Shown here one piece after another: positions 1-64,000 of a DNA stretch of 64,000 bases. The stretch is from a virus (lineage: Duplodnaviria > Caudoviricetes), in the IMG/VR virus record IMGVR_UViG_3300020371_000002, one strand, 5' to 3'. Below the pieces are notes generated by a model. The model had not been told where the DNA came from. It did not search any database and was given only the letters and a program-made list of their open reading frames with translations. The translations under genes and the position numbers were made by a program. Numbering within the stretch: position 1 is the stretch's first letter; the number at the start of each line of letters is the position of its first letter.

Positions 1-801
1 ATCATACAACTTACTTACGAAGTTAGTATTGGTGATGATATTGATGATCTGTTTTGTAGTGCGAGCACAAACAAGAACCTGATCCTTCTTATCTTCCTTG
101 ATAGTCTGATGCAGATAGTCAGCATCACGTTGCCAGTTGTTCTTATCCTTAGAGAGAGGCAACTGGCGGACATTAACTTTAGGTGGCAGAATATAACCAC
201 CATCAACAAGTTCAGGAGCAGGCACTTGACAGATCACCTTACCATATACACTAACATCATTCATCCCTGCCTTTTTAGGTGTGAGAGACCACTTAGGTGT
301 TGCAGTGAAGAAGTAACAACGGATGTGATTCAGTTGGGCAAAGTGTTTAGTTGCAACATGAAAGTTCTTTGCAACAGAGTTATGTGCCTCATCGAAGTAA
401 ATGTTATTCACTTCAATATCTGCCTCTACCAGGCGATGCAAACTGTGGTAGGTAGTGAAGATAATGCAGTTCTCACCTGCCGTACGGGCAGTGTTAGCGA
501 ACAAGTGAATCTTCTCTGGTTTAGTAGTACCGTAGTAAGAAGTCTTACCACTATGTACATGCATCACATGAGTGTGAGTGGTATCAATAACCTCAAGAAA
601 CTCTTCACAGAGTTGTTCAGCGAGGAGAATACGAGGGGCGACAACAACAATAGTCTGACCACGTTTCTTTGTTTCGAGAGTAAAAGAAACGTCCTCGATC
701 ATACACATTGTTTTGCCACCACCAGTAGGAACAATGATCTGTCCCTTCTGATTATCCCACATCGCATTGATGGCACGGATTTGGTGGGGACGGAGGTTCA
801 T
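1..801 (-). CDS. SF2 (DEAD/ResIII-like) helicase, N-terminal part; runs off the window
   Basis: Read manually: MNLRPHQIRAINAMWDNQKGQIIVPTGGGKTMCM (Q motif + Walker A), then VVVAPRILLAEQL (motif Ia). Absent from the track because it has no stop inside the window. Confidence 0.85.
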   Translation of the reverse strand, partial: MNLRPHQIRAINAMWDNQKGQIIVPTGGGKTMCMIEDVSFTLETKKRGQTIVVVAPRILLAEQLCEEFLEVIDTTHTHVMHVHSGKTSYYGTTKPEKIHLFANTARTAGENCIIFTTYHSLHRLVEADIEVNNIYFDEAHNSVAKNFHVATKHFAQLNHIRCYFFTATPKWSLTPKKAGMNDVSVYGKVICQVPAPELVDGGYILPPKVNVRQLPLSKDKNNWQRDADYLHQTIKEDKKDQVLVCARTTKQIINIITNTNFVSKLYD

Positions 802-822
802 TGATTAACTGTCAATATAGTA

Positions 823-880
823 ATAATACAAAAAAAGAGGGGTCATGGCGACCCCTCTGTGCCAGTTATTGGACTGGACT
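823..880 (-). promoter_or_regulatory. sigma70-like early promoter (TCGCCA-17-TATTAT) overlapping a terminator hairpin, with upstream dyad
   Basis: -10 at 823-828, -35 at 846-851; hairpin GAGGGGTC/GACCCCTC 837-857 followed by a T-run on minus; dyad CAGT-N6-ACTG. Confidence 0.55.
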
Positions 881-1126
881 ACCGAACTCCCTCTGGTACG
901 CTGTGACCACATAATCACGGTACTTCTTGAAGAAAGGGAGCAAAGAGTCGTATGCCTTTTTAATATCCTCACCCAATTTGCCAACCTCATAGGTGTGAAT
1001 GTTCCAGCGGATTTTGATGTCCCTGATATATTCTTGGCGGGTGATGATAGGAGTCATCGGGCGAAGTTCCTCAACTTTAATGACTGGGAGGTCAGTTGAT
1101 TTCCTCTTCCGAGAAGTCATAGACAT
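866..1126 (-). CDS. hypothetical early protein
   Basis: ORF track; start reassigned to MSMTSRK, downstream of the promoter at 1146-1174. Confidence 0.7.
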   Translation of the reverse strand: MSMTSRKRKSTDLPVIKVEELRPMTPIITRQEYIRDIKIRWNIHTYEVGKLGEDIKKAYDSLLPFFKKYRDYVVTAYQREFGSPVQ

Positions 1127-1145
1127 GAATCGAATGTACCCCAGT

Positions 1146-1200
1146 AGGATAGTCAATAAAAAACCCTCTGTCAACAGAGGGTGTTACACTTTTAGAACTG
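1146..1200 (-). promoter_or_regulatory. sigma70-like early promoter TTGACA-17-TATCCT inside a terminator hairpin
   Basis: -35 at 1169-1174 sits at the apex of ACCCTCTG/CAGAGGGT, followed by a T-run; -10 at 1146-1151. Confidence 0.7.
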
Positions 1201-1353
1201 GTTCAGCATCTTGAGAGTCTCGGGATCGAACTCCTCACGAATCCCTGCGCCAGGCAACCAATCCTCGGGACCAGTCTCCATCATCTCAGCATACAGTTCA
1301 TCATAATCGCGATACTCCGAATCGAAGGCATCGTCACGATCGAACTCATTCAT
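1192..1353 (-). CDS. 53-aa highly acidic early peptide (not in track)
   Basis: MNEFDRDDAFDSEYRDYDELYAEMMETGPEDWLPGAGIREEFDPETLKMLNQF; has its own promoter upstream. Confidence 0.7.
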   Translation of the reverse strand: MNEFDRDDAFDSEYRDYDELYAEMMETGPEDWLPGAGIREEFDPETLKMLNQF

Positions 1354-1379
1354 GTGTCTTATGTGTGTTGAACAATGTC

Positions 1380-1437
1380 AATATAGGATCAACCCATCAC
1401 TTAGGCAATGGGGTTGTGACAGTTATCCGAGTGGTGC
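1380..1437 (-). promoter_or_regulatory. sigma70-like early promoter TTGCCT-17-TATATT with upstream dyad
   Basis: -10 at 1380-1385, -35 at 1403-1408; imperfect inverted repeat around the -35. Confidence 0.65.
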
Positions 1438-1785
1438 AACTGCTGGATCCAGAGGCACGCCACCGTGTCCCATATCAAAACGAGACTCAGCACGGAGAGA
1501 TTCCAGTTCTTGACGGAGATCTCTAATTTCTTTCTCTACTTCTGCTGTAGTTTTTACCACGTTAGTCAGTGTTTGTTGGTATCCGATTGCCTGTACCAAT
1601 AATTTCTCAAGGGCACACAATCTACCATCAAGATTGCCCAATGTTTGTGACATGATCTTGACTTGTTTATTCAAACGATCCAGTCTTTGTGGACCATCTT
1701 CACCCTTGCCTGCAAATGTCTGTCCCTGTTCAGCAACAGTAGGCATCTTTGGTGGTTCTGGTTTTGTTGGCACGTTGTCAGTCAT
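1423..1785 (-). CDS. hypothetical coiled-coil protein
   Basis: ORF track; heptad pattern; late promoter ATAAATA at 1807-1813. Confidence 0.7.
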   Translation of the reverse strand: MTDNVPTKPEPPKMPTVAEQGQTFAGKGEDGPQRLDRLNKQVKIMSQTLGNLDGRLCALEKLLVQAIGYQQTLTNVVKTTAEVEKEIRDLRQELESLRAESRFDMGHGGVPLDPAVAPLG

Positions 1786-1817
1786 AGTTAAAAACTCTAG
1801 TCGTTTTATTTATTATT

Positions 1818-2192
1818 TTAATTCCAAGGTCCAGTCTTGGCGAGAGCGACGGTAAACCACACCACACCACCAACAATAACTCCAATACCAAATGCTGGCA
1901 CAGCAACCATCACATATAATGCGGGGAGAATAACTAGGTATCCCACAATGTTCCCAAGAACATCACTGAGACCAAGAAGTAAAGGACTGGATGTGGATTT
2001 TACTGGTGCTACATCCGATGCAGTTGATGGATCAACGTAGGGAACTGTAGGGTTGCAATTAACAACCTCTGAGGCACCGTAGGCACCCTTTGCCTGGGCG
2101 ATTGCGTCTCCTCTCCAAGAACTAGGGGATTCGAACTCAACCCTCTCCAGGCGTCCGCCTGCGGTCTTTATAAGGGCGTTCCACAATTTCAT
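1818..2192 (-). CDS. hypothetical membrane protein
   Basis: C-terminal hydrophobic segments. Confidence 0.65.
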   Translation of the reverse strand: MKLWNALIKTAGGRLERVEFESPSSWRGDAIAQAKGAYGASEVVNCNPTVPYVDPSTASDVAPVKSTSSPLLLGLSDVLGNIVGYLVILPALYVMVAVPAFGIGVIVGGVVWFTVALAKTGPWN

Positions 2193-2221
2193 GGTGTTCT
2201 TGTCTCTATGTCCAGTATTAC

Positions 2222-2962
2222 CTAATATACGTCCCTTGGCAACCCATCTTGCGGAAATACATTTGGAGTATCCCAGAGTTTACCCTCTGCCCACTTATCG
2301 GCGGAAATTTTCCTCTCTTCTGGCGTGAGGTTAGTGACTCTCCACCCATAATCACCATTAGAAATGACCGTAGGAGTCAAGTTCATAGCAACTGTCACAC
2401 GATTGGGATGAGTGTTAGGTTTGAATCCATGTAATACATGAGACTCCCACATAAACAAACATCCCTCTTGACCAGTAACACAATCGAATTGATTATATTT
2501 TGTCTCCCTATCATGCACCATCTGAATTAGTGGTGATGAAGGATATGCCGCCAATCCTAATTTTGGTCTTGCAGCAAAATATGTGTCGGCATGTTTTCCT
2601 GTATCAAAATTTACATAGTAAACACACGATATGGTTGCGTTAGCATGATAGTGTGGTTCTTGCCATCCATTTTCTTGGCATATATTAATCCAACTATCCG
2701 TAACCTGCATATTTTCAGGTAGATAATATCCGAGTGTATTGACTACAAAGTCCTCAGCACATTGTTCTACCCATGCTTTAAAACGAGAAAACTTATCATC
2801 GGAGAGAACAGAGTAGTGATCTATATGTGTTAGACCCTCAGATAGTGGGTTCTTATGTCCATCATGCTTTTCAATCTCCTCTAAGAAGAGTGACTTAACT
2901 CTATCATGAAATGGACACTCCGAAATGTAAATTGGAGTGGGTGCAATGTCAATTACAGGCAT
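2222..2962 (-). CDS. putative 2OG-Fe(II) oxygenase (TIGR02466-like)
   Basis: EPHYHANATISCVYY...FMWESHVLHGF...RVTVAMN; start likely MPVIDI, after the hairpin and T-run. Confidence 0.8.
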   Translation of the reverse strand: MPVIDIAPTPIYISECPFHDRVKSLFLEEIEKHDGHKNPLSEGLTHIDHYSVLSDDKFSRFKAWVEQCAEDFVVNTLGYYLPENMQVTDSWINICQENGWQEPHYHANATISCVYYVNFDTGKHADTYFAARPKLGLAAYPSSPLIQMVHDRETKYNQFDCVTGQEGCLFMWESHVLHGFKPNTHPNRVTVAMNLTPTVISNGDYGWRVTNLTPEERKISADKWAEGKLWDTPNVFPQDGLPRDVY

Positions 2963-2996
2963 AAAAAAAGGGGTGGAATGATCCACCCGTATTTAG
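2963..2996 (-). terminator. terminator hairpin with adjacent late promoter CTAAATA
   Basis: GGGTGG/CCACCC stem + T-run on minus; TATTTAG at 2990-2996 on plus. Confidence 0.6.
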
Positions 2997-3003
2997 ATTG
3001 AAA

Positions 3004-4353
3004 TCAAGCGTTCTCGATAGGATTGCGACCCAGTTTCAGGTTATCCTCAGTCTCCTGAATGGCACAGTTCTCATCATCATGTGTACTGCCACCATCAGCG
3101 TGGGGTGTAATGTGTCCACCTTGATAGACACTAGGATCGAAGAGTTTACCCTTCTCGATCTCCTTACCTTCAGGAGTAATCCAGTCCTGACGTACAGCAG
3201 CAACAAACTTCTGTTCCTTCTTGAAAGAACGACGGTTGTCCAGTTGTGTGCAATAGGACTCGGGTTTCCAAGTGCGAGTGATGATCTCACGACGCAACTT
3301 GTTGAAGTTCGCCTCACGAGATCTCATGAGTTCCTTGTAAGTTGCCTCACGTCCGTTGTTGTAACTGTAGGTATCAGAGTCAGTGAGTCGAGCAGCATGG
3401 GTCTTCATGTAATCATCAATGAATCCCTCAGGATTACTGATGTTGAAGTTGTTGTCCTTCAGATCCTTCACAACAGAGAAGAGGTCAAGAACACAGTTCT
3501 TGTTGGGAAGAGCAGAAAGATTGTCACCCATGAATGTGATGAATGACTTGAAATCCGATGCAAACTTGCCAACGAGTTGGTCCTCAGTTGATCCATACTC
3601 ATAAGCAGACCACATGGACTTGTCGGAAACAGTAACACCCAGTCCACGGAAGTAGATGAGAGCAAGTCCAGCGATGAAGTCATCAACCTTACGGCGATTG
3701 ATGTCCTTGGGTGTGAAGAAACACTTCAGTGTGCCTTCGTATGTGGTAGCAAGGTCACGGATAGTATCAGAGAAGTCAGAGATAACAGCGTTACGCTTCT
3801 CAGGACCGTTGAGAGAGATACCATCATTCATACGAATGAAGAGTTGAGAGAGTTGGTTGCGAGTGGCAACACTGATGACCTCAACAGTCACCACAGCATT
3901 CAGGAATGCTTGAAGAACTACGTTAGGGAGATTCTCGTAGGTGTCATTCTGACCCTCGATGATCTCAATAACTTGACCACAGATCTCATAGAAACCTGCC
4001 TGAATACCAAACTCATTGCGAAGAAACTCGGAGAGAGTAGTTACACGGTTGTTGGAATCGATGTTCAGAAAATCAACACCGCGACCCTTCCAGAGTTCAT
4101 AATACTGTTTGTCCGCGGCAATCTTCGAAGTAACCTTGCAAGCGTCTGTAGAGGCAAGGATGAACTTAGAAGGTGCCATACCCAGAATCACTGAAGTGAT
4201 GTATGACTTCTTATTGTCAATCGACCAGCGAACTCGGGATTGGAAAGAGTAATCAGCACGGGTCTTGGGTGCCATTTCTGACAGGAAAGACTCGACCGAA
4301 TACTTGAAGAAATCCGATTGAATCGGAAAGAAAGCATTTGATTTAGTAGGCAT
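3004..4353 (-). CDS. DUF262 (ParB-like) + C-terminal HNH protein, GmrSD/SspE-like architecture
   Basis: FQSRVRW...SYITSVILG, IDSNNRVTTL (DGQQR position), LFIRMNDGISL; C-terminal GHITPHADGGST...N...N. Confidence 0.75.
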   Translation of the reverse strand: MPTKSNAFFPIQSDFFKYSVESFLSEMAPKTRADYSFQSRVRWSIDNKKSYITSVILGMAPSKFILASTDACKVTSKIAADKQYYELWKGRGVDFLNIDSNNRVTTLSEFLRNEFGIQAGFYEICGQVIEIIEGQNDTYENLPNVVLQAFLNAVVTVEVISVATRNQLSQLFIRMNDGISLNGPEKRNAVISDFSDTIRDLATTYEGTLKCFFTPKDINRRKVDDFIAGLALIYFRGLGVTVSDKSMWSAYEYGSTEDQLVGKFASDFKSFITFMGDNLSALPNKNCVLDLFSVVKDLKDNNFNISNPEGFIDDYMKTHAARLTDSDTYSYNNGREATYKELMRSREANFNKLRREIITRTWKPESYCTQLDNRRSFKKEQKFVAAVRQDWITPEGKEIEKGKLFDPSVYQGGHITPHADGGSTHDDENCAIQETEDNLKLGRNPIENA

Positions 4354-4433
4354 TGTACCTTTTTTAGTAGAACTAGGGGGTGTGACTTAGAGCAACCTAT
4401 AGAGGTCGGTCATCCATCAACAATACCAATATA

Positions 4434-4619
4434 TCAGGTCTTAGATTCGGTGGCAACCTCAGCATCAGCAGTAATCTGTTCCTCCAAAACCGTGATGGCA
4501 CCTTCGATCCTGAGAAACTCTTCTTTCTTCTTATTAAATTCTTTTTCCATTGCTAACAACTCATCACGCAGTTTGAGTGCATTTTCTACTAAAGTCTGGT
4601 GTCGTTTTTTAATGTCCAT
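4434..4619 (-). CDS. small coiled-coil hypothetical protein
   Basis: ORF track; amphipathic heptads. Confidence 0.65.
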   Translation of the reverse strand: MDIKKRHQTLVENALKLRDELLAMEKEFNKKKEEFLRIEGAITVLEEQITADAEVATESKT

Positions 4620-4645
4620 GATTAGTCAGTAATCCCCAGTATATA

Positions 4646-4653
4646 GATAAATA
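4646..4653 (+). promoter_or_regulatory. T4-type late promoter GATAAATA
   Basis: about 25 nt upstream of the + strand adhesin gene. Confidence 0.65.
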
Positions 4654-4678
4654 AGGATAGGAGTCATATTGTACCATA

Positions 4679-5842
4679 ATGACTGAATTAAATCAATCAG
4701 TATTAAGAGAACTGGCAACTTCAGCAAGAGCAGATATTATTGCGGTTCCTGAGGAAGGTCAAAGAATTGAGTGTGTAATCAATTCGGATACGATTGCTGA
4801 AGGCGATGGAATGGTCATGAGTGATGATGGATCATTAGTACCATCTGGAATTATTGGTAGTGGTCAGATCTCGAAATCAACTGATAACTTATTTTCGAGT
4901 GGATCCATCTCCATGGGTCAACTCAATAGCACATTCGGTGCGAGTAATTTAGGGAGTCTGTATAGAGGAAATAGGGTTCCCGACTGTCAATATAATAATA
5001 GTGTTCCTTCTGGTGGAACCATCAAATTCAGTGATTTTAGAGGAACTACTAAAACTATCTACGCTCAATGTAATGGTAACTTCAACCATTTACAGGCAAG
5101 ATGGGAAATCTTTGGAGATCAAGACTGGACTTCTGCAGCAGATAAAAGAATTACTTTTACTGGTCACTGTGGTTCCAGCGATTCTAATCCAGGCATGAGA
5201 ATTAATAACAGTGGTGCCTTATATGGTAATACTGTAGAGATGGTAACAGCAGGATCACCAAGCATTATCGGTAAAGGTGGAAATGCTGGTCAAGGTGGCA
5301 ATCAGGCGATGCATATTGCTACACCAATTAAGATTCCTGGCGGTTTCTGGAATGGAAGTGTTTATGGAGGCGGTGGCGGTGGCGGCACTGGCGGCAACGG
5401 AGGTCGTGGCGGCAACGGTCAACACGGCGGCAAAAAAAGATGTAATGGTTGGTTCTGTAATGGTTCTAAAAGAGAATGCCGTGGTGATGGTGGAAACGGT
5501 GGCAATGGCGGCAATGGCGGCGGAGGCGGAAGAGGAGCAGGTTTTATTTGGAACGGATCCTCTTGGGTGAACTCTCAGACAGGCGGCAGTGGCGGCAACA
5601 GTGGTAACTCTGGAAACGGTAGAGCAGGCAACGGTGGCAATGGCGGTAATGGCGGCGGAGGCGGCGGTTACCAGTCCACTGGCGGATCAGGCGGCGGTGG
5701 AAACAGAGGAAACCGTGGCGGCAATGGAGAGTCAGGTTGCGGCGGTGGTCCCAACAATGGAAATAATGGAAACGGTGGAGGCGGCGGCGCAGGTGGCGGT
5801 CCTAAAGCAAACTTCTCACACAATGGTTATCGTTACGGTTAA
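4679..5842 (+). CDS. glycine-rich tail-fibre tip adhesin (T-even gp38-like)
   Basis: LGSLYRG...VPSGGTIKFSDFRG N-terminal motif and repeated GGxGGxGG tracts separated by variable loops. Confidence 0.7.
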   Translation: MTELNQSVLRELATSARADIIAVPEEGQRIECVINSDTIAEGDGMVMSDDGSLVPSGIIGSGQISKSTDNLFSSGSISMGQLNSTFGASNLGSLYRGNRVPDCQYNNSVPSGGTIKFSDFRGTTKTIYAQCNGNFNHLQARWEIFGDQDWTSAADKRITFTGHCGSSDSNPGMRINNSGALYGNTVEMVTAGSPSIIGKGGNAGQGGNQAMHIATPIKIPGGFWNGSVYGGGGGGGTGGNGGRGGNGQHGGKKRCNGWFCNGSKRECRGDGGNGGNGGNGGGGGRGAGFIWNGSSWVNSQTGGSGGNSGNSGNGRAGNGGNGGNGGGGGGYQSTGGSGGGGNRGNRGGNGESGCGGGPNNGNNGNGGGGGAGGGPKANFSHNGYRYG

Positions 5843-6925
5843 TTAACTAGGTTCTCTTCCATTAACATTACCTACAAAAGCATATGCCAGGCGGAAGGTA
5901 TTACCTTCATGTCTGGTATTTACTTTATGTACGGCAAATACATTTTGTGTGTACTGACTATCTTCCCATCTATCTAATTCTGCTTTCCAATTATCTGGGA
6001 ACCAAAAATTATTATCAAACTGCTCGTTGAGAAGTCTCATGGCAGAAATATGATCGTTTTTATATGAAGAAAACTTTTCAAAGTTATCAGTCGCTTGTGT
6101 GCCTAAAGGTGCATCTCTCTTTCTTGTAGGCATCAAAGACTGACCAAAATTCTTCTCTACTCCTTCTGGTCCAAAAGTAATATCAATTAAACAATTAACA
6201 TTATCAGTATTATATGTTTGCTCCAATAATTCTAAGGTACTCTTACAATTATTATAAAACTTTGTTCTATTACTTTTTCCCATTTTTTCCACAATCTTCA
6301 AGATATTCTCTTGATTATCATGTGACTTATATAAGTGTATCTCTACACTATTAGTCTTCTTTTTGAAGATCATATAATTGAGGGCAAGATCAAAATCGCC
6401 TTCCGTTGCAGGACTTAGACTATCAATATCATTTAATATATCAAGTAAATCTCCAGTGTCATTATTGCCAGTGAGTTCACCTACAAAATCACAGATATAT
6501 TTACGACTAGCAGAGAACATAGGGAATGTATCAAAATCCAAATGTTCTTCAATAATCTCTGTAGGATTCTCTGGATCAAATACTAATACTCTACTACCCA
6601 TATAATAATTCAGGATGGGATTTCTATATACATGATTACTACCCCACAAGTTATACTCACCTGTGCCAGAACTGGCGTTAAAGAAGAACCCATATGTACT
6701 CTTCACCTCAACATCTTTTAATCCATTAATAGGATCTTGTTTATATTCTCTAATAAAAACCGCTCCACTATCTCTTCTCTTAGATCCATTCTCTTCCCAA
6801 GACTTACTAAAGAGACTAGGATTAGCATCAACAATCTTACGGATATTATCTACATCCACACCACTAACAAGATGGGGATAAGTCTTAGAGTCTGTTAATC
6901 TCTGGAGTGATTCAAGATCTACCAT
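5843..6925 (-). CDS. hypothetical protein (360 aa)
   Basis: long ORF, no recognised motif. Confidence 0.7.
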   Translation of the reverse strand: MVDLESLQRLTDSKTYPHLVSGVDVDNIRKIVDANPSLFSKSWEENGSKRRDSGAVFIREYKQDPINGLKDVEVKSTYGFFFNASSGTGEYNLWGSNHVYRNPILNYYMGSRVLVFDPENPTEIIEEHLDFDTFPMFSASRKYICDFVGELTGNNDTGDLLDILNDIDSLSPATEGDFDLALNYMIFKKKTNSVEIHLYKSHDNQENILKIVEKMGKSNRTKFYNNCKSTLELLEQTYNTDNVNCLIDITFGPEGVEKNFGQSLMPTRKRDAPLGTQATDNFEKFSSYKNDHISAMRLLNEQFDNNFWFPDNWKAELDRWEDSQYTQNVFAVHKVNTRHEGNTFRLAYAFVGNVNGREPS

Positions 6926-7473
6926 TGTTCTCCCTTATCGTAAGCAAACCATACAACTACTGAGTATCTAGTTCCCGAAGTTACTTTTGTAACTTCATGT
7001 GGATATACTAGAGAACTAGGATAAACATGTATGGAGTTTTTGTGTTTATCTAGTTTGTGTTCTCTCCAGAATAACATGTCACCGCCTTCATAATCATCAT
7101 TTATTTGAAAAGATGCGGTAACTGAGGCAGCATCCGCATCTGTATCTGTATGATATGAGAGATACCCGCCTTCTGGATACTTACACAACCAGTATCCACT
7201 ATATTTATCGAAGACATCATCACTTGGTAGACACCAACGATAACTTTCAATGATTTTAGGCATTACTCTTCTGAATGCCGCGTCCACAATATCAAATACT
7301 TCACCCTCTTTGAGATCTACCTGTTGCCTATGACCATGAAGATCGTAGAAGGCATCTTCACCAATCTCTTCAAAATCTGGAAACTCAAAGTCTTCGAGTA
7401 GTTTCAATAAACGAAAGTATTCATCAGCATCCAGTACATCACAGTATTCATGAATGTGATCTGATAACATCAT
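6919..7473 (-). CDS. 2OG-Fe(II) oxygenase (prolyl-4-hydroxylase-like)
   Basis: YHTD...YEGG...YPHEV...GTRYSVVVW. Confidence 0.9.
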   Translation of the reverse strand: MMLSDHIHEYCDVLDADEYFRLLKLLEDFEFPDFEEIGEDAFYDLHGHRQQVDLKEGEVFDIVDAAFRRVMPKIIESYRWCLPSDDVFDKYSGYWLCKYPEGGYLSYHTDTDADAASVTASFQINDDYEGGDMLFWREHKLDKHKNSIHVYPSSLVYPHEVTKVTSGTRYSVVVWFAYDKGEQW

Positions 7474-8231
7474 ATGAAATAATCCTTTTCCACAAAACCA
7501 GAGACTGTGACCCTAGGATTTGTATCATACTCACCTGCACTAAACTTAGCAGAGTGCCAAAGATAAGAGGGATATAATACCAATCTATTCTTCTTCATCG
7601 GAACTTCATGTATTTCTTTCCAACATGGTTCAATACTATTAGAATCAAATACAACTGGTTCCTCTGACTTCTCTAAGAAATCATATTCCCATTCCTTGTA
7701 ATTCCAGTATGGTTCTTCTCTCTTAAATTTACTAAACACATGTTCCATGTTAATACAACCACCAGTTTCATGTGAATAGAATGCTGTTCCATCATCATTA
7801 CCAGAATCGGAACCATCATGAAGATAAAGAACAAAGGCAAACATAGAAGGATCCACATGAGGTTGGATATACTTTCTTGGATGTTCTATGTTTGAATAAA
7901 GAACATTTAATTGGAAAGCAAACCTCAAATCTTCTGGATTTGGAACTTCAAAATCACTAAACTCATTGATGAAAAATCCTACAGTCTTTCTAATCTCGGG
8001 AAGAAAGAGAGAAAGAGGTCTAGAAAAGCCTGGGATATTAGTATTCTGATCGTAATTTCTATTGCCTTCTACGGGCACATTGGTGATGAATGTATCAATA
8101 AAACCATCAATATCCTCAAGCACATCGTCAACAACAATGACGGGATGATTCTTATCTGGACCAATCCTAAGAGACAAATAAGTCAACTCATCATTGACTT
8201 TGACACTACCAGTGTCAGTGACATTTACCAT
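7470..8231 (-). CDS. DUF6445-like 2OG-Fe(II) oxygenase
   Basis: VIVVDD...PHVD...VLYL...GTAFY...KNRLVLYPSYLWHS; late promoter at 8250-8256. Confidence 0.75.
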   Translation of the reverse strand: MVNVTDTGSVKVNDELTYLSLRIGPDKNHPVIVVDDVLEDIDGFIDTFITNVPVEGNRNYDQNTNIPGFSRPLSLFLPEIRKTVGFFINEFSDFEVPNPEDLRFAFQLNVLYSNIEHPRKYIQPHVDPSMFAFVLYLHDGSDSGNDDGTAFYSHETGGCINMEHVFSKFKREEPYWNYKEWEYDFLEKSEEPVVFDSNSIEPCWKEIHEVPMKKNRLVLYPSYLWHSAKFSAGEYDTNPRVTVSGFVEKDYFI

Positions 8232-8255
8232 GACAAACTCATTTTTTTGTATTTA

Positions 8256-8474
8256 TTACTCGAAATCTCCTAGCATTTTACACTCAAGAATCGTCTTGTA
8301 GAGATGCATTTGGAGATCTTCTAGTCTTTCATCTAGACCATCTCTATCACGATCTTCATCTGCCTTCAAAACCTCTAAGTGTTTGGTTACTGATCTATAA
8401 AGTAGGCAGATGTCATCTAAATCAAAATCAATTATAAAGTCGGGTTGCTGTCGATCACCATCCTCATTCAGCAT
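8256..8474 (-). CDS. hypothetical protein
   Basis: ORF overlaps the fibre stop by 11 nt. Confidence 0.65.
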   Translation of the reverse strand: MLNEDGDRQQPDFIIDFDLDDICLLYRSVTKHLEVLKADEDRDRDGLDERLEDLQMHLYKTILECKMLGDFE

Positions 8475-11400
8475 GGTTATGGGACTCCAGTTTTGCTTTC
8501 AGTTCATCAATTTGTACCTGTTGTTCCTTAATTGCCTCGATGAGGAGAGGAACAAGTTTCTCATACTGAACAGTATCATACTTATTGTCAACAGGTGCAG
8601 GTTTAACTGCCTCTGGGAGAACTTTCTTAACTTCTTGAGCAGATACACCAGCATATCTAACCTCAGTATTAAATCCAAGGTTACCAGCAGTTTCATTGAA
8701 GTTATAAGTGAAACCATTAAGTGAAAGAACTTTATCAAGAGCACCACTAATACCAACCTTATCTCTCTTCAGGCGATCATCAGATGCGAAAGCAGTAATG
8801 TCACTACCAGCAGTGATTGAACCTGAAACACTAAGAGCACCAATACTTAAAGTATTACTACCACCGTTCCAAGTAATTCCATTATCAACACGACCAGCCC
8901 TATAATTACCTTGAGAATTAGCAGGAACCAGTAAAACTTGATAACTGGAACTATCAGCGGAATTAATCTTAACCTGATCCGCCTTCTCGGCAGTACCAGA
9001 TAAATTACCAGAAACAGAGAGTGACCCAGCACTAATAGCTCCAGAAACACTCAAGGAACTACCAGAGAAAGAACCACCGTTAAATGCACTTGCAGTAATT
9101 ACGTTGGAACTGAAGTTACCAGAAGCATCCCTAGCAACAATACTGTTTCCAGCATTGCCAGTGGATGTATCCATTCCATCAAGTAAGTCAGCATTAAGGT
9201 TGACACACTTAGTGATGGAACTAGTAATAATTGGTGGAGTACCAGTGGTCGCTGTGTGTACCATCTGGAAGGTATTAATCTTACCAGTAGGACCACACTC
9301 AATAGTCATATCAACGCCACTATCACCAAGAGCGGTAATAATACCAGCGTTAGCATAAAGGTCATCCGTCATCACGGATCCGTTGATACCTGAGTTCAGG
9401 AAGGTAACGGTTGCATATGTACCAACAATAGAAGTAACAACACCAGAGTTGGCAACAATTTCAAGTCCAGGTTGCCCAGGTCCTTGAGCGCCAGGTCCCA
9501 TAACAACTCGGGACTTAACAGCAGTAATAATACCAGTATTAACGAAAGCAGTAGGACCAAACAGTTGGTCAGTAAAGTTAAAGTCAGTTGCAGTTACAGC
9601 AGTACCAGCGATATTATCGTAGGTTACATTAGTACCTGTGAGGTTAGTAACAATACCAGAAGAAGCATACAACTGAGGAGTAACCACATGGTTAGAGGCA
9701 CTCATGTTAGTGACAACACCAGAGAAGATGTTTGCCTCATTGATATAAGCAGTAGTTGCATGTAATGTGGTAGTAATACCAACATCTGCATACAATCCAT
9801 TAGTTACGGATGCAACTTCTGCTCTAAAGTTGGTGACGAAACCAGTCTTAGCATAGGAATGTGTGAGTACGTTGAGACTACCAATACCCGCATTAACAGC
9901 AGTAAGAGTAGTTACATTGACTGTACCGCCATCACATTCGATGTTACCAACATCGAGAGTACCAACAAATGTACTTACACCAGCATATGTGTCATTGATT
10001 GGACCTTCAATACTGATATGTGAGGCAGGTTTGAAGGAAACGTAAGTACCAACAGTCTCGAAGTCATATGCTCGAATTACACCACCTTCATCTACAATAC
10101 TGTAGTAACCATAGTTCTCCCAAGGAATACCCTGTGGAGAGACACCACCAGTAGTATTGTATCCCCAGAAATTAGCAATCTTTCTGATAACAATACTATC
10201 GTAAGTAACACCAGAGAATGTCTGTGGAGATGCAAAGGTAACAATACCAGAAACGAACAAGTGATTCAGTTTCGTAGTACCGTTGACTTCCATAGCATCA
10301 GTAAAGTCAAATGGTCCAATACCAGACTTACCAACACCAATTTGATCGATCTTGAGGAACTGTCTATCTCTTTCTTGAGATACTACACCAAATCTTCTCC
10401 ACTCACCTTCAGCATAGATGTGTCCTAAGTAACCACCCGTATTAGGGTTGGATACAAATGACATATCACCAGATCTTGCCGCCTGAATAGGAGTAGAAAT
10501 ACCAACGGTAAGAAGTTTACCCTGTGGAGCATCACCTTTCAGGAAGAGGTTCTTAGTTTCAATACCCTCAGCAGAACTGTTAGTAAGTTTCTGGGTAAAG
10601 TTTACTGGACCATAGAACTGTGAAGTTCTATTGTTGTTATCTCCACCCTCAACCGTGATACCTTCTCTAACCAGAAGTTCATCGAAGACACCCGAAACTT
10701 TCTTAGCAGCTTCAGACTCAGCATCATCACCTGTATAGGTAAAGATTGGAGCGCCAATAACTTCTTCCTCACCAGTAATTGCAGACAGTTTATTATATCC
10801 AGTGAAGAACTCACCAGCGTCGTTCATACCAGTGTAAACAACCTTACCACCAGACTGTTCTTTCTTCTGTGCAGCAAGTTGTTCATCAGAGTTCAGAACT
10901 CTATCCTGTTTTTGAGGCAGTGATGTGGAGTAGTTACCAGAACCATAACCAAGATATTCAAATGTGTGACCAGATGCACGAAGAATAGATGGTCTGCGAA
11001 GTTCCATTGGAACGATTTCAATCTTCTTGATTGTCGAACCAACAGGAACTGCTGCAGCAACAGTACCAAACTGACCACGGAGAATGGCATTGATGTTATC
11101 GTTAGTAAATCTAATAATCTCAGCACCAATCTGACAGTAATCACCCTTCTGGAAACCAGAAGTATCAGTAAGAGTGATTGATTGGTCAGTAGAGGTTAAA
11201 GGAGCAGCAATAGATGTACTAATACCAGTCCAAATTGTTGCACCCCTTGCGTTCAGGTTATTTTCACCCAGACCCAGAGACTTGGATCTTGCTCTGAAAC
11301 CATGACCGAACAATCTAGCATCAGTTACATCATAAGAACTATCAATACCAGATGTATGAACACCAACATTGAAGTGAAGTGCTCTCAATGGAGCGAAAGG

Positions 11401-14400
11401 ATCAACGTCAACAACAGTGAATGTTCTAAAGTCGAACATCGAGTTACCAGTACCAACGATACCGAAGGTCTGACCAGCAACTAAGGTGTGGTTTGAATTA
11501 CATCTAATTGTAGCAACACCAGTTTCACCAGTTACACTGATACTTGTAAATGCAACGCCAGGGTTGGCGATGTTATACATTGGCAGTCTTCTATCAGTCC
11601 TTTCAGTATAGAAAGGAGACATAATATTTGGTTTGTCAATCTCAATGGAAACAGACTTTGCAGTTGGAATATCAACAATCTTATGTGTTCCATTGTACAT
11701 TGGATCAGCAAATCCATTCAGATCCATACCATCGCCAACATTATTGAAGATAGCAGTAACTTCAACAACAGCAGGAGAAGTAGCAGCACCAGCAGGGAAT
11801 GGATCAACTGTCATGGTGTTACCTACACCATATGCACAACCACCATCAACGATCTTAACACTGGTAACTGTACCAGCAGCAGAGATCTGAACTTCAGCGG
11901 CAGCATTCTTACCAATCAGTCCATTATTAACGAGATCAGCTGAGTAGATAACAGTAGCGATACCAGAACCATTGTTATATCCAGAACCACCGTCGATGAT
12001 GTTTACACTCTTAATGGAGTTGAATCTATGCTCTGTATCACTAAACAGAGTGACAGTGGTGTTACCTGTACCAGTAACAACCGCACCAGTTACAGCAGTA
12101 CCAACATTGAATCCCTGCATGAAGTAGTTAAGGGATTCTCTCGTAAGAGACTTCTTCTTATCATTAGAAAGAACAAGACCAACAACTTCTGGAGTGGCAA
12201 ACGATACAGAAGGTTGTGGATCAGACTCATAGTTATCTCTATCCTGTTGTGGATATAGATTTCTAACATCCTGAGAGAAGGACTTCATGGATACACCAAA
12301 TCCAAGGTCCTTATCAAGAGAAACAGAACCACAAGTCAGGATCAGGTTGTAGATACCATCTTGTCCAGATGTGCCAGGAATATGTGGTTTTGCCTCCTGA
12401 ACACGATAGACGTAAATACTATCCTTAGACTTAGATCTATGAATTGTAGGAAGATTTTCGATCTGTTGTTGTGTAGTTCTTTGGTTGATCTGACACTTAA
12501 ATTCGCCAGGATCAGTTGTAATACCAGAAATAGTAAACTGTTTTCTACCAAGAACAGTTGCAACTGGGTTCTCACCGTTAAAACCAACGTTGAATGTACC
12601 CAGTGGATTATTAACAGAATCAACCTGTCTAATAGTTACAAGGTCGCCAGGAATCAGATCATGATCTTTCTCCGTGGTAACAGTAATAGTATCGGATGAC
12701 CATGTAGCATTCTTAATGATCTTAACGTTCTTAAGTTGAGTTGGGTTCGTTAAGTCAGCACTCAAGAATGATGCACTACCAACACCAACTGTCTTGGATT
12801 CTTGAAGTACGAAACCAGGCGTAGGTGGACGTGCATTAGTATGTTCCTTAGGAATAACATATCTTGCTCTGTAAAGTCTATCTTGCAGAGATCTGTTATC
12901 AACTCTTCTCTCAAGGTATGTTGCACCAGATTCTTGACCAATAAGACCAACACCAAGAGAAGCAAATGCTGGATAGATTGTATTAGATACAGCACTAGGA
13001 TCAACGTTAATATACCAGTTGTTGTTTACACTATCAAACTGGATGGGATGACCCTTCATGCCAGGTTGTTTGTCGGAAACAGTAGAACTGATAATCAGTT
13101 TACCACCACCATTAGACAAACCAGTCAGAGGTCTACGAGCAAGTGCGTCGTTCAGAGTTGCAGCAAGTTGAAGTTTGTCTGCAGCAAGAGAACCACCAGT
13201 AATTGCATAGTAGATCTTATCATTCTTGATACCATTAGGTGTTTCTCCAGTATCAGAGAAGACTCTAACTCTCTCACCAGTGATTAACTGGTGATTCTGA
13301 ACAAGACTAAAAACGTTAGATACAATGAAGTTGACACCAGCATTACGAACAACATCGTAAACTTTTTGGTAGGAAGTAGCAATACCAGAAGTTCCAGACT
13401 CCATGAGAACTGGAGCTTCATAAACATTCTGAACTGCCTGACCAGTAGAAGTATCAACCAGTGCAAGTTTCAGAGTTTCACCTGCTCTTGCACCAACTCT
13501 ATAAGAATCAATCTCAGCAGGAGGTACAATTTCTTGAGTATTATATCCAAACAGATACAGTCTACTGGTATCAGCAATACCAATAGTCTTTTGAACGTCA
13601 AGAGTCAACCATGAGATAGTAGTATCTTCAGCAGTTAGTTCTCTAGGAGGAATGATGTGTGTGATATAACCAACATCATCACGGTCGAATGAAGAAGGTC
13701 TGAATCCACTAGATTCAAGAGCAGTTTGACCAAAGTTTGAGTTGGAGTTAGTAATAGATGCGTCACCACCTCTCTCCGCTTGGAAATGTCTGGCGAACGC
13801 AATAGCGAACACAGAAACGATCTGAACAACAGCGTTGTTCCTCACTCTCATGTGAGAAGTTTCATATGTTGGTTTGTAGATGGCAGCAGAGTTGCTGTGC
13901 AGAGGTCTATCTGCATCAGAAACAGACTGGTCATCATTAAAGATTGCAGTGTCTGGGTTATACAGAACGAAGGCATTGTCATCCTTCTGGATAGAAATAC
14001 CCGTGAACTGTGCAACAACCATCGACTTAAATCCAGTCGCCTTGTCACCATCACAGTCCATACCGTTCATACCATAAACTGAACGGAGAGAACAGTTAAA
14101 GATGTATGGAGATGCGGAACCTACAGTATCAGGTTCAATAATAATAGAAGAGTTCTGGATTTCCTGTGGGATAGGAAGTGGGTTGCCAGGTACAGATGGA
14201 GCAATATATCTAAACTCAGTATCACTCAGAACTTCCTCAACCACAAAGGAACCATTGTAGGAGTTAATAGATGTAGTGATACCAGCAATAAGAACTGGTG
14301 TCTCTTTGAAGAGGTTGTGTGCTTTGTTAGTAGTGACTGTAATTTGTGTGGAGGAGGTGTTACCGTCTCCTGCCTTAATAGAACTAATACCAACTGGATC

Positions 14401-15246
14401 AGCAGCAAGGTCACCAACAATCCTAAATTCATCAATATTTGGTTCAAAATCGTCAAACGTGGGAAAGTCACCAACTGGACGACCAGAAGCATCACCATAT
14501 GCTCTAGCAACCTTGTAGTAGAACATATCAAGGTCAGTAAGACCTGAGTCCGATCCATCAATGATTACATTGTTTACACCATCAGCATACTGGAAACAAG
14601 ACAGTTTGTGGTGAGAGAATGTTGGTTTCTTAGAGTTGCTGTTGAAATCATAATATGCAACTTTAGACAGATCAGCATCAAACAGAGAGAATGCTGTGAA
14701 GTAACAAGTACCCGTAACTCTGAATACAGATGTATATTCAAACCTATCGTCTTCAGGATCAGGCACATAGAGTGGTCTGATCTTGGTCTTACGAAGATCC
14801 AAACCAATAATAGATGTACCTCTAGGCAGAATTACACCACCCTCAGTAGAGTTGTACTTGTAGAGATCATTATTTCTATCAAGAACATCAAAGTTAGTCT
14901 CAGTAGTAAACTCATTGAGAGTAACTTCTACATAATTACTATTTCTTCTCGCCTTAAATTGGGCGCTACCATTATTATCTATTACAGTATATCCAGGCCT
15001 ATTGTCAATATAGTGTGTGCCTGGGAAAGTTAGAATCGTTGTTCTATCAATCTTATCGTTATTCTTACCCGTCTGGTACGAAAATCTTGCTGCCTCAATG
15101 AGTGCCCTCTGAATCGTTTTGAAAGGACGAGTCAGAGAGTTACCTCTGTTCTCAATACTATCAGTAGCATCAAAGTCGGAAGGGTTAACATACAGGATAT
15201 TACCTTCAGCATTCTTGAGGAAATTCTCTAATCTTGAAAGAGGCAT
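8464..15246 (-). CDS. giant virion fibre/structural protein with C-terminal Peptidase S74 intramolecular chaperone
   Basis: Typical cyanomyovirus N-terminus MPLSRLENFLKN...ILYVNP; C-terminal SDDRLK...LNGFTYNFN...GVSAQEV...VQYEKLVPLLIEAIKE. Confidence 0.85.
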   Translation of the reverse strand: MPLSRLENFLKNAEGNILYVNPSDFDATDSIENRGNSLTRPFKTIQRALIEAARFSYQTGKNNDKIDRTTILTFPGTHYIDNRPGYTVIDNNGSAQFKARRNSNYVEVTLNEFTTETNFDVLDRNNDLYKYNSTEGGVILPRGTSIIGLDLRKTKIRPLYVPDPEDDRFEYTSVFRVTGTCYFTAFSLFDADLSKVAYYDFNSNSKKPTFSHHKLSCFQYADGVNNVIIDGSDSGLTDLDMFYYKVARAYGDASGRPVGDFPTFDDFEPNIDEFRIVGDLAADPVGISSIKAGDGNTSSTQITVTTNKAHNLFKETPVLIAGITTSINSYNGSFVVEEVLSDTEFRYIAPSVPGNPLPIPQEIQNSSIIIEPDTVGSASPYIFNCSLRSVYGMNGMDCDGDKATGFKSMVVAQFTGISIQKDDNAFVLYNPDTAIFNDDQSVSDADRPLHSNSAAIYKPTYETSHMRVRNNAVVQIVSVFAIAFARHFQAERGGDASITNSNSNFGQTALESSGFRPSSFDRDDVGYITHIIPPRELTAEDTTISWLTLDVQKTIGIADTSRLYLFGYNTQEIVPPAEIDSYRVGARAGETLKLALVDTSTGQAVQNVYEAPVLMESGTSGIATSYQKVYDVVRNAGVNFIVSNVFSLVQNHQLITGERVRVFSDTGETPNGIKNDKIYYAITGGSLAADKLQLAATLNDALARRPLTGLSNGGGKLIISSTVSDKQPGMKGHPIQFDSVNNNWYINVDPSAVSNTIYPAFASLGVGLIGQESGATYLERRVDNRSLQDRLYRARYVIPKEHTNARPPTPGFVLQESKTVGVGSASFLSADLTNPTQLKNVKIIKNATWSSDTITVTTEKDHDLIPGDLVTIRQVDSVNNPLGTFNVGFNGENPVATVLGRKQFTISGITTDPGEFKCQINQRTTQQQIENLPTIHRSKSKDSIYVYRVQEAKPHIPGTSGQDGIYNLILTCGSVSLDKDLGFGVSMKSFSQDVRNLYPQQDRDNYESDPQPSVSFATPEVVGLVLSNDKKKSLTRESLNYFMQGFNVGTAVTGAVVTGTGNTTVTLFSDTEHRFNSIKSVNIIDGGSGYNNGSGIATVIYSADLVNNGLIGKNAAAEVQISAAGTVTSVKIVDGGCAYGVGNTMTVDPFPAGAATSPAVVEVTAIFNNVGDGMDLNGFADPMYNGTHKIVDIPTAKSVSIEIDKPNIMSPFYTERTDRRLPMYNIANPGVAFTSISVTGETGVATIRCNSNHTLVAGQTFGIVGTGNSMFDFRTFTVVDVDPFAPLRALHFNVGVHTSGIDSSYDVTDARLFGHGFRARSKSLGLGENNLNARGATIWTGISTSIAAPLTSTDQSITLTDTSGFQKGDYCQIGAEIIRFTNDNINAILRGQFGTVAAAVPVGSTIKKIEIVPMELRRPSILRASGHTFEYLGYGSGNYSTSLPQKQDRVLNSDEQLAAQKKEQSGGKVVYTGMNDAGEFFTGYNKLSAITGEEEVIGAPIFTYTGDDAESEAAKKVSGVFDELLVREGITVEGGDNNNRTSQFYGPVNFTQKLTNSSAEGIETKNLFLKGDAPQGKLLTVGISTPIQAARSGDMSFVSNPNTGGYLGHIYAEGEWRRFGVVSQERDRQFLKIDQIGVGKSGIGPFDFTDAMEVNGTTKLNHLFVSGIVTFASPQTFSGVTYDSIVIRKIANFWGYNTTGGVSPQGIPWENYGYYSIVDEGGVIRAYDFETVGTYVSFKPASHISIEGPINDTYAGVSTFVGTLDVGNIECDGGTVNVTTLTAVNAGIGSLNVLTHSYAKTGFVTNFRAEVASVTNGLYADVGITTTLHATTAYINEANIFSGVVTNMSASNHVVTPQLYASSGIVTNLTGTNVTYDNIAGTAVTATDFNFTDQLFGPTAFVNTGIITAVKSRVVMGPGAQGPGQPGLEIVANSGVVTSIVGTYATVTFLNSGINGSVMTDDLYANAGIITALGDSGVDMTIECGPTGKINTFQMVHTATTGTPPIITSSITKCVNLNADLLDGMDTSTGNAGNSIVARDASGNFSSNVITASAFNGGSFSGSSLSVSGAISAGSLSVSGNLSGTAEKADQVKINSADSSSYQVLLVPANSQGNYRAGRVDNGITWNGGSNTLSIGALSVSGSITAGSDITAFASDDRLKRDKVGISGALDKVLSLNGFTYNFNETAGNLGFNTEVRYAGVSAQEVKKVLPEAVKPAPVDNKYDTVQYEKLVPLLIEAIKEQQVQIDELKAKLESHNHAE

Positions 15247-15275
15247 TTTGGCTCAAACTAATATTCTTCTGACTA

Positions 15276-15310
15276 TATTTAGACACTAAAAAAACCCTCT
15301 TGGGGAGGGC
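15276..15310 (-). promoter_or_regulatory. terminator followed by late promoter CTAAATA for the fibre gene
   Basis: CCCTC/GAGGG stem + T-run; TATTTAG at 15276-15282 on plus. Confidence 0.7.
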
Positions 15311-15311
15311 G

Positions 15312-15782
15312 TTACTGACCTAATGTAAAACTTAGAGTTGCTCTAGGTCCATGAACTTCAGGTCTATGATATGTTCCAGCTTCAATAAAAAGAGAATCGC
15401 CTGGATCTAAAGTAATTTCTTTATCATCATCAAACCAATAAGAAACTTTTCCTAGTCCCCCGACTAGAAGAACATCTTTATCATCACAGTGTCTTTCAAA
15501 AGTAGAAGCACCACCAGCAACAGAAACATAGACGTGCATCTCTTTGACAGGCACCTCTTTATAAACTTCTTCTGCTGCCTTTCTTAATGAGCCTGGTGTA
15601 TATGTATTGTGACAAACAAATGATGGTGGAACCTGCGGTAGATGATATACAATCTTGCATGTGCCTTTTGTATATTCATCATCCAGTTTATCCAATACAT
15701 CTTCCCAAGTTACATCAACATCAAACTCGGAAGGTGTATATTCATACTCAATCGCGTTGTCTCCAATCATCAGGTTTTTCAC
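15312..15782 (-). CDS. JmjC/cupin-like oxygenase
   Basis: FERHCDDKDVLL...GKVSYW...LDPGDSLFIEAGTYH. Confidence 0.8.
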   Translation of the reverse strand: MKNLMIGDNAIEYEYTPSEFDVDVTWEDVLDKLDDEYTKGTCKIVYHLPQVPPSFVCHNTYTPGSLRKAAEEVYKEVPVKEMHVYVSVAGGASTFERHCDDKDVLLVGGLGKVSYWFDDDKEITLDPGDSLFIEAGTYHRPEVHGPRATLSFTLGQ

Positions 15783-16065
15783 GTTGAAACCAATCTACAA
15801 TCTCATCAGCACCTTGAAACCCCGTTCTGTGATTGGATGGGTCGGGGTCTCCTAACCCCATCCTATTCATAAAATCATCCATACTACCTTCCTGCATATC
15901 AGGATTGGCTGCTTTCTGTCTGGCTTTCTTCAACCATTCATTTGCAGTGGTATTTGCTTTACCTAGTTTTTCCGCCCAGATCATATCTGAGAGTTCAACA
16001 CTTTCACCGTTTACAATCTTCTTGCAGATGCCTTCAAGTCGAAGACGGTATTGAGTTGACAGCAT
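15748..16065 (-). CDS. conserved cyanophage hypothetical protein
   Basis: MLSTQYRLRLE...WRQRD pattern recalled from cyanomyoviruses. Confidence 0.75.
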   Translation of the reverse strand: MLSTQYRLRLEGICKKIVNGESVELSDMIWAEKLGKANTTANEWLKKARQKAANPDMQEGSMDDFMNRMGLGDPDPSNHRTGFQGADEIVDWFQREKPDDWRQRD

Positions 16066-16068
16066 ACA

Positions 16069-16263
16069 TTACTTTCCCAGTTTGCTTTCTAGATCTTTCA
16101 CCTTTGTGTACTCTTCATAAGCCGCATCGGACTTCTCTCCAAGAATTTCCATAATATCCTCATAGATCACGTCAGTCGGAACGTAATCATCAAAATACTT
16201 ATAGAGGGCTTCTTGTAAATACCTCTTTCTATGCCACTCGGGTGAATATGGTTTGTATTCCAT
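16069..16263 (-). CDS. conserved cyanophage hypothetical protein
   Basis: YSPEWHRKRYL; late promoter at 16269-16275. Confidence 0.75.
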   Translation of the reverse strand: MEYKPYSPEWHRKRYLQEALYKYFDDYVPTDVIYEDIMEILGEKSDAAYEEYTKVKDLESKLGK

Positions 16264-16278
16264 GATAATATTTAGTGT

Positions 16279-16320
16279 AAAAAATGGGGTCCGAAGACCC
16301 CGATTGCACTTCCTTCACAC
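16279..16320 (-). ncRNA. candidate ~42-nt sRNA with Yfr2-like 5' end
   Basis: TTGCCA-17-TATAAT promoter (16327-16355); predicted +1 at GUGUGAAGGAAGUGCAAUC; terminator GGGGUC-UUCG-GACCCC + U-run. Confidence 0.6.
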
Positions 16321-16344
16321 CCTGACATTATATAGAGAGAAAGA

Positions 16345-18015
16345 TCACTTGGCAACTAAGTTATAACTTGGAAACCACACATAATCTAGGTTTGATCCGT
16401 GCAATGTTCGGAGGGCTTCGTCGGGCGTTTCAACCAGGGGTTCACCAGCCAAATTAAAGCTAGTATTAAGAAGAATCCCAATACCTCGGCGAGATTTGAT
16501 CTCTGTGAGGAGTTCATAAAGTAAATGCCCTTCTCTAACAGTTTGGATTCTGCAGGACCCATCTTCATGGACAATGCCTTGAAAAGTAAGTCTCCACTCC
16601 TCCTTAATTTGAAAAGAGTTTGTCATAAACTCATTTCTCTCTAAGTATAACATATCAAAACATGTTTTGGCATCTTCTTCCAGAATAATTGCCGCAAAGG
16701 GACGATACCATTCACGTTTCTTAATCTCATTAACTATATCCTTCGCAGAAGGATTAAAAGCATTAAAGAGAATAGATCTGTTACCTAATGCACGTTGTCC
16801 TGCTTCTGCTTTACCATAATATACTGCAACTGATTTATCATTATCCAAGAGATCAGCAACACCAGAGGTATCATACTGCCAATCAGATCCCTCTTTCATA
16901 CTAAAATATACATCTTCTAGATCATAATCATATCCATGAAAGAAAGTATCTTTGAGTGGATACTTATTCGTATCACCAGTTTCATTCTTATATGAATAGA
17001 TACAGGCACCAATAGAGTTGCCAGTATCATCTGCAATCGGTTCAAACCAAAACTTACATTCGGGCATCAACTGTACGAGGTAAGAATTGGTAACAATATT
17101 CATCCCATAACCACCAGTTACGATGATATTTTTAATACCTGTTTTAGTAGAATAGTAATCAATACATTTGAAGACTTCTTCCTGAGTCTGATTCTGTACA
17201 TGCTTGGCATAATCTGCATGTAGAGTATCTTCGAATGTAACCTCGTTTGTGGTATATTCATGAAGTTCTCTATTCATTACTGGTTTTACATGGGATCTAG
17301 CATAATTATCCAGATCAAAATATGAATCATGAGGAACTAGGAATACATCGGGGTCTAGACAGTTCACAAATAGGTCAGGAAACCCCTCTGGATGACCGTA
17401 GGCAGAGAGTCCCATAGTCTTTCCATTCTCTAGTGGGTGTTCGCCAATCAACGTTGTGGCGGACTCATAGACCATAGTGGCATTGAACTTACTACGAACA
17501 ATATGTTTCGTCTCTGGTCTAACTTGTTTCAGATACTCTAAAACTTCTTGAATCTGATGTGATGAAAAGTCTGACCAATAGTTTTTATAGATTTCTGTGA
17601 ACGTATATGGATCTCTGCGAGCAACCATAACAGTCTCCGACTCGCGACAAACGCCACCAATCTTAGATCCATTCCTATCAGCAACAAAGATAAGTGCCTC
17701 ATCAAAACCACTGTTCTCAAATGCCAGTGCAGCATGACTCATGTGATGATACTCGTCCATATCAATCACTGGACACTTAAATAATCTTTCCGCAAGAAGA
17801 TCGACACTGAATATACTCCTACCGTCTGGAGAGGCAATAACACAAAGATCCACAGGACCCATAAGTGTCTTTTGTGCCTCAATCATGGCAAGATATGGTT
17901 TAGACTCTTTCTTAATACCACAGAGTCTCTCTTCTTTAAAGAAATATTCTATTTCCCCATCATTATAAACACAGACCGATGAATCATGACTCGGACTGAT
18001 ACCAACAATTCTCAT
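16345..18015 (-). CDS. carbamoyltransferase (NodU/CmcH/TobZ family)
   Basis: GISPSHDSS...EERL, HHMSHA, GKTMGLSAYG, EAGQRALGNRSIL, KKREWYRPFA, LLNTSFN. Confidence 0.92.
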   Translation of the reverse strand: MRIVGISPSHDSSVCVYNDGEIEYFFKEERLCGIKKESKPYLAMIEAQKTLMGPVDLCVIASPDGRSIFSVDLLAERLFKCPVIDMDEYHHMSHAALAFENSGFDEALIFVADRNGSKIGGVCRESETVMVARRDPYTFTEIYKNYWSDFSSHQIQEVLEYLKQVRPETKHIVRSKFNATMVYESATTLIGEHPLENGKTMGLSAYGHPEGFPDLFVNCLDPDVFLVPHDSYFDLDNYARSHVKPVMNRELHEYTTNEVTFEDTLHADYAKHVQNQTQEEVFKCIDYYSTKTGIKNIIVTGGYGMNIVTNSYLVQLMPECKFWFEPIADDTGNSIGACIYSYKNETGDTNKYPLKDTFFHGYDYDLEDVYFSMKEGSDWQYDTSGVADLLDNDKSVAVYYGKAEAGQRALGNRSILFNAFNPSAKDIVNEIKKREWYRPFAAIILEEDAKTCFDMLYLERNEFMTNSFQIKEEWRLTFQGIVHEDGSCRIQTVREGHLLYELLTEIKSRRGIGILLNTSFNLAGEPLVETPDEALRTLHGSNLDYVWFPSYNLVAK

Positions 18016-18515
18016 TAATTATCGCCCCATATTTGGATAGTATAACGCATATTCTTGGGGTTAGGCGAAACTGGTGTAACACAATGCCATTCCTTACTAT
18101 GATTTATCATCATTAAATTCCTTTGTGGAGGAATGGCTTTCCATATCTCATCATCACCTTCTTTCCACAAGAACCAACCACCATCAGTACGATCCCACTT
18201 CTCATTCAAATAGATCGTAGCACCAAATTTATGTGCTTTATCTGTATGTGGAGGAATACCCGTTAATGGTTGCCAAATATAAAATCTAAGTTGGTAATGT
18301 TCACACTTAGGAATATGTTCTTTAATACAGTCAAGAACTCTAGTTGATAGTTCAGGTGACAATTTAGTGGCAAGTGTGGTTCCTAACTCCAGTTTAACTT
18401 CTTCAGACCAGTTAATTGTACTGGATGACCACACTTCATCACGGAGTTTATCCTGTAATTCTCTCTTACAGTCAACCCAAACTAATTCATTAAGAGCGTC
18501 TTTTACTATCTTCAT
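18015..18515 (-). CDS. 2OG-Fe(II) oxygenase
   Basis: PPHTD...TIYLN...GGWF...WHCVTPV...RYTIQIW. Confidence 0.85.
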   Translation of the reverse strand: MKIVKDALNELVWVDCKRELQDKLRDEVWSSSTINWSEEVKLELGTTLATKLSPELSTRVLDCIKEHIPKCEHYQLRFYIWQPLTGIPPHTDKAHKFGATIYLNEKWDRTDGGWFLWKEGDDEIWKAIPPQRNLMMINHSKEWHCVTPVSPNPKNMRYTIQIWGDN

Positions 18516-18530
18516 CGTCCCATATAGATA

Positions 18531-18603
18531 TGGAGAATAGGGGACTCGAACCCCTAACCCCCTGCTTGCAAAGCAGGTGCTCTACCAATTGAGCTAATTC
18601 CCC
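18531..18603 (-). tRNA. trnA: tRNA-Ala(UGC)
   Basis: GGGGAATTAGCTCAATTGGTAGAGCACCTGCTTTGCAAGCAGGGGGTTAGGGGTTCGAGTCCCCTATTCTCCA. Confidence 0.97.
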
Positions 18604-18791
18604 TCGTTTTCCCTCTTTTCTTTAGCTTCAAGAATATACTCAACAGTGTTCGCAACATCATCCATGGCATCACGAAGCATCGGTTGTTGACCAGAGTGTT
18701 GTTCTCTGTATGTAACACCGTTTTTAAATTCTTCGCAAAGAGTCCATCGCCATTGCAACATACTCTTAGAATACCATAGATTAATCTTCAT
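18594..18791 (-). CDS. conserved cyanophage hypothetical protein
   Basis: MKINLWYSKSMLQWRWTL. Confidence 0.7.
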   Translation of the reverse strand: MKINLWYSKSMLQWRWTLCEEFKNGVTYREQHSGQQPMLRDAMDDVANTVEYILEAKEKRENEGN

Positions 18792-18805
18792 AATACTCCT
18801 GAGTA

Positions 18806-19072
18806 AGGGGGCATTACACCCCCAAGGACTACTTGGGTAAGAAGGCTAGTCTAACCCCCATCTCCCATTCAGGCAGTCGCGAGTTCACGAGTGCGGGAGA
18901 ATGCTACGATGTTGTTCGCAGCGACATCAGATGGTTTAGCATCTATTGGTTGCTTATCCAAGCAGGTTTCAGTCATGCCCCTTGTACCCCGTCGAAGCCA
19001 GTGCGACCCCATGAGTGGAGTCGAGGGGAATCGAACCCCTGTCCGAAATGTAGGTTGCATCACCTATTCCAC
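18806..19072 (-). ncRNA. ssrA: circularly permuted (two-piece) tmRNA
   Basis: Acceptor piece ...TTTCGGACAGGGGTTCGATTCCCCTCGACTCCA (ends 19016), 5-nt spacer, coding piece GGGGTCGCACTGGCTTCGACGGGG (starts 19010); 7-bp acceptor stem with G3:U70; tag frame 18919-18869 ANNIVAFSRTRELATA. Outer ends approximate. Confidence 0.92.
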
Positions 19073-19082
19073 AAAAGTGGAA

Positions 19083-19156
19083 AGCCACATGTCGGACTTG
19101 AACCGACGACCTACGGTTTACAAAACCGTTGCTCTATCCAGCTGAGCTAAAGTGGC
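19083..19156 (-). tRNA. trnT: tRNA-Thr(UGU)
   Basis: GCCACTTTAGCTCAGCTGGATAGAGCAACGGTTTTGTAAACCGTAGGTCGTCGGTTCAAGTCCGACATGTGGCT. Confidence 0.96.
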
Positions 19157-19164
19157 AACTACGT

Positions 19165-19171
19165 TATTTAG
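19165..19171 (-). promoter_or_regulatory. late promoter CTAAATA upstream of tRNA-Thr/tmRNA
   Basis: 8 nt upstream of the tRNA-Thr 5' end. Confidence 0.55.
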
Positions 19172-19173
19172 AG

Positions 19174-19256
19174 TAGGAGTGGGGGGACTTGAACCCCCAC
19201 GCCCAGAGGGCAACAGATTTTAAGTCTGGTGTGTCTACCGATTCCACCACACTCCC
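19174..19256 (-). tRNA. trnL: tRNA-Leu(UAA)
   Basis: GGGAGTGTGGTGGAATCGGTAGACACACCAGACTTAAAATCTG..., long variable arm, GGTTCAAGTCC. Confidence 0.96.
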
Positions 19257-19261
19257 GATAC

Positions 19262-19438
19262 TCAGGGTGTGAAAACTAATTCACCATTTTGACAATGGGT
19301 ACGGCAAACATCTAGTACAGCAAGAAATTGATCAGAATCTTCGCAGTGCATCACTTTGGTATCACCTTCGTTTGAATGTAGATAGAAGGCCTTGCGTTCG
19401 ATGTCAGCGACGACTCGTGAGAGAAACTCTTCGTTCAT
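19262..19438 (-). CDS. conserved cyanophage hypothetical protein, 58 aa (not in track)
   Basis: MNEEFLSRVVADIERKAFYLHSNEGDTKVMHCED... Confidence 0.7.
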   Translation of the reverse strand: MNEEFLSRVVADIERKAFYLHSNEGDTKVMHCEDSDQFLAVLDVCRTHCQNGELVFTP

Positions 19439-19462
19439 TGGAGTAGTGTCTTGAACTCTCTT

Positions 19463-19491
19463 AATATAGGGTATTTTGGGGGTTTCGTCAA
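19463..19491 (-). promoter_or_regulatory. sigma70-like promoter TTGACG-17-TATATT
   Basis: exact 17-nt spacer. Confidence 0.75.
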
Positions 19492-19513
19492 GGGGTCAAT
19501 CCACGAACTGTCC

Positions 19514-19669
19514 CTATTTACCTACGCCGTAGTCCCCCTTCTCCTTGCCTGTCTCGGCTTCCAACTCACGAATGTCTGCGTGAAGACGTTCTACAGCAGC
19601 ACGAACCTCATCGGTCTCTTCCCATTCCCATGTATTACCTTTACTGTCAACAAATTGTCTATTAGTCAT
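19514..19669 (-). CDS. hypothetical protein, 51 aa (not in track)
   Basis: MTNRQFVDSKGNTWEWEETDEVRAAVERL... Confidence 0.65.
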   Translation of the reverse strand: MTNRQFVDSKGNTWEWEETDEVRAAVERLHADIRELEAETGKEKGDYGVGK

Positions 19670-19902
19670 ACGATTAATCCCTTTTCTTTCATGTAGTGTA
19701 GTGTTTCTTTCATGCTTCCAATATGTTTGGAACCAATACTAACCTGTGGATATGTAGCGTCACCACCAAACTCCTGTTCAAATTGAGTTTTTGTGAAGTG
19801 TTGATCTAATTTGTATTCGTGAAATTCTCCACCAAGTGATTTGAGCAACATGGATATGCGCTCACATTCTTGGCTTCCGTTACTGTAAATTACCGCTATC
19901 AT
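19666..19902 (-). CDS. glutaredoxin-like protein lacking CxxC
   Basis: IYSNGSQECER...ATYPQVSIGSKHIG thioredoxin-fold pattern. Confidence 0.8.
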   Translation of the reverse strand: MIAVIYSNGSQECERISMLLKSLGGEFHEYKLDQHFTKTQFEQEFGGDATYPQVSIGSKHIGSMKETLHYMKEKGLIV

Positions 19903-20083
19903 CGAGTTTGTCGAGAATTTGATTGATAAAAAACTGTTGTGAGTCTAGATCACGTCTCAAATCAGTGACCTGTTTCTCAAGTTGTCTGCATCTTTCAGAA
20001 GTTTTAAATAAATCTTCTGCAAGCATGTTTGTGTTCTGAACTAAAAGGTCTGTTCCGAATGCCTGTGTATCAACTGGCTCCAT
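19880..20083 (-). CDS. hypothetical coiled-coil protein
   Basis: ORF track. Confidence 0.6.
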   Translation of the reverse strand: MEPVDTQAFGTDLLVQNTNMLAEDLFKTSERCRQLEKQVTDLRRDLDSQQFFINQILDKLDDSGNLQ

Positions 20084-20243
20084 TCTTTTCTTCTACCTCC
20101 AATAATGATAGTTGTCTGTCAATCTCATAACGAAGAGTGATCAGGCTAGTATATAGATAAGCCTGCCACTTGTTATCGCGAAGAACCATAGTTAAAGAGT
20201 CTAACTGATTCTTCGCAATAAGTAATTTGTCTTTCTCATCCAT
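20070..20243 (-). CDS. hypothetical protein, 57 aa (not in track)
   Basis: MDEKDKLLIAKNQLDSL...; fills the gap with coupled start/stop codons. Confidence 0.6.
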   Translation of the reverse strand: MDEKDKLLIAKNQLDSLTMVLRDNKWQAYLYTSLITLRYEIDRQLSLLEVEEKNGAS

Positions 20244-21931
20244 CAGTCTTCAAACTCAGTCCAGTCGATGTCTTCCAACTGAACTGCTCTTTCTTCATCC
20301 TTTCTCTTTTTCTCATTGATGTGACCAACACCTTGCATGAATGACCAGGCCTGGGTCTCAAGTTCGTCTCGGAGATCGCGTAGAGCAGCAGTTACACCAG
20401 TATAATACTCTACTTTAGGCTTGTTGTCTGCTATTTTTGCATCTCTGTCAGACTCTGCAGACGAAATAGCAGAATCTAGACCACCACAACCACTAGGACT
20501 ATTAGGATTAACACCATAACCAATTGAACCAGATACGGTGCTTCCAAAACTAATAGTTACAGTAGTTCCTTCTTCAGGATATGATACAGCATTTCCCATA
20601 CCACGACCATCATTGGTAGTTAAAGTGGGCCACTGGTCATTACCTTCCCAGTATTCCACAAATCCAGCACCAACTTTAGGTTCGTCTTCGTCTCTAACTT
20701 CGTGCCAACTTGCAACTTTCTTTGGATCACCGTTGTTGACTAACTTAACTTTATTACCTTTACCTACTTTCTTACCTTCAGCAATACCAATTTCTACAGG
20801 ATCAATAGGATTTTTAGCCTCATCGAATTCAATACCACCCACGTCAGGTGGTCTTACAATGAGAAAAGAACTATTAGCCGCACCAACTTGTGTAATGGTA
20901 CTTAGAAATACAGCAGGATATGTTGATACAATACCCACTTGAATTTGATGTCCTTCTGTAGTTGCAATGGCAGGATTACTCGTTAAGAAGACATCAATTG
21001 TAATTTCCTCAGTCGTAGTAACTCCTACATTATTGACAAAAGTTGCATCAAAAGTAGATTCTTCAAATCCAGTAATTGTTGTGCCTTGTGGGAAAACATT
21101 ATCCGCATAAAGAACATCACCAATTTTAAAGTCACTTGCAAGACCAACTACTCTGTTTTCATAAAACTTACTGGTTCCACTAGTGGTCATTCCTGTAATA
21201 TTCTGTCTGACTGCTGGATAACTTGTAGTACCCAAACCAACCACTCTAGGAAGATTACCTGTTACAAAAATCGTGGGATCAGATAAGTCATCCGTAAGGA
21301 AGTCACCGATTTTAATAACAGAGGGAGCTCCACTGGATGAATACTCAATACCATCTGTACTAGCAATACCAATCAGATCACCAGCATCGTCATCAAATAC
21401 TACCATTACAGTAGTCAAACTATCAACAGTTCCATTATCAATCTGGTCAACTACATTTGAACCATATTCACGGTTCTTTGGTCTTCTGTAATATTTTACG
21501 CCATAATAATTTAACTGTTTTCTTGTACTTGGATCCTTTGCAACTTGATAGACATAACTATCCTGACCAGCAGTAGCTTTATTGCCCTTCTTCGTCTCTA
21601 ACAGTACCCAAGCAAGATCATTTTTACATCCAGCTGCAACCCTTGCTTTATATGCATCTGCAACATCATCAAGTGCATTATTCATCTCATCGATGAGAGG
21701 AGGCATCTTCTTGTCTACTTTATTGATAAGTTTATCGTACTCATCAATACGGGCATCAACGATAGTCAGTTGTTCTAGAAGCTGTTGGACCTGATTATCC
21801 ATCGAATCAAAGTCATCCCTGAGACTCTTAGCGACTTTCTCAGGAGTAAGTCCCGAAGTTAAACTTTCTGCATCTTTTAATTGTTTTGCAATTAAGTCGG
21901 GGGCATCAAGCCCAGAAAGATCAAGTCCCAT
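20243..21931 (-). CDS. putative baseplate/tail structural protein
   Basis: last of the ORFs downstream of gp5; beta-rich centre with coiled-coil ends. Confidence 0.6.
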   Translation of the reverse strand: MGLDLSGLDAPDLIAKQLKDAESLTSGLTPEKVAKSLRDDFDSMDNQVQQLLEQLTIVDARIDEYDKLINKVDKKMPPLIDEMNNALDDVADAYKARVAAGCKNDLAWVLLETKKGNKATAGQDSYVYQVAKDPSTRKQLNYYGVKYYRRPKNREYGSNVVDQIDNGTVDSLTTVMVVFDDDAGDLIGIASTDGIEYSSSGAPSVIKIGDFLTDDLSDPTIFVTGNLPRVVGLGTTSYPAVRQNITGMTTSGTSKFYENRVVGLASDFKIGDVLYADNVFPQGTTITGFEESTFDATFVNNVGVTTTEEITIDVFLTSNPAIATTEGHQIQVGIVSTYPAVFLSTITQVGAANSSFLIVRPPDVGGIEFDEAKNPIDPVEIGIAEGKKVGKGNKVKLVNNGDPKKVASWHEVRDEDEPKVGAGFVEYWEGNDQWPTLTTNDGRGMGNAVSYPEEGTTVTISFGSTVSGSIGYGVNPNSPSGCGGLDSAISSAESDRDAKIADNKPKVEYYTGVTAALRDLRDELETQAWSFMQGVGHINEKKRKDEERAVQLEDIDWTEFED

Positions 21932-22773
21932 TATGCAGCCTCCTTGTATTCAACTTGAATTCTTTCAACGTCTTTTCTTTCGCCATATACGGTGTAACTA
22001 CAATTTACTGGAGCAGATGCATTATTCTTAACCCTGATCTTTGTACCCCAATCAATAATCTCATAATATAACTCCTGATATGTCTCCTTTGGAGTTAAAT
22101 TGACAGTAATACTATCCTGTCTTACCAACCCTTTCCAATAATCAGGCAACTCAATTACAGTCTTTCCTTCCAAAACTCCTCTACAATAGACTCCGATCTC
22201 TGGACCTTCTAGACAAGTATGTGCAAGTCTCCAACCTTCCCCTTTAGTTGGGTGCGGAATATCAAACTTTTTGAAAGGCGCAGCAACTGAAGCAAAAGCC
22301 CCAAATCCCGCAGTGATTGAAGGAGTTGAGATATTACCAGCTGCTGTTAAAAGACCGTTAACGAGTAATTTACCATTAACAGTTCGTAGACCATTATCAA
22401 GACCTAACGCATTACCAATATTGAGAGCATTCTTAATATCAATACCATTTTTTAAACTCAGAGCATTCTTGATTGTAGTACCGAGTTTAGTAGTAAGTCC
22501 AGTAAATGTACTAACCGCAATTACATTATGAATACCAAATATGTTTGTAATACCAGTAACTTCAAGTGATGCTGGTAACGACACTGCGATTGGTGGACCA
22601 ATCATTACAGTCGCACGAGCAACACCTAAACCAATACCCAAACCAAAATATGCAGGACCATTTGCAACGAAAGTTCCTGGCGTAACAGTAGTAATACTCG
22701 CCAAGAAAGATACGTCAAGTGCTCCCACGATTAGTTTATCACCAACGTGGCCAATAGGACTTGTATATCCCAT
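21931..22773 (-). CDS. gp5-associated beta-helix protein with C-terminal KxFDIPHP...LEGPE domain
   Basis: short repeats LKNGIDIKNALNIGNALGLDNG; FKKFDIPHPTK...HTCLEGPE. Confidence 0.6.
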   Translation of the reverse strand: MGYTSPIGHVGDKLIVGALDVSFLASITTVTPGTFVANGPAYFGLGIGLGVARATVMIGPPIAVSLPASLEVTGITNIFGIHNVIAVSTFTGLTTKLGTTIKNALSLKNGIDIKNALNIGNALGLDNGLRTVNGKLLVNGLLTAAGNISTPSITAGFGAFASVAAPFKKFDIPHPTKGEGWRLAHTCLEGPEIGVYCRGVLEGKTVIELPDYWKGLVRQDSITVNLTPKETYQELYYEIIDWGTKIRVKNNASAPVNCSYTVYGERKDVERIQVEYKEAA

Positions 22774-23333
22774 TACTCTAAGAACTCCTTAAATCTTGTA
22801 AGACCAATCATTAATTTACCGAGGAAAGATGCTCTAACAAAATCAGTTAACTGACCAACTTCATTAGTAATACCAGCATTAATATTAATGAACTGTCCAG
22901 CAAGTCTGACTTCATGAGAACCCAGAACATTTACTGTAGTACCTTTAATATTAGTTACTGCGGCTTTTAAGTAGACATGTTTTGGTGAGTTAATAGTTAC
23001 TTCACCATCTTCAGCAGTTGCTTCAATACGAACATTTCTACCTTTAATTACAACGTCACCGAACTGTGCATCTAAAATAATTGCACCGTTCTCTGCTTGT
23101 ATAAGTTTAGCTGGTTCATCTTGATTGCACCTTTGACCACAAACATCAATAGATGTCTTGAGTGTTCTTTGTCTAGATACACCATCTCTGAACCAAACAT
23201 AACCCTGTGCATTATCAGTTAATACACCAAAGTCAGTTGTCTTTCCTTTGTCAGCACCCTTCTTAATCTGAACTCCCGAAGTAAAACGGAATCCTGGGTA
23301 TTGTCTAAAATAATATTTGGGTTGGTCAGCCAT
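22773..23333 (-). CDS. gp5 C-terminal-like (spike beta-helix) protein
   Basis: AENGAIILDAQFGDVVIKGRNVRIEA repeats directly downstream of gp5. Confidence 0.55.
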   Translation of the reverse strand: MADQPKYYFRQYPGFRFTSGVQIKKGADKGKTTDFGVLTDNAQGYVWFRDGVSRQRTLKTSIDVCGQRCNQDEPAKLIQAENGAIILDAQFGDVVIKGRNVRIEATAEDGEVTINSPKHVYLKAAVTNIKGTTVNVLGSHEVRLAGQFININAGITNEVGQLTDFVRASFLGKLMIGLTRFKEFLE

Positions 23334-25889
23334 TTAACTTCCAGGACACTGAACTTTATTGACGACTGCAATTCCTCTTCTCTTAAGTTCTTCAGGACCA
23401 AGAGTGGTGGTAACTGTAGTCGTTCTGGGTGTATATACCATAATTGGCAGTAGTTCTGCACCACTACCAGTATTCGTATTTATTACGATATCTGGGCGGC
23501 GTTCGAACTCAGTTTGACATGTGAGATTCTTAATTCCGATAATAGAACCCTGTGGATTAAGTACAAGATCGAATGTACAATCCCCATAACGTCCTTGATC
23601 GCCAGATGTGTATCCAAGGCCAGGACGATCAACAAAAACGTCTGTAGCAATACCAACAGGAACACTACTTACACCTGCAACAACCCTAGTAGTTACATTA
23701 TAGGTTGTGGTGTCAGCAATACCAATATAATCATTTTCACTAATATCCCGAATCGCACCTTGTTCAATGTTGATATGATAGTTTGTAGAACCTTGTAAAG
23801 GTTTATCGGGACAGACTTTAATTGCTTTCTCACTTGTAAATGATACCTGAGAAATGTCGGTTATGTCAATCCTATCGTAAACTTCATTACTTTCAGTCTC
23901 TATAATACTAATATGTCCCTTTCCACGTTTAACTGCTTCATTAAATTCAAATGTGAAACAAGTATTTGTAGAGACACCAACAGCATTATCTGGTGGAACA
24001 AGAACACTAAGTCCTGGCGCAGTTGTATCAGGAATAAAGGTTCCATCTGGAAGATCTGGTAGTGGATCTGGGAATGGAATTGTTTCATCACTCTCAATAG
24101 AGGATGGGCAATATCCAAAGCCAGGATCTCTAATTACGGTATTAACTACTTTTCCACTACTATCAATAATTGCCTGTACTTGAGCTCCACCACCATGACC
24201 TGTCTTATCAATAATTGCAACACTTGGTGCTTCCTCATATCCTCTGCCTGGATTTGTAATCACAACCGCAAGGATTGATCCATCAGAGGCAACAATGGGG
24301 TAACCCAATGCTTCTTTACGAGAACGTCCAACAAACTCTACTTTTGGAGGGATACAAACTGGGAATACAAATCCAGGCGGTGTATTACCAATATCATCTT
24401 GACTCTTAGGATTATCTCTAAGATTATTACACTCGATGAATCCAGCATAGTCTCCACCCATTAATGTAAGGAAGGAGAAGTTTTCACCTGCAGCAGCAAG
24501 TTCATCAAGAGTCATTGAATCTCCATCAGTGATAAGTCCATCCATGATAGACACCTTATCAAGCATACCAGCAAGATTCTGTGCTGGTTGTGTGGAGAGA
24601 CCCCAACCAGAAGTCCAGTCGGTGACTTTTTTACAACTAAGAGAATCACAATCAAGGAAACTCAATAACTGATTCATGAACGAAGATACAGATGACAAAG
24701 CACTACTAACACTAGACAAAGCACCAGTCAACCAACTAATACCATCCATGATGGGTTCTAGTAGACCATTAAGTGTCTTCATCAAAGCGGCGACCATTGC
24801 AGCAGTTGCCTGTTCAGCAGCGCAAAGAGGTGCTGCAATGGTTTTACCAATCAGATTTTTTAAGAACCCAGTAATCATACCGAGCATATCAATGCCCAAT
24901 TTCTCAAAGATACAGAAAATAATATCCATGATCTTTTTGATTGCATTTGCAATCGGTTGTTGCTGAGGTTCAGGTACAATAAGAGCAACAAAATCTCTAA
25001 ACCTCTTACCCAACCACTTCATCAATCTATCTCTCAGATTGTTGAAGATTTTCTTCATGATGCCCATGATAATGGCACCAGTCTTACTAATCAGACGATT
25101 AATATCTGAGATGAAATTTTGTACTGCGTCAACATATACACCCAAGAAAGATGTAAGACTGTTTGTAGTAGCAATAAAACTCCTGATTGTGTTGGTGATT
25201 TCACTTAAGAAATTCTGGTCACAACCATTGGGAATAGTGACTTGTTGTCCACCTGCAGCAAATGCAGTTTCTGCATCACTCTCTGGAAAAATTCTATCTG
25301 GGTTCTTAGATGCTTTAGAAGAAGTTGAACTATCACTAGAACCAGAGTTGGCATTGTTCTGGGGAGTATCAAGTGTTTGATTTTCTTTTGGAGGTCTCTG
25401 GGTGATACCAGATTTCATCGTTGGTTGTGCTTCAATTCCAGAATAAGGTCTAAACCTAGAACTTCCTTCACTGAGAACTTCGCTTGATGTAATTGTACTA
25501 GTAGCACTAGCATTTCTGTAGAGGGATCCAAATACAACAGGTTGTTGTCCCTCGTCACCATCCATGAAGAAACCAAAAACAGTTTCTCCACCAACCATTA
25601 AACTTGATTCGCCTAATGCACCATGTCCCGCTCCATGAGAAGCAGGAAGCATAACGTGAGCCCATGGCAAATCTTTATCTGGTAATTCATTACCATTAAA
25701 AGGATGATACCCAATAATACGGACTTTACAACGATAAGCCCAACTCATACCCAATTCTTTCTCATTTTGAGATTGAACGATTTCAGTTTTATCGTCTCTC
25801 CAATACTTAGGATGAGCTACTTGTCCAATCCACCATGTGAATTGATCACGTCCAAGAAATTGAGATTTTAAAAGGGTATCATCAATCAT
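23334..25889 (-). CDS. gp5: baseplate hub gp5 with inserted Ig-like (Big_5-type) domain
   Basis: GRDQFTWWIGQV...RCKVRIIGYHP...LPWAHV OB-fold; TTAPGL...PPDNAVGVSTNT.FTFEFNEAV. Confidence 0.85.
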   Translation of the reverse strand: MIDDTLLKSQFLGRDQFTWWIGQVAHPKYWRDDKTEIVQSQNEKELGMSWAYRCKVRIIGYHPFNGNELPDKDLPWAHVMLPASHGAGHGALGESSLMVGGETVFGFFMDGDEGQQPVVFGSLYRNASATSTITSSEVLSEGSSRFRPYSGIEAQPTMKSGITQRPPKENQTLDTPQNNANSGSSDSSTSSKASKNPDRIFPESDAETAFAAGGQQVTIPNGCDQNFLSEITNTIRSFIATTNSLTSFLGVYVDAVQNFISDINRLISKTGAIIMGIMKKIFNNLRDRLMKWLGKRFRDFVALIVPEPQQQPIANAIKKIMDIIFCIFEKLGIDMLGMITGFLKNLIGKTIAAPLCAAEQATAAMVAALMKTLNGLLEPIMDGISWLTGALSSVSSALSSVSSFMNQLLSFLDCDSLSCKKVTDWTSGWGLSTQPAQNLAGMLDKVSIMDGLITDGDSMTLDELAAAGENFSFLTLMGGDYAGFIECNNLRDNPKSQDDIGNTPPGFVFPVCIPPKVEFVGRSRKEALGYPIVASDGSILAVVITNPGRGYEEAPSVAIIDKTGHGGGAQVQAIIDSSGKVVNTVIRDPGFGYCPSSIESDETIPFPDPLPDLPDGTFIPDTTAPGLSVLVPPDNAVGVSTNTCFTFEFNEAVKRGKGHISIIETESNEVYDRIDITDISQVSFTSEKAIKVCPDKPLQGSTNYHINIEQGAIRDISENDYIGIADTTTYNVTTRVVAGVSSVPVGIATDVFVDRPGLGYTSGDQGRYGDCTFDLVLNPQGSIIGIKNLTCQTEFERRPDIVINTNTGSGAELLPIMVYTPRTTTVTTTLGPEELKRRGIAVVNKVQCPGS

Positions 25890-25895
25890 TTGTTA

Positions 25896-26123
25896 TCAGT
25901 CGTCGTAAATTAGACACTCAGGTTCGGATGGATTCTGGTCACAAAAGAGTTCGAGGTATGTCGGATCGTGATGATCTCCCGCTTCAATCTCTGCTTTATG
26001 ATGTTCTACATACTCTTCCAGATCATGCAGTTCGCCTTCAATGTGACGACGCATTTGTGGATTTGTTGTGGGATCTTGGAGGATTTCTTTATCCTTTGCG
26101 ATGTGTTGTTCGATGTTTTCCAT
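25896..26123 (-). CDS. cp12: CP12 Calvin-cycle inhibitor
   Basis: C-terminal DPTYLELFCDQNPSEPECLIYDD. Confidence 0.93.
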   Translation of the reverse strand: MENIEQHIAKDKEILQDPTTNPQMRRHIEGELHDLEEYVEHHKAEIEAGDHHDPTYLELFCDQNPSEPECLIYDD

Positions 26124-26134
26124 ATTAGGTTAGA

Positions 26135-27433
26135 TCATAGGCCATACGAGTCTCTAATCACAGTCATAGAAGTAGTCGCTTTACCCTTTTCAAAATGATG
26201 CCTCAAATTCTTAATGAGGTAATAACCACTAGCCTCTTCATCAATTTCGACTCTTGTGTTTGTGTTAGATGCCACATTGGGCAAAATAACTTTAACAATA
26301 TCACCAGCCCTTAGGCTAGCGTTTAAAGGCACATTGATATTTAGTGCCTGTGTGAACAGCAAGTTATACCTTGAGAAGGATCTTGCCATATCAGCATTGT
26401 CTCTACCAGATGTTAGATCAATAGAGTCGTTGAACATTCCGCGATCAGATGTTCGTACTAATATTCTACTCGGAACTTCAGCAAAAAACTCAGGTAAACC
26501 GAAATTGTCATTCTCTCCTAACTTATTGCCTAGTTCTTGTGACAAAGTATATTCATACTTATCCAATGACATCTTATATGGATCAAAGAAATATGTGTCA
26601 TTTCCATATAATCCGATTCTAAGATTCTTCAGTAAGTCAGTATTCTGACTTAAAACGTGATGAATAATCTTATTAGTATTCTCTGGATCAGCACCACCAT
26701 CGATACTGGAAGTATAAGTTAAGGTCTGAATGTCTTTATCATTACCTCCAATGGCTTGGGTTGTCTTAGATACCATCGACTCAATACTTCTAAAGTTAAA
26801 TCCATCCTGATTCTCATAAAAGAAATATCCTGATGTACCTTTAGATTTACCAGTCTCTCCACTACCACTAACACCAGCAGGACCCGCAGATGCAGGAACT
26901 GCCTTTGGACCCAACCAAGTTAGAACACTGAATGGTTTCTTTAAATTACCATAGAAACCGTAATTATTTTTTGTTGGTTCAATCTCTCCAATTCTATCAG
27001 TTTCAAGAACTTCTGTCAAAATTTTCTCAACAGTCGAACTAATACTCAAAGATCTATCATACTTCTTAGTGCATCTAGTAGTTTCGTTATTGATTGCTTC
27101 CAAAGAAGAAAGATTGAGAGTAAAACTTTCAGAACTCTCCCTTGCCATATATCCAGTGACTCCAGTCACATACAGAGGGTTATCATCCTTTCTACTCAAT
27201 GTCCCCATCAAGTTTGCAATTTCAACATCAAACCTCTCTCCACTACGAATAGGCAGTCCGTTATAAAGACCCGCAGTGTTTACAATTCTTGCCTTTGCAG
27301 TAATTGCAGGAGATAGTATATCCTCAAAATAATCAAACTCTGCGATAAAATTTGAAATATCGATAGCATTTGATTCATCATTAGCAGTAAGAACTGCTTG
27401 ATTATATTTTACGGCATCTAAATTTACAGCCAT
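26135..27433 (-). CDS. baseplate hub protein (gp27-like)
   Basis: FDYFEDILSPAITA..., YFFYENQDGFNFRSIE, LRAGDIV...SGYYLIKNLRHHF; position in baseplate module. Confidence 0.7.
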   Translation of the reverse strand: MAVNLDAVKYNQAVLTANDESNAIDISNFIAEFDYFEDILSPAITAKARIVNTAGLYNGLPIRSGERFDVEIANLMGTLSRKDDNPLYVTGVTGYMARESSESFTLNLSSLEAINNETTRCTKKYDRSLSISSTVEKILTEVLETDRIGEIEPTKNNYGFYGNLKKPFSVLTWLGPKAVPASAGPAGVSGSGETGKSKGTSGYFFYENQDGFNFRSIESMVSKTTQAIGGNDKDIQTLTYTSSIDGGADPENTNKIIHHVLSQNTDLLKNLRIGLYGNDTYFFDPYKMSLDKYEYTLSQELGNKLGENDNFGLPEFFAEVPSRILVRTSDRGMFNDSIDLTSGRDNADMARSFSRYNLLFTQALNINVPLNASLRAGDIVKVILPNVASNTNTRVEIDEEASGYYLIKNLRHHFEKGKATTSMTVIRDSYGL

Positions 27434-29349
27434 TAGGAAGTTAACTTATGAAAGAGCATTTGTTGAGATAATCTCATCATCATAGCGTTGGCAGACTCTG
27501 GAATAATAGCAGTCTGAGATCCGCCAGTCTGCATAACCATAGGTGTTTTGGTAGATCCAGGAATACCACCCATGGCAACAATCGTCGTACTATTTAACGT
27601 AGTTCTTGGATTATTGTATGATGTATATTGACTAACCAAGTTTGTATCCGTTTCTTCTCTTCGTACAGGTTGAACAAGTCGATCATTAACCATTAATCCT
27701 TGGTTAGGATTATTAATCTGACCCTGTTCACTTCTCAAATATTCCTGCTGATCAAAAAGATATTTGTACTCTTTAGCAGTCTCTCCCGTACCCTGCATCC
27801 ATTGTTCGCCATCGAATCTTTCATAGACAGTCTTGTCTTTCCCACGAACACTAGTTGCAGGAATAACTCTCTTTCGGATCTCATTTTCCTTCGGTTCTAA
27901 TTGAGCCAGTTCTGTAGGTGGAGTTTCAGTAGTGACTGATTTTGCAGTAGAACTAATTTCAGTCGAAGCATTCTTTGTCTTTTTTTCTGGTTCTACAGTT
28001 GTTGCACCAGGCATTCTATAAATTTTTCCTGTATTTCGGTAATACGCATTATAATCTTCTGGGGATGCTTCCCAAGAAAGTGATGCATTTTTTGAAGAGT
28101 TTGATAATACATTACCATTCTCAAGAACAACACCAATGTGTGCTTGAGGATCAGTTGCGTGATTATCATACATGACCATGACATCACCAGCTTGTCTTTG
28201 ATTTATAGGAACCTCAGTATATCCAGCATCAATCATTTTCTGTTCAGCAGTAGGAACCCACAGTGATGATCCCCAAGGTGGTGTTAGACCTGCTTGTTCA
28301 TAGACCTGATTAACTGCCCAAACACAACCATTTTTACCATAATCAGTTTCTGCACGATTACTATTCAGTCCTCTAAGACTTTCAGCAGCATCTGCAAGAG
28401 ATTTACTATCACCAGAAGATCCAGGAATATCAGTTGGTGGAGAATCATTACTTACTTGAGTGACATCAGAACTAGTTGTTGTATTGGTAGTTCTTCTAAT
28501 TTCACCATTTTCACTCAACAACTTACCAAAGTCATCAACTGCAGAATCAAATTTATTCAATTCAAGCATAGAACTTTGAGGTTCTACATTAGAGAATGAT
28601 GTCTGGTCACTAACATTGGCATTGGTAGTAGTTTCACCTTTATCTTCATTATCAACTGCGTCTTTTACATCCTTTGCAATCAATCCTGCATCAATAGCAA
28701 CTGATGCAGCAGTACCCCATCCAGGCACTGTAGATGCAGCACCCGATAAAAACTCCATAGCAGCACCAGCCATATCACCTTTGGCTGCCCTATCAATTGC
28801 AAAAGTAGTACCTAAAACAAGACCAACAAGAGGGAGTTTTTTAGCAAGAAGTTTAGCAGTACCCTTCTTTGCAAGTTGTTCTGTTCCCTCTTTGGTAACC
28901 GCTTTACCAGCGGCTTCTAATCCCTCTCTAGTAACAGTTTTACTTGCTTTAACTGCTGTACCCGTACCAACTTTTGCTGTTTTTTCTGCACCCTCTTTGA
29001 CAAAAAGTCCTTTAACTCTACCAAACATATTACCAGCAAACTTCTTGCCCTTTGAAGCAAGTTGCGTAACCATATCCACGGCGCCTATTGCACCAATACC
29101 AAGGATTGCTGTTAGGACATTACCCGCCGTACCTTTACCTTTGTTATCAACTTGGAAATTACCAGACTTAAGTTTTTTTAAGTCCTTGTCAGCAATATCA
29201 TCCTGACCCTCCAATTTATCATTAGCTCTTTCAAGATAATTGGATAAAGAAACATACTTCTTTTTAGCTTCACCAAGAGATTTCTTCTTTCTCTTGAATA
29301 GTGAATCTACAACTCTTTGTTTTCTGACTAACTTATTTCCAATGGCCAT
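27433..29349 (-). CDS. tail/baseplate protein with NlpC/P60-like peptidoglycan amidase domain
   Basis: GCVWAVNQV...AGDVMV...HIGVVL...NS catalytic Cys/His pattern. Confidence 0.7.
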   Translation of the reverse strand: MAIGNKLVRKQRVVDSLFKRKKKSLGEAKKKYVSLSNYLERANDKLEGQDDIADKDLKKLKSGNFQVDNKGKGTAGNVLTAILGIGAIGAVDMVTQLASKGKKFAGNMFGRVKGLFVKEGAEKTAKVGTGTAVKASKTVTREGLEAAGKAVTKEGTEQLAKKGTAKLLAKKLPLVGLVLGTTFAIDRAAKGDMAGAAMEFLSGAASTVPGWGTAASVAIDAGLIAKDVKDAVDNEDKGETTTNANVSDQTSFSNVEPQSSMLELNKFDSAVDDFGKLLSENGEIRRTTNTTTSSDVTQVSNDSPPTDIPGSSGDSKSLADAAESLRGLNSNRAETDYGKNGCVWAVNQVYEQAGLTPPWGSSLWVPTAEQKMIDAGYTEVPINQRQAGDVMVMYDNHATDPQAHIGVVLENGNVLSNSSKNASLSWEASPEDYNAYYRNTGKIYRMPGATTVEPEKKTKNASTEISSTAKSVTTETPPTELAQLEPKENEIRKRVIPATSVRGKDKTVYERFDGEQWMQGTGETAKEYKYLFDQQEYLRSEQGQINNPNQGLMVNDRLVQPVRREETDTNLVSQYTSYNNPRTTLNSTTIVAMGGIPGSTKTPMVMQTGGSQTAIIPESANAMMMRLSQQMLFHKLTS

Positions 29350-29360
29350 GATAGTCTATC

Positions 29361-31115
29361 CTATGTCGTAGAGATCAGATTGTAAGTGCTCATGGTCCCA
29401 AGTCTATAAAGATTATCCTCATCGAAAGGCATATGGAATGGAACAGAATTACCCTGAATACTTGGTGCAGGAACATTTGACGGATCTAACTGAGCCATAT
29501 CACCCATGGGAAGCATAGTAAAGTTTACGTTATCTTCTCCCTTTGTCTCTGTTTGAGGAATCTGTGCAACTTGTTCAATAGTATCAGAAGAGGTTGCCGC
29601 ATTGGATTGTTCTCCTAATGGATCAACCTTAGAATCTGGAGAAGTTGTTGTGACATTATTTTGGATCCTCTGAAGATTATTTTGATAAACTCTCAAACTA
29701 TCAGAAGCAGTTCTAGATGTCTGATTATATTTTGGTGTTAAACTTGCCCATATATCACCCAACTTTTCCATATCAGCCTCAGTAAGAGGTTTATTGAGAT
29801 CAACTCCCTTTTCCTTGGCAAGGAACATCATAAGTTTATTCTGATATTCTTCACTGAAAGTTTGTTTAGTAATATCTACGTTAGGATCCATTCTTCTAGC
29901 ATGATCTAAAAGGAAAGTAAACTGACCAGCACCAACTGCAGCAGATCTATCAGTTTTTCCAGTCATATCAGTAAACAGCGACTGGTCATCCTTTAAAAAC
30001 TTTGTCTGAAGATCGTCTACTTCTTGGAGAGTCTTTCCAGTAATATCACCATACTTCATTTCACCTTCACGATCACCAAACCATCTACTATAACCACCTT
30101 CCTTAGCAGTTCCCTCTAACTGAGTGATCGTTTGAATTGCTGCCTTGGCATTATTAGTAGTTACTCCAGGCGTATCTACATTACTACCCATTGCAGTAGT
30201 GGTAGGAGTCGATGTAGTTTCTGTTGTTTCTGGTGATGATGTCTTTGGTGGAGGAGGAGGTGCGAATCCACCTAAGAAATCCTGAAACTTTTTAACTGTT
30301 TTATTAAATAAATTAACCTCTTTCTCGGGAATTGGAGGAGGAGCATCAATTTGCGAAGGATCTACTTCACCTGCGGCTGCAGGTTGGGCCATTGCCATAC
30401 CTCCAGCAGCCAATGCACCAAAAGCACCAAGTCCAAGAAGGAGTTTACCCTTCTTGCTTTTCATAAAATTACTTGCGTTTGGAACGTTTGTTTTTACTTT
30501 TTTATCTTTTGTAGCGTTCAGAAAGTCTCTACGCATCCATCTGGGCAATTTACCCCAAGATCCCAGATTTAAACCACCCAATAAGCCAGGAAGAACACCA
30601 CCCTTCTTAGCAATCTTTCCAAGATCACCAATGAATCCTTTGATGAATTTTCTTACTTTACCTATAGTTTCTGTGGTATCCTCAAGGGATTCCCTAATTC
30701 CTTCAAATCCTTTAGCGAATGCAGCAACAGTAGTAGGATCTGCGACCCCTCTCATGTAATCTGCAATACTTCCGAAAGAGTTCAGAAGGCCATCAAGTTG
30801 AGGCATTCTGACCTGAGCAGACAGTGAACCTCTCTTAGACAAACTATCATCAACCTTTTGATTGATGACCTTATTAATATTAACTGTTGAATTTTCTCCA
30901 CCTCCCTGTAGAGATTGGGAGATGTTTTTAATTGTTTGACTTAAACCACCAGGCGCACCCTTTACATTACCCCTAAAAGCGCCTCGTAGTTTTGCACCAA
31001 TTGTACCCTTACCACCAAAAAACTTGGATGCACCTAGAGTTCGGTTACCAGATCCAATACGTCTAGTACCCCTACGTCTTACGATTCTACCAGGTTTAAT
31101 AGATGCTAACTTCAT
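29361..31115 (-). CDS. tail/baseplate protein with lysozyme-like (muramidase) domain
   Basis: ITQLEGT...GYSRWFG...SAAVGAGQF...FSEEYQNK...IWASL. Confidence 0.75.
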   Translation of the reverse strand: MKLASIKPGRIVRRRGTRRIGSGNRTLGASKFFGGKGTIGAKLRGAFRGNVKGAPGGLSQTIKNISQSLQGGGENSTVNINKVINQKVDDSLSKRGSLSAQVRMPQLDGLLNSFGSIADYMRGVADPTTVAAFAKGFEGIRESLEDTTETIGKVRKFIKGFIGDLGKIAKKGGVLPGLLGGLNLGSWGKLPRWMRRDFLNATKDKKVKTNVPNASNFMKSKKGKLLLGLGAFGALAAGGMAMAQPAAAGEVDPSQIDAPPPIPEKEVNLFNKTVKKFQDFLGGFAPPPPPKTSSPETTETTSTPTTTAMGSNVDTPGVTTNNAKAAIQTITQLEGTAKEGGYSRWFGDREGEMKYGDITGKTLQEVDDLQTKFLKDDQSLFTDMTGKTDRSAAVGAGQFTFLLDHARRMDPNVDITKQTFSEEYQNKLMMFLAKEKGVDLNKPLTEADMEKLGDIWASLTPKYNQTSRTASDSLRVYQNNLQRIQNNVTTTSPDSKVDPLGEQSNAATSSDTIEQVAQIPQTETKGEDNVNFTMLPMGDMAQLDPSNVPAPSIQGNSVPFHMPFDEDNLYRLGTMSTYNLISTT

Positions 31116-31297
31116 TTATTCAGTGCAGCTCTTTGTTGGGCTTTGAGATTCTCGTCTTCAATATGTTGTTTAAGTAATCCAACATAGATGTCCCTTTCCC
31201 AAGGCATCATATTTTCGATCTCTGTTAATGAATATTTATGGAACTGCATGAGAGCGAAATTGATTCTGTAGTATGCCTCCAGATTCATCTGGGACAT
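31112..31297 (-). CDS. gp51: baseplate hub assembly catalyst
   Basis: NFALMQFHKYSLTEIENMMPWERDIYV. Confidence 0.9.
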   Translation of the reverse strand: MSQMNLEAYYRINFALMQFHKYSLTEIENMMPWERDIYVGLLKQHIEDENLKAQQRAALNK

Positions 31298-31299
31298 AA

Positions 31300-32025
31300 C
31301 TAAGCGAAAAAACTTGTTAATCCCTCAAGCACGACAGTATTTTTCTTTTGAGTGTTGGGATTCATTACCTCAACAGTATGAGAAAGTTTTGGCATGGTAT
31401 CGAAAAACTCTTCGATTTGCTTGAATTGACTAGAGGTTAATCCCTCAATCCAAGAAACCAATTCCTTCTTAGTAAGATCCTCGCTAGCCCAGGCATCTTC
31501 TTCAGTATAAATCTGTTCAATGCACGCTGCAATGACTTCAAAGGATTGTTCGACTTCGGATACGTCATCTCCCTGTACTACGAAATTGTTCTTTACAAAT
31601 TCGTCAAGAGAAGGATATTTCATACGAATGGTAATATCCTTATCAATCTGAATATCTTGTTTGTGATTCTCATTCATTTGAACTTGAATCTCATCAATAA
31701 AGACGCTGACTGGAACTTGGGTTGTACCATCATCACCACAAGTAACCACTAGTTCAACTGCTTCTGATACAGACTTACCACGAATGTTGAGGAACAAATA
31801 CTCGATGTCAAAAGTAGGCAGACTCTCTACTTTTACTCCTCTAGTTTGTACACATTCTTTTAATACTTGTTTGATTGCGTTAGTAATTTGTTTAGGGTTT
31901 CCGCTTTCTAACGCTAGAATAAGAACTTTCTCTTCTTTTACTAGGAATGGTCTATACTTAACAGTTTTTCCAGTGGAAGGTAAAGTCAACTCATAGAGTG
32001 GGGTTGAAATTTTAGGTAAAGGCAT
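31300..32025 (-). CDS. gp26: baseplate hub subunit
   Basis: MPLPKI.TP.YEL.LPSTGK.VKYRPFLVKEEK...FDIEYLFLNIRGKS; late promoter at 32045-32051. Confidence 0.92.
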   Translation of the reverse strand: MPLPKISTPLYELTLPSTGKTVKYRPFLVKEEKVLILALESGNPKQITNAIKQVLKECVQTRGVKVESLPTFDIEYLFLNIRGKSVSEAVELVVTCGDDGTTQVPVSVFIDEIQVQMNENHKQDIQIDKDITIRMKYPSLDEFVKNNFVVQGDDVSEVEQSFEVIAACIEQIYTEEDAWASEDLTKKELVSWIEGLTSSQFKQIEEFFDTMPKLSHTVEVMNPNTQKKNTVVLEGLTSFFA

Positions 32026-32055
32026 AATAATTCAATCAGCGGGTTATTTAGTAGG

Positions 32056-32991
32056 TCAGGTAGGGTACTGTAGTAAAGGAGAATTAAAGTCTGCTAGTGA
32101 CCTGAAATCAGAAGCAAAATTCAAGTTATTACCCAGAGTGAATGGAGATGGAGTTGATGCATCCCATGGAGCTCTACCATCCATGAAATTAGAACTTACT
32201 GATGCAATTGTAGATCCATCAGAGGCAGTAGATACCTTTTCGTATTGTACAGGTTTAGAGTCTTCTTCAATACCAAGATTAATTATAACATACTTATCAT
32301 ATTTGAAGTCAACAGTTACTTTAGTGACGGTTCCTTCATCATATGACAAAGCAATAGAATTGATATTGACTGGAAAGGCATTAATAAAACCATATGTCAT
32401 CTTAGTTTTATAATCTCTTTCAAACTTAGTGACATGAAGTTCTCTCTTATATTCAGACGGATACCTATGTCTCTGGAAGTTATTTCCATCTCTCATAGAG
32501 GCATAACCACTAGCACTCGGAGCAGTAACCTTACCTGCATTTGCGGAATGCATTGGTTGCATAAAGTGAAGCCATTCTTGGAATAATCTAAGTACCTTGT
32601 AATCAGAAGACACATAGAATGTCATACTGAGATCAGCATAAACATTCCTTACTGGAAAGAATTCTTCAATACCCTGTCTACTCCCCAACTCAGTAAAGGT
32701 TTCTACGCTTTTACCAGGCAAAACTGTCTCTGCACATAAGAAATCATATCTCTTAGGTTCATGTTTACCAAAAATACCTGCGGAGGTTAACCACTGAGAT
32801 AATTGATCTGTCGATCCAGGTCCCGCTTTAGCGAGATTCATCGAGACCTTATAGTGATTGCTGCTAGATGGATTACCAAGAAACTCTTGAAAGTTATTCT
32901 GAGCTAATCCATTTCTATCAATATCGATCAAATATGGTTCTCCCGCAGAATTTATTCTTCGGTTGTTTGCACTGAGTCCTTTATTTGACAT
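32056..32991 (-). CDS. gp54: baseplate tail-tube initiator (gp54/gp19 fold)
   Basis: FLCAETVLPG...YADLSMTFYV...NAFPVNINSIALSY...KVTVDFKY. Confidence 0.65.
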   Translation of the reverse strand: MSNKGLSANNRRINSAGEPYLIDIDRNGLAQNNFQEFLGNPSSSNHYKVSMNLAKAGPGSTDQLSQWLTSAGIFGKHEPKRYDFLCAETVLPGKSVETFTELGSRQGIEEFFPVRNVYADLSMTFYVSSDYKVLRLFQEWLHFMQPMHSANAGKVTAPSASGYASMRDGNNFQRHRYPSEYKRELHVTKFERDYKTKMTYGFINAFPVNINSIALSYDEGTVTKVTVDFKYDKYVIINLGIEEDSKPVQYEKVSTASDGSTIASVSSNFMDGRAPWDASTPSPFTLGNNLNFASDFRSLADFNSPLLQYPT

Positions 32992-32993
32992 CG

Positions 32994-33001
32994 GATAAAT
33001 A
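32994..33001 (+). promoter_or_regulatory. late promoter GATAAATA for gp4-gp2-gp48-gp53
   Basis: about 18 nt upstream of the gp4 start. Confidence 0.65.
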
Positions 33002-33018
33002 CTACGATCCTTTATACT

Positions 33019-33465
33019 ATGTATATGTCCTACAAGGGGAAATATAGGCCTGAATACCCAAAGAAATACAAGGGTGATCCTACCAATATTATTTATAGGT
33101 CACTTTGGGAGCGAAAATTCATGCGATATTGTGACCTCAATGAGAGTGTTTATCAGTGGCAATCAGAAGAATTCGCTATTCCATACAAATCTCCCCTAGA
33201 TAATAGGTATCATAGGTATTTTCCCGACTTCTTTGTAAAGTATATTGACTCTACAGGAAAGAGACGAATCATGGTCATCGAAATTAAACCTGCAAAGGAA
33301 GTTAAGATGCCTCCGAAGAATCCCAAGAAGAGAACAAAAGCCTGGGTTAGAAGTATAGAATTATGGGCAGTAAATCAAGCGAAGTGGAAAGCTGCTGAAG
33401 AGTTCTGTGCAGATCGTAATTATGAGTTCAAGATTATGACTGAAAAAGAACTGGGAATCAAATGA
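33019..33465 (+). CDS. gp4: head completion nuclease
   Basis: YKGKYRP..P.KYKGDP..IIYRSLWE...RYFPDF...EIKP. Confidence 0.95.
   Translation: MYMSYKGKYRPEYPKKYKGDPTNIIYRSLWERKFMRYCDLNESVYQWQSEEFAIPYKSPLDNRYHRYFPDFFVKYIDSTGKRRIMVIEIKPAKEVKMPPKNPKKRTKAWVRSIELWAVNQAKWKAAEEFCADRNYEFKIMTEKELGIK
33090..33097 (-). promoter_or_regulatory. perfect T4 late promoter TATAAATA inside gp4, pointing toward gp54
   Basis: TATTTATA on plus. Confidence 0.5.
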
Positions 33466-33947
33466 TTGCAGACGAGATTAGACAACTAGCAGGAAAGAAA
33501 AACAAGAGTGCAGATTGGTATATCAATGCTCTACAAAATGCACTATCTCCTGTTCAGGATCCAGATATCAGTACAAGTGATACTGGATGGGTCGAAGTAG
33601 GCAGTTTAGTATTCTTTTCGTATGGTGCAAAGTATCCAGAAAAATATGAGTATTGGGACTTACAACCATTGGCATTTGTACTCGAATTCTATAAAGATGG
33701 ATTCCTAGGAGCAAATCTACATTACGTTAACCCAGATTATAGGGATGGACTTGCAAAAAGCCTGATAAATAGTGGAAGAGGGGCAAGTGTACCCAAAAAT
33801 TCGTTGCACAAATATCTCTATTCTGGAGTTGGTAACCTATATAAAGTTCCAGATGATGAAGATTGGGCGAGTATTTCGTTATTACCCACAGAACGTTTTA
33901 TTGACAGACGTGGGAAAAAATATCCCAAGTATAGAGCCTGGAAGTAA
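33462..33947 (+). CDS. gp2: DNA end protector protein
   Basis: VFFSYGAK...YWDLQPL...GFLGANLHY. Confidence 0.8.
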   Translation: MIADEIRQLAGKKNKSADWYINALQNALSPVQDPDISTSDTGWVEVGSLVFFSYGAKYPEKYEYWDLQPLAFVLEFYKDGFLGANLHYVNPDYRDGLAKSLINSGRGASVPKNSLHKYLYSGVGNLYKVPDDEDWASISLLPTERFIDRRGKKYPKYRAWK

Positions 33948-35491
33948 TGGCAAAAGGTTTTAAAGTCGTTAATTTAGATCCACCAATTACACAGACCATC
34001 AATGGTCAGACAATCGTGTATGCGTTGGAATATGACCTTGAAAATGAAAAGGTTCGAGTTATTGAAACTGGAACCAACAAAGCAAACCCAGATGTCATTT
34101 ATACTGATGGTGACTGGACAAAGGATAGTAACTTATTAAATCTAAGTAATTCAGATAAGTTATCTTTCCACACTGATATTCAACTTGCAATTAAATCAGA
34201 TTACGATGCGAGAGTAACGCAGAGATCTGGTCAGGGAGGAAAGAAAAAACCTAAATTACCAGCATGGGCAAAATCAGATCGTGTGGGACTATATGCCTCA
34301 CAACCTGCTGGTCCACCTATCTCTTCAAATGGTGAACCAATTACATATAATAATCCAACAGGACTTGCAAAGATTGGACTTTTCCAAAAAGTAGGTGCTT
34401 TGATTGACCCTATGGGAGCAATCATGAGAAATGATGTAACTCAGTATGTTACATTAAACGAAAGGAACGCAAGAACTACACCAATGATGTATCCAATGGA
34501 TATGTCACCTCACCAAGATAAAATGGTGATTCAATGTTATACATACCAACCACCAAGCAGAGACGGGTTTCTTTCCACATCAAAAAACTCAAGAAAAACA
34601 AGAGAGACACTATTAACTAAGGGACTAACTAGATCTACTCCACTTAAGTATAAAGTTGGTGGGGGTATCATTCTACCAATGCCAAACACTGTTAAAGATG
34701 CATCGAGTGTTTCTTGGGAGACTGACAAATTAAACAATCTAGCGGCCGCGGCAGCAGGTCTGGTATCTCAGAACTTTGCAGCGAAAGGTATTGCCCAGGT
34801 CTTTGGACTAGGTGGAATGGACAAACTGTTGACCCAACTAAAACTACTCTCTGAGAGTGGTACAGGTGGTGGTCAGAGTGCCATGTCAGCAAGTCTAATG
34901 AGTGGTATGCTCAATAAACTCGGATACGATGTAAGTCCAGAGACTATCCTTGCAAGAGGTGCTGGTATTGTTCCAAACTCAAACATGGAACTCATGTTCC
35001 GTGGTCCTCAGATGAGGCAGTTTAACTATACTTACCAGTTGACAGCAAGAGATCCAGACGAAGCATCAGAGATTAGACAAATTATTAGACATTTCAAAGA
35101 AATGTCCTCAGCAAAGAAAAATGTATCCGATACAGCAGGTGTTTCTGCTGCTGGAGATCCATCTTTCTTCCTTGGAACACCAAACATCTGGACAATCAGA
35201 TACTGTACTGCTAATTTCAGAGATATTCCTGGGGTAAATATTATTAAGCCTTGCGCTCTAACTAGATTTGAAACTGATTATGCACCACATGGAAGTTGGC
35301 AGGCATTTGATAAAGGTCAACCAGTTTCGTATAAGATCCAAATGGATTTTGCTGAACTAGAACCCGTATATAACACCGACTATAACAATAGAGTCGGTTC
35401 AGATAGAGTTGCAGAGTTTAATGATGCAGGTCAACAAATTAATAAGGGCGACCTCAGAAGAATTGACAAAAAAGACATGATCGGTTACTAA
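33947..35491 (+). CDS. gp48: baseplate tail-tube cap
   Basis: PNSNMELMFRGPQMRQFNYTY...IIRHFK...CALT...DYAP...MDFAELEPVY. Confidence 0.9.
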   Translation: MAKGFKVVNLDPPITQTINGQTIVYALEYDLENEKVRVIETGTNKANPDVIYTDGDWTKDSNLLNLSNSDKLSFHTDIQLAIKSDYDARVTQRSGQGGKKKPKLPAWAKSDRVGLYASQPAGPPISSNGEPITYNNPTGLAKIGLFQKVGALIDPMGAIMRNDVTQYVTLNERNARTTPMMYPMDMSPHQDKMVIQCYTYQPPSRDGFLSTSKNSRKTRETLLTKGLTRSTPLKYKVGGGIILPMPNTVKDASSVSWETDKLNNLAAAAAGLVSQNFAAKGIAQVFGLGGMDKLLTQLKLLSESGTGGGQSAMSASLMSGMLNKLGYDVSPETILARGAGIVPNSNMELMFRGPQMRQFNYTYQLTARDPDEASEIRQIIRHFKEMSSAKKNVSDTAGVSAAGDPSFFLGTPNIWTIRYCTANFRDIPGVNIIKPCALTRFETDYAPHGSWQAFDKGQPVSYKIQMDFAELEPVYNTDYNNRVGSDRVAEFNDAGQQINKGDLRRIDKKDMIGY

Positions 35492-35492
35492 A

Positions 35493-36251
35493 ATGTCAAA
35501 TAGAAGTTATTTCCGCTATTTTCCAAATATGGAATATGTCTCCAGAACTCTGGAGAGAAGTTCCAATGACGAATTTATTACAGTCAAGAATATCTTCAAA
35601 AGAGCCAGACTCAGAGAAGATATTGCAGGATCAGCGACTGTATATAACTATTTCAGTGTTCCTGGCAATTTTAGACCCGATCAATGTGCAGATCGTGTAT
35701 ATGGAGACCCACATTTAGACTGGGTTATTCTAATTACAAATAATATTCAGAATATCCATGAGGATTGGCCCATGGATGATCTAACTTTTAGAAAATACTT
35801 ATTAGACAAATATGGTAGTGAAGAAGCATTAGAAGATATTCACCACTATGAAACTACTGCCTTTGAGGATGGATATTTAAGAACTATCGTTCCCGATGGG
35901 TTAGTTGTTGATTCCGCTTTCAATGTATCAGCATTAGATCAAAGATTGCAACAAGAAGTGAAATATAACGATAATATCGCACTTAAAACAGAAAACAGCA
36001 CTATTGATCAAGCAGGTACAGTAAAAGATGCCAATGGTGACATTGTTTTAGGCAAAGGAATCCGCCCTGTCACCAACTATAAGTATGAATTTGACGCAAA
36101 TGAAATGAAGAAGAATATCATCATTTTAAAACCAGAATTCTTAGGCGTATTCGTTGACGACATGAAGAAGATCATGGCATACTCTCCATCTTCTCAGTAC
36201 ATCAATAAAAATACTAAGAGAACTTATAATCCAAGATTAACTGGTATTTAA
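35493..36251 (+). CDS. gp53: baseplate wedge subunit
   Basis: YFRYFPNMEY...RPDQ.A...YGDP.LDWVILITNNI...HHYET. Confidence 0.92.
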   Translation: MSNRSYFRYFPNMEYVSRTLERSSNDEFITVKNIFKRARLREDIAGSATVYNYFSVPGNFRPDQCADRVYGDPHLDWVILITNNIQNIHEDWPMDDLTFRKYLLDKYGSEEALEDIHHYETTAFEDGYLRTIVPDGLVVDSAFNVSALDQRLQQEVKYNDNIALKTENSTIDQAGTVKDANGDIVLGKGIRPVTNYKYEFDANEMKKNIIILKPEFLGVFVDDMKKIMAYSPSSQYINKNTKRTYNPRLTGI

Positions 36252-36964
36252 AGGAAGAATATTTGATTGATTCGATCATGAGAATCAAACATGCCTATTT
36301 CCATGTTCTGAGAATGTAGGATATCCGCTTCATAGAATATGCAACGATTATATCTCATTTTCGCTTCATATTCCACCTTCCATTCTCTATCACCATAGAG
36401 CCATCTTCTAATATAAGGATATACATCCTCCTGAGATTTTATTTCCTCATCAAATCCTTCTGGTTTATCCATATACTTGAATATGTTGTAAGGAACACTC
36501 ATTTTACCTTTATATGAGTAAAAGTTTGTTCCTCCAGCACACTCTTCTGGTTTATTCAAGTAAATGACAACACCAAACTGTAAGAAGTCATTACTATAAG
36601 GATATGCATCTTGGTGCGGAATACTAAACCAAGGATCACGCAATATGCTTGCGTCATTCATGATATTACACATGAATCCACAATCATCCCATTGCATTTC
36701 ATATGTGTATGGGTCAATATGTCTTGACCACATGCCACTTAAACAATACTTGTCAAATACAGATTTGAGGTTTTCTTTCACCTCATCTGTCTTAACAAAT
36801 AATCTTGTTCCAGGCAGATTATTCTTAACTGCATTTCGTTCTCTTGAATTTAATGCAAGGTTTCTAATCTCATCTGGGTTTTTGTAGAAATCATCGATAA
36901 TGATAATTCTGCGGTCATTTACATGCCTTATCCTTAATCGAGCATTTTCATTAATTTCGAACAT
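36248..36964 (-). CDS. DUF6445-like 2OG-Fe(II) oxygenase
   Basis: IIIIDDFYKNPD...PHQD...VIYLN...GGTNFY...YNRCIFYEADILHS. Confidence 0.8.
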   Translation of the reverse strand: MFEINENARLRIRHVNDRRIIIIDDFYKNPDEIRNLALNSRERNAVKNNLPGTRLFVKTDEVKENLKSVFDKYCLSGMWSRHIDPYTYEMQWDDCGFMCNIMNDASILRDPWFSIPHQDAYPYSNDFLQFGVVIYLNKPEECAGGTNFYSYKGKMSVPYNIFKYMDKPEGFDEEIKSQEDVYPYIRRWLYGDREWKVEYEAKMRYNRCIFYEADILHSQNMEIGMFDSHDRINQIFFL

Positions 36965-36967
36965 AAT

Positions 36968-37035
36968 CCTGGCCTACAAAAAAAAGCCCAGAATTTTTTT
37001 CCGAGCTTTTTTGAAATTAAAAGTTGATTTTGGTA
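36968..37035 (-). repeat. repeat copy 1: terminator-like hairpin plus leader
   Basis: 35-nt core AAAAAAAGCCCAGAATTTTTTTCCGAGCTTTTTTG identical to 55896-55930. Confidence 0.85.
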
Positions 37036-37950
37036 TCACTCCTCAGCAAGTTTCTGGAAGTAACTCATCGCATCATCCTCATCTTCATCCGTAATGTCAG
37101 CAGACTTTGGAGTTGCAGATGCACGAGAAGCAATGGTCGCTAGTTCTTCTTCAAGACCACGATCATTGTCCTCATCAGAAACTTCTTCCTCAACAGGTTT
37201 ACGAAGTTGTTGTTTGTTACCAAGAACAGCATCAAGACGCTTCTTGAGATCATCATAAGACTTGAACTGATCTGCAGCAGTAAATGCATTCAGATCATGC
37301 AAGTTGTTGTAGATCTCTTCAAGTTGATTATCATCATCAAGAAGTGCAGAAGGTTTGGCAAACTCAGAAGAGTCATAGTTCCAGAACCCAGCAACGTTTT
37401 TGATCTTCAGTTTGAAGTTTGCACCCTGCCAAAAATCAAATGGGTTGATAGGATCCTCATCCTCAAACTCAGGTTGCATTGCTGCAGTGATCTTATCAAA
37501 GATCTTCTTACCAAACTTGTAGAGGAAGGTTTTACCTTCATTCTCAGGATTAGCAGAGTCCTTCACAACATAGATGTTGGAATAGTAAGACAGTTTGCGT
37601 TTCTGTTTACGAGCAATCTCTTTGTCTGCATCCAACCCACTGTTCCAAAGAACACGATTGTGTTCAGAGACAGGATCCTGTTTACCCAGAGTGGTAAGGG
37701 AATTCTCAATGTACCATCCGCCAGGACCTTGGAAAGCGTGACTCCACAGTTGTGCCCATGGAAGATCACATCCCTCAGGTGCAGGGAGGAATCGAATAAC
37801 TGCATAACCGTTTCCTGCTTTATCTACCGCAGGTTTCCAGAAACGTTCGTCAGCACTACCACCTTTCTCATTAAGTTTCTCCACCTTCTTCATCAGTTTA
37901 TCGGTGAGAGAACCAGCCTTAGATTGTTTCTTCAGATTAGCAAAAGACAT
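37036..37950 (-). CDS. gp32: single-stranded DNA-binding protein
   Basis: DERFWKP.VDKAGNGYAVIRFLPAP...WYIENSLTT...NFKLKI...NYDSSEF; acidic tail. Confidence 0.97.
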   Translation of the reverse strand: MSFANLKKQSKAGSLTDKLMKKVEKLNEKGGSADERFWKPAVDKAGNGYAVIRFLPAPEGCDLPWAQLWSHAFQGPGGWYIENSLTTLGKQDPVSEHNRVLWNSGLDADKEIARKQKRKLSYYSNIYVVKDSANPENEGKTFLYKFGKKIFDKITAAMQPEFEDEDPINPFDFWQGANFKLKIKNVAGFWNYDSSEFAKPSALLDDDNQLEEIYNNLHDLNAFTAADQFKSYDDLKKRLDAVLGNKQQLRKPVEEEVSDEDNDRGLEEELATIASRASATPKSADITDEDEDDAMSYFQKLAEE

Positions 37951-37991
37951 TTGTATTTTCTCCGTATTTGTTCGTATTGTGTGTATTGAAC

Positions 37992-38384
37992 TTATTGATT
38001 ATACATCCAATCCCCATCTTCGTCAACGTCTTCATCGACCCAAGATGCAGGATCTTCGAGTCTCTCTTCGAGACTGTCCAACACTGACATCAGGCCATCA
38101 AAGAATTGTTCGATGGGTTGATCCTTTTTCAAACCAAGGAACTTCGCGGATTCCATGATGTTCTCTTTCATTTCAATCGCCTTAGGATCATCGGACAGTT
38201 TCAGGCGAGTATAAAAGAGTTTCTGTTTTTCTAGGAGAGACTTCATCATTTCAAGATGATTTTCACGATCTTCCTTAGTCATTGCCGCAGGATGTTTAAA
38301 CATCTCCTTGGTCATTGCCTCTTGAAGTTCATTGATCTCAGTAACAGCGGCACGAACCACTGGTGATTCAAAAAATTTGCTCAC
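37992..38384 (-). CDS. DUF1825-like protein
   Basis: FFESPVVRA...LLEKQKLFYTRLKLSDDP.A. Confidence 0.75.
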   Translation of the reverse strand: MSKFFESPVVRAAVTEINELQEAMTKEMFKHPAAMTKEDRENHLEMMKSLLEKQKLFYTRLKLSDDPKAIEMKENIMESAKFLGLKKDQPIEQFFDGLMSVLDSLEERLEDPASWVDEDVDEDGDWMYNQ

Positions 38385-38971
38385 ACTACAATCTCCCGTA
38401 GAATCCTTTTATATCCTTGGATGTCAGTATTTAGGAAGGGTTTATACTTCCTGATTTTAAAACTGACGGTTTCCCACACTGGGTCAAACAGCATGGTATC
38501 AAAGTTCTTAGCAAAACCAAGAACCATATCTAAGAGTACCATAGTTTCTATAGAAATGGCACTCTGTAAATGTTTTTTTAATATGGTAGGATGGTTACCA
38601 TTCTTACTTGCAAATATAGAATCAAAATCCTGACCTGCAAGAAAAATAGACGCCTCTGTCTTAAACATAAACGGAAGCGTCTTCATTTTATCTGACCATT
38701 CTTGATATCTTTTATCACCATTGTCTATAATCTGTCCGATCCACACTGTACGGGGATCCTCCGCCTGACTAAAACTGGCAGTAAAATAATCGTAAATTTC
38801 TTGGTCGGTTTTCTTTCTAGACATTCTTTCAAAGAAGTACCGATCCTTTCTCTTCTTGAAAGTAGATTCGTTTGCTCTAGTCTTTCCCTTATACTTAAAA
38901 AAATCGTAACTCTCTTTCGTAAAGTGATTCTTGAAAGAGAGATACGTTTTATACACATCAAAAGGAGTCAT
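38381..38971 (-). CDS. gp59: loader of gp41 helicase
   Basis: FDVYKTYLSFKNHFT...YDFFKYKGK...KDRYFFE...KIRKYKPFL. Confidence 0.92.
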   Translation of the reverse strand: MTPFDVYKTYLSFKNHFTKESYDFFKYKGKTRANESTFKKRKDRYFFERMSRKKTDQEIYDYFTASFSQAEDPRTVWIGQIIDNGDKRYQEWSDKMKTLPFMFKTEASIFLAGQDFDSIFASKNGNHPTILKKHLQSAISIETMVLLDMVLGFAKNFDTMLFDPVWETVSFKIRKYKPFLNTDIQGYKRILREIVV

Positions 38972-39258
38972 TCATCCTCTTCTTCATCAATATCAAATTG
39001 CCCCTGAAAATCGGGGAATTGTTTCTGTAAATTATATTCAGTTACAATACCAAATAATTTAGCCTTCAATAATTTAAGGTACTCCTGTTCTGCCCTAGGT
39101 CTCCTAGGGTATCCAGGCCACATCTTCAGATATTCTTCAGCGATGCCCAATAAGGCCTTGACTTCCCAGATACCAAGTCGCATTTCCAATCTCCAGCCGT
39201 CATCCTCCTCGGGATACTCTTCGGGGAAATGATTGAACAGATCGTCTGGGTATCCCAT
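38968..39258 (-). CDS. hypothetical protein
   Basis: ORF track; coupled overlaps with neighbours. Confidence 0.65.
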   Translation of the reverse strand: MGYPDDLFNHFPEEYPEEDDGWRLEMRLGIWEVKALLGIAEEYLKMWPGYPRRPRAEQEYLKLLKAKLFGIVTEYNLQKQFPDFQGQFDIDEEEDE

Positions 39259-39261
39259 GGG

Positions 39262-39516
39262 TTACAAAGGCAGTTTTGCTTTCGACGTTTTCTTCAAAAA
39301 GTTGAGTTCCATTGCTTCACTCTTGAGTTTTTCCTTAAGAGGCTTTGAGATAAGTTTTGACACAGAATCCAATTCAATATTGTTTTCTTCGCAATAACTT
39401 ACGATTGCCTCGATGTAATTTAACTCCGAGTTCAAAACAAGTTGTTCAATATCTTGACTGAACTTGCCTTGGCACAGAAACTTCTCCTTGAGTAGGTCGT
39501 TAACTTCTTTCTCCAT
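39262..39516 (-). CDS. gp33: late-promoter co-activator
   Basis: KFSQDIE.LV...NYIEAIV.YCEEN.IE...LKEKL..EA.ELNFL; start reassigned to MEKEV. Confidence 0.9.
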   Translation of the reverse strand: MEKEVNDLLKEKFLCQGKFSQDIEQLVLNSELNYIEAIVSYCEENNIELDSVSKLISKPLKEKLKSEAMELNFLKKTSKAKLPL

Positions 39517-40186
39517 ACTCTCCGAGTTTGTGAGTGACGAATTCTTTAATGTACCTGGTAAGAAGTTTAATATAGTCACTTTTGTTGGTTTTTTCATAAA
39601 CAACACATTCTCCATTTTCAGCCACCATAATGGTGACAATCTTTTTCACGATTTCGCCTGTCATCTCATAATACATGCAGGCATAAGCGGTCTCTTGAAC
39701 GAAATATTGTTCAATCCACTTTTCTGGTTTGATTTTCGTTGAAGTCTTAAAGTCGATGACTGCCAGTTCACCGTTGTACTCGGCAATACAATCAACACGT
39801 CCTGCAATTCCAAAGTAGTCACTATAGAGTGACTTCTCTAGTGCATGTATGTTATTTATATTGTCTAACTTATCCTTCGCGGCAACAAATAATGCCATCG
39901 TAGAAGGAAGTGGTTTAGCAGCCTTTACATCTTCATTCTTCAGATAAACCTCAACCAATTCATGAAACAAGGATCCTCTTCGAGTGGATACTCTGGAAAC
40001 TTTATTAGCTTCTTCTTCACCAACACGAGCTCTCCAGTCCTGAAAAACTTTTCGGTTATAAAAACTAGTGACCGATGTGATAGAAGGCATTGGTTTACCC
40101 GATGGGGTATCATAATACCTAACACCATCAATAGTTTTAGCCGTCAGATCAAAATCTTTAAGCTTATCAAGATGAACAAACGTCAT
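39500..40186 (-). CDS. PD-(D/E)xK exonuclease (Cas4/exonuclease A-like)
   Basis: PSITSV...RG..FHE..E...GRVDCIAEY.GELAVIDFKTS...YFVQETAY. Confidence 0.9.
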   Translation of the reverse strand: MTFVHLDKLKDFDLTAKTIDGVRYYDTPSGKPMPSITSVTSFYNRKVFQDWRARVGEEEANKVSRVSTRRGSLFHELVEVYLKNEDVKAAKPLPSTMALFVAAKDKLDNINNIHALEKSLYSDYFGIAGRVDCIAEYNGELAVIDFKTSTKIKPEKWIEQYFVQETAYACMYYEMTGEIVKKIVTIMVAENGECVVYEKTNKSDYIKLLTRYIKEFVTHKLGEYGERS

Positions 40187-40941
40187 AAAGCGAGAGCAAG
40201 TTTTGTAACCAAATAGTTTCTAACCAGTCCCGAACGAACAATATCATCAAGTCCAAATTCAATTACACCAAAGTCTTCTTCCATTACTTCAATGATCTTT
40301 TTGAAATCAATGATCCCATCCTTTTCATATGACTTGGTGAGATCTGTTTGAGTGGCGTCACCGCAGAAAATAATCTTACAGTTATCACCAACTCTAGTAA
40401 TTATACTATCTAATTCATGAAAATTCAAGTTCTGCATCTCATCCACTAACACAATGCAATTATCCATGGTTGTGCCACGAATAAAAGATGTACTCCAGAA
40501 TGAAATAGTTTCTTGAGTCTTCAAGTTACCGTACAACATTTCGAAATCAGCATCAGTTGCCATCTCGAACATGTACTTCACCATATTTTTATATGGAATC
40601 TGATACAAGGCAGACTTATCATCATGATCGCCAGGAAGGAATCCAATCTCTCTAGTGGAGACTAGAGAACGAACAATGTATAACTTTTCGTAAGGAGTTT
40701 CATCGTTCAGAACATCTTGCAATGCCTTGTACAAACTGATGAATGTTTTACCAGTACCAGCAGCACCATATGCAAAAATGTTTTTACCTTCATCATATGC
40801 ATCAAAAAGAACTTTCTGATTATCAGTCAGAGGTTCAATGTCAACCAACATATCAGTGTTGATTGGTTTCTTACGACGCATTTGTTTTGCTGTCATCCCC
40901 ACTCCAATGGGATCGTCAGACTTTCTTTTCCTTCTTGGCAT
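40183..40941 (-). CDS. phoH: PhoH family ATPase
   Basis: GAAGTGKT, REIGFLPG, RGTT, DEMQN, GDATQTDL. Confidence 0.96.
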   Translation of the reverse strand: MPRRKRKSDDPIGVGMTAKQMRRKKPINTDMLVDIEPLTDNQKVLFDAYDEGKNIFAYGAAGTGKTFISLYKALQDVLNDETPYEKLYIVRSLVSTREIGFLPGDHDDKSALYQIPYKNMVKYMFEMATDADFEMLYGNLKTQETISFWSTSFIRGTTMDNCIVLVDEMQNLNFHELDSIITRVGDNCKIIFCGDATQTDLTKSYEKDGIIDFKKIIEVMEEDFGVIEFGLDDIVRSGLVRNYLVTKLALAL

Positions 40942-40943
40942 AA

Positions 40944-41201
40944 TTATCGTGACAATTTGTTCATTCGACCTCGGATACCTGCAGACTTCTCAGCCTTCTT
41001 GAGGACCTGATTCCAACTCGGGTGTGTCTTAGACATCTTGTCTCTCCACTCACCCACTTCTCCCACGCCTGGGGTATTTTCTGGTGTGTAGTATCTTTCC
41101 CAATCAGGATTGTCTTCTTTCCACTGATCCCATTCATGAATGCTCATTCTGACATCCTTTGTTTCGCCAGTTTCTTTGTGTTTTACAGGATATGTTGCCA
41201 T
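40944..41201 (-). CDS. conserved cyanophage hypothetical protein
   Basis: MATYPVKHKETGE...WDQWKEDNPDW. Confidence 0.75.
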   Translation of the reverse strand: MATYPVKHKETGETKDVRMSIHEWDQWKEDNPDWERYYTPENTPGVGEVGEWRDKMSKTHPSWNQVLKKAEKSAGIRGRMNKLSR

Positions 41202-41833
41202 CAAATCCACTCCAATGCTTCAGCAACAGTAGGGAACTGTTCACAGAAGATTGCCTTGCACGCCTCAGCGATCTTCATATGTTCCTTCTGGGTTCCATGT
41301 GCGGAACGTAATTCTATATAGTGGATCCATGAACGGCATGATCCCGTCATGTAGATTTTTGTTGGCGTGCATAATGGCAATACCATTCGAGCACACTCCT
41401 TAGCAACGCCTGCACCAAGCATCTGTTCATACAATGCCTCTGCACTACTGAAGAGAGTCTTCATCTGACGTTGCAGTTTATCTACCAGTTCAGGATCAAG
41501 ATCATCGATACTATTCTGGCGATTCTTATCGTCTTGACGGCGGAGTTCTGGGATAGGAATCTCACCTAACTTTGTACTCTCTGCATACCGTTGTGAAAAT
41601 TCCTGGAAGCAGAACGAGCGATGGCGTAGCACTTGAGCCGCTATCGCTCTGGTAGTCTCAATCTCAAGAGTCATTGTGGATTGTTCGAACACAGACCAAT
41701 GATTGTGTTTGATACAGTACCTCAATAATCCTGCAAATTTTTCATTGTCCTGATTGTCTGGATTGCTCACCCTAGCAATGTATGCCATGGTTTGCTCCGC
41801 ATCAGGAGTAACACTAACTAATTTTGCACTCAT
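41201..41833 (-). CDS. thyX: FAD-dependent thymidylate synthase
   Basis: HWSVFEQ...RAIAAQVLRHRSFCFQEFSQRY...ECARMVLP. Confidence 0.97.
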   Translation of the reverse strand: MSAKLVSVTPDAEQTMAYIARVSNPDNQDNEKFAGLLRYCIKHNHWSVFEQSTMTLEIETTRAIAAQVLRHRSFCFQEFSQRYAESTKLGEIPIPELRRQDDKNRQNSIDDLDPELVDKLQRQMKTLFSSAEALYEQMLGAGVAKECARMVLPLCTPTKIYMTGSCRSWIHYIELRSAHGTQKEHMKIAEACKAIFCEQFPTVAEALEWI

Positions 41834-41835
41834 AA

Positions 41836-41997
41836 TCAATCTGCGTAACCGTCGTCGTCATCTCTACCGTAGTATCGGAATCCAAATTCAGGATCCTTTG
41901 GAAGGTATGCATCTTTATCAGCATACACTTCTGTTTTAATCTCCTCTAGTAAAACTTCAAGGTTTTTTATCAGGAGTTTGAGTTTGTCTCGTTTCAT
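41836..41997 (-). CDS. hypothetical protein, 53 aa (not in track)
   Basis: MKRDKLKLLIKNLEVLLEEIKTEVYAD...DDDDGYAD. Confidence 0.7.
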   Translation of the reverse strand: MKRDKLKLLIKNLEVLLEEIKTEVYADKDAYLPKDPEFGFRYYGRDDDDGYAD

Positions 41998-42491
41998 TGT
42001 GGTACACCCTCAAATATATTGAAGTTAAAGTTGATAACCACTCGTCGATTTACATCAGTACAAGTGACACCAGCATGTTGTAAATTAGAATCAAAGACTA
42101 CAAGTCTATTTGATTTACTATGTATCTTAGTACCATCACGAAAGATTGTACAGCCATTATTTGTATTCATGTACAAGATGGCAGTAATACAATTAGGAAA
42201 ATCTGTATGGTAATCATTAACTACGGGTTCAGTAGTCTTTGTTGTCAGATTTGCCTTGCATCTAATAATTGAAGATGCATTCAAGTCTTTGAACACAGGT
42301 TGAACCAGAGACCAATACTGACTTCTAGGTTCATACTCCTGATAAAAACAATGAGTGAACTGATACTTACCATCATCTGGCAGTACAATTCCCTCATTGT
42401 AGTTCCATGGGAAAAACATTCCCATCATTTGTTCTTCTAGTTGATCAAAAAGTTTCTGATCCAAGAAGTCATCAAGTACCTGAGTCTTCAT
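41994..42491 (-). CDS. 2OG-Fe(II) oxygenase
   Basis: DYHTD...TAILYMNTNNG.T...NRLVVFD...HAG...RRVVINFN. Confidence 0.85.
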   Translation of the reverse strand: MKTQVLDDFLDQKLFDQLEEQMMGMFFPWNYNEGIVLPDDGKYQFTHCFYQEYEPRSQYWSLVQPVFKDLNASSIIRCKANLTTKTTEPVVNDYHTDFPNCITAILYMNTNNGCTIFRDGTKIHSKSNRLVVFDSNLQHAGVTCTDVNRRVVINFNFNIFEGVPQ

Positions 42492-42675
42492 AGTTTGCTG
42501 GATTATACTTCAGGTACTCAAAGAATGTCAACTTCATTTCTTTGTGTGTCATACCACAGTGATCAGCAGCATTAGGAAGATTCATCTTCGCATAGAAGAG
42601 GGCTTCATTCGCCTCCTGCACATTCTGCGGAGTCGTCTTCACTCTTTTCTTGGGTGAAACTCTTGTCTGGTCCAT
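42472..42675 (-). CDS. conserved cyanophage hypothetical protein
   Basis: TTPQNVQEANEALF...AADHCGMT. Confidence 0.7.
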   Translation of the reverse strand: MDQTRVSPKKRVKTTPQNVQEANEALFYAKMNLPNAADHCGMTHKEMKLTFFEYLKYNPANYEDSGT

Positions 42676-42835
42676 AATCTTTTAGTAGTTTACTAATAGT
42701 ATCATCAGTTCCATTCAGGTTACGAATCTCGTAAAGATTGGACTTCATATACTTCTTTAGTTTTTTGTACGTTTTCAATACCTTAGCCATCTCGTCAACA
42801 TTGACGTTGACTTTGGCTTTGCCATCATCTGTCAT
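42605..42835 (-). CDS. hypothetical protein
   Basis: ORF track. Confidence 0.6.
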   Translation of the reverse strand: MTDDGKAKVNVNVDEMAKVLKTYKKLKKYMKSNLYEIRNLNGTDDTISKLLKDYGPDKSFTQEKSEDDSAECAGGE

Positions 42836-43092
42836 TTTTTCTTAGACTTTTTCTCACTGTTACCCCATAGTTTAGGGTTGACTCGTCCTTGTGTCTGAGT
42901 CATATTCATTACAGAGCGAAACTTATCCCAGTAGTAATCAAAGATATCTACTCGTTTTGCTGCTGTAGAAATGTCAAATTTTACTTTATCGTTATCCTTG
43001 TATTGTACAAGGTATGCAGTGTAAGGTAGTGATCTATCCTCAGCAACTGTAGGATCACAGTCTTCATGAAGAATTCTAATACCTTTACCCAT
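42832..43092 (-). CDS. conserved cyanophage hypothetical protein
   Basis: HEDCDP...LPYTAYLVQY...FDYYWD. Confidence 0.7.
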   Translation of the reverse strand: MGKGIRILHEDCDPTVAEDRSLPYTAYLVQYKDNDKVKFDISTAAKRVDIFDYYWDKFRSVMNMTQTQGRVNPKLWGNSEKKSKKK

Positions 43093-43655
43093 TAACTTCG
43101 TCCTCCCCATTGAATGTCTGGATATGCCTCAGAGACAATCTCCTTCTTGATAGCGTATACACTCTCAAGGTTCTTGTCTTTAACCAAACAAAGGATCTTT
43201 GCCTCTTCGGGATGCAAAGACTCAAGCATGTTGATAAACATAGTCTCTCGTTTGATTTTATTGAGAGCATCGTTTCCGCCTTTAACAAAATTGTAAAGAC
43301 GTTTCCACTCATTCCTCAAAGTTGATCGTTGTGGAATACCTCGCTGTGGATCAGGTGCAGCCTCTTCAGTTAAGGGTTGGTATGGTACATCCCCTGCAGG
43401 GATCATCGACAATACAGTTTCATCGAAGTTCCAAATGAAGAGAGCTTTGAGAAAGTCACCACCATGCTGTTGGAGGATTTGAACTTTCTTTGCCTTTGTT
43501 CTCTCTTGAACAACAGCCCCTAGAATTTCATGGACCAAAGAGTTTGGTCGCAGTTCAATCTTTTGAACTTTGATAGTCTTTGGTCCCGTTTTTTTCTTTG
43601 CAGTCGTAGACGTGGTTCTAGTTTTCCGCGTCGTCGATCTCTTCGTAGTCGTCAT
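43092..43655 (-). CDS. conserved cyanophage protein (DUF6433-like)
   Basis: IWNFDE...GDVPY...RETMFINMLE.LHPEEA. Confidence 0.7.
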   Translation of the reverse strand: MTTTKRSTTRKTRTTSTTAKKKTGPKTIKVQKIELRPNSLVHEILGAVVQERTKAKKVQILQQHGGDFLKALFIWNFDETVLSMIPAGDVPYQPLTEEAAPDPQRGIPQRSTLRNEWKRLYNFVKGGNDALNKIKRETMFINMLESLHPEEAKILCLVKDKNLESVYAIKKEIVSEAYPDIQWGGRS

Positions 43656-43845
43656 AATTGTTTTCAAACCTCACGGCTAAAATTTCATCAGGAATAACAT
43701 TACCATTTACATCAAACATCTCAGGATGGAGGGCGGGTGTCGCGGTATAAAACTGATGTTGCTGATATAGCCAACCAATTATACCACCAATCATTAAAAA
43801 CATCACGCTAATCAGAACAAAAATTGCAACTAATGTAATTTCCAT
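43618..43845 (-). CDS. hypothetical membrane protein
   Basis: N-terminal TM; HPEMFD.NGN.IPDE. Confidence 0.7.
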   Translation of the reverse strand: MEITLVAIFVLISVMFLMIGGIIGWLYQQHQFYTATPALHPEMFDVNGNVIPDEILAVRFENNYDDYEEIDDAEN

Positions 43846-43866
43846 GTCCTTTTCCTCCCACGGGCG

Positions 43867-44091
43867 TTACTTCTTTTTTATATCTAGGGAGATCTGTATA
43901 AAAAAATCAAACTCACGGTGGAAAAGTGAGAGTAACTTTCCGAATCGGACCTCCCAAGTCTTCGATTCTTGTATTTCTGGTGGGTTGCCTCCTGATAACA
44001 TAAGATCCACACCTCTATTTATGTGGAGGTCCGCATCGTTTTTCATGTAAGGATGCGGTGTTCTTTCAGGTACTCGATTGCCTCTTGACAA
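43867..44091 (-). CDS. hypothetical protein
   Basis: INRGVDLML...EFDFFIQISLDIK. Confidence 0.55.
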   Translation of the reverse strand: MSRGNRVPERTPHPYMKNDADLHINRGVDLMLSGGNPPEIQESKTWEVRFGKLLSLFHREFDFFIQISLDIKKK

Positions 44092-44279
44092 TCCCCAAGA
44101 TGTTTACCATTTAATTCCACTTGAGGAAATTGATTCTTTCCAGGGAACTTAGTTGTAAATTCGTCTTCAGTAAAATCAGCGTCAAGTTCTAGGTAATCAT
44201 ATTCTTTCCCGAGCAATTCGAGAACCATAACAATTTTCTTACACAACCCACACTTGGCTTTACCCCAGATTACATACAT
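44043..44279 (-). CDS. grx: glutaredoxin
   Basis: CGLC, FPQV, LGDC. Confidence 0.85.
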   Translation of the reverse strand: MYVIWGKAKCGLCKKIVMVLELLGKEYDYLELDADFTEDEFTTKFPGKNQFPQVELNGKHLGDCQEAIEYLKEHRILT

Positions 44280-44280
44280 A

Positions 44281-44481
44281 CTACTCCTCTCCGTGTTTAA
44301 ATAAATCTTCCATATTTTCGAACATCTTATCCATTTTCTTCAGTTGGTCGATACCCATAATCATCTTAGAGATGGTATGACTAACGTAAGGTTCTTCGTG
44401 TCTCGCAGCAAATGCGAGTGCATTACGCAGAGATTGTTCCGCTTCTGTGAGAGAACTCTCTACTCTTTCAGACAGTGCCAT
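44281..44481 (-). CDS. conserved cyanophage hypothetical protein
   Basis: MALSERVE.SL.EA...LRNALAFAAR.E. Confidence 0.7.
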   Translation of the reverse strand: MALSERVESSLTEAEQSLRNALAFAARHEEPYVSHTISKMIMGIDQLKKMDKMFENMEDLFKHGEE

Positions 44482-45121
44482 TGATAGAATCCCAATCTTT
44501 TTGGAAACGTTCCAGTCCGCTATCAGTCAACACATGGTTGAACATCTTATTAAACACCCCGACTGGTAGGGTACATACTTCAGACCCATAGGCGAAACAC
44601 CTAGAGACGTGATGAACATCACGCAAGGATGCAGAAAGAATATTGGTACGAACCATATGTTCTCTATAACACATAGAGATGGAGCGTACAAGTTCTACAC
44701 CACTAAAAGAATTATCGTTGAGTCTTCCGACAAATGGAGAAACATACGTTGCATCAGCTTTCGCAGCCAAAATTGCCTGAGCAACAGAGAATACAAGAGT
44801 CACATTGGTAGTGAATCCTTCACCTCTCAGTGCCTTACATGCTTTAAGTCCTTCGACTGTGCATGGCACTTTGATAGTAACGTTCTTCATCTCTTTGAAT
44901 ACCTGTGCCTGATCGATCATGTCAGGTGCAGTATCAGCAACAACCTCAGCAGAGATAGACTCAAAATGAGGGAACTCCTCAGAGATCTCTCTGATCGTCT
45001 CTACGGGGTCTTTACCAGCCTTAAGGATAAGGGTTGGATTTGTGGTCACACCGTCTACAAGACCCGTGGCATTCCCCTTACGGATCTCTTCAATATCGGC
45101 AGTGTCAAGAAAGATTCGCAT
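44468..45121 (-). CDS. talC: transaldolase (TalC/FSA type)
   Basis: IFLDTAD, GVTTNPTLI, ISAEV, TIKVP, TNVTLVFS, YVSPFVGR. Confidence 0.97.
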   Translation of the reverse strand: MRIFLDTADIEEIRKGNATGLVDGVTTNPTLILKAGKDPVETIREISEEFPHFESISAEVVADTAPDMIDQAQVFKEMKNVTIKVPCTVEGLKACKALRGEGFTTNVTLVFSVAQAILAAKADATYVSPFVGRLNDNSFSGVELVRSISMCYREHMVRTNILSASLRDVHHVSRCFAYGSEVCTLPVGVFNKMFNHVLTDSGLERFQKDWDSINGTV

Positions 45122-45123
45122 TA

Positions 45124-45315
45124 CTAATCATCTCCATCTAGTCTGTGTTTTTTTCGAATTTTTTTAAGTTGTTTTAGTTCTTCTTTGATTTGTTGATATG
45201 CAGTTTCCACTTCAATCTTATTCGCTATTTCCATAGCGCATACCATGGAAACCTTGTCTCCGAAACGAGCAAGAGCCCGTTCAAAGTCATTATCGTGCGA
45301 GTAAAATGGAACCAT
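45124..45315 (-). CDS. hypothetical protein
   Basis: ORF track. Confidence 0.65.
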   Translation of the reverse strand: MVPFYSHDNDFERALARFGDKVSMVCAMEIANKIEVETAYQQIKEELKQLKKIRKKHRLDGDD

Positions 45316-45509
45316 TACTTTTTAACTGTGTCGAGGAACAAATAATTGGGGTGTTCCGCTTTATATCTCTCAACCTCTTGTTCATTTTTTAGAAAAACTG
45401 AAAGGGTAGGTTGATGTTCTTTGAAACAATAGCGCAATTGGATAAAATCTTGTTGAGCCATTTTGGTTCTCCCAATGATAGTGGCATTATATCCCCTTAT
45501 ATAGGGCAA
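45315..45509 (-). CDS. hypothetical protein
   Basis: ORF track. Confidence 0.55.
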   Translation of the reverse strand: MPYIRGYNATIIGRTKMAQQDFIQLRYCFKEHQPTLSVFLKNEQEVERYKAEHPNYLFLDTVKK

Positions 45510-45514
45510 GTCAA

Positions 45515-45790
45515 CTAGAGTTTTCCTCCTACAACTCCATCATACGACGTAGACGTTTCTGGGAATCCGTGTTTGACCCCATGTAAGTGGAATACAGTTC
45601 CATCGTAACAAGCCCCCTTGGTAAGTGCGGTGATGATTCCCTTACCTTCCTTATCATAGCTAGTCCAAAGTCCAAATCTCGACTGCTTGAGTTCAAAGAT
45701 TCCTGTTCCATGGTCATACCAATTTCCTTCTTGAATCAAATCGTTGTATGGATGTTCATAAATGTCAGAACTCTTCGTTTCTTCTTTCAT
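45515..45790 (-). CDS. hypothetical protein
   Basis: SRFGLWTSY...YDGVVGGKL. Confidence 0.65.
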   Translation of the reverse strand: MKEETKSSDIYEHPYNDLIQEGNWYDHGTGIFELKQSRFGLWTSYDKEGKGIITALTKGACYDGTVFHLHGVKHGFPETSTSYDGVVGGKL

Positions 45791-45941
45791 CTAAGTACCT
45801 AATTACTTCCTCTCTCCATTCCATAAGTTCATGGTAACATTTTTCATCATGAGCATACTGACGAAGTTCATGATCTGGTTTTAAAACACTCTCATAGAAA
45901 ATAAAAAACGCATCTTTGCGTTTCAATTTTTTAGAATCCAT
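45765..45941 (-). CDS. conserved cyanophage hypothetical protein, 58 aa (not in track)
   Basis: MDSKKLKRKDAFFIFYESVLKPDHELRQYAHDEKCYHELM... Confidence 0.65.
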   Translation of the reverse strand: MDSKKLKRKDAFFIFYESVLKPDHELRQYAHDEKCYHELMEWREEVIRYLDERRNEEF

Positions 45942-46206
45942 TTGGTTTATCCTCCATCTTGAGGGTATCTTTTACAAGCTCGATAGCATCCCACTGACTT
46001 GCCATTTCATCAGTCAGATACATGACTCGTTTCTCATGAATCTGATCTCTCTCCAAAAGATAAGACAAAGTATCAGACAGTCGTTGCCGTCTACCTTCCT
46101 TGTCAATCAGAAAGATACTATATGTGTTTTGAAATTTCTTTTCTAGTCTAAACTTTATGTACAAGAAGAGTACAAAATTCAGAATTAAAACATACAAGTA
46201 GATCAT
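45931..46206 (-). CDS. hypothetical membrane protein
   Basis: N-terminal TM. Confidence 0.6.
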   Translation of the reverse strand: MIYLYVLILNFVLFLYIKFRLEKKFQNTYSIFLIDKEGRRQRLSDTLSYLLERDQIHEKRVMYLTDEMASQWDAIELVKDTLKMEDKPNGF

Positions 46207-46463
46207 GAAACCTTGGAAAGGTCCTCAAATGTTAACATGCCATTGTCCTTTTGTCCAGCTGGAACAAATTTATACTCGTTGTTCCATTTGAACGACGTGT
46301 TATTCAATTCATGTTTTACCACTTCTGCGACTGTTTCTGGTTCGTTCTCTAATTTTGCAAGAACCTGAGCAAGGAGGAGTTTAACCTCATGAATCTCAGC
46401 GTGGATGTCTTGATGGTGGAACCTCAAAGACTTCTCAATCAACTTCTGAATTTTTTTCTTCAT
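46203..46463 (-). CDS. hypothetical protein
   Basis: LRFHHQDIH; late promoter at 46482-46488. Confidence 0.6.
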   Translation of the reverse strand: MKKKIQKLIEKSLRFHHQDIHAEIHEVKLLLAQVLAKLENEPETVAEVVKHELNNTSFKWNNEYKFVPAGQKDNGMLTFEDLSKVS

Positions 46464-46484
46464 AGCGGTGAGCATTCGCAATAT

Positions 46485-46595
46485 TTAGGAGTCACTAAAA
46501 ATACTGAGCAGGAATAACATTACACCAAACCCAAGGAACCAGGCAAGGATAATGAGAAACCCAATGTCACCGTCAGTGAGCGGTGCCGTTTCCAT
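46485..46595 (-). CDS. 36-aa membrane peptide (not in track)
   Basis: METAPLTDGDIGFLIILAWFLGFGVMLFLLSIFSDS. Confidence 0.5.
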   Translation of the reverse strand: METAPLTDGDIGFLIILAWFLGFGVMLFLLSIFSDS

Positions 46596-46704
46596 TATAG
46601 TCGTCTGAATCATAGTAATCGTTCTCTCCTTTAAGGAATCCGAACAAGAATGTGGTCAGTACAAAAGGTACGGAAATCCACATTAGAAAGTGTGCAAATG
46701 TCAT
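46573..46704 (-). CDS. 43-aa membrane peptide (not in track)
   Basis: MTFAHFLMWISVPFVLTTFLFGFLKGENDYYDSDDYNGNGTAH. Confidence 0.65.
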   Translation of the reverse strand: MTFAHFLMWISVPFVLTTFLFGFLKGENDYYDSDDYNGNGTAH

Positions 46705-46850
46705 GGGTTACTTGGATCAATTCCTAGGTCAATTAAATAATCTGTCCACCACTCTGGGTTTTTTCTCTGTCGCCATTGTGGGACTGGTATCCCCCTTTCA
46801 ATAACATAATACTCGTGGAGGCTATCCTCTATAATCTGTACGATCTCCAT
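46701..46850 (-). CDS. hypothetical protein, 49 aa
   Basis: start reassigned to MEIVQIIED. Confidence 0.55.
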   Translation of the reverse strand: MEIVQIIEDSLHEYYVIERGIPVPQWRQRKNPEWWTDYLIDLGIDPSNP

Positions 46851-47037
46851 ATTCCTCTTCCTCTTCATCAACGTCTTCATACGGGTTGACCACATAGGGT
46901 CCTCGTTTTCGAAAAGGTTCTCTTCGAACATAAGCAGACTCGGCATTGACGGCAGATAACCATACGGCAATTTTCATCACTATGTAGATGATTGCTATCG
47001 GTGATAGACAGGCTAGTAGAATGAGGTTTTGTCTCAT
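46822..47037 (-). CDS. hypothetical membrane protein
   Basis: TM followed by RKRGPYV.NPYEDVDEEEE. Confidence 0.65.
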   Translation of the reverse strand: MRQNLILLACLSPIAIIYIVMKIAVWLSAVNAESAYVRREPFRKRGPYVVNPYEDVDEEEEEYGDRTDYRG

Positions 47038-47504
47038 GTGTAGTAGTTTCCTGCAAGGATTACTCTCCCCTTACATTTATTTTCAGGGACAGCGTGTTTG
47101 TAGTTGGACTTGAAAATGACACACATGCCTGGAACAGGATCAACTCTACGATCTTCAAAGATTAAAGGAGAAGATCCACTGGGGGCACTGACATAATACA
47201 CGAAAGAATGGGTACATGGGGTATGTGTATGGGGATCCGCATAATCACCTTCATTATATACGGCACTCCATAGTTCTGTGCCTGTAGGTTTTATATCAAA
47301 TGATGTATTATCTAGTACCCAATCACTTAATTGTACAAAAATTTTTGGATAAGTGTGAAATCCAGTATGCTTTGAGACAATTAAACTACTCTCTTCTGGC
47401 AAATCATCGTCTAAAAATTCAATAAACTTTAGTATCTTAGGGTTAATGACCTCATACTCAGGATGATGTAATATTTCTAACCGTAAGCGTGTGTCAATCC
47501 CCAT
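47034..47504 (-). CDS. 2OG-Fe(II) oxygenase (TIGR02466-like)
   Basis: Y..GDYADPHTH...SFVYYV.AP.GSSPLIF...HAVP; start uncertain. Confidence 0.8.
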   Translation of the reverse strand: MGIDTRLRLEILHHPEYEVINPKILKFIEFLDDDLPEESSLIVSKHTGFHTYPKIFVQLSDWVLDNTSFDIKPTGTELWSAVYNEGDYADPHTHTPCTHSFVYYVSAPSGSSPLIFEDRRVDPVPGMCVIFKSNYKHAVPENKCKGRVILAGNYYT

Positions 47505-47566
47505 AATACAAAGAGAGAAATGAATCCAAAAATAATAAACGCATACAAATAGGCGGTACTTGGCAT
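47477..47566 (-). CDS. 29-aa membrane peptide (not in track)
   Basis: MPSTAYLYAFIIFGFISLFVLWGLTHAYG. Confidence 0.5.
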   Translation of the reverse strand: MPSTAYLYAFIIFGFISLFVLWGLTHAYG

Positions 47567-47570
47567 TTTG

Positions 47571-47690
47571 TTAGTCTCCTCTACGAATTCCTATCAAAAA
47601 TCCAAGGTATAAACCTGACAACCAAGCAGTAAACAACCATAACAAATAACTCAAGAAATTAGCGAATTCCAGCCATTCCGTTGTCGTCAT
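47571..47690 (-). CDS. 39-aa membrane peptide
   Basis: MTTTEWLEFANFLSYLLWLFTAWLSGLYLGFLIGIRRGD. Confidence 0.55.
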   Translation of the reverse strand: MTTTEWLEFANFLSYLLWLFTAWLSGLYLGFLIGIRRGD

Positions 47691-48003
47691 CGTCTTCATC
47701 CTCGTAAGGTGATGGTTCATCCCAGAGAGATTCTTTTTTCTCTCTGATACGTTGGTGAAGCAACTTGTAAGGATCTTCATCCTCAAGTTCAGGCAGTTCA
47801 GGTTTAGGACCAGTAAAAGTTACTCCAAGAAGAACCCCAGTGCCTTGTACCTCTTCCATTTCAGGATGAGACTTGACCTTGGGGTTCTTTCTGTAACCAT
47901 GCGATTCCGCTACAACAAGCAAACCATGCCCTATCAAAGATAGTGCAATGAGTGCCAATACAATCCATGTAATTAAAAACATGTACTGTGGGATCTCTGT
48001 CAT
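47659..48003 (-). CDS. hypothetical membrane protein
   Basis: TM + HPEMEEV + acidic tail. Confidence 0.65.
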   Translation of the reverse strand: MTEIPQYMFLITWIVLALIALSLIGHGLLVVAESHGYRKNPKVKSHPEMEEVQGTGVLLGVTFTGPKPELPELEDEDPYKLLHQRIREKKESLWDEPSPYEDEDDDDNGMAGIR

Positions 48004-48263
48004 TGAAGAGCTTGAAACAACTGTTCTTTAACTTTTTCCACAACCTCGTGAATGATACTAACATCAATTCCAAGGAAAGGTGGGATCATTCCTATTACTC
48101 TGAAGAAACCTTCAGCGAATAGTGCAAGGAAAATAAGTCCAAGACACATACTGAGAATAGAAGCATTCCTATTATGTTGACGGATAGCTTCATCAATCAT
48201 CTCTTTGCACTGTTTTTCAGTGACATAATGGTCGGGCTTAAGTTCCTCCATTCTATGCGACAT
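48000..48263 (-). CDS. conserved cyanophage membrane protein
   Basis: EMIDEAIRQHNRNAS...GFFRVIGMIPPFLG; late promoter at 48274-48280. Confidence 0.7.
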   Translation of the reverse strand: MSHRMEELKPDHYVTEKQCKEMIDEAIRQHNRNASILSMCLGLIFLALFAEGFFRVIGMIPPFLGIDVSIIHEVVEKVKEQLFQALQ

Positions 48264-48291
48264 ATACCTACGGTATTTAGCGTTATGATAC

Positions 48292-48316
48292 AAAAAAAGG
48301 GTTGCCAAGGCAACCC
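48292..48316 (-). terminator. rho-independent terminator closing the DUF4278 operon
   Basis: GGGTTGCC/GGCAACCC stem + T-run on minus. Confidence 0.8.
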
Positions 48317-48339
48317 AAACTCATCCTTTTTTAAGGATT

Positions 48340-48498
48340 TCAACAAGTTATTTTCCAGTTTTGTATACCAAACGACTTTAAATTAACCCATTTGGCATAA
48401 TGTACACCACGATACGTCAAAAATGCGAACGTTTTATCTGGATCGTGTTTGTCTGGATCAAAGGCTGGAAGATCATAATCAAATCTGATCTTCAGCAT
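48340..48498 (-). CDS. 52-aa DUF4278-like peptide (not in track)
   Basis: MLKIRFDYDLPAFDPDKHDPDKTFAFLTYRGVHYAKWVNL...; LTYRG motif. Confidence 0.65.
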   Translation of the reverse strand: MLKIRFDYDLPAFDPDKHDPDKTFAFLTYRGVHYAKWVNLKSFGIQNWKITC

Positions 48499-48507
48499 CT
48501 TCTCCTC

Positions 48508-48606
48508 CTAACTTAATTTGTGTAAGAGGAGGATCTCACCGTAAAGTAATCCAATGAATGCTGCACAACCAAGGGACGTTAGTCCGACTACTTGTAGTGC
48601 TTCCAT
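48508..48606 (-). CDS. 32-aa membrane peptide (not in track)
   Basis: MEALQVVGLTSLGCAAFIGLLYGEILLLHKLS. Confidence 0.55.
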   Translation of the reverse strand: MEALQVVGLTSLGCAAFIGLLYGEILLLHKLS

Positions 48607-48611
48607 GGCGA

Positions 48612-48779
48612 TCACTTAGTATAGGTGCGACCACGATAGCAGTAGGTCCCGTGAGACTCTTTGCTTTCTACACAACGCTGATCATACTCAACACCACGAT
48701 AGGCAGTGTGAGAAATCTGGGCATCATGCAGAGCAGCCTGCTTCTCGATTTGCTTTTTGATTAGAGTAAGTGTGTTCAT
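48612..48779 (-). CDS. 55-aa DUF4278 family peptide (not in track)
   Basis: MNTLTLIKKQIEKQAALHDAQISHTAYRGVEYD...TYCYRGRTYTK; two YRG motifs; AGGAG RBS. Confidence 0.8.
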   Translation of the reverse strand: MNTLTLIKKQIEKQAALHDAQISHTAYRGVEYDQRCVESKESHGTYCYRGRTYTK

Positions 48780-48809
48780 GATTGACTCCTGAAATACTAG
48801 GGATTTACG

Positions 48810-49000
48810 CCCCGTTCCTTCAGTCGTTTGCGTCCCAGTAGTAATTACATTCGGGTACAGATTCCTTTACGGTCTCTACTAGTTCTACCACAATTTCTTT
48901 AGGTAGTTCTGATCTGTTTGCATTGATTCTGATGATTAATGCATCAGCATCAGCGCACATCATACCAGAGTACAAAAGTAATTCAAACATGGGATGAACG
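48810..49000 (-). ncRNA. glutamine-II (Downstream-peptide) riboswitch-like unit 2, with ORF in the P2 loop
   Basis: 5' CGTTCATCCC (49000-48991) ... 3' GGGACGCAAACGACTGAAGGAACGGGG (48836-48810). Confidence 0.7.
48820..48990 (-). CDS. 56-aa peptide nested in riboswitch unit 2 (not in track)
   Basis: MFELLLYSGMMCADADALIIRINANRSELPKEIVVELVETVKESVPECNYYWDAND. Confidence 0.65.
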   Translation of the reverse strand: MFELLLYSGMMCADADALIIRINANRSELPKEIVVELVETVKESVPECNYYWDAND

Positions 49001-49002
49001 CT

Positions 49003-49236
49003 CCGTTCCGCGACTTACTTGCGTCCTATGTAAATGTCCCCTCGCATTGACCTTCTACTTTTGACTTAAGATATCCTATGAGATTCCACTTAGATCGTTG
49101 ATCTAAGTTGGGATCCATTTGGATCTCTACTCGTCGCTGTAAGAACCTTTCACAACTCATGTGCCACCCATAGGGTGACCCGTCATTATGATGGGCTAAG
49201 GTCATCGCCAGTAAGAAACTTAGCATGGGATGAACG
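49003..49236 (-). ncRNA. glutamine-II riboswitch-like unit 1, with ORF in the P2 loop
   Basis: 5' CGTTCATCCC (49236-49227) ... 3' GGACGCAAGTAAGTCGCGGAACGG (49026-49003). Confidence 0.6.
49026..49226 (-). CDS. 66-aa putatively secreted/membrane peptide nested in riboswitch unit 1
   Basis: signal-like N-terminus; two Cys. Confidence 0.65.
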   Translation of the reverse strand: MLSFLLAMTLAHHNDGSPYGWHMSCERFLQRRVEIQMDPNLDQRSKWNLIGYLKSKVEGQCEGTFT

Positions 49237-49244
49237 ACAGTCCT

Positions 49245-49302
49245 ACTATAGGACTCATGCCTTATTTAGTCAAGTAAATCATTAAATCGTAACATTAGAT
49301 AC
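49245..49302 (-). promoter_or_regulatory. sigma70 promoter TTGACT-17-TATAGT + embedded late promoter + NtcA box
   Basis: -10 at 49250-49245, -35 at 49273-49268, CTAAATA at 49269-49263, GTATCTAATGTTAC at 49302-49289. Confidence 0.7.
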
Positions 49303-49328
49303 CATTTTGGTATCTCAGCGATACCATT

Positions 49329-49742
49329 TTAGGATTTCTTTAACTTTTTATAGACAAAATTATTGCGGGTCAAGATCATTCCTGCCCGCTTCGTCTCGAT
49401 ATAGTTCGAGAAGTTTGATGTATTCTGTTTTTGCCACTCTATAATGCGTGCTTCCTTATAAGGATCATAGAATCCCTGTCGTGTGTACCACGAGCGCCAG
49501 TCCTCATGGGACTTGTCTCTATTGCACTCAGCACACGCACAAATGAGATTTTTTGTCTCATCAGTCCCCCCGTGAAAACGGGGAACAACGTGGTCTAGAG
49601 TAAGATTTTCTCTAGATCCACAATACGCACACTTATAGTTGAATGATTCTTTAATCGAGTCTTTCCATATACGTCTAGCTTCTCCTGGGGAACAAGTATG
49701 AAGATTATAAAGATAATCTTCGGGTGAGCTAAAGACTTCCAT
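49329..49742 (-). CDS. HNH endonuclease
   Basis: CAYCG...TLDHVVPRFHGG...NLICACAECNRDK; late promoter at 49765-49771. Confidence 0.92.
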   Translation of the reverse strand: MEVFSSPEDYLYNLHTCSPGEARRIWKDSIKESFNYKCAYCGSRENLTLDHVVPRFHGGTDETKNLICACAECNRDKSHEDWRSWYTRQGFYDPYKEARIIEWQKQNTSNFSNYIETKRAGMILTRNNFVYKKLKKS

Positions 49743-49767
49743 GCAATACTGCTAGGGTCTTAAGTAT

Positions 49768-50004
49768 TTAGATTATATTGTTCTCTTTGAGGTAGCTAAC
49801 TGTTTCGGTACAACCCCCAATAAGCTCTTCGCCCAACTTGACTTTGGGGAATGTAGAGTCCTTTCCGAACATTTCATAAAAATCTAAAAGAGTATAATCC
49901 GTACCCAATTTGTAAACAATATGTTTCTGTTCTGATAACTCAAGTACCTTTTGTACCTTAGTACAGTAGGGACATCCTTTCTTGCTATAAACGATGAAGG
50001 TCAT
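49768..50004 (-). CDS. nrdC: glutaredoxin
   Basis: CPYC, TFP, IGGC. Confidence 0.92.
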   Translation of the reverse strand: MTFIVYSKKGCPYCTKVQKVLELSEQKHIVYKLGTDYTLLDFYEMFGKDSTFPKVKLGEELIGGCTETVSYLKENNII

Positions 50005-50006
50005 AA

Positions 50007-50240
50007 TTACTGAATGTTAATGGGTTGTAAGTCGGATTCGGATAGAATTTTTTGTTCTGGAAGTTGTAAGTCTGGTTCCAGTTCAACATGCGTCACGTCT
50101 ACCGTTTTTGGTGGATGTGGCAAAAGAATTTTAGCATAGATTGCATCTGGATAGATGCTCAACATACACTCAACATCTTTGAGTGTTCCACAATGTCGTT
50201 TCGTACCATTCGGTAAAGTCAATTCATAATAGTGAGGCAT
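50007..50240 (-). CDS. conserved cyanophage hypothetical protein
   Basis: start reassigned to MPHYYELTLPNG. Confidence 0.6.
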   Translation of the reverse strand: MPHYYELTLPNGTKRHCGTLKDVECMLSIYPDAIYAKILLPHPPKTVDVTHVELEPDLQLPEQKILSESDLQPINIQ

Positions 50241-50271
50241 TTCTGCCTTTATAATTTGATTTGACGTTTCT

Positions 50272-50877
50272 TTACTCAGTGTCATTGGGACTATATCCTG
50301 TGTTAAAACTAACAACCATTCTGTTACCGATCTCAGTATCAGTCTTATGTTCCAACCAACTAGGAAATAAAACTAACAATCCATGTGAAGGCCAAACTGT
50401 GTTGTATCCAAAAGCATTAGGATTCAACTTGTTCTCAGAAGGAGGACGGTACAGTTCATTCATCTTGTATGGCCAAATAGGACTCCTAAAGAGTAACGGA
50501 GCGATCTCACCTTCGACTCTAGGATATAGAGCACCACTGATTGCACTTCCTTCATGACGATGAAGTTCTAAATGTCCCCCAGGCGGAGTCATATTAAACC
50601 AACTCTCAACAATCTCCACATTAAAAATACCTAGACGATCCTGATAGTCTTCAAGACACACTTTGATATGTTGCTTGAGATCTGTTAGATCAGGATGGTC
50701 TAGGAGATTTGCTTGTGGACTAAATGTACTCTCTCCACCCACAACTAAAGGAAAATTATTCCTTTCGGATTGTTCTATTACTTTTAGTAGGGGTTGGAAA
50801 TCATAATAAGATAGATCATATACAGAGACTGGAGTTGGAAACAAATCCAACTCAGCCTTCTTCAATTCTTCAGACAT
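50272..50877 (-). CDS. 2OG-Fe(II) oxygenase (TIGR02466-like)
   Basis: LFPTPV...SWFN...HRH.GS.ISGALY...LFPSWLEH...RMVVSFN. Confidence 0.88.
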   Translation of the reverse strand: MSEELKKAELDLFPTPVSVYDLSYYDFQPLLKVIEQSERNNFPLVVGGESTFSPQANLLDHPDLTDLKQHIKVCLEDYQDRLGIFNVEIVESWFNMTPPGGHLELHRHEGSAISGALYPRVEGEIAPLLFRSPIWPYKMNELYRPPSENKLNPNAFGYNTVWPSHGLLVLFPSWLEHKTDTEIGNRMVVSFNTGYSPNDTE

Positions 50878-51089
50878 TATTTAAAACCTTTTTGTTTCTT
50901 GGGTTTATCTAGTACCTCGATATGAGATAACCAAATACCTTTCTCAAACCATGCTGCTTGAGCTTGCATGTAATCATCCGTTATGAAAGATTCGCCAGAT
51001 TTGGCAACAACTTTATATTCGTGACGATCATAAGGTTCATCAGAAGTCTGAGTGAAATAACGAGGATCACTGGGGGCAATTAGATTCAT
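50877..51089 (-). CDS. conserved cyanophage hypothetical protein
   Basis: DPRYFTQTSDEPYDRH.YKVV...KGF. Confidence 0.7.
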   Translation of the reverse strand: MNLIAPSDPRYFTQTSDEPYDRHEYKVVAKSGESFITDDYMQAQAAWFEKGIWLSHIEVLDKPKKQKGFK

Positions 51090-51409
51090 GATACATGTAG
51101 ATGTCCAATCATTCCAGCACCTTTATGTGGATCACACCAGAAGGTATAGTCGCCTGGTTCTGGAAAAGTGAGGTCGAATGACTCTCCCGAAGCGAAAGCA
51201 AGTCCGTCATGGGAGAGTTCGGGATGATCCTCCACGATTACATTGTGTGGAGGAAGCATTCCATTTACAAAATGCACTGTGTCGCCTGCGTTAATTGTAA
51301 CATCGGAAGGTTCAAAAATCAAATTGCCTTCTGAACCCATAACGATGTCCAATGCATGTACAGGGAGTGCGAAAAAAAGTGTAGCAAGTAGTGCGAAGAA
51401 AAACTTCAT
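51086..51409 (-). CDS. petE: plastocyanin
   Basis: signal peptide; PHNV...CDPHKGAGM Cu ligands. Confidence 0.96.
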   Translation of the reverse strand: MKFFFALLATLFFALPVHALDIVMGSEGNLIFEPSDVTINAGDTVHFVNGMLPPHNVIVEDHPELSHDGLAFASGESFDLTFPEPGDYTFWCDPHKGAGMIGHLHVS

Positions 51410-51443
51410 GTAGTATACGCAACTACCTTTATGTAGGTAGTTA

Positions 51444-51689
51444 TTACTCCTGATGATGTGCTTTTAGGTCAGGATTTGGTGACGATTTTTCTTTGGCCGA
51501 CAGGGTTTTGTTTTGAAGGACAATAAACTTATCCTTCTTAAACGTCCCCGCAGTTTTGACCTCAATATCGTGACCATTCCAACCTAACTCAGAAATCTGG
51601 AGGGCTAGTTGACCTAGCCATCCACCTTCAGATTGAATAGTATTACTACCCAGAACTTTTTCGTCTGGATCAAGTGAACCGTGTTTCAA
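51444..51689 (-). CDS. hypothetical protein
   Basis: ORF track. Confidence 0.6.
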
Positions 51690-52741
51690 AGTGCGTTGCC
51701 TCGTGGTAAAACTTCTTCTGGGAATACGAAGTTCTCATGTGGTTGGTCAGCAGGTGCCATCCAAGCACGAAGACCTTCATTCAGAAGGATATTTTTGGTG
51801 TAGAAGGTCTCAAATTCAGGATCTTCTGATGCTCTCAGTTCCTGGGATACAAAGTCATAAGCCCTAAGGTTGAGAGCAAGACCAATAATACCGATGGAAC
51901 TTGTCCACAGACCCATAACAGGAACAAACAACATAAAGAAATGCAGCCACCTCTTATTGCTAAACGCAATACCAAAGATCTGAGACCAGAAGCGGTTTGC
52001 AGTAACCATTGAATAGGTTTCTTCTTCCTGAGTTGAGTCGAAGGCTTTAAATGTGTTTGCCTGTTCACCGTCTTCATAGAGAGTATTCTCTACTGTAACA
52101 CCGTGGATTGCAGAAAGCAATGCACCACCAAGGATACCTGCAACACCCATCATATGAAATGGATTCAGGGTCCAATTATGAAATCCTTGGAGGAAGAGTA
52201 GGAATCGGAAGATTGCTGATACACCGAAGGATGGAGCAAAGAACCAACTGCTTTGCCCCAAAGGATAGATGAGGAAAACAGAGACGAAGACAGCAATAGG
52301 ACCAGAGAAAGCAATTGCATTATAGGGACGAATACCAACGAGTCTAGAAATTTCAAACTGTCGTAACATAAATCCAATCAGAGCGAAGGCCCCGTGGAGG
52401 GCAGTGAACGCCCAGAGTCCTCCTAACTGAACCCATCGAACGAAGTCTCCTTGCGCCTCAGGACCCCACAGGAGGAGTAGAGAGTGTCCCATGGCGTCTG
52501 CAGGTGTAGAGACTGCAGCAGTAAGGAAATTACAACCTTCGAGATAAGATGAAGCAAGACCATGCGTGTACCAACTAGTTACAAATGTAGTACCAGTCAA
52601 CCACGCACCAATAGCAAGATATGCCGTGGGGAATAGTAAGATTCCTGACCAACCAACAAAAACAAATCGATCTCGTTTAAGCCAGTCGTCAAGAACATCA
52701 AACCAACCGATCCTCGGCTGAACCAGAGTTGATGCGGTCAT
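51686..52741 (-). CDS. psbD: photosystem II D2
   Basis: [17 protein letters not shown]...[10 protein letters not shown]. Confidence 0.99.
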
Positions 52742-52850
52742 TTTTATTCTTTCCTTTTTTTAAATAAAATAATTGTGGCCAAGTATCTTGAATGATCTCA
52801 GCAAGTTTATATGATGTCTCCGAAGTTATCATAACTTTACATATGAAGAG

Positions 52851-52875
52851 AAAAAGAAAGGGACCCTAAGGTCCC
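52851..52875 (-). terminator. psbA terminator
   Basis: GGGACC/GGTCCC stem + T-rich tail on minus. Confidence 0.7.
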
Positions 52876-52899
52876 ATGTAAAATTATATGTAACTTCTA

Positions 52900-53979
52900 T
52901 CAACCGATAGCAGGTGCGGTGAGTGCCACAGGAGTGGACTCAGCAGCAGCAAGGTCAAGAGGGAAGTTGTGAGCGTTACGCTCGTGCATTACTTCCATAC
53001 CAAGACCAGCACGGTTGAGAACATCAGCCCAAGTAGGGATGATTTTGTTCTGACTATCAACAATAGACTGGTTGAAGTTGAAACCGTTCAAGTTGAACGC
53101 CATCGTAGACACACCCAGTGCGGTGAACCAAATACCAACTACAGGCCATGCAGCAAGGAAGAAGTGCAAGGAACGGGAGTTGTTAAAAGATGCGTACTGG
53201 AAGATCAGGCGACCGAAGTAGCCGTGAGCAGCGACGATGTTATAAGTCTCTTCTTCCTGACCAAACTTGTAACCATAGTTCTGCGACTCAGTTTCGGTAG
53301 TCTCGCGAACCAACGAAGAAGTAACCAGACTTCCATGCATAGCAGAGAAAAGAGATCCACCGAATACCCCAGCAACACCGAGCATGTGGAACGGATGCAT
53401 AAGGATATTGTGTTCTGCTTGGAATACAAGCATGTAGTTAAAAGTACCAGAGATACCAAGAGGCATACCATCGGAGAAAGAACCCTGACCAAAGGGGTAG
53501 ACGAGGAAAACAGCAGTTGCAGCAGCAACGGGTGCGCTATAAGCAACACAGATCCAGGGACGCATACCCAGGCGATAGGAGAGTTCCCACTCACGACCCA
53601 TATAAGCGAAGACGCCAATAAGGAAGTGGAAGACTACGAGTTGGTAAGGACCACCGTTATACAACCACTCATCAAGAGAGGCAGCTTCCCAAATGGGATA
53701 GAAGTGGAGTCCAATTGCGTTTGAAGAAGGGACAACAGCACCAGAGATGATGTTGTTACCGTACATGAGTGAACCAGCGACGGGTTCACGGATACCGTCG
53801 ATATCGACGGGGGGTGCTGCGATGAACGCAACAATGAAACAAATAGTAGCAGCCAGCAGGGTAGGGATCATCAGAGTACCGAACCAACCCACATAGAGGC
53901 GGTTCTCGGTAGAAGTTACCCACTGACAAAACGATTCCCAGTTAGATTGGGACTGGGGGCGTGAAAGTGTTTGAGCCAT
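52900..53979 (-). CDS. psbA: photosystem II D1 (uninterrupted)
   Basis: RLYVGWFG...HNFPLDLA. Confidence 0.99.
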
Positions 53980-53984
53980 TTTAA

Positions 53985-54105
53985 ATAAGAATAAGTAAGA
54001 CCATCAGGGAAATGGTGGAGTTACTATTCCTCTGCGCCCTAGGCAGAGGTATGAGAGACTGTTCTTTAGACACGCTGTTTAGTCTCGGTCAGGCGTGTTT
54101 ACAAC
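53985..54105 (-). ncRNA. PhotoRC-II-like structured psbA leader
   Basis: GACCGAGAC...GTCTC, CCTCTGC/GCAGAGG and ACCAT/ATGGT stems ending CCCTGATGGTCTTACTT, as recalled for cyanophage psbA 5' UTRs. Confidence 0.6.
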
Positions 54106-54141
54106 CAGTTAAAGAACTTTACATTCCGTAACGTGTTGATG

Positions 54142-54175
54142 TATTTATAATACTCTGGTTCGGTTTTCCTGTCAA
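54142..54175 (-). promoter_or_regulatory. overlapping sigma70 (TTGACA-17-TATTAT) and T4 late (TATAAATA) promoters for psbA
   Basis: -35 at 54175-54170, -10 at 54152-54147, late motif at 54149-54142. Confidence 0.75.
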
Positions 54176-54200
54176 TAGGAAAAGATGAGTATTTTTACCG

Positions 54201-54230
54201 AAAAAAAGGACCCGTTGACTAGACGGGCCC
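54201..54230 (-). terminator. rho-independent terminator
   Basis: CCCGT/ACGGG stem + T7 on minus. Confidence 0.65.
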
Positions 54231-54259
54231 TGAAAGCTTATGATCTTTTATGTCATCGG

Positions 54260-54445
54260 TTATCGGTCGTGATGGGAGGATAAAATCGACCTGCAGATGC
54301 GTTTGCATGTGTTGTGTTCTTCGTCACACTCAACTAAGCAGTCAAAATAATCGTTGATCCTATCGGTTTCATCCTGGGCATCTGAAAAAACAGGACTGTG
54401 TAATTTCCACTCTGCTAGTTGGTTATACGAAAGTAAATTGTGCAT
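54260..54445 (-). CDS. small Cys-rich protein conserved in marine cyanobacteria and cyanophages
   Basis: MHNLLSYNQL...NDYFDCLVECD...CKRICR. Confidence 0.75.
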   Translation of the reverse strand: MHNLLSYNQLAEWKLHSPVFSDAQDETDRINDYFDCLVECDEEHNTCKRICRSILSSHHDR

Positions 54446-54609
54446 AATTGATTCTCCACTTACACATTCAGAAGGTATGACAAAGAAGGGGCTTTCATTT
54501 CATAGTCTTCTTCTCAATTCTATCACTACTTATAAGAGAAAGTGTCGATATTACAACAAAAAATGGTATATTTAACAACAATTATTTTTTAGTAACATAA
54601 TCGATTAAG

Positions 54610-55878
54610 TTACTTTACGCAAGAGGTACATACATGTGCCAGTTCTGGAAGATGTTCAAAGTACCCAAAGTCAAACACGGCATCGAGTTCCCAGATAAAC
54701 ATTGGGTGAGCAATGGGAGATGTAGTCCAAGGGTCATCCATCTGCACCGCGCCCTCTAAAGTAAAGTCTTGGGACATACAGATCTTCATAAACTCAGATC
54801 CTTGAACTTGATTCAGGGATACCTCAGAAGCCCAATCCCAGAAAGGAGTCTTATGAATACTTCCTCTATGGTAATGAAAAGCAATGAAGTCTCGGAATGA
54901 ACTCAGATATGTAGTGTACTGATTATTCAATTCATCTTCCGACATATCATATGTGAAATACTCAACCGCCAAAGTGGCAAGGGTTGTGTAGAGAGGAACT
55001 CCATATCCGTGAAGAGGTTCATATGTATAGAGAGCATTTCCATTTCTTAGAATTCTTCCATCAACAAACTTCTTTGAGTGATAATGGGGCCAACTAAAAG
55101 ACTTTACGTTATCTCTAAGTTTATCGTAATCAATATGTTGTCTGGGAATCCTATGTTCTCTAAGGAATCTATGTGAGTCCTCAATGGCCTCTTCTTTGGT
55201 AGTAACCTTATTATTGTATAGGTATCCCCAACTACTCCTGTTACTAACTGGTATACCAAACATCCAACCATTTGGATGGGCAATGTGATAGGTCCATTCC
55301 CAGTCTCCTGGTTTATCACAGACGTTTATGATAGCAGAATTAATTACAATCGATTCTGGGCTCTCATATGTATCATCAAATTCCTGTGGTATACCTCTAC
55401 AGTCAATAATATAATGATATTCGTGCGTCTCTCCATTCATAGAGAGATATGCCCTTTTAGAGTCCTGCCAAAACCTATCTACAGTACCATGAACTTCTTT
55501 AAACTTGTGTCCCCAATAATGTTTGAGTCTTGGCAGTACAAATGATCTCCAAGAATATGTGTCAGCGTGTACTCCTTGACAAGACAAAGACAGATACCCG
55601 TTGAGACTCTCAGGAAAGTTCTGAGACTCGCACCAGTCCACAAGGGCAACACCATGTTTGATTGTGGCATTTACTTCCTTCATATCAAAGGGAAACTGGA
55701 ACTGCAACGCTCCCCTTAGTAACTGAACGAAGTCATGCGAAAGACTTTCTCCCACGCCAATAATAGGAGAATTAGGATCGTGAATAAGATCTATTTTTAA
55801 ATTCTCTGGAGATCTGGAACACATCACCATAGCCGTGACTAGCCCTCCAGTTCCTCCACCAATGACAGCAATTTTCAT
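54610..55878 (-). CDS. tryptophan halogenase-like flavoprotein (PrnA-like)
   Basis: GGGTGG FAD motif, IGVGES, HPNGWMFGIP, GNA..TYEPL. Confidence 0.85.
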   Translation of the reverse strand: MKIAVIGGGTGGLVTAMVMCSRSPENLKIDLIHDPNSPIIGVGESLSHDFVQLLRGALQFQFPFDMKEVNATIKHGVALVDWCESQNFPESLNGYLSLSCQGVHADTYSWRSFVLPRLKHYWGHKFKEVHGTVDRFWQDSKRAYLSMNGETHEYHYIIDCRGIPQEFDDTYESPESIVINSAIINVCDKPGDWEWTYHIAHPNGWMFGIPVSNRSSWGYLYNNKVTTKEEAIEDSHRFLREHRIPRQHIDYDKLRDNVKSFSWPHYHSKKFVDGRILRNGNALYTYEPLHGYGVPLYTTLATLAVEYFTYDMSEDELNNQYTTYLSSFRDFIAFHYHRGSIHKTPFWDWASEVSLNQVQGSEFMKICMSQDFTLEGAVQMDDPWTTSPIAHPMFIWELDAVFDFGYFEHLPELAHVCTSCVK

Positions 55879-55884
55879 AGTGAA

Positions 55885-55952
55885 CCTGGCCAACGAAAAA
55901 AAGCCCAGAATTTTTTTCCGAGCTTTTTTGGAATCAAAGTCCGTTTTTGGTA
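55885..55952 (-). repeat. repeat copy 2: terminator-like hairpin plus leader
   Basis: 35-nt core identical to 36979-37013, with similar flanks. Confidence 0.85.
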
Positions 55953-56098
55953 CGGCCTCCCTCTTTAGTTTTGTTATACACTATGATCTCATTTCCATCA
56001 TGGGTGAAGACGAGTTCATCATCATGGTCCCAACAAAGTTCTTCGTAGAGAGCATTGAGTTTCTCCATGTCTTCATAGAGAGCGTTAGGGTTAGGCAT
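55934..56098 (-). CDS. conserved hypothetical protein, 54 aa (not in track)
   Basis: MPNPNALYEDMEKLNALYEELCWDHDDELVF... Confidence 0.7.
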   Translation of the reverse strand: MPNPNALYEDMEKLNALYEELCWDHDDELVFTHDGNEIIVYNKTKEGGRTKNGL

Positions 56099-56132
56099 AA
56101 TGTATACTACTTAATGCTTGAATCTAACATAT

Positions 56133-56258
56133 TTAGATGGGGTTGTAAACGGGTTGCATCAACCCACCACCTTGATCATCATCGTCGTCAGTTTTATCAG
56201 CAAAGACGACTGACCATAATATGAATGATCCAATCAGCGATGCTGCTAAAACTAACAT
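56133..56258 (-). CDS. 41-aa membrane peptide
   Basis: MLVLAASLIGSFILWSVVFADKTDDDDDQGGGLMQPVYNPI. Confidence 0.65.
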   Translation of the reverse strand: MLVLAASLIGSFILWSVVFADKTDDDDDQGGGLMQPVYNPI

Positions 56259-56365
56259 TACCAAACTCCTGGGATGAGTTGTCCTGTGGTTGCATAAGAA
56301 CCAAATGCTGCAACGATACCGATCATTGCTGCCCAACCGTTAAACTTTTCTGCTTCTGGTGTCAT
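56258..56365 (-). CDS. hli: high-light-inducible protein, 35 aa (not in track)
   Basis: MTPEAEKFNGWAAMIGIVAAFGSYATTGQLIPGVW; AExxNGxxAMxG motif. Confidence 0.92.
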   Translation of the reverse strand: MTPEAEKFNGWAAMIGIVAAFGSYATTGQLIPGVW

Positions 56366-56384
56366 TGTAAATCTCCTGTGTGGT

Positions 56385-56594
56385 TTAAACTAATCCGAAA
56401 AATAGGTTACCAGTGAAGGTATATGAGATTGCTCCGAAGAGAATACCCATCATTGCTGCACGTCCGTTCCAAAGTTCTGCTTTTTCAGCATGAGTTTGGT
56501 ATCCGTAACGTTCTGCATCTGTTTTAGAAACCCACATTTGTGGTTCCTTAGCGAACATGTTCTGTTGTCCGTACTCGTTTGTTGTAACAGTCAT
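56385..56594 (-). CDS. hli: high-light-inducible protein
   Basis: NMFAKEP...AELWNGRAAMMG. Confidence 0.95.
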   Translation of the reverse strand: MTVTTNEYGQQNMFAKEPQMWVSKTDAERYGYQTHAEKAELWNGRAAMMGILFGAISYTFTGNLFFGLV

Positions 56595-56632
56595 GATACA
56601 AATGTGTCCCTTATGTAACGAATTACTACATA

Positions 56633-56671
56633 ATTATATAGGAAACGTAAAGTTTTGTCAACAAAGTTAAC
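56633..56671 (-). promoter_or_regulatory. consensus sigma70 promoter TTGACA-17-TATAAT with HLR1-like direct repeats
   Basis: GTTAACTT-TG-TTGACAAA-AC-TTTACGTT at 10-nt period across the -35. Confidence 0.75.
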
Positions 56672-59075
56672 AATCGATTTTCCAGATTCTCTGACAATAA
56701 TCCTTGATAGATCTGTCTGAAGAGAAGAACCCAGATCTGGCAATGTTTTTCAGTGATTTCTTATACCAATCTTTTCTGTCAACCCAGTTCTCACTAACTT
56801 GATCTTGTACAGAAACATAGTGTTCTAGGTCAGCCAAAACAAAGAATGGATCGTGATTAATAATGTTGTCTAATAGGTCCGAGAAAAGATTCTGATCACC
56901 GTGACTAAAATGTCCAACTCTAATCAGATTTAATGCCTCTTCAATCTCATGGTTGAGGAAATTCCTTGGATAGTATCCATTGGATTGTAACTGACCAATC
57001 TCTTCCTCATTCTTACCAAACAAGAAGAAGTTTTCTTCACCTACAAGGTCACGGATCTCTACGTTAGCACCATCAAGTGTACCAATAGTCAAAGCACCGT
57101 TCATCTGGAACTTCATATTACCTGTACCAGATGCTTCCTTACCTGCGGTAGAGATCTGTTCTGATAGATCTGCGGCAGGGTAAACCAACTCACCCAACTT
57201 GACACTATAGTTTGGAAGGAATACAACTTTGAGTTTACCCTCCATGTCTGGGTCAGAATTAATTACCTCAGCAAGACAATTAATAAAGTGGATGATCTGT
57301 TTGGCCATGTAATATCCAGGTGCAGCTTTACCACCAAAGATTACGGTTCTGGGAACATAACTGGCACCATTCTTAATGCGAAGGTATTGAATAACAACTT
57401 CAAGAGCCTTCAGGTGTTGTCTCTTGTACTCATGAATCCTCTTCACATGAACATCAAACATACTAGAAGGATCTACAAGTACACCAAGATTATTATTGAT
57501 GTAAGAAGCAAGTTTATGTTTTCCAATCAGTTTGGTCTCTGCAATCTTCTCTAGAAGATTAGAATCATCCTGTTGTTCTTCCAGTTTCCTAAGGATATCC
57601 ATGTTGGTTACCCACTCAGGTCCAACAGCATCATCTAAAACCTCAGCGAGTGGTTGATTACATGACTTCAACCAACGTCGTGGAGTCACACCATTAGTAA
57701 CGTTCTCGAACTTGTGTGGCCACAAATCATAGAACTCTGGCATCAACTGACTCTTAACCAACTCAGAGTGGAGAACTGCAACACCATTCACATGGTGAGA
57801 TCCAACAGTTGCAAGGTGAGCCATTCGTACAGACTTGTTACCATCTTCACAGATGATAGAGAGTTTAGAAAGCATCTCAGAATCGCCAGGATACTTCAAT
57901 CTAACTACCTGTAGGAACCTCTCATTGATCTCGTAGATGATCTCTAGGTGACGAGGCAGGAGTTCTTCGAACATACTAACGTCCCACTTCTCTAACGCCT
58001 CAGGCAGGAGTGTATGGTTGGTATATGCAATCGACTTACTTGTAACACTCCATGCTGTATCCCAGTCCAACTGATGTTCATCAATCAACAGTCTCATCAA
58101 CTCTGCGACAGCAATAGATGGATGAGTATCATTGAGTTGCAGTGTATAGTAATCTGCAAAATCAGTTACAGGAACACCCCTCTTGATAAGAGACATCAAC
58201 ATGTCCTGAATAGAACAACTCACAAAGAAGAATTGTTGTTTCAGTCTCAACTGGCGTCCTGCATCTGTTCCATCGTTAGGGTACAGAACCTTAGAGATAG
58301 TCTCAGAACGAACACTCTCTTCTACAGATCCAAGATAGTCTCCCTGATTGAAAGCACCAAAGTCAAATATATCTTTAGCATCGGCTCTCCAGAGTCTTAA
58401 CTTATTACACCCGTTTTTATATCCCACCTGAAGAACGTCATAAGGAACACCCTCAACAATCTGAGAGGGAACCCAACGACTTTTATATGTGCCATCAGTG
58501 GATGAAGTATAGTGTTCTACCTTACCACCGAATCCAACTGTACGAGTGTCATCAGGGTAGGCAAGTTCCCAAGGCCATCCACCATGCAACCAGTTATCAG
58601 TAACCTCATACTGTTGATTATCAGAAATGACCTGTTTAAAGATACCAAATTTATATCTAATACCGTATCCAATAGCAGGTACTTCTAGAGTCGATAGAGA
58701 CTCCATATAACATGCAGCCAGACGACCAAGACCTCCATTACCCAGTCCAGGTTCCTCTGACTTCTCTAGAACCTCCTCAAGGGTAAGATCATACTGTTCT
58801 AATGCTTGTCTGGCTTCCTCTTGAATACCAAGGTTGACAAGATTATTTCCTAACTGTGGTCCAATCAAAAATTCTGCGGACAAGTATGCAACTTGTTTTG
58901 TATTCTCAGACTTGGCTAACTGATTCAGATGAAGATCCATCATCCGATCCCTTACTGCATAACAGAGTGCCATATAAAAATCATATGCACTTGCAGTATC
59001 GACACGTTTTCCTAGAGTATAAAAGATATGTTGTCCAATACTGTCTAGGAGTTCATTCTTATTAGTTGTGGTCAT
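56667..59075 (-). CDS. glgP: glycogen/alpha-glucan phosphorylase (GT35)
   Basis: GLGNGGLGRLAACY, QLNDTHP, KRIHEYKRQ, EASGTGNMKF...TLDGANVE (PLP Lys); 802 aa, full length. Confidence 0.96.
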   Translation of the reverse strand: MTTTNKNELLDSIGQHIFYTLGKRVDTASAYDFYMALCYAVRDRMMDLHLNQLAKSENTKQVAYLSAEFLIGPQLGNNLVNLGIQEEARQALEQYDLTLEEVLEKSEEPGLGNGGLGRLAACYMESLSTLEVPAIGYGIRYKFGIFKQVISDNQQYEVTDNWLHGGWPWELAYPDDTRTVGFGGKVEHYTSSTDGTYKSRWVPSQIVEGVPYDVLQVGYKNGCNKLRLWRADAKDIFDFGAFNQGDYLGSVEESVRSETISKVLYPNDGTDAGRQLRLKQQFFFVSCSIQDMLMSLIKRGVPVTDFADYYTLQLNDTHPSIAVAELMRLLIDEHQLDWDTAWSVTSKSIAYTNHTLLPEALEKWDVSMFEELLPRHLEIIYEINERFLQVVRLKYPGDSEMLSKLSIICEDGNKSVRMAHLATVGSHHVNGVAVLHSELVKSQLMPEFYDLWPHKFENVTNGVTPRRWLKSCNQPLAEVLDDAVGPEWVTNMDILRKLEEQQDDSNLLEKIAETKLIGKHKLASYINNNLGVLVDPSSMFDVHVKRIHEYKRQHLKALEVVIQYLRIKNGASYVPRTVIFGGKAAPGYYMAKQIIHFINCLAEVINSDPDMEGKLKVVFLPNYSVKLGELVYPAADLSEQISTAGKEASGTGNMKFQMNGALTIGTLDGANVEIRDLVGEENFFLFGKNEEEIGQLQSNGYYPRNFLNHEIEEALNLIRVGHFSHGDQNLFSDLLDNIINHDPFFVLADLEHYVSVQDQVSENWVDRKDWYKKSLKNIARSGFFSSDRSIKDYCQRIWKIDC

Positions 59076-59077
59076 GG

Positions 59078-59674
59078 TTAGTTAGTGATAGAAGGCAAAT
59101 CGAATTTGTACCATCCTGTTGCGATGTACTTCTTCTGTGTTTCGGAAATTTGACTCTTGTGTGTATGAGTCCAGTAGGCAGGCCAAATAACTGCACGTCC
59201 TGCAACTGCTTCAATAATAGTTTCTTGTTCTAAAAACATAGTTCCCCCATCAGGAACGTCATTCAAATAAATCATCCATACCAGAATCCTATTAGTTCCT
59301 GATACTGAATCGGGATAATCCTCCCACCCACCTTGTTCACAATGCCATCCTTTGAATCCACCGCCAGGTTGATACATCTGGATGTTGTACTTATGATCTA
59401 GACTCCACTCATCACTAACATTGGCGACACCAGGGTGTTGTTCAATGTACTCACCTGTAAGTTCGATAAGTTTTTCTTTAAGTATTAGATCACAAGCATC
59501 TTCAGTATTGAAAGACTTGCACCAATCAGTAGAATCTTTCCATGCCTTGTTAGCATCATAAGACCCCTGAGTTACCCCAGGGGTAAATTCACCATGATTA
59601 ATGTGAAACAATTTTATTAATCGTTCACACTCTTTTGGTGTTAAAACATTATCCTTCACATATGTGAACTTCAT
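59078..59674 (-). CDS. 2OG-Fe(II) oxygenase
   Basis: WHCE...RILVWMIYLNDV..GGTMF...WPAYWTHTH...KYIATGW. Confidence 0.88.
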   Translation of the reverse strand: MKFTYVKDNVLTPKECERLIKLFHINHGEFTPGVTQGSYDANKAWKDSTDWCKSFNTEDACDLILKEKLIELTGEYIEQHPGVANVSDEWSLDHKYNIQMYQPGGGFKGWHCEQGGWEDYPDSVSGTNRILVWMIYLNDVPDGGTMFLEQETIIEAVAGRAVIWPAYWTHTHKSQISETQKKYIATGWYKFDLPSITN

Positions 59675-59841
59675 GCATTCAGTCTCTCTTCAATCGCGAG
59701 CAATGTTTCATATGGAATCCATGCAGGTTCCTCATCTTTGAATTGAACCTCCACTTCTTTTACATTTTTCTGTAGCCACTTTGAGTACACAACACGAGTG
59801 TTTTGTACATAGGAAATAGGATTCATGTAACTATTTTTCAT
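59671..59841 (-). CDS. hypothetical protein, 56 aa (not in track)
   Basis: ...VKEVEVQFKDEEPAWIPYETL. Confidence 0.65.
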   Translation of the reverse strand: MKNSYMNPISYVQNTRVVYSKWLQKNVKEVEVQFKDEEPAWIPYETLLAIEERLNA

Positions 59842-59859
59842 TTGGTTCTATCCTATCAC

Positions 59860-60888
59860 TTATCGGACATCATGTCCACCAAACATGTAACGCATACCAT
59901 TCAAGATTTTGTTTGCATATCTTCCTAACTTTCTCGAATTAAATCGTTCAAAGAGAGCAGCAGATATAACAGGAGTGGGCACGCCGAGGTCCACAGCAGC
60001 ATGAAGAGTCCAACGACCTTCACCACTATCGCTGACACCCCCGTCAAACTTGTTGAGATCGTCATTATCGTGGCGTAATACATCAGCGGTAAGGTCAAGT
60101 AACCAGCTACCAACAACAGAACCACGACGCCAAAGCTCAGCAACCTCAGTAGTATCAATGTCGTACTGATAATCTTCGGGGTGTTCCATGGGAGCGACCT
60201 CGGCATCGCCTTCCACCACATAACTTCTTCCTGCATTTGCCTCATGAAGTAGGTTAAAACCTTCCGCATAAGCTTGCATGATTCCATATTCAACTCCGTT
60301 ATGGACCATCTTTACGAAGTGACCTGCGCCTGGTGGTCCACAATGTAACCAACCAAATTCTGCACTAGTTGATGTTGTGTATGGATCTGTTCTGGGTGCT
60401 GCACCCATGCCAGGTGAAAGAGCCCTGAAAATGGGGGCACAAACAGATACTGCCACACTTGAACCACCAACCATAAGACAGTATCCACGCTCCAAACCAA
60501 ACACACCACCGCTAGTACCGCAGTCAATAAATTGGATACCCAAGTTTTCCAAGAATTTTGCCCTGCGTCTACTGTCTTTAAAATTGGAATTGCCATGATC
60601 AATAATAATATCTCCACTGCTAAGTAATGGTAGTAACTCATTGATTGTCTCCTCTACGTTTTCTGCAGGGACAACCAACTGAAAAATACCATTCTCCAGT
60701 CCTCCCTTCTTTACCTCCTGTACAAGTAATGGAATGTCAGTGGTAACTCCACTAACATAACCCTTTTCATATGCCTCTTGGGCCTTTTGGTAGTTGCGGC
60801 GATAACCCCAAACTTCAATACCTTCTTTCATCATGCGGCGAGACATGCCCTCGCCCATTCTCCCTAGTCCGATGATACCGACTCTCAT
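59860..60888 (-). CDS. gnd: 6-phosphogluconate dehydrogenase (decarboxylating)
   Basis: GIIGLGRMG, IDHGNS, DCGTSGG, GHFVKMVHNGVEYG, DSGEGRW; start MRVGII. Confidence 0.97.
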   Translation of the reverse strand: MRVGIIGLGRMGEGMSRRMMKEGIEVWGYRRNYQKAQEAYEKGYVSGVTTDIPLLVQEVKKGGLENGIFQLVVPAENVEETINELLPLLSSGDIIIDHGNSNFKDSRRRAKFLENLGIQFIDCGTSGGVFGLERGYCLMVGGSSVAVSVCAPIFRALSPGMGAAPRTDPYTTSTSAEFGWLHCGPPGAGHFVKMVHNGVEYGIMQAYAEGFNLLHEANAGRSYVVEGDAEVAPMEHPEDYQYDIDTTEVAELWRRGSVVGSWLLDLTADVLRHDNDDLNKFDGGVSDSGEGRWTLHAAVDLGVPTPVISAALFERFNSRKLGRYANKILNGMRYMFGGHDVR

Positions 60889-60889
60889 T

Positions 60890-62218
60890 TTAAGCTCCTG
60901 GATAATCCCATTTTGTAATTGACTGATGCCCTTTTGGTCCCCACTCACCTGAGAAGTATGGGGACGGTTTCGTGTCTATTCTACATGCCTCTCCCTGGCA
61001 TAGAAGATCATCTACAATCCTCCAAGATTCTAAAACCTCTTCGGAGTGAACAAAGTGTGATTGATCTCCATGGATGGCGTCATATAATAATTTGACATAA
61101 CCATCACTTGCATTCTCTGTCGGATACTGATGCGACAGGACTGCCGTTTGTACCTTGTCCTCAAGACCAGGCGATTTAATATCGATGCTAATATTGAGTG
61201 AAGGATTTGGTTGAATACGAATATAAATTTTATCTTCGTAATCATGTCCTTGAAATAGATGCAATGGTGGTTGTTTCAATTTAATAACAACCTCAGCACA
61301 TCTCATAGGCATCTTCTTACCTGTCAAGAAGTAGAAGGGAACACCCTTCCATCTCCAATTATCTATGTAGATATCGCCAGCACTGTATGTGGCAGTCTGT
61401 GACGACTCTTTAACACCTTCTTCTTCTCTGTACCCAACATACTGACCAGAGGTAAGTTTTTCACCAAGTCTGGCAGCAGCAAGAACTTTAACTTTCTCTC
61501 TACGAATTTCTCTTGCACTATTTCTGCAAGGTGGTTCCATTGCAATCAACGAAAGTATTTGCAGCATATGATTCTGCAACATATCACGGACTGCACCAGC
61601 ACCTTCATAGTATTGAGATCTACCTTCACATCCGATAGTCTCGGTCGCAAAGATCTGCACCTCACTCACATAGTTTCTGTTCCAGAGAGGTTCCAATAAT
61701 GTATTAGAGAATCTCGTAGCAAGTATATTATTGACCGTATCTTTGCCAAGATAATGATCAATACGATAGACCTGTTTCTCACGGAGATGTTCAGACACTA
61801 CCTGCTGAAGATTCTCAGCAGATTTCAAGTCATGTCCAAACGGTTTCTCAATAACCACCCTAGACTTATCAATGTCATCTAGACATCCAGCCAACTTCAA
61901 ATGTTTAATTCCATCTGCATACTTTTCTGGTGGTACAGAAAGAAAGTATGTGGTATTGCAATCAAATTTAAGAACACCTAAAGACTCAGGTCTACTGAGA
62001 TTGACAGGTTTATAGTCCATCAAGTCTTGAAATGCCTTAGGGTACTCCCCAATCTTCTCAAACCATTCGTATCTCTTGAGAACAGTTCGAGATGCACCAA
62101 TAATTTTAAAGTTTCTGGGGAGAAGTTTCCTCAGCCAGAGTTCATACAAAGAAGGTATTAGTTTACGGCGACAGAGATCTCCCGTCGCACCGAAAATTAC
62201 TATGCAATTATCCATCAA
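60890..62218 (-). CDS. zwf: glucose-6-phosphate dehydrogenase
   Basis: GATGDL, EKPFG, RIDHYLGK, RDMLQNH, NWRWKGVPF. Confidence 0.97.
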   Translation of the reverse strand: MMDNCIVIFGATGDLCRRKLIPSLYELWLRKLLPRNFKIIGASRTVLKRYEWFEKIGEYPKAFQDLMDYKPVNLSRPESLGVLKFDCNTTYFLSVPPEKYADGIKHLKLAGCLDDIDKSRVVIEKPFGHDLKSAENLQQVVSEHLREKQVYRIDHYLGKDTVNNILATRFSNTLLEPLWNRNYVSEVQIFATETIGCEGRSQYYEGAGAVRDMLQNHMLQILSLIAMEPPCRNSAREIRREKVKVLAAARLGEKLTSGQYVGYREEEGVKESSQTATYSAGDIYIDNWRWKGVPFYFLTGKKMPMRCAEVVIKLKQPPLHLFQGHDYEDKIYIRIQPNPSLNISIDIKSPGLEDKVQTAVLSHQYPTENASDGYVKLLYDAIHGDQSHFVHSEEVLESWRIVDDLLCQGEACRIDTKPSPYFSGEWGPKGHQSITKWDYPGA

Positions 62219-62499
62219 TTACGCCACTGAATACCATCACCACTCAAAGGATCCCATGGAGCCTGTTGAGCAAACATAAGACTCAAAATCGTATAACAGA
62301 TCAACCATACGATATTGATGAACATGTTTTGTTGAAATGCGAACCTTCTAAATCGCATGGCACCAATCTTGGCATTATCTGAGGCAGTCTCAGATCGTAG
62401 AACAACTTGTTCAATGACCAGAGATACAAGAAAGATTCCTGCAAGTGGTAACCACCAAAAATTGGCAAAACTTAGAATGTATAAAAGAATTACTTTCAT
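62215..62499 (-). CDS. hypothetical membrane protein
   Basis: two hydrophobic segments. Confidence 0.6.
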   Translation of the reverse strand: MKVILLYILSFANFWWLPLAGIFLVSLVIEQVVLRSETASDNAKIGAMRFRRFAFQQNMFINIVWLICYTILSLMFAQQAPWDPLSGDGIQWRN

Positions 62500-62732
62500 C
62501 CTTTGACTTCTCTTTGGAAATATTCGGGGAGTGGACACCCCTTAAATCTATTAATCTCGTCCACTGCTAATACAAACATAGTACAAAAACCAAGGCAAAA
62601 TGCAAATAACATTTGAGGAAAGTTATAGTTCCCCATATATGCTGTGGGATCAGGTTCGTCATCATGCGGATGCATGTGTCTTGCGATCCTTTCTGTTTCT
62701 TTTTTTCTCTCTTCCTCGGTTTTCTTTGACAT
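62496..62732 (-). CDS. conserved cyanophage membrane protein
   Basis: HPHDDEPDP...FPQMLFAFCLGF...FKGCP.PEYF. Confidence 0.65.
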   Translation of the reverse strand: MSKKTEEERKKETERIARHMHPHDDEPDPTAYMGNYNFPQMLFAFCLGFCTMFVLAVDEINRFKGCPLPEYFQREVKG

Positions 62733-62733
62733 G

Positions 62734-62817
62734 TTAACCTCGGTATCTACCTGGCCATGTTAACTGCATTCCAGAAACTAACAATAGAATAAATGCAAAT
62801 GCAAACAATACACTCAT
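62734..62817 (-). CDS. 27-aa membrane peptide (not in track)
   Basis: MSVLFAFAFILLLVSGMQLTWPGRYRG; coupled to the ptox stop. Confidence 0.5.
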   Translation of the reverse strand: MSVLFAFAFILLLVSGMQLTWPGRYRG

Positions 62818-63317
62818 TTGATCATCTCAATTGCTTTATGTAGTTCTCTTGAATGCTCTAGTTCATCATTTAAGATCTCAAGGATCTTATCATCATGACC
62901 ATTCAAAGCAAGATACTTAGCATAAGTCTCTGCTGCATGGATCTCTACTTCGTAGGAGAGATGGTAAGCAGCGCGAGGAGCCACCCAATAATAAACCACA
63001 TTGACCCAATAGTAGATAAGTACAAGGTGTCGGGCGAAAAAGCGATCAATCCAATAAGAATTGCCACCCCGACTTTCCATATACTCCAGATGTTCTGTTT
63101 CGTTAAGAGTCTGAGCAAAATGTTCCTCCATCAAATAGATGTGTTCTGGACCTCGTAAACCCATAGATTCTCTCAAGTGCAACACACTTAAGAATGCAAA
63201 GTATGGTGCCCGAGCAATCTCCTCTAGTACCCAAAAACGTTGATAATCCCTCCCTCTGTATAAGAAATCAATGATTGCGACTGTGATGTTTAATGTGATC
63301 TCGTTGAAGCGTTGCAT
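62814..63317 (-). CDS. ptox: plastoquinol terminal oxidase
   Basis: RFWVLEEIARAPYF, NETEHL, EVEIHA.ETY, DELEH di-iron ligands. Confidence 0.95.
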   Translation of the reverse strand: MQRFNEITLNITVAIIDFLYRGRDYQRFWVLEEIARAPYFAFLSVLHLRESMGLRGPEHIYLMEEHFAQTLNETEHLEYMESRGGNSYWIDRFFARHLVLIYYWVNVVYYWVAPRAAYHLSYEVEIHAAETYAKYLALNGHDDKILEILNDELEHSRELHKAIEMIK

Positions 63318-63376
63318 AAGCAGGGCCTCTTAGGAATAATCCTATTATATCTAGGTATTTTCACTAGTGTGAATTG

Positions 63377-64000
63377 TTAGTAAATCAACTCATTTCCTAG
63401 GACTAAGGCATCAATATCCATAGACATATAAGCCCTTACAGCATCTTCAGGAGTCTCCACAATTGGCATACCATTATCATTAAATGAAGTGTTTAATAGT
63501 ACAGGCACTCCACATAGATTCCACATCTCCTGTAACAACTGAGCGAGAGGTCCATCACTAACTGTCTGCAGTCTACATGTGCCATCCTCATGCGTAATCG
63601 CAGGGATCATACGTCGTCTGTCATGTCTAACAAACTGAGAGAATAACATATATGGGTTATCCACACCCTCTTCAACAAAGTCATCCAGATGATCCCGCAA
63701 AATGACACCAGCAAAAGGTCTCCATGGTTCCCTGTGTTTAACTCGTTCGTTTAAAATCTTTTTATTCTTTGCAGCACAAGGACTCATAAGAATAGATCTA
63801 GATCCCAATGCTCTAGGACCAAACTCCGACCTACCTTGGAACCAGGCAACAATCTTCCCCTGATTCAATAACTCTGCAACTTCTTTGATAGTATCTTCAG
63901 CAACAGGTTCCGTATATTCTTTACCAAGGAAGGCAAGATTATCTGGGACAGTTACATCATCACATCCCCATGCTGCAGCACCATAACTCAATCCACAATC
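63377..64000 (-). CDS. carbamoyltransferase (second copy), C-terminal part; begins beyond the window
   Basis: GRSEFGPRALGSRSIL, VKHREPWRPFA, LLNTSFN..G.PIVETP. Confidence 0.9.
   Translation of the reverse strand, partial: DCGLSYGAAAWGCDDVTVPDNLAFLGKEYTEPVAEDTIKEVAELLNQGKIVAWFQGRSEFGPRALGSRSILMSPCAAKNKKILNERVKHREPWRPFAGVILRDHLDDFVEEGVDNPYMLFSQFVRHDRRRMIPAITHEDGTCRLQTVSDGPLAQLLQEMWNLCGVPVLLNTSFNDNGMPIVETPEDAVRAYMSMDIDALVLGNELIY

Follow-up and report, generated by a model that had tools for sequence, protein, structure and literature searches.

The window analysed here, a stretch of 64,000 nucleotides from a virus of the Caudoviricetes, contains on its minus strand a carbamoyltransferase gene and a small open reading frame (ORF) downstream of it, and between the two lies a compact element with the layout of a small-RNA gene (Table 1). 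The element's promoter, reported in the initial annotation as TTGCCA-17-TATAAT overlapping the carbamoyltransferase stop, is present as described: it matches the sigma-70 consensus at 11 of 12 positions with a 17-nt spacer, was the best site in a consensus scan of positions 15000–18000, and overlaps the TGA stop (16347–16345) with its -35 part. The seed (GTGTGAAGGAAGTGCAATC as DNA) starts at the seventh base past the -10 box, with G at +7, and the promoter is predicted to put the 5′ end of the RNA there, in agreement with the +1 proposed earlier. The UUCG-tetraloop terminator likewise proved to be as first described, with a 6-bp stem containing five G-C pairs, followed by A and U6, and a check of the ORFs in the window found no plausible reading frame in the element. 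RNAfold predicts a single-stranded stretch of 14 nt at the 5′ end and a hairpin of -12.3 kcal/mol. Transcripts of the carbamoyltransferase gene would end at the same terminator. The CTAAATA box beyond it is presumably a late promoter, as in T4-like cyanophages.

Table 1. The small-RNA gene and its neighbours, in window coordinates.
Feature	Position	Strand	Basis or remark
-35-like hexamer TTGCCA	16350..16355	-	consensus scan; overlaps last carbamoyltransferase codons
-10 hexamer TATAAT	16327..16332	-	consensus scan; GTCAGG (6 bases) between -10 and seed
5′ seed GUGUGAAGGAAGUG	16307..16320	-	reverse complement of host tRNA-Val(CAC) nt 24-37
Variable spacer CAAUC, seed to hairpin	16302..16306	-	sequence read
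Hairpin GGGGUC-UUCG-GACCCC (terminator stem-loop)	16286..16301	-	RNAfold and family covariation
A + U6 tail of intrinsic terminator	16279..16285	-	predicted 3′ end, giving an RNA of ~40-42 nt
Whole predicted small RNA, ~42 nt	16279..16320	-	match to covariance model R1
CTAAATA, late-promoter-like box of next gene (neighbour, outside the RNA)	16269..16275	-	sequence read
Downstream 64-aa ORF, phrog_1461, Syn9 gp135-like (context only)	16069..16263	-	
Upstream carbamoyltransferase gene, 556 aa (context only)	16345..18015	-	Pfam PF16861 + PF02543, phrog_1601

A covariance model built from relatives of the element (R1) matches positions 16276–16320 of the minus strand with 55.2 bits and an E-value of 7.7e-11. 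At the gathering threshold, no Rfam family recognizes the element of the window or its counterparts on 16 related contigs, and nothing relevant came up at E-values up to 10. The exact 14-mer of the seed occurs once in the window. A complementary site with two mismatches at 14346–14359, inside a 2260-aa ORF, was rejected as a seed target, being within chance expectation (13 of 100 shuffles gave at least two matches). Four RNA-library runs cover parts of 15300–18100, and one of their contigs, 87 nt long and from a related strain, corresponds to 16241–16327; these are assembled contigs and are uninformative on expression, because they show neither starts, ends, strand nor level and may reflect DNA carry-over.

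A motif search across cyanophages recovered the 14-mer, together with a covarying hairpin, in about 257 Synechococcus-phage and cyanophage records and in many IMG/VR contigs, usually after g23/gp134. We collected 66 unique elements, among which 55 different hairpin arms occur. The 66 relatives have three interchangeable types of promoter (TGnTATAAT, TTGACN-17-TATAAT or the late box TAAATA), all located 3–10 nt 5′ of the seed, and an unconserved spacer of 0–6 nt between seed and hairpin. More than 100 distinct elements keep the exact 14-mer between changing promoters and hairpins, and its spacing to the promoter does not change. A promoter-like box 3–10 nt before the 14-mer, combined with a perfect hairpin of 5 bp or more no farther than 12 nt after it, was present at 65 of 105 unique 14-mer sites in IMG/VR, compared with 3 of 102 and 1 of 80 for control 14-mers; the element is far above chance. 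In an alignment based on a covariance model, which leans toward structure because it is fitted to that model, 96.4% of the hairpin cells were paired, a value that none of 500 shuffles reached (68.7% after shuffling). Compensatory changes were found in all 10 hairpin pairs, with double changes in 184 cells. This alignment replaced an RNAalifold analysis of 27 elements on a plain MAFFT alignment, whose consensus was meaningless because hairpins of unequal length stayed unaligned.

The 3′ limit of the element is either a terminator or a phage tRNA that follows directly. In many contigs the hairpin lacks a U-run and a tRNA starts 4–9 nt further on, so that the sole constant is a short RNA with the seed at its 5′ end. 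Other tRNA promoters on the seed-bearing contigs are without the seed. Two long versions (L027 and L606) contain an additional structured part, and several seed-bearing contigs encode a tRNA-Val(UAC) of their own, with a different arm. The CTAAATA box 3′ of the terminator is also found in Syn9, S-RIM2, ACG-2014b, S-M1, S-SM1 and Syn19. Literature searches on cyanophage sRNAs, on phage sRNAs against host tRNAs and on the motif itself found no description of the element, which is one member of a large and apparently undescribed family of cyanophage small RNAs.

Because its first 14 bases exactly mirror an anticodon arm, the small RNA most likely acts on host tRNA-Val(CAC) and not on Yfr1. The complementary stretch covers two bases, then the 5′ strand of the anticodon stem (CUUCC) and the entire loop (UUCACAC), and in half of the elements an upstream CC extends the pairing to 16 nt. 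Four picocyanobacterial genomes each contain a single copy of the exact 14-mer, in every case antisense to tRNA-Val(CAC). It also occurs once in each of 121 of 201 Cyanobiaceae genomes, compared with 5 of 201 for the reversed control; a given 14-mer would be expected in 2.2 Mb with a probability of about 0.016. The predicted duplex of seed and tRNA comprises 14 contiguous base pairs at -24.8 kcal/mol, with a predicted net gain of -16.4 kcal/mol when tertiary structure and modifications are left out of account. Among the 41 tRNAs of Synechococcus RCC307, only Val(CAC) had antisense 12-mers in the promoter-plus-hairpin context and the other 40 had none, a comparison that is biased because the set of loci was picked through the Val seed.

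Variation among the seeds follows variation among the host arms. For the minority host arm CGCAUCC the predicted seed is GUGUGAAGGAUGCG, and it was found in three bona fide elements (L383, L386 and L418); this covariation test was partly directed, since the predicted variant was itself searched for. The seed GGAUGUG, present in about 26 elements, fits the arm CACAUCC of 2 of 201 cyanobacterial genomes; both GGAUGUG and GGAUGCG fit rarer tRNA-Val(CAC) stems of cyanobacteria. Predicted duplex energies are most favourable when each seed type is paired with its own arm (-24.8, -25.0 and -26.5 kcal/mol). For the host arm CUUGC, the predicted seed GTGTGAAGCAAGCG yielded no bona fide element among the matches listed. 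Leaders sampled through a downstream tRNA-Gly, and not through the seed, have the first 8 nt, which pair with the loop, constant in nearly all cases, while the part that pairs with the stem varies. Seeds without an inserted base, which are most of those seen, always have A at position 7 and only A or U at position 11, exactly the bases that pair with known tRNA-Val(CAC) arms. The seed of S-SRM01 (GUGUGAAAGGAAGUG) carries a one-base insertion that would bulge, and the tRNA-Gly sample contains two more such forms. Complementarity to the host RNA has been kept through evolution, both in 14 of 14 bases and in variant seeds that match variant arms.

The distribution of the element is uneven. Five Prochlorococcus phages have it in missing or degenerate form and none has it intact, and five small Prochlorococcus-like genomes encode tRNA-Val with GAC and UAC anticodons only, without tRNA-Val(CAC). 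P-SSM4 has a syntenic, divergent element (beginning GUGUGAAAAGGGGAAG), for whose seed a search of the five small genomes gave nothing above control. In relatives of the P-RSM1/P-RSM4 type, the gp134 gene, the terminator and the CTAAATA box are at the same place without the seed, which gives the terminator a function independent of it. S-PM2, S-RSM4 and S-SSM7 are without the element although they infect Synechococcus; two of five Synechococcus phages chosen beforehand carry it, and this host census is too small to serve as a standalone statistical test. Codon use differs strongly between the two partners, with GUG accounting for 10.9% of valine codons in the window versus 52% in host loci. Among valine codons it ranks first in the host and last in the phage, which still uses it at 7.4 per 1000 codons. 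The host also has tRNA-Val(UAC).

The initial annotation had read the element as a possible Yfr2-like sponge for Yfr1. Its premises are sound: the Yfr1 motif is ACUCCUCACAC (PMC2518516, PMC6778093), and Yfr2 RNAs begin with its complement, Synechococcus copies starting with (U)GUGUGAGGAGUGC and the Yfr2-5 RNAs of MED4 with GUGUGUAGGAG (PMC2518516). This 5′ end is the pairing surface of Yfr2 (PMC6778093, PMC2518516), through which it binds both Yfr1 and Yfr10 (PMC6778093), and the phage seed equals the Synechococcus form with two additional A's. As a mimic of this kind, the phage RNA would pair with the Yfr1/Yfr10 motif and relieve or redirect its regulation, for example of porins, and the duplex predicted for it, at -11.6 to -13.3 kcal/mol, is in the range of real sRNA seeds. 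What stands of the proposal is the self-contained sRNA gene, the free 5′ seed and the likeness to the Yfr2 end; Yfr1 as the main target is unsupported. The interaction-energy check gave blocks of 6, 3 and 2 bp with two bulges, far weaker than the -24.8 kcal/mol for the tRNA, and host Yfr2 itself reaches -19.2 kcal/mol. The seed is not contiguous with Yfr1, because the Yfr2 letters are interrupted by two insertions. If Yfr1 were the target, these extra bases would bulge out and be unconstrained, yet they are conserved or vary only as pairing with the tRNA demands. The C13 and +U variants weaken the pairing with Yfr1 and fit tRNA arms, and Prochlorococcus phages have lost the element or keep a degenerate form of it, although Yfr1 is described as almost universal in cyanobacteria (PMC6778093). 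We consider a sponge for Yfr1 or Yfr10 unlikely as the principal function. The likeness of the seed to the Yfr2 5′ end leaves room for a weaker secondary interaction with either RNA.

Comparison with Yfr2 (Cyano-1, RF01701) points the same way. Both RNAs have the short design of an abundant sRNA and a conserved single-stranded 5′ end, GUGUGA..GGA..GUG. Compared with Yfr2, the phage RNA is half the length and carries two more seed bases; the fit of its seed to tRNA-Val(CAC) is perfect, that to Yfr1 poor. Neither Yfr2-type 5′ end (GUGUGAGGAGU in Synechococcus, or that of MED4) is present, and the phage RNA has the terminator hairpin only, without an internal stem-loop of the GAAACAAGG type, for which host Yfr2 copies have GGAAACAAGG or CGAAACAAGG. 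The Cyano-1 model, with a threshold of 41 bits, found no match in window positions 16200–16400 (cmscan, E up to 10), against 1–3 copies at 52–62 bits in each of three host genomes. Yfr2 promoters have a CGRE1 or PMM1637-type element about 55 nt upstream (PMC6191309); in the window the upstream region is carbamoyltransferase coding sequence.

It is also conceivable that the seed finds its real target elsewhere by a shorter pairing, in host or phage mRNAs or at the 3′ end of 16S rRNA, and that its match to the tRNA is incidental. Seeds of 7–10 nt suffice for many sRNAs, and the seed contains the Shine-Dalgarno-like AAGGAAGUG, one base off the full anti-Shine-Dalgarno complement AAGGAGGUG of 16S 3′ ends. 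We set this 16S pairing aside at a predicted -8.8 kcal/mol. In each host genome the exact 14-mer matches nowhere but in the tRNA, and no other target explains variants that track tRNA stems, which makes a target elsewhere improbable. We give similarly little credence to a leader that acts in cis or binds a protein, in processing, stabilization or transcription control, without pairing in trans. The seed always stands at the start of the transcript, in many phages right before tRNAs that need processing, and the long versions with their additional structure would suit such a role. However, the other tRNA promoters of the same contigs do without the seed, the window and the marine phages have no RNA attached downstream because the terminator comes at once, and one would not expect a protein-binding site to vary together with the tRNA stems of the host. 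Ordinary gene punctuation, in which the promoter serves downstream genes by read-through and the hairpin ends the upstream gene, has the seedless P-RSM1/P-RSM4 relatives in its favour and is very improbable given the constancy of the 14-mer amid changing promoters and hairpins, the near absence of control 14-mers from this context, and the downstream gene's own late-type box.

The best reading of the element, to which we assign a probability of roughly 55% from sequence comparisons, is a phage anti-tRNA small RNA directed against host tRNA-Val(CAC). Each RNA would be made from its own promoter, with the 14 unpaired seed bases at its start and a stabilizing hairpin behind them. Release would occur by intrinsic termination in the window phage, and in the tRNA-rich freshwater and estuarine cyanomyoviruses probably through the RNase P cut of the following tRNA. 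The seed would then pair with the entire anticodon loop and with the stem's 5′ strand, displacing the 3′ strand, and the GUG-reading tRNA would be put out of service by a block of decoding, by exposure to nucleases, or both. We infer that the RNA is expressed, that it binds its target in the cell and that translation is affected; the likely effect would be a tilt from host to phage messages, because GUG is common in the one and rare in the other.

Several considerations weigh against the anti-tRNA reading. Mature tRNA carries modifications, is folded and is abundant; to titrate it stoichiometrically, the RNA would have to reach very high levels. The host tRNA-Val(UAC) may read GUG by wobble, and loss of Val(CAC) may therefore be mild. 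We also count against it the phage's own use of GUG, the bulging seed insertions, the divergence in P-SSM4 and the absence from S-PM2, S-RSM4 and S-SSM7. A bolder form of the anti-tRNA reading, which we put forward tentatively, is that the RNA is abundant and selectively disables GUG decoding, as an RNA-based, codon-specific host shut-off whose seed co-evolves with host tRNA stems, with the host Yfr1/Yfr2 pair possibly tied in. With two bases removed, the tRNA arm becomes the motif of Yfr1 and the phage seed that of Yfr2, and Yfr1 might, for example, divert the phage RNA as a decoy.

It has long been a puzzle by what means the AT-rich T4-like cyanophages promote translation of their own genes in GC-rich Synechococcus. 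If the anti-tRNA reading is true, it would offer these phages a simple mechanism beyond their few tRNAs, in a short element that is widespread in marine and freshwater cyanomyoviruses and adjoins the most highly expressed late gene. It would also be the first known phage small RNA with a tRNA target: we know of no earlier case, and the literature searched described no phage sRNA aimed at a tRNA anticodon arm. The family would be an addition to Rfam and would label intergenic sequence that so far has no annotation in hundreds of phage genomes. It also raises the question of why the almost universal Yfr1 motif resembles the tRNA-Val(CAC) arm.

In its sequence, the element has the attributes of a trans-acting antisense sRNA, namely its own promoter, an unpaired seed with a covarying 3′ hairpin, and extended complementarity. 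Other trans-acting antisense sRNAs of phages and prophages pair with host mRNAs. A precedent is DicF, which acts on ftsZ (cited in PMC7368042). The present element resembles these RNAs in being a mobile-element transcript with its own promoter, a short seed, a terminator hairpin and presumed base pairing, and differs in that the complementary host RNA is a tRNA anticodon arm, whereas theirs is an mRNA.

Recognition of an anticodon by pairing is known from T-box leaders and from the A-rich loop of retroviruses with tRNA-Lys3, through contacts of 3–7 nt. These systems share with the phage RNA a direct Watson-Crick contact to the anticodon loop of one specific tRNA; however, they sense or recruit the tRNA, whereas here 14–16 nt would invade the anticodon stem. 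We rejected a T-box identity, since the element has no T-box motif, no Rfam match by gathering threshold or E-value, and no NCCA-pairing sequence beside the hairpin that could provide acceptor-end pairing.

Phage strategies centred on tRNAs include phage-borne tRNAs and the evasion of tRNA-cleaving defences (PMC11464382, PMC11726456), and loss of host tRNAs can act as phage resistance, according to references 37 and 38 cited in PMC11726456. The anti-tRNA reading would likewise place the tRNA pool at the centre of the contest between phage and host, in cyanomyoviruses that carry tRNAs for AT-type codons. In those strategies tRNAs are added, protected or cleaved by way of proteins or tRNA genes, whereas here an RNA would mask one tRNA of the host.

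The element is very probably a real, conserved small-RNA gene. The initial annotation had described a promoter, a predicted transcript start at the seed and a terminator-like hairpin, and every detail of that observation was confirmed by coordinates and sequence on the minus strand, which also carries every gene surrounding the element in the window. The promoter was the sole 11/12 match within 15000-18000 in a consensus scan, and fold prediction left the first 19 bases of the 42-nt RNA unpaired, followed by a hairpin of -12.3 kcal/mol. No Rfam family matched the element, and no description of it was found in the literature searched.

Features of the element and its flanks in the window
Feature	Position	Strand	Basis or remark
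Carbamoyltransferase ORF, 556 aa	16345-18015	-	Pfam PF16861 and PF02543, phrog_1601
TGA stop of carbamoyltransferase	16347-16345	-	stop and final codons overlap the -35-like box
-35-like box TTGCCA	16355-16350	-	promoter consensus scan
-10 box TATAAT	16332-16327	-	17 bases after TTGCCA
Seed GTGTGAAGGAAGTG	starts 16320	-	6 bases past TATAAT
Spacer CAATC	between seed and hairpin	-	sequence
Hairpin GGGGTC-TTCG-GACCCC, then A and T6	16301-16286 (hairpin)	-	sequence
CTAAATA box	16275-16269	-	after the element, before the phrog_1461 gene
64-aa gene, phrog_1461	ATG at 16263	-	after the CTAAATA box

The window belongs to a Synechococcus T4-like cyanophage, and contains psbA with a PhotoRC-II RNA, three tRNAs and a cyanobacterial-type tmRNA. 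The tmRNA is permuted (18778-19105, minus strand; Rfam RF01851, 145 bits; tag AKPSDVAANNIVAFSRTRELATA), resembles one in IMG/VR contig L005, and is flanked by tRNA-Ala(UGC), tRNA-Thr(UGU) and tRNA-Leu(UAA) at 18531-18603, 19083-19156 and 19173-19256 (minus strand). The tRNA-Thr, an ARAGORN prediction absent from the Rfam output, shares approximately 23 nt with the 5' part of the tmRNA. A very long ORF of 2260 aa (8464-15246, minus strand) is found immediately past the small genes downstream of the element.

The element is widespread in related phages. By BLAST, 296 phage records matched the 121-nt region (240 named Synechococcus phage, 17 Cyanophage), with alignments beginning precisely at the G of GTGTGA. 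In S-RIM2, ACG-2014b, Syn9, S-M1, S-SM1 and Syn19, the 14-mer, hairpin, T-run and CTAAATA box lie downstream of g23, the gene for the major capsid protein, or of the small gene gp134. An exact-word scan placed the 14-mer in at least 119 IMG/VR contigs; among the matches listed, 65 of 105 deduplicated sites were preceded by a promoter-like box at a distance of 3-10 nt and followed within 12 nt by a perfect hairpin with a stem of 5 bp or more; two control 14-mers had the same context at 3/102 and 1/80 sites. The surroundings of the seed are variable: 66 curated elements carried TTGACN-17-TATAAT (26), extended TGnTATAAT (27) or late-type TAAATA (17) promoters, and 55 different hairpin arms. A covariance model made from eight elements recovered 79 matches, the window element scoring 55.2 bits. 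Pairing figures, somewhat inflated by fitting the alignment to this model, were 96.4% of stem cells versus 68.7% in shuffles (0/500 reaching 96.4%), with 10/10 stem pairs changed on both sides and slid controls dropping to 50-70%.

The freshwater isolate S-SRM01 and many tRNA-rich contigs lack a U-run after the hairpin, and there a tRNA starts 4-9 nt past it. Other tRNA promoters within those contigs have no such leader. In S-SRM01, a phage 'porin' is the next annotated gene past the leader-tRNA-Gly unit. Selection therefore preserves, across the family, a short RNA with the seed as its 5' end and any stable hairpin as its 3' part, which could be freed by termination or, as we infer, by RNase P. 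Six IMG/VR contigs (L027, L048, L069, L087, L093, L606) have long leaders, about 72 nt ahead of the tRNA, with a second structured part between seed and tRNA that contains GUGCCUGUGAAGGGAAACCUGAGGCUGGGUAAAUCC and has no Rfam match. At an atypical IMG/VR locus (L024:14149-14200), the exact seed directly follows a tRNA 3' end with no hairpin, and is succeeded by a Shine-Dalgarno sequence and ATG.

Complementarity to the host suggests, at a probability of roughly 0.6, that the partner of the small RNA is tRNA-Val(CAC). In four picocyanobacterial genomes found through their psbA loci (Synechococcus RCC307, PH41509, CUG2176 and a Cyanobium), the 14-mer had one perfect copy each, antisense to tRNA-Val(CAC) in all four; the chance expectation for a given 14-mer in 2.2 Mb is about 0.016. 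A single exact copy was present in 121 of 201 Cyanobiaceae genomes sampled (reversed word, 5/201), and, over the cyanobacterial class, no other tRNA-Val(CAC) arm is as common as the matching one. Reverse-complemented, the seed reads as tRNA nt 24-37: two pre-stem bases, CUUCC of the 5' stem strand and the whole loop UUCACAC. In the predicted duplex, the anticodon loop would be bound by seed bases 1-7, and bases 8-12 would take the place of the 3' strand of the stem. CC directly precedes the seed in half of the phage elements and C is enriched directly after it, extending the complementarity to 16-17 nt. The predicted duplex reached -24.8 kcal/mol, and the complete RNA and complete unmodified tRNA, folded jointly, still gained -16.4 kcal/mol over separate folds. 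RCC307 has each of the three tRNA-Val species among its 41 tRNAs, of which Val(CAC) alone had antisense 12-mers in promoter-plus-hairpin context within 4.35 Mb of phage loci, a biased set.

Variants of the seed are consistent with this partner. A CGCAUCC/GGAUG tRNA-Val(CAC) stem occurs in 7 of 150 listed Cyanobiaceae matches, and the seed predicted from it, GUGUGAAGGAUGCG, is present in complete elements of three IMG/VR contigs (L383, L386, L418), in the order TTGACC-17-TATAAT, CC, seed, hairpin, tRNA-Gly. Approximately 26 further complete elements found by scanning carry CC and GUGUGAAGGAUGUG, whose perfect match, arm CACAUCC, occurs in 2/201 cyanobacterial genomes sampled. For each seed type, the most stable predicted duplex is the one with its own arm (-24.8, -25.0 and -26.5 kcal/mol versus -20 to -21.6 with the other arms). 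A CUUGC/GCAAG stem occurs in 1 of the 150 listed matches, and its predicted seed was not found among the IMG/VR matches listed. In a seed-independent sample, gathered through the phage tRNA-Gly downstream of the leader and counted as unique leader-bearing upstream regions, seed types were GGAAGUG (7), GGAUGUG (5) and GGAUGCG (2), together with several further forms bearing one inserted or altered base; the first eight, loop-pairing bases were constant in nearly all leaders. Judged from sequence, phage seed and host arm appear to vary together, in a partly directed test that searched for predicted variants in uncultured phages. Both CGCAUCC and CACAUCC arms are common outside cyanobacteria, as indicated by antisense tRNA-Val(CAC) copies that control scans found at the ends of GC-rich viral contigs (GC fraction 0.56-0.69; L377, L403, L561, L562, L660, L679 of IMG/VR); such copies probably represent attachment sites of prophages that use tRNA-Val genes in other bacteria.

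Several points weaken the tRNA reading. The one-base-insertion seeds GUGUGAAAGGAAGUG, GUGUGAAGUGAAGUG and GUGUGAAGGAAAGUG, from S-SRM01 (L731:330-450) and five IMG/VR contigs (L569, L583, L604, L617, L638), would bulge against the common arm. tRNAs are abundant, folded and modified, and tRNA-Val(UAC) may serve as a wobble backup.

The distribution of the element among phages is uneven. Five small Prochlorococcus-like Cyanobiaceae genomes have tRNA-Val(GAC) and tRNA-Val(UAC) and no Val(CAC), and no element was found at two or fewer mismatches in five Prochlorococcus myoviruses (P-SSM2, P-SSM4, P-HM1, P-HM2 and P-RSM4). In these myoviruses the covariance model matched nothing but terminators, except for a weak syntenic match in P-SSM4 (21.9 bits; L732:1490-1545, record 120168-120223), between PSSM4_109 and a 2OG-Fe(II) oxygenase gene. 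There CTAAATA is followed after 8 nt by GUGUGAAAAGGGGAAG, which retains GUGUGAA alone of the seed, a hairpin and a U-run; no complementary site was found in the five Prochlorococcus-like genomes, and we count this variant as a further weak point of the tRNA reading. Phages related to P-RSM1 and P-RSM4 retain gp134, terminator and CTAAATA without the seed. Nor is the element universal among Synechococcus phages: a preselected set of five isolates comprised two with the element (S-SM1 and Syn19) and three without it (S-PM2, S-RSM4 and S-SSM7). GUG makes up 10.9% of Val codons in window ORFs (7.4 per 1000 codons) and 52% in ORFs of the sampled host loci (34.9 per 1000), and several seed-bearing contigs encode a tRNA-Val(UAC) with a different arm. 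The proposed outcome, less certain than the partner itself, is that the small RNA would sequester or destroy tRNA-Val(CAC), tilting translation to the phage.

The initial annotation had instead proposed a sponge for host Yfr1, on the strength of a resemblance to Yfr2. The Yfr1/Yfr10 motif and the Yfr2 5' end that pairs with it are documented (PMC2518516, PMC6778093). Cyano-1 copies detected with the Rfam model in three host genomes start (U)GUGUGAGGAGUGC, and the resemblance is therefore accurate, the phage seed being this 5' end with two extra A's. Yfr1 as the main target, however, is argued against on four counts: the predicted seed:Yfr1 duplex reaches only -11.6 to -13.3 kcal/mol versus -19.2 for host Yfr2; the two bases that a Yfr1 duplex would bulge out stay constant, or change only as required for pairing with the tRNA; Yfr1 pairing is weaker for the C13 and +U seed variants; and the element decays in phages whose hosts keep Yfr1 but have no tRNA-Val(CAC). 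Removing two U's from the tRNA-Val(CAC) arm ACUUCCUUCACAC (host loci L206-L209) gives the Yfr1 motif ACUCCUCACAC, just as removing two A's from the phage seed gives the Synechococcus Yfr2 5' end (Cyano-1 loci L685-L691), and a naive Yfr2:tRNA arm duplex is predicted at -18.6 kcal/mol. The element differs from the Yfr2 family in every family-defining feature that we tested.

Follow-up and report, generated by a model that had tools for sequence, protein, structure and literature searches.

The window, the whole 64,000-nucleotide stretch of viral DNA analysed here (IMG/VR record IMGVR_UViG_3300020371_000002), carries on its minus strand a cluster of RNA genes into which a predicted circularly permuted tmRNA gene is set. 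Along that strand the order is a DUF7294 ORF, tRNA-Leu(taa), tRNA-Thr(tgt), the tmRNA, a 65-aa ORF, tRNA-Ala(tgc), a 2OG-Fe(II) oxygenase and a carbamoyltransferase. The cluster opens with tRNA-Leu(taa) at 19173–19256 (ARAGORN; Rfam tRNA, 58.1 bits), followed by tRNA-Thr(tgt) at 19083–19156 (ARAGORN), the 3' end of which adjoins the tmRNA leader, and its last RNA gene is tRNA-Ala(tgc) at 18531–18603 (ARAGORN and Rfam). Directly 3' of the tmRNA, the 65-aa ORF occupies 18594–18791 on the same strand and is preceded by an AGGAG ribosome-binding site that starts a few bases past the terminal hairpin of the tmRNA. The DNA of the window matched cyanophage records only, these being T4-like Synechococcus phages, and it contains a PhotoRC-II motif; the tmRNA sits in a bona fide phage genome, that of a T4-like Synechococcus myovirus. 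Promoter-like sites occurred at chance level (5 found versus 4.8 expected), a scan for terminator-like sites returned none, and Rfam detected no riboswitch near the tmRNA in the window.

ARAGORN predicted a permuted tmRNA (tmRNA*) at 18778–19105 on the minus strand. The Rfam family RF01851 (cyano_tmRNA) matched 18808–19098 over model positions 1–288 of 288, with a score of 145.5 bits (gathering score 70) and an E-value of 1e-39, and in the Rfam search of the window RF04321 (tmRNA_permuted) scored 86.4 bits on the same gene (gathering score 47). Both scores are far beyond chance expectation. ARAGORN and the cyano_tmRNA model were among the checks proposed in the original prediction, which had placed a phage-encoded permuted tmRNA within the tRNA cluster, and both were positive. 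The gene order is permuted: the T arm and the 3' strand of the acceptor stem come first, and the 5' strand of that stem follows after a 5-nt spacer. The outer bounds of the ARAGORN and RF01851 calls are too wide for the tmRNA precursor; because tRNA-Thr ends at 19083, the start of the precursor was placed at the leader hairpin at 19067–19082. With the covariation and tag coding constraint described below also bearing the prediction out, the gene is almost certainly a genuine circularly permuted ("two-piece") cyanobacterial-type tmRNA (ssrA) gene in a phage.

Read 5' to 3' on the minus strand, the precursor of the acceptor piece would begin with the leader hairpin TTCCAC-TTTT-GTGGAA, which is the first hairpin of RF01851 and is weakly conserved (61% paired across viral copies). 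The core of the acceptor piece, delimited at 19016–19064 from the sequence, RF01851 and script-checked coordinates, is made up of the 5' strand of helix P2 (19044–19064), the T arm and loop (19024–19040), the acceptor 3' strand CGACTCC (19017–19023) and the discriminator A (A73, 19016). CCA is not encoded, the discriminator being followed by the intervening spacer CTCAT (19011–19015), which at 5 nt is within the range of host spacers (5 to 30 nt; commonest, 6 nt). The 5' end of the coding piece (18971–19010) comprises the acceptor 5' strand GGGGTCG (19004–19010), whose G3 pairs with U70, the D-loop analogue CACTGGCTTCGA and the 3' strand of P2 (18971–18991). All of the minus-strand motifs named in the original prediction, namely the tRNA-like 3' half, the CTCAT spacer and the 5' end, were located at script-verified coordinates, and the GGGGUCG/CGACUCC pairing and the P2 helix joining the two pieces, which it had also proposed, are present in the window.

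Downstream of P2 the coding piece has a hairpin, GCTT-GGAT-AAGC (18952–18963), at a site that reads GCTC/GAGC in hosts and TTGTT/AACAA in the S-CAM1 type. A pseudoknot between the GG of this hairpin loop and a downstream CC was considered and rejected, as it is not conserved across all viral types. There follow a phage-specific 21-nt in-frame insert, GCT AAA CCA TCT GAT GTC GCT (18920–18940), with a hairpin AGATG-N6-CATCT in the insert region (18929–18944), and the tag frame common to hosts, which encodes ANNIVAFSRTRELATA and then TGA (18869–18919). The 3' domain of the coding piece (18807–18859, from the RF01851 alignment) contains a hairpin GGGGGT/GCCTTC (18841–18859; 84% paired in viral copies) and a terminal G+C hairpin (18807–18823; 93% paired). 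This last element had been described as terminator-like, a description that does not hold, as the hairpin corresponds to the terminal helix conserved in the family model, is without a U tract and drew no terminator call.

Homologues of the window tmRNA were found in 15 phage records by blastn, a comparison that the original prediction had proposed. The nearest record used, G001, is an IMG/VR contig of 148,698 bp whose tmRNA has 99% identity to the window copy and scores 146.9 bits; isolate phages were used alongside it. The homologue in Sf-FS3 has 87.6% identity over 99% of the query (about 87% over 325 nt), those in S-CAM1 and S-CAM3 have about 75% identity, and those in S-SSM7 and S-SSM6a have 81% identity over about half of the query. 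Homologues in Sf-FS3, S-SSM7, S-CAM1, G001 and an IMG/VR contig scored 109–159 bits, all above the Rfam gathering score. In total, blastn and pattern scans of IMG/VR yielded cyanobacterial-type permuted tmRNAs in 58 viral loci, representing 42 distinct sequences; since a generic T-arm/acceptor pattern matched many unrelated tmRNAs in IMG/VR, more specific patterns were used for these scans.

Among the GenBank records checked, none has a tmRNA annotated at the homologue. In Sf-FS3 and the S-CAM1 reference genome the homologous stretch is mostly or wholly unannotated, and in S-SSM7 and several S-CAM1 and S-CAM3 records it is covered by a "hypothetical protein" CDS, the kind of mis-annotation that had been anticipated for this gene. 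The corresponding open frame of the window, a 64-aa ORF at 18869–19063, exists as predicted and has a GTG start, so that a protein-coding gene might be read here in place of an RNA gene. This reading has a negligible probability: the ORF is without a Pfam match and just crosses the tRNA-like domain in the reading frame of the tag, conservation upstream of the tag tracks RNA base pairs and not codons, and the covariance-model E-value stands at 1e-39. Pipelines for phage annotation should include ARAGORN or the Rfam models for permuted tmRNAs, given that the gene is missing or mis-annotated in the records checked.

MAFFT alignments of the 42 distinct viral sequences were scored for covariation with a script. 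Pairing was complete (100%) in the acceptor stem and the T arm, with compensatory changes in 2 of 7 and 3 of 5 pairs, respectively, and P2a was 99.6% paired, with compensatory changes in 3 of its 6 pairs; P2b-d were 84–89% paired, compensatory changes being present in 8 of the 16 P2 pairs. When the 3' partner was slid by 1–2 columns as a control, pairing in the acceptor stem, T arm and P2a dropped to 41–79%. RNAalifold recovered the same helices from eight sequences. All 42 viral copies have G3:U70 and the TCCA end, and the T loop and the D-loop analogue show little or no variation. The tag frame is likewise constrained. The lengths of the viral tag frames (45, 51, 69 or 75 nt) differ by whole codons, and every one of the 42 frames is closed by a stop. 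Variable tag sites fell by codon position as 4/3/13, 6/8/14 and 10/4/12, mostly at third positions, counts that are indicative and carry no formal test because the tag length classes pool different tag families. Replacements in the tag are often conservative (I/L/V/M, D/E). As the stems stay paired through compensatory changes and the tag is under coding constraint, the gene appears to be under selection as a working tmRNA. This is the pattern that a translated tag on a functional structured RNA should show, unlike that of a decaying passenger or a pure decoy.

The arrangement of tRNA-Thr, tmRNA and small ORF in the window is also found in the complete genome of the isolate Sf-FS3 and in IMG/VR contigs. 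Across the 58 viral loci, tRNA genes adjoin the tmRNA on the same strand in 38, tRNA-Thr(tgt) lies directly upstream of it in 21 and the 65-aa ORF directly follows it in 24; tmRNAs of the S-SSM7 type are mostly without nearby tRNAs. The 65-aa ORF was considered as a partner of the tmRNA and rejected, as 79 phage records contain it and, of these, the three checked (S-SKS1, SynMITS9220M01 and S-SM2) have no adjoining tmRNA. SynMITS9220M01 and S-SM2 show an "empty site", in which the small ORF comes directly after tRNA-Leu and tRNA-Thr and the tmRNA is absent. On the basis of these empty sites, the tmRNA can be regarded as a cassette that is present or absent at a syntenic position within a hypervariable island upstream of the fibre gene. 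Such presence or absence, together with the large number of host-derived genes in cyanophages, would be in keeping with a passenger, that is, a host ssrA copy that was gained by recombination in the tRNA island, brings the phage no benefit and has yet to decay.

The relationship of the viral copies to host genes argues against this. In a maximum-likelihood tree of the 42 viral sequences and 114 host sequences (from Prochlorococcus, marine and freshwater Synechococcus, Cyanobium and Vulcanococcus), which is unrooted and for which host and viral sequences were gathered with different patterns, one branch of length 1.05 splits all viral from all host sequences with SH-aLRT support of 100. The viral tmRNAs fall outside the cellular Prochlorococcus / Synechococcus / Cyanobium ssrA clade, and the window copy lies in a sub-clade with Sf-FS3 and IMG/VR contigs. 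A search of 401 host-family genomes found no near copy, the best match having 81% identity over 114 nt and full-length matches 67–69%. In addition, the phage copies are only 75–87% identical to one another, yet their stems remain paired, and they have in common features seen only in phages (the 21-nt insert and the tag ends). A useless passenger is therefore improbable. An integration-site remnant, in which a phage attP would duplicate part of host ssrA as in temperate phages and islands, has a still smaller probability. tmRNA genes are common integration targets (PMC4131195, PMC4383910), but here the whole gene is present and not one end of it, it has only 67–81% identity to any host ssrA searched, its relatives are T4-like lytic myoviruses, and a tyrosine integrase (PF00589) was not found in five related phage records. 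Judged by sequence comparison, the window tmRNA is a homologue of the cyanobacterial permuted family within a virus-only lineage. The data are consistent with an old capture and later spread from phage to phage, a single capture not being proven.

The tags of the two groups differ mainly in their ends. Host tags are near-uniform, AN(N/K)IV(R/S/A)FSRQ(T/A/P/S)APVAA, with 16 residues and -VAA in 113 of 114. Viral tags retain the ANNIVAFSR core and their tails diverge: the window tag has the core and a stop and ends in -ATA, with the tail TRELATA in the window, G001 and Sf-FS3, and other viral tails are STVAA (S-CAM1 type), ILTREFARTDELVTA (S-SSM7 type) and FRRTAVAV (another type). Among the 42 distinct viral sequences the last three tag residues are VAA in 18, ATA in 8, VTA in 8, VAV in 6, and VVA and VPA in 1 each.

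The tag had originally been read as GCG AAC AAC ATC and onward to TGA. The frame stands, at 18869–18919, and the resume codon is the uncertain part of that reading, as ARAGORN places it at GCT 18938–18940, 21 nt upstream of GCG 18917–18919 and in the same frame. With the insert, the tag would be AKPSDVA followed by ANNIVAFSRTRELATA, 23 aa in all. In 102 of 105 host sequences 33 nt separate the end of P2 (TGAA) from the resume codon, and in L250, a viral type that lacks the insert, the gap is 31 nt; in the window a near-identical 31-nt stretch leads to GCT, and GCG lies 21 nt further on. From this spacing in hosts and L250, the upstream GCT is the positional homologue of the host resume codon, and the 21 nt are an in-frame insert at the ancestral resume position. 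In E. coli tmRNA the A at position -4 is a key base for setting the frame; GCT is preceded by TAGAT, with A at -4, and GCG by TCGCT, without that A. Of the two, GCT is the somewhat likelier resume codon and GCG a close second. The exact hairpin AGATG-N6-CATCT occurs in 32 of the 42 viral copies and in none of the 114 host copies, and although one viral search pattern demanded its sequence, loci from an unrelated pattern carry it too. It invariably ends 9 nt ahead of GCG.

A more far-reaching reading is that cyanophage tmRNAs form an old virus-only lineage with a remodelled tag. Its start would have gained seven residues (AK[PTS]SD[VTS]A) from the 21-nt insert, which also folds into a hairpin about the resume codon, and its end would have become -ATA, -VTA or -VAV in place of -VAA. 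We regard this as speculative and rather unlikely. If true, the phage would change what becomes of tagged proteins in the infected cell, beyond topping up host tmRNA; ribosomes might, for instance, be freed while the tagged products are kept from ClpXP or are directed to another protease or adaptor.

Searches for SmpB (PF01668) found none in G001, G002 (CheckV-complete), Sf-FS3, S-SSM7 or S-CAM1, with control genomes positive. As these five related phage genomes have no smpB, host SmpB is presumably used, and as CCA is not encoded, the RNA would rely on host 3' trimming and the host CCA-adding enzyme; the use of host SmpB, AlaRS and RNase P put forward in the original prediction is supported to this extent. 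The absence of SmpB from these relatives, along with phage tag ends unlike those of the host, would also suit a decoy or competitor, an RNA that binds host SmpB, AlaRS or ribosomes and blocks or diverts host trans-translation. Such a role has been proposed for the minimal tRNA-like tmRNA of mycobacteriophage DS6A (PMC4131195), and inhibition of tmRNA by a molecule resembling the tRNA-like domain of DS6A is reported, with titration of SmpB as a possible cause (Hudson et al. 2014, PMC4131195). A decoy has no need of a tag frame, yet the frame is open in 42 of 42 copies, changes length by whole codons and varies mainly at third positions, and the whole coding piece is conserved, 3' helices included. 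We therefore consider a decoy role improbable and trans-translation during infection likely.

Evidence of expression was sought in public RNA data. In two small marine metatranscriptomes from one study, contigs 97–98% identical to the window aligned at 18819–18978 and 18857–19010, inside the coding piece, and no contigs from these two sets fell on 3 kb of flanking ORFs. Two differences common to the contigs lie in the tag and are synonymous third-position changes (TCC to TCT and CGT to CGC). These matches are suggestive only of a coding piece that accumulates as a stable RNA in the sea, being assembled contigs that are silent on ends, strand, processing and level. The alignment of one contig stops at 19010, the predicted RNase P site, with three further letters unaligned, and no conclusion is drawn from it. 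Other RNA runs were uninformative, matching mainly conserved tRNA parts from other organisms, and one run labelled "viral metagenome RNA-Seq" extends over ORFs as well and could be DNA.

We infer the steps of transcription, processing, charging and benefit to the phage as follows. The tmRNA would be co-transcribed with the flanking tRNAs and cleaved by host RNase P 5' of the G at 19010, after which the CTCAT spacer would be trimmed and the discriminator A at 19016 extended by the host CCA-adding enzyme. The acceptor piece would measure roughly 70 nt and the coding piece roughly 200 nt, with the acceptor stem and P2 joining the two. Host AlaRS would charge the RNA with alanine through G3:U70, and host SmpB and EF-Tu would bring it to ribosomes that have stalled on broken mRNAs, expected to abound once the phage degrades host RNA. 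Translation would resume on the tag frame and stop at TGA 18869–18871, leaving freed ribosomes and tagged products ending in -LATA.

Permuted tmRNAs in cyanophages have been listed before, and the supposition that none had been described does not stand. In a survey by Buchholz et al. (2022), ARAGORN was run on 18,146 phage genomes and gave 53 two-piece tmRNAs, with marine or aquatic phages accounting for 50; the "Permuted" entries of its Table S1 include six Synechococcus phages, S-CBWM1, S-CAM1, S-CAM3, S-CRM01, S-SSM7 and S-SSM6a, as well as a marine virus, AG-345-P14, there attributed to Prochlorococcus (PMC9004378). S-CAM1, S-CAM3, S-SSM7 and S-SSM6a carry direct homologues of the window gene, with 75–81% identity and the same insert and tag core. 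The Table S1 cyanophage entries are, however, ARAGORN calls in a survey table, with structure, tag and evolution undescribed there (PMC9004378), and the window copy belongs to another sub-clade, with the tail TRELATA. Earlier, a 2014 tmRNA census had only mycobacteriophages and Bacillus phage G (PMC4131195), and a 2025 tmRNA database counts 79 phage sequences. We found no published account of the cyanophage tmRNAs in their own right, be it on their structure or tag, their lineage or their expression. Any novelty may lie in the details, namely a lineage confined to viruses, the insert in frame at the resume position and tag ends that depart from those of hosts.

The closest known system is the two-piece tmRNA of the hosts (RF01851; marine Synechococcus, Prochlorococcus and Cyanobium; Gaudin et al. 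2002, as summarised in PMC1242208), which has the same permuted gene order and whose two-piece maturation was confirmed by Northern blot in Prochlorococcus (PMC1242208). Both have an acceptor stem with G3:U70 and A73, the T loop, P2, the post-P2 hairpin and the 3' helices, both have the tag core ANNIV.FSR, and CCA is encoded in neither. The window gene differs in being encoded by a virus, on the viral side of the fully supported split, in its 21-nt insert and hairpin, absent from all hosts, in its tail TRELATA as against host Q(A/T)APVAA, and in being flanked by tRNAs, whereas the host gene stands alone. Among marine T4-like myoviruses, OM43 phage Melnitz and pelagimyophages also carry a permuted ssrA, and a phage smpB is not reported there; upkeep of the hijacked translation machinery or the tagging of proteins has been proposed as its role (PMC9004378). 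Melnitz, however, has the alphaproteobacterial type and a glutamine riboswitch, whereas the gene of the window is of the cyanobacterial type. Mycobacteriophages of the Bxz1 group and Bacillus phage G likewise have a phage tmRNA without phage SmpB, but these are one-piece tmRNAs of unpermuted order from phages of unrelated hosts (PMC4131195).

Overall, the window probably contains a functional permuted cyanobacterial-type ssrA in the tRNA island of a lytic T4-like Synechococcus myovirus. The hosts of marine cyanophages are some of the most abundant phototrophs of the ocean, and how these phages keep host ribosomes working while destroying host mRNA is poorly understood. A tmRNA kept under selection in many cyanomyoviruses, with tag variants of its own, suggests that ribosome rescue matters in infection, and the cyanophage tmRNA would offer a compact, testable handle on ribosome upkeep during infection.

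On the minus strand, the tmRNA is followed by a small open reading frame of 65 amino acids (18594-18791, minus strand), which begins 16 nt beyond the last helix of the tmRNA and overlaps the 5' end of the downstream tRNA-Ala by 10 nt. Its ribosome-binding site has the sequence AGGAG. A Pfam search with this protein returned no match. Across its homologues, eleven residues are invariant (W6, Y7, S8, W14, W16, T17, L18, S33, G34, R40 and D41), and a homologue comes after the tmRNA in 24 of the 58 viral loci carrying the permuted gene. The genes neighbouring the RNA cluster (16345-18515 and 19262-19902, both minus strand) encode a carbamoyltransferase (PF16861/PF02543), a 2OG-Fe(II) oxygenase, a DUF7294 protein and a glutaredoxin. 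Elsewhere in the window, a PhotoRC-II RNA motif (Rfam RF01717), a cyanophage element associated with photosynthesis genes, was detected at 54016-54111 on the minus strand with a score of 56.4 bits.

The viral tmRNA of two IMG/VR contigs (L003 and L010) belongs to a more distantly related type, whose tag reads AANKIVKFTR(Q/H)SAPVAV, and is set within large arrays of 10-22 tRNAs; here the homologue of the small open reading frame lies 1.3-3.1 kb from the tmRNA rather than adjacent to it. In the isolate Sf-FS3, ARAGORN placed an additional one-piece "tmRNA" (2176-2593 of the extracted locus, L124) adjoining the genuine permuted gene. This call is spurious, as it covers three real tRNA genes, and it serves as a warning for automated counts of phage tmRNAs. 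In S-CAM1 (locus L126), a wcaG RNA motif (RF01761, 83.5 bits) was observed at 5066-5162, approximately 2.3 kb downstream of the tmRNA. A permuted tmRNA of the Synechococcus/Cyanobium type was also present in contig CALRJS020000007.1, from a metagenome-assembled genome labelled Sphingobacterium thalpophilum; as this copy was placed within the cyanobacterial sequences of the tree, the contig is probably cyanobacterial and mis-binned.

Homologues of the 65-residue protein were also found in 79 cyanophage records, and none of the three examined for an adjacent tmRNA (S-SKS1, SynMITS9220M01 and S-SM2) had one. In SynMITS9220M01 and S-SM2, tRNA-Thr(tgt) is followed directly by the small open reading frame with no intervening tmRNA (1112-1371 in each extracted locus, L302 and L303, respectively). 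These empty-site alleles demonstrate that the tmRNA is an insertion/deletion polymorphism at a syntenic position upstream of the fibre gene.

Follow-up and report, generated by a model that had tools for sequence, protein, structure and literature searches.

The window analysed here, a stretch of 64,000 nt of DNA, belongs to a T4-like cyanomyovirus whose best matches are Kyanoviridae Synechococcus phages. Read 5′ to 3′ along the minus strand, the region consists of an early-type promoter, CGUUCAUCCC, ORF1, an aptamer 3′ half, the dinucleotide AG, CGUUCAUCCC again, ORF2, another 3′ half, an SD and ORF3. Minus-strand reading, coordinates and ORF calls all agree with the order of elements given by an earlier, sequence-only reading of this DNA. 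The features are as follows.

49245..49273, minus strand: promoter TTGACT-17-TATAGT, sigma-70-type, early; 10/12 matches
49227..49236, minus strand: 5′ half 1, CGTTCATCCC, made of CGUUC (P1 5′ strand, 49236-49232), A and UCCC (start of the ORF1-closing stem)
49026..49226, minus strand: ORF1, ATG..TAG, 66 aa, phrog_6471, syn9 gp196 family; loop of stem P2o
49230-49224 with 49030-49024, minus strand: stem P2o, closing ORF1, with the ORF1 AUG and UAG both within the stem
49003..49030, minus strand: 3′ half 1, CATAGGACGCAAGTAAGTCGCGGAACGG (in RNA letters CAUAGGACGCAAGUAAGUCGCGGAACGG), from sequence reading
49001..49002, minus strand: linker AG between 3′ half 1 and 5′ half 2
48996..49008, minus strand: junction hairpin GAACG-GAG-CGUUC, which in the nested fold would serve the inner, permuted aptamer as P1
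48991..49000, minus strand: 5′ half 2, CGTTCATCCC, made of CGUUCA and UCCC
48820..48990, minus strand: ORF2, 56 aa, ending ..WDAND*, phrog_504, syn9 gp197 family; loop of stem P2i
48994-48990 with 48837-48833, minus strand: stem P2i, closing ORF2
48811..48837, minus strand: 3′ half 2, TGGGACGCAAACGACTGAAGGAACGGG (in RNA letters UGGGACGCAAACGACUGAAGGAACGGG), made of UGGGA, CGCAAA, CGACU (Px strand, 48826-48822), GAA and GGAACGG
48786..48823, minus strand: expression platform with hairpin H, in which CUGAAG (48823-48818) pairs with UUUCAG (48794-48789)
48786..48790, minus strand: SD AGGAG of ORF3, from sequence reading
48612..48779, minus strand: ORF3, 55 aa, YRG-motif, DUF4278-like, phrog_545; presumed regulated gene
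48508-48615, minus strand: hydrophobic peptide, 35 aa, in the rest of the operon
48340-48498, minus strand: YRG protein, 52 aa, phrog_6192, in the rest of the operon
48316-48299, minus strand: intrinsic terminator, at the end of the operon (48299..48615)

The promoter -10 lies inside the palindrome AGTCCTATAGTAGGACT, and the position of the promoter (49273-49245) places the expected transcript start 1-3 nt 5′ of the first CGUUC, in agreement with the start that the sequence-only reading had predicted just upstream of this motif. The element begins 8 nt 3′ of the promoter with 5′ half 1 as the first transcribed sequence, and the identical spacing of -10, 8 nt and CGTTCA is found again in IMG/VR loci. 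The 3′ half 1 is composed of CAUAGGA (the stem 3′ strand), CGCAAGUA (the ligand strand and half of the E-loop), AGUCG (the Px strand, 49015-49011), C and GGAACGG. The sole SD-like sequence for ORF2 is the GGAG within the loop and stem of the junction hairpin, while a pyrimidine tract lies between 3′ half 2 and the AGGAG of ORF3. These are the only two pairs of aptamer halves in the 64-kb window, which holds no further aptamer-like halves, and the arrangement goes well beyond what chance would give. The contigs of three metatranscriptome runs span 48336-49211 only and neither flank; being contigs, with DNA carry-over possible, they agree with the predicted operon without proving it.

Helices across and between the ORFs

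Both loop-closing stems covary over 140-234 nt of coding sequence among about 270 metagenomic units, the covariation across cyanophage homologues that the sequence-only reading had proposed as a check. In the ORF2-type stem, positions 1-4 are paired in 33/33, 33/33, 33/33 and 32/33 haplotypes with exchanges of U-A to C-G and of C-G to U-A to A-U, and at positions 4 and 5 none of 1000 shuffles equals what was observed. Position 3 of the ORF1-type stem is paired in 31/31 haplotypes by three pair types (0/1000 shuffles equal), and the ORF1 stop codon is itself part of the stem, such that TAG, TGA and TAA are accompanied by the 5′ strands UCCU, UCUC and UCUU, respectively. The ORF1-type stem has just 3 contiguous pairs in 11/31 haplotypes, and P2o of the window contains one C.A mismatch (UCC-C-AUG / CAU-A-GGA). 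The earlier statement that the P2 stems are kept holds for both stems in that they pair and covary, with the mismatch in the first as a qualification.

The 5′ strands match their own 3′ strand better than that of the neighbouring unit, and for this reason a permuted pairing of the unit 2 5′ strand with the unit 1 3′ strand was rejected. Folding of single units was likewise set aside as evidence for the stems: the MFE contains a terminal helix in 60/60 ORF1-type units but also in 38/40 controls with codon-shuffled interiors, and in 9/60 ORF2-type units. On alignments that included the ORFs, alifold was thrown off by indels close to the start codon.

The two units are joined by a further helix, Px, formed by AGUCG of unit 1 (49015-49011) with CGACU of unit 2 (48826-48822). 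IMG/VR was scanned for each variant strand independently of its partner, and 258 distinct tandem regions were compared. In these regions GUCGC is accompanied by ACGAC, one G-C pair is replaced by A-U in 65/258 regions (GUCAC with AUGAC; 1 A.C, 0 G.U), and the combination of GUCGC with AUGAC was found in none of the 258. The second pair changes from G-C to A-U in 23 regions (AAUCG or GAUCG with CGAUU), with 21 G.U and 0 A.C. Judged by these exchanges, Px is supported as well as any stem of the element, and its covariation speaks against units that are merely serial, contrary to the plain tandem arrangement of the sequence-only reading.

Aptamer class and pairing register

Searches of the window with Rfam, at the gathering threshold and at E<=10, returned no glutamine riboswitch match; the covariance model is unable to span ORF loops of 170-200 nt. 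Family membership therefore rests on relatives, and natural short-loop orthologues were used as a stand-in for the loop-deleted window sequence. The nearest record examined, G001, gave no RF01704 match. At the same site phage S-P4 carries CGUUCAUCCC-UUCG-GGGACGCAAG (more fully, CGUUCAUCCC-UUCG-GGGACGCAAGUAAGUCGCGGAACGG) followed by an ORF2-bearing unit, and the short unit scores 26.4 bits on RF01704 and 25.8 bits on RF01739. For short units of two other loci, L058 and L267, RF01739 gives 35.1-37.7 bits against its cut-off of 35; RF01704, with a cut-off of 33, gives 35.9 bits, the top of an overall range of 25-35.9 bits for short-loop relatives. Versions without the ORF loops thus match the Rfam glutamine models, as had been anticipated, up to 37.7 bits (RF01739) and 35.9 bits (RF01704).

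The assignment of the units to the glutamine-II type by the sequence-only reading is probably wrong. The pseudoknot of RF01704, with GGAACGG inside the loop of a local P2 hairpin, is not found: unit 1 has no 3′ partner strand, and the sole local partner in unit 2, UUUCAG, is 20 nt away and overlaps the SD. The type-I P1 (CGUUC/GAACG with the adjacent conserved G) is represented by two CGUUCA and two GGAACGG copies, which are invariant and hence show no covariation; every one of their pairings was verified. Stems are present after CGUUCA in the place of the type-I P2, with loops that are 201-nt and 171-nt ORFs, not ~4 nt. The flanks of P3 are seen as AAGUA then AGUCG in unit 1 and CGACU then GAA in unit 2, the helix between them being inter-unit rather than a hairpin, and AAGUA and GAA would be expected to form an E-loop. 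By their sequence the units appear closer to type I (glnA, RF01739: AAGUA...GAA and a P3-like helix) than to glutamine-II.

Two registers of P1 pairing are possible because both CGUUC copies are identical, as are both GAACG copies; these P1 strands are invariant, and therefore covariation cannot tell nested from serial. We favour the fully nested fold, which we consider probable. The outer aptamer would be a type-I-like three-way junction built from the first CGUUC, ORF1 in P2, Px as P3 and the unit 2 GAAGGAACG. CGUUC (49236-49232) would pair with GAACG (48817-48813) as P1o, P2o would close ORF1, CGCAAGUA would form J2/3, Px would serve as P3 and GAA as J3/1. The inner aptamer would be circularly permuted, sit in the P3 loop and carry ORF2, with GAACG-GAG-CGUUC as P1i, P2i closing ORF2, CGCAAA as the ligand strand and the opposite end of Px as its P3.

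This nested arrangement follows the type-I consensus order (CGUUCA, P2, ACGCAAGUA, P3 5′ strand, P3 3′ strand, GAAGGAACG). AAGUA is confined to non-terminal units and GAA/AAA to the terminal unit, a split which the nested reading explains: only this register brings the two halves of the E-loop together across Px. The 27/27 distinct short-short tandems and their alifold consensus adopt the nested fold. For the 434-nt element of the window, the unconstrained MFE (-132.4 kcal/mol) already includes both ORF-closing stems; the nested constraint (-131.7 kcal/mol) costs 0.7 kcal/mol relative to it and is 2.5 kcal/mol better than the serial constraint (-129.2 kcal/mol). RF01739 aligns the outer aptamer over both L267 units at 40.2 bits (cut-off 35), with a P3 insertion of 43 nt, whereas for four other short-short relatives Infernal gave single units at 28-33 bits and not the outer fold. 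The junction hairpin GAACG-GAG-CGUUC (dG -3.9 kcal/mol), present in the full-transcript MFE and in 27/27 short-short relatives, can form as had been proposed, but in the favoured fold it is the inner P1 and not a competitor. The linker between the units is 2 nt in 78/78 scorable loci selected by protein.

Alternatively, the units may be serial tandem aptamers, half 1 pairing with half 1 round ORF1 and half 2 with half 2 round ORF2. Px would then be a shared glutamine-II-style P2 stacking the cores end to end, and the junction hairpin an off-state competitor that passes the state of the first unit on to the second. We regard this arrangement as doubtful. Each unit alone does resemble a whole aptamer, with short-loop units at 25-36 bits on RF01704/RF01739, but the outer fold of L267 scores above any serial L267 unit on the Rfam type-I model. 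The serial topology finds a parallel in glutamine-II, where the ligand strand and GGAACGG lie on one strand flanking P2 (PMC6698751), and single phage aptamers share the AAGUA..C-GGAACGG layout of unit 1; once Px is included, however, the serial fold becomes a double pseudoknot with the E-loop halves split between its units. Unit 1 would be able to fold ahead of the transcription of unit 2, yet nearest-neighbour energies prefer the nested fold by about 2 kcal/mol. The L076-type loci, with an AG-CCGA-CU hairpin of its own in each unit, are clearly serial. A switch between the registers during transcription is possible.

Genes in the loops and their distribution

ORF1 and ORF2 are real, conserved, paralogous two-Cys proteins. 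In IMG/VR loci the members of both families have a hydrophobic N-terminus and two invariant Cys, and their indels are multiples of three; the nucleotide entropy of the ORF2 body is codon-periodic (1.05, 0.53 and 1.42 bits at codon positions 1, 2 and 3 in the 153-nt class). By hhalign comparison of their profiles (probability 93.6%, E 2e-7) the two families are distant paralogues; they are old and keep a constant frame relative to the aptamer. AlphaFold models of both are helical hairpins (pLDDT 80-81), for which no informative structural neighbour was found in PDB or AFDB and no family in Pfam. ORF3, a DUF4278 gene in the sequence-only reading, falls under the Pfam DUF4278 cut-off of 25.3 (E 0.0022, 18.8 bits), while the YRG motif is present in 95/99 ORF3 orthologues.

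The last five codons of ORF2 (UGG GAC GCA AAC GAC) belong, together with its stop, to the aptamer sequence. As the sequence-only reading had recognized, they encode the aptamer 3′ strand, and these core nucleotides are invariant including the third positions (entropy 0.08, 0.12, 0.00). The ORF2 frame is constant relative to the 3′ half in 98/99 loci. Conserved ORFs inside stems that pair over long range also uphold the central claim of that reading, namely that whole ORFs lie within the loop-closing stem of glutamine-aptamer units.

The element matches 370 phage records, all of them Synechococcus, Prochlorococcus or 'Cyanophage', with both ORFs covered in 22/370, and 106 IMG/VR loci were retrieved with the junction pattern. 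Isolates that carry this locus include syn9, S-IOM18 and S-CAM1. The second loop holds an ORF of 140-195 nt in 99 of the 100 loci scored and is short in 1. Selection by ORF2 protein similarity alone, with the last five residues removed, gave 80 loci, of which 80/80 carry the 3′ half and 78/80 the 5′ half in the standard position, the others being one cut by a contig end and one with a shifted start. When 185,579 prokaryote species genomes were scanned by pattern for loops of 136-166 nt, no cellular genome with an ORF-sized loop of this kind was found. The three cyanobacterial or marine matches among the 60 obtained were read (two in a Laspinema histidine kinase gene and one misbinned cyanophage contig); the remaining 57 came from unrelated taxa of soil and fresh water and are presumed to be chance. 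Phage glutamine riboswitches have been reported earlier but called rare (PMC9004378, PMC9964418), and a 2022 survey called riboswitches in general rare in phages (PMC9004378). Neither genes inside an aptamer nor a shared-helix nested double aptamer was found described in the literature covered (Ames & Breaker 2011 lying outside it), in line with the sequence-only reading, which knew of no such architecture. We regard it as a glutamine riboswitch with a novel architecture.

A second alternative is that ORF1 and ORF2 are passengers, the aptamer or aptamers being an ordinary ON switch for ORF3 and the P2 loops permissive lodging sites whose genes are not under glutamine regulation. The first loop invites this reading: of 105 loci scored, 71 have a short loop (12-47 nt) and 34 an ORF1 homologue of 199-234 nt, the element being otherwise unchanged. 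ORF2, by contrast, is missing in only 1/100 loci. Insertions are tolerated in peripheral loops of structured RNAs, and the region, which has a stem-loop promoter, is a hyperplastic zone of small genes. However, the ORF2 start 4 nt past CGUUCA and the stop at a set place in the 3′ half are fixed, each in 92/99 loci, across ORF2 subfamilies only 17-25% identical, and a ribosome footprint at either AUG covers a P1 strand, making some coupling physically unavoidable. We consider this explanation unlikely. The related proposal that ORF cassettes were inserted into the loop agrees with the presence or absence of ORF1 among relatives, but not with the age of the ORF1/ORF2 paralogues and their fixed frame. 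Loss of glutamine binding, with the halves retained to signal translation or termination or to provide recombination homology for small-gene cassettes, is highly improbable: the window is without an Rfam match, one loop hosts different ORF subfamilies and metatranscriptome contigs have joints at aptamer halves, but the ligand-contacting CGUUC, CGC and GGAACGG are all invariant, synonymous codon positions included, and the three covarying helices are not required of recombination signals. Our main reading, in which an early phage mRNA starts with a double glutamine aptamer that holds a small gene in each of its P2 loops, is given a probability of roughly 55%.

Proposed expression platform and relation to known systems

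Hairpin H overlaps the aptamer GAA-GGAA and abuts AGGAG, in some lineages extending into GGAA. It covaries from CUGAAG/CUUCAG to CUAAAG/CUUUAG with no A.C combination, and the change preserves the ORF2 stop (UGA to UAA). Hairpin H competes with Px, J3/1 and the P1 3′ strand, and aptamer folding should therefore open the ORF3 SD; only the first two SD bases are covered by the hairpin, which counts against our main reading.

Cyanobacterial glutamine riboswitches are translational ON switches for DUF4278/IF17 genes (PMC6212724, PMC6698751), and by analogy with them we infer glutamine binding and a reciprocal control of the loop ORFs and ORF3. Glutamine would stabilise the P1 helices, which would pull GAA-GGAACG and CU from hairpin H and free the AGGAG of ORF3. 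The folded state would bury both upstream start regions, that of ORF1 through its AUG in P2o and its 12-nt leader as the P1o strand, and that of ORF2 through GGAG in P1i and the AUG at P2i. With these regions inside the folded aptamer, folding and initiation on the loop ORFs should be mutually exclusive. Ribosomes on ORF1 or ORF2 would have to unfold the sensor, so that translation of the loop ORFs would reset it, and a ribosome terminating at the ORF2 UGA would also occupy Px and hairpin H. The responses to glutamine would be opposite in direction, with ORF3 on and ORF1/ORF2 down. The translation-coupled glutamine cascade suggested by the sequence-only reading is plausible. As a tentative synthesis, held at less than even odds, the element may act as a single 425-nt glutamine toggle in which two nested cores, connected via one shared helix, each enclose a gene. 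Glutamine would close the mRNA, silence the enclosed genes and open the ribosome site of the downstream DUF4278 gene, which is glutamine-synthetase-inhibitor-like; without glutamine, or under translation, the sensor would be disassembled and the output reversed, and the sensor may slip back and forth between the nested register and a serial one that forms during transcription.

Riboswitch aptamers are usually treated as compact, non-coding leader elements. An aptamer that is split by whole genes, shares nucleotides with their codons and is held together by covarying long-range helices would widen the design space of natural riboswitches and provide a natural test case for the coupling of ligand, folding and translation. 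Covariance-model scans miss the element, though 370 cyanophage records and many marine viral contigs match it. By analogy, it may tie host nitrogen status (glutamine) to early gene expression in viruses of Synechococcus and Prochlorococcus, one output gene being a relative of the glutamine-synthetase inactivating factor. The shared-helix double aptamer may also serve RNA design.

Among known systems, the type-I riboswitch (glnA RNA, RF01739) has in common with the element P1 CGUUC/GAACG, a P2 after CGUUCA, a P3-like helix, J3/1 GAAGGAACG and a J2/3 that is ACGCAAGUA here and ACGGAAGUA in the type-I consensus, together with a site upstream of a candidate DUF4278-like gene; the short-loop relatives score 35-40 bits (cut-off 35). 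Unlike type I, the P2 loop here is a 201-nt protein gene and P3, in the favoured fold, is an inter-unit helix whose 'loop' is a second aptamer with another gene; the sensor spans ~425 nt versus ~55 nt, and the window has no CM match. Glutamine-II (Downstream-peptide, RF01704) shares the CGUUCA, hairpin, CGCA...GGAACGG core and a small YRG/DUF4278-like peptide gene downstream, and occurs in marine picocyanobacteria and their phages. It differs in that the element has no local P2 hairpin around GGAACGG and has linkers with the type-I AAGUA/GAA motifs, the best relatives scoring 25-36 bits versus a cut-off of 33. Glutamine can assemble the glutamine-II aptamer from two RNA pieces (PMC6698751), and the domain-swapped dimer of the glutamine-II crystal is resembled by the shared-helix, possibly nested double aptamer described here.

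Tandem glnA RNAs have been noted (PMC2864571). Like these and the tandem glycine riboswitches, the element has two ligand-binding cores per leader with inter-aptamer contacts and probably a sharper response, but its cores share Px end to end, may be nested and each hold a gene. Group I and II introns similarly carry a protein ORF in a terminal loop, keep the closing stem and have the ORF present or absent among relatives; the element is neither a ribozyme nor a mobile intron, its ORFs are not endonucleases, and the start codon, the stop codon and five codons lie inside the aptamer. In leader-peptide attenuators and translational coupling, as would be the case here, translation of an upstream ORF and alternative pairings decide expression of the next gene, whereas in the phage element conserved proteins of 53-66 aa take the place of the 'leaders' and a metabolite aptamer that of the alternative structure.

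Aptamer arrangements in relatives

Relatives of the double glutamine-aptamer-like leader differ both in how many units they contain and in where the ORFs lie. In the related IMG/VR locus L058 (6504-6830, plus strand) the units form a three-unit chain, in which a short self-contained aptamer is followed by a unit enclosing an ORF1-like gene and then by a short terminal unit upstream of the DUF4278 gene. A second locus, L267, carries in the stretch 1194-1496 (minus strand) a single type-I glutamine aptamer (37.7 bits) that has its own AG-CCGA-CU P3 hairpin, adjoins a manA RNA (175.6 bits) and lies ~200 nt away from the proposed nested double aptamer.

Alternative pairing in unit 2 and a contig joint that skips ORF2

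Within unit 2, which encloses the 56-aa ORF2, GCGUUC (window 49001-48996, minus strand) is also complementary to GGACGC (48835-48830), the segment comprising the stem 3' strand and the ligand strand, and alifold chose this match as an alternative pairing for the unit. The contact may represent an off-state or may be coincidental. In one metatranscriptome contig of run X15, CGTTCATCCC is joined to GGGACGCAA via TTCG, placing the joint at window 48836/48991 and leaving out ORF2. This contig may derive from a natural ORF2-less variant, or may reflect a chimeric alignment of unit 1 from a relative.

Flanking genes and other RNAs of the window

The element is flanked on the minus strand by the following:

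49329-49742, minus strand: 137-aa ORF, immediately 5' of the promoter
48340-48615, minus strand: 35-aa hydrophobic peptide, then a 52-aa YRG-motif protein (phrog_6192), 3' of ORF3

The 137-aa ORF may be a mobile insertion. The corresponding stretch of phage Sf-FS3 contains a gene annotated as an HNH endonuclease, while the annotations of three further related phages (S-IOM18, S-P4 and syn9) show no counterpart at the site, nrdB and a small ORF occupying the position upstream of the element. As the 52-aa protein is the second with a YRG motif, ORF3 being the first, the operon ends in two DUF4278-like peptides.

Two other RNAs were found in the window, the first with a tRNA gene on each side (18531-18603 and 19174-19256):

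18808-19098, minus strand: phage-borne two-piece tmRNA of cyanobacterial type (RF01851, 145.5 bits; RF04321, 86.4 bits)
54016-54111, minus strand: PhotoRC-II RNA motif (56.4 bits)

Promoter palindrome

A perfect palindrome, AGTCCTATAGTAGGACT, encloses the -10 box (window 49239-49255, minus strand). It covaries among phages, with GGTCTATAATAGACC, GGTATATAATACC and GTGTTATAATAACAC found outside the window, upstream of the CGTTCA that starts the aptamer 5' half, in L007, L013, L019, L032 and other related loci. Promoter-early stem-loops (PeSL) are known from T4-type phages, and the -10 palindrome resembles them.
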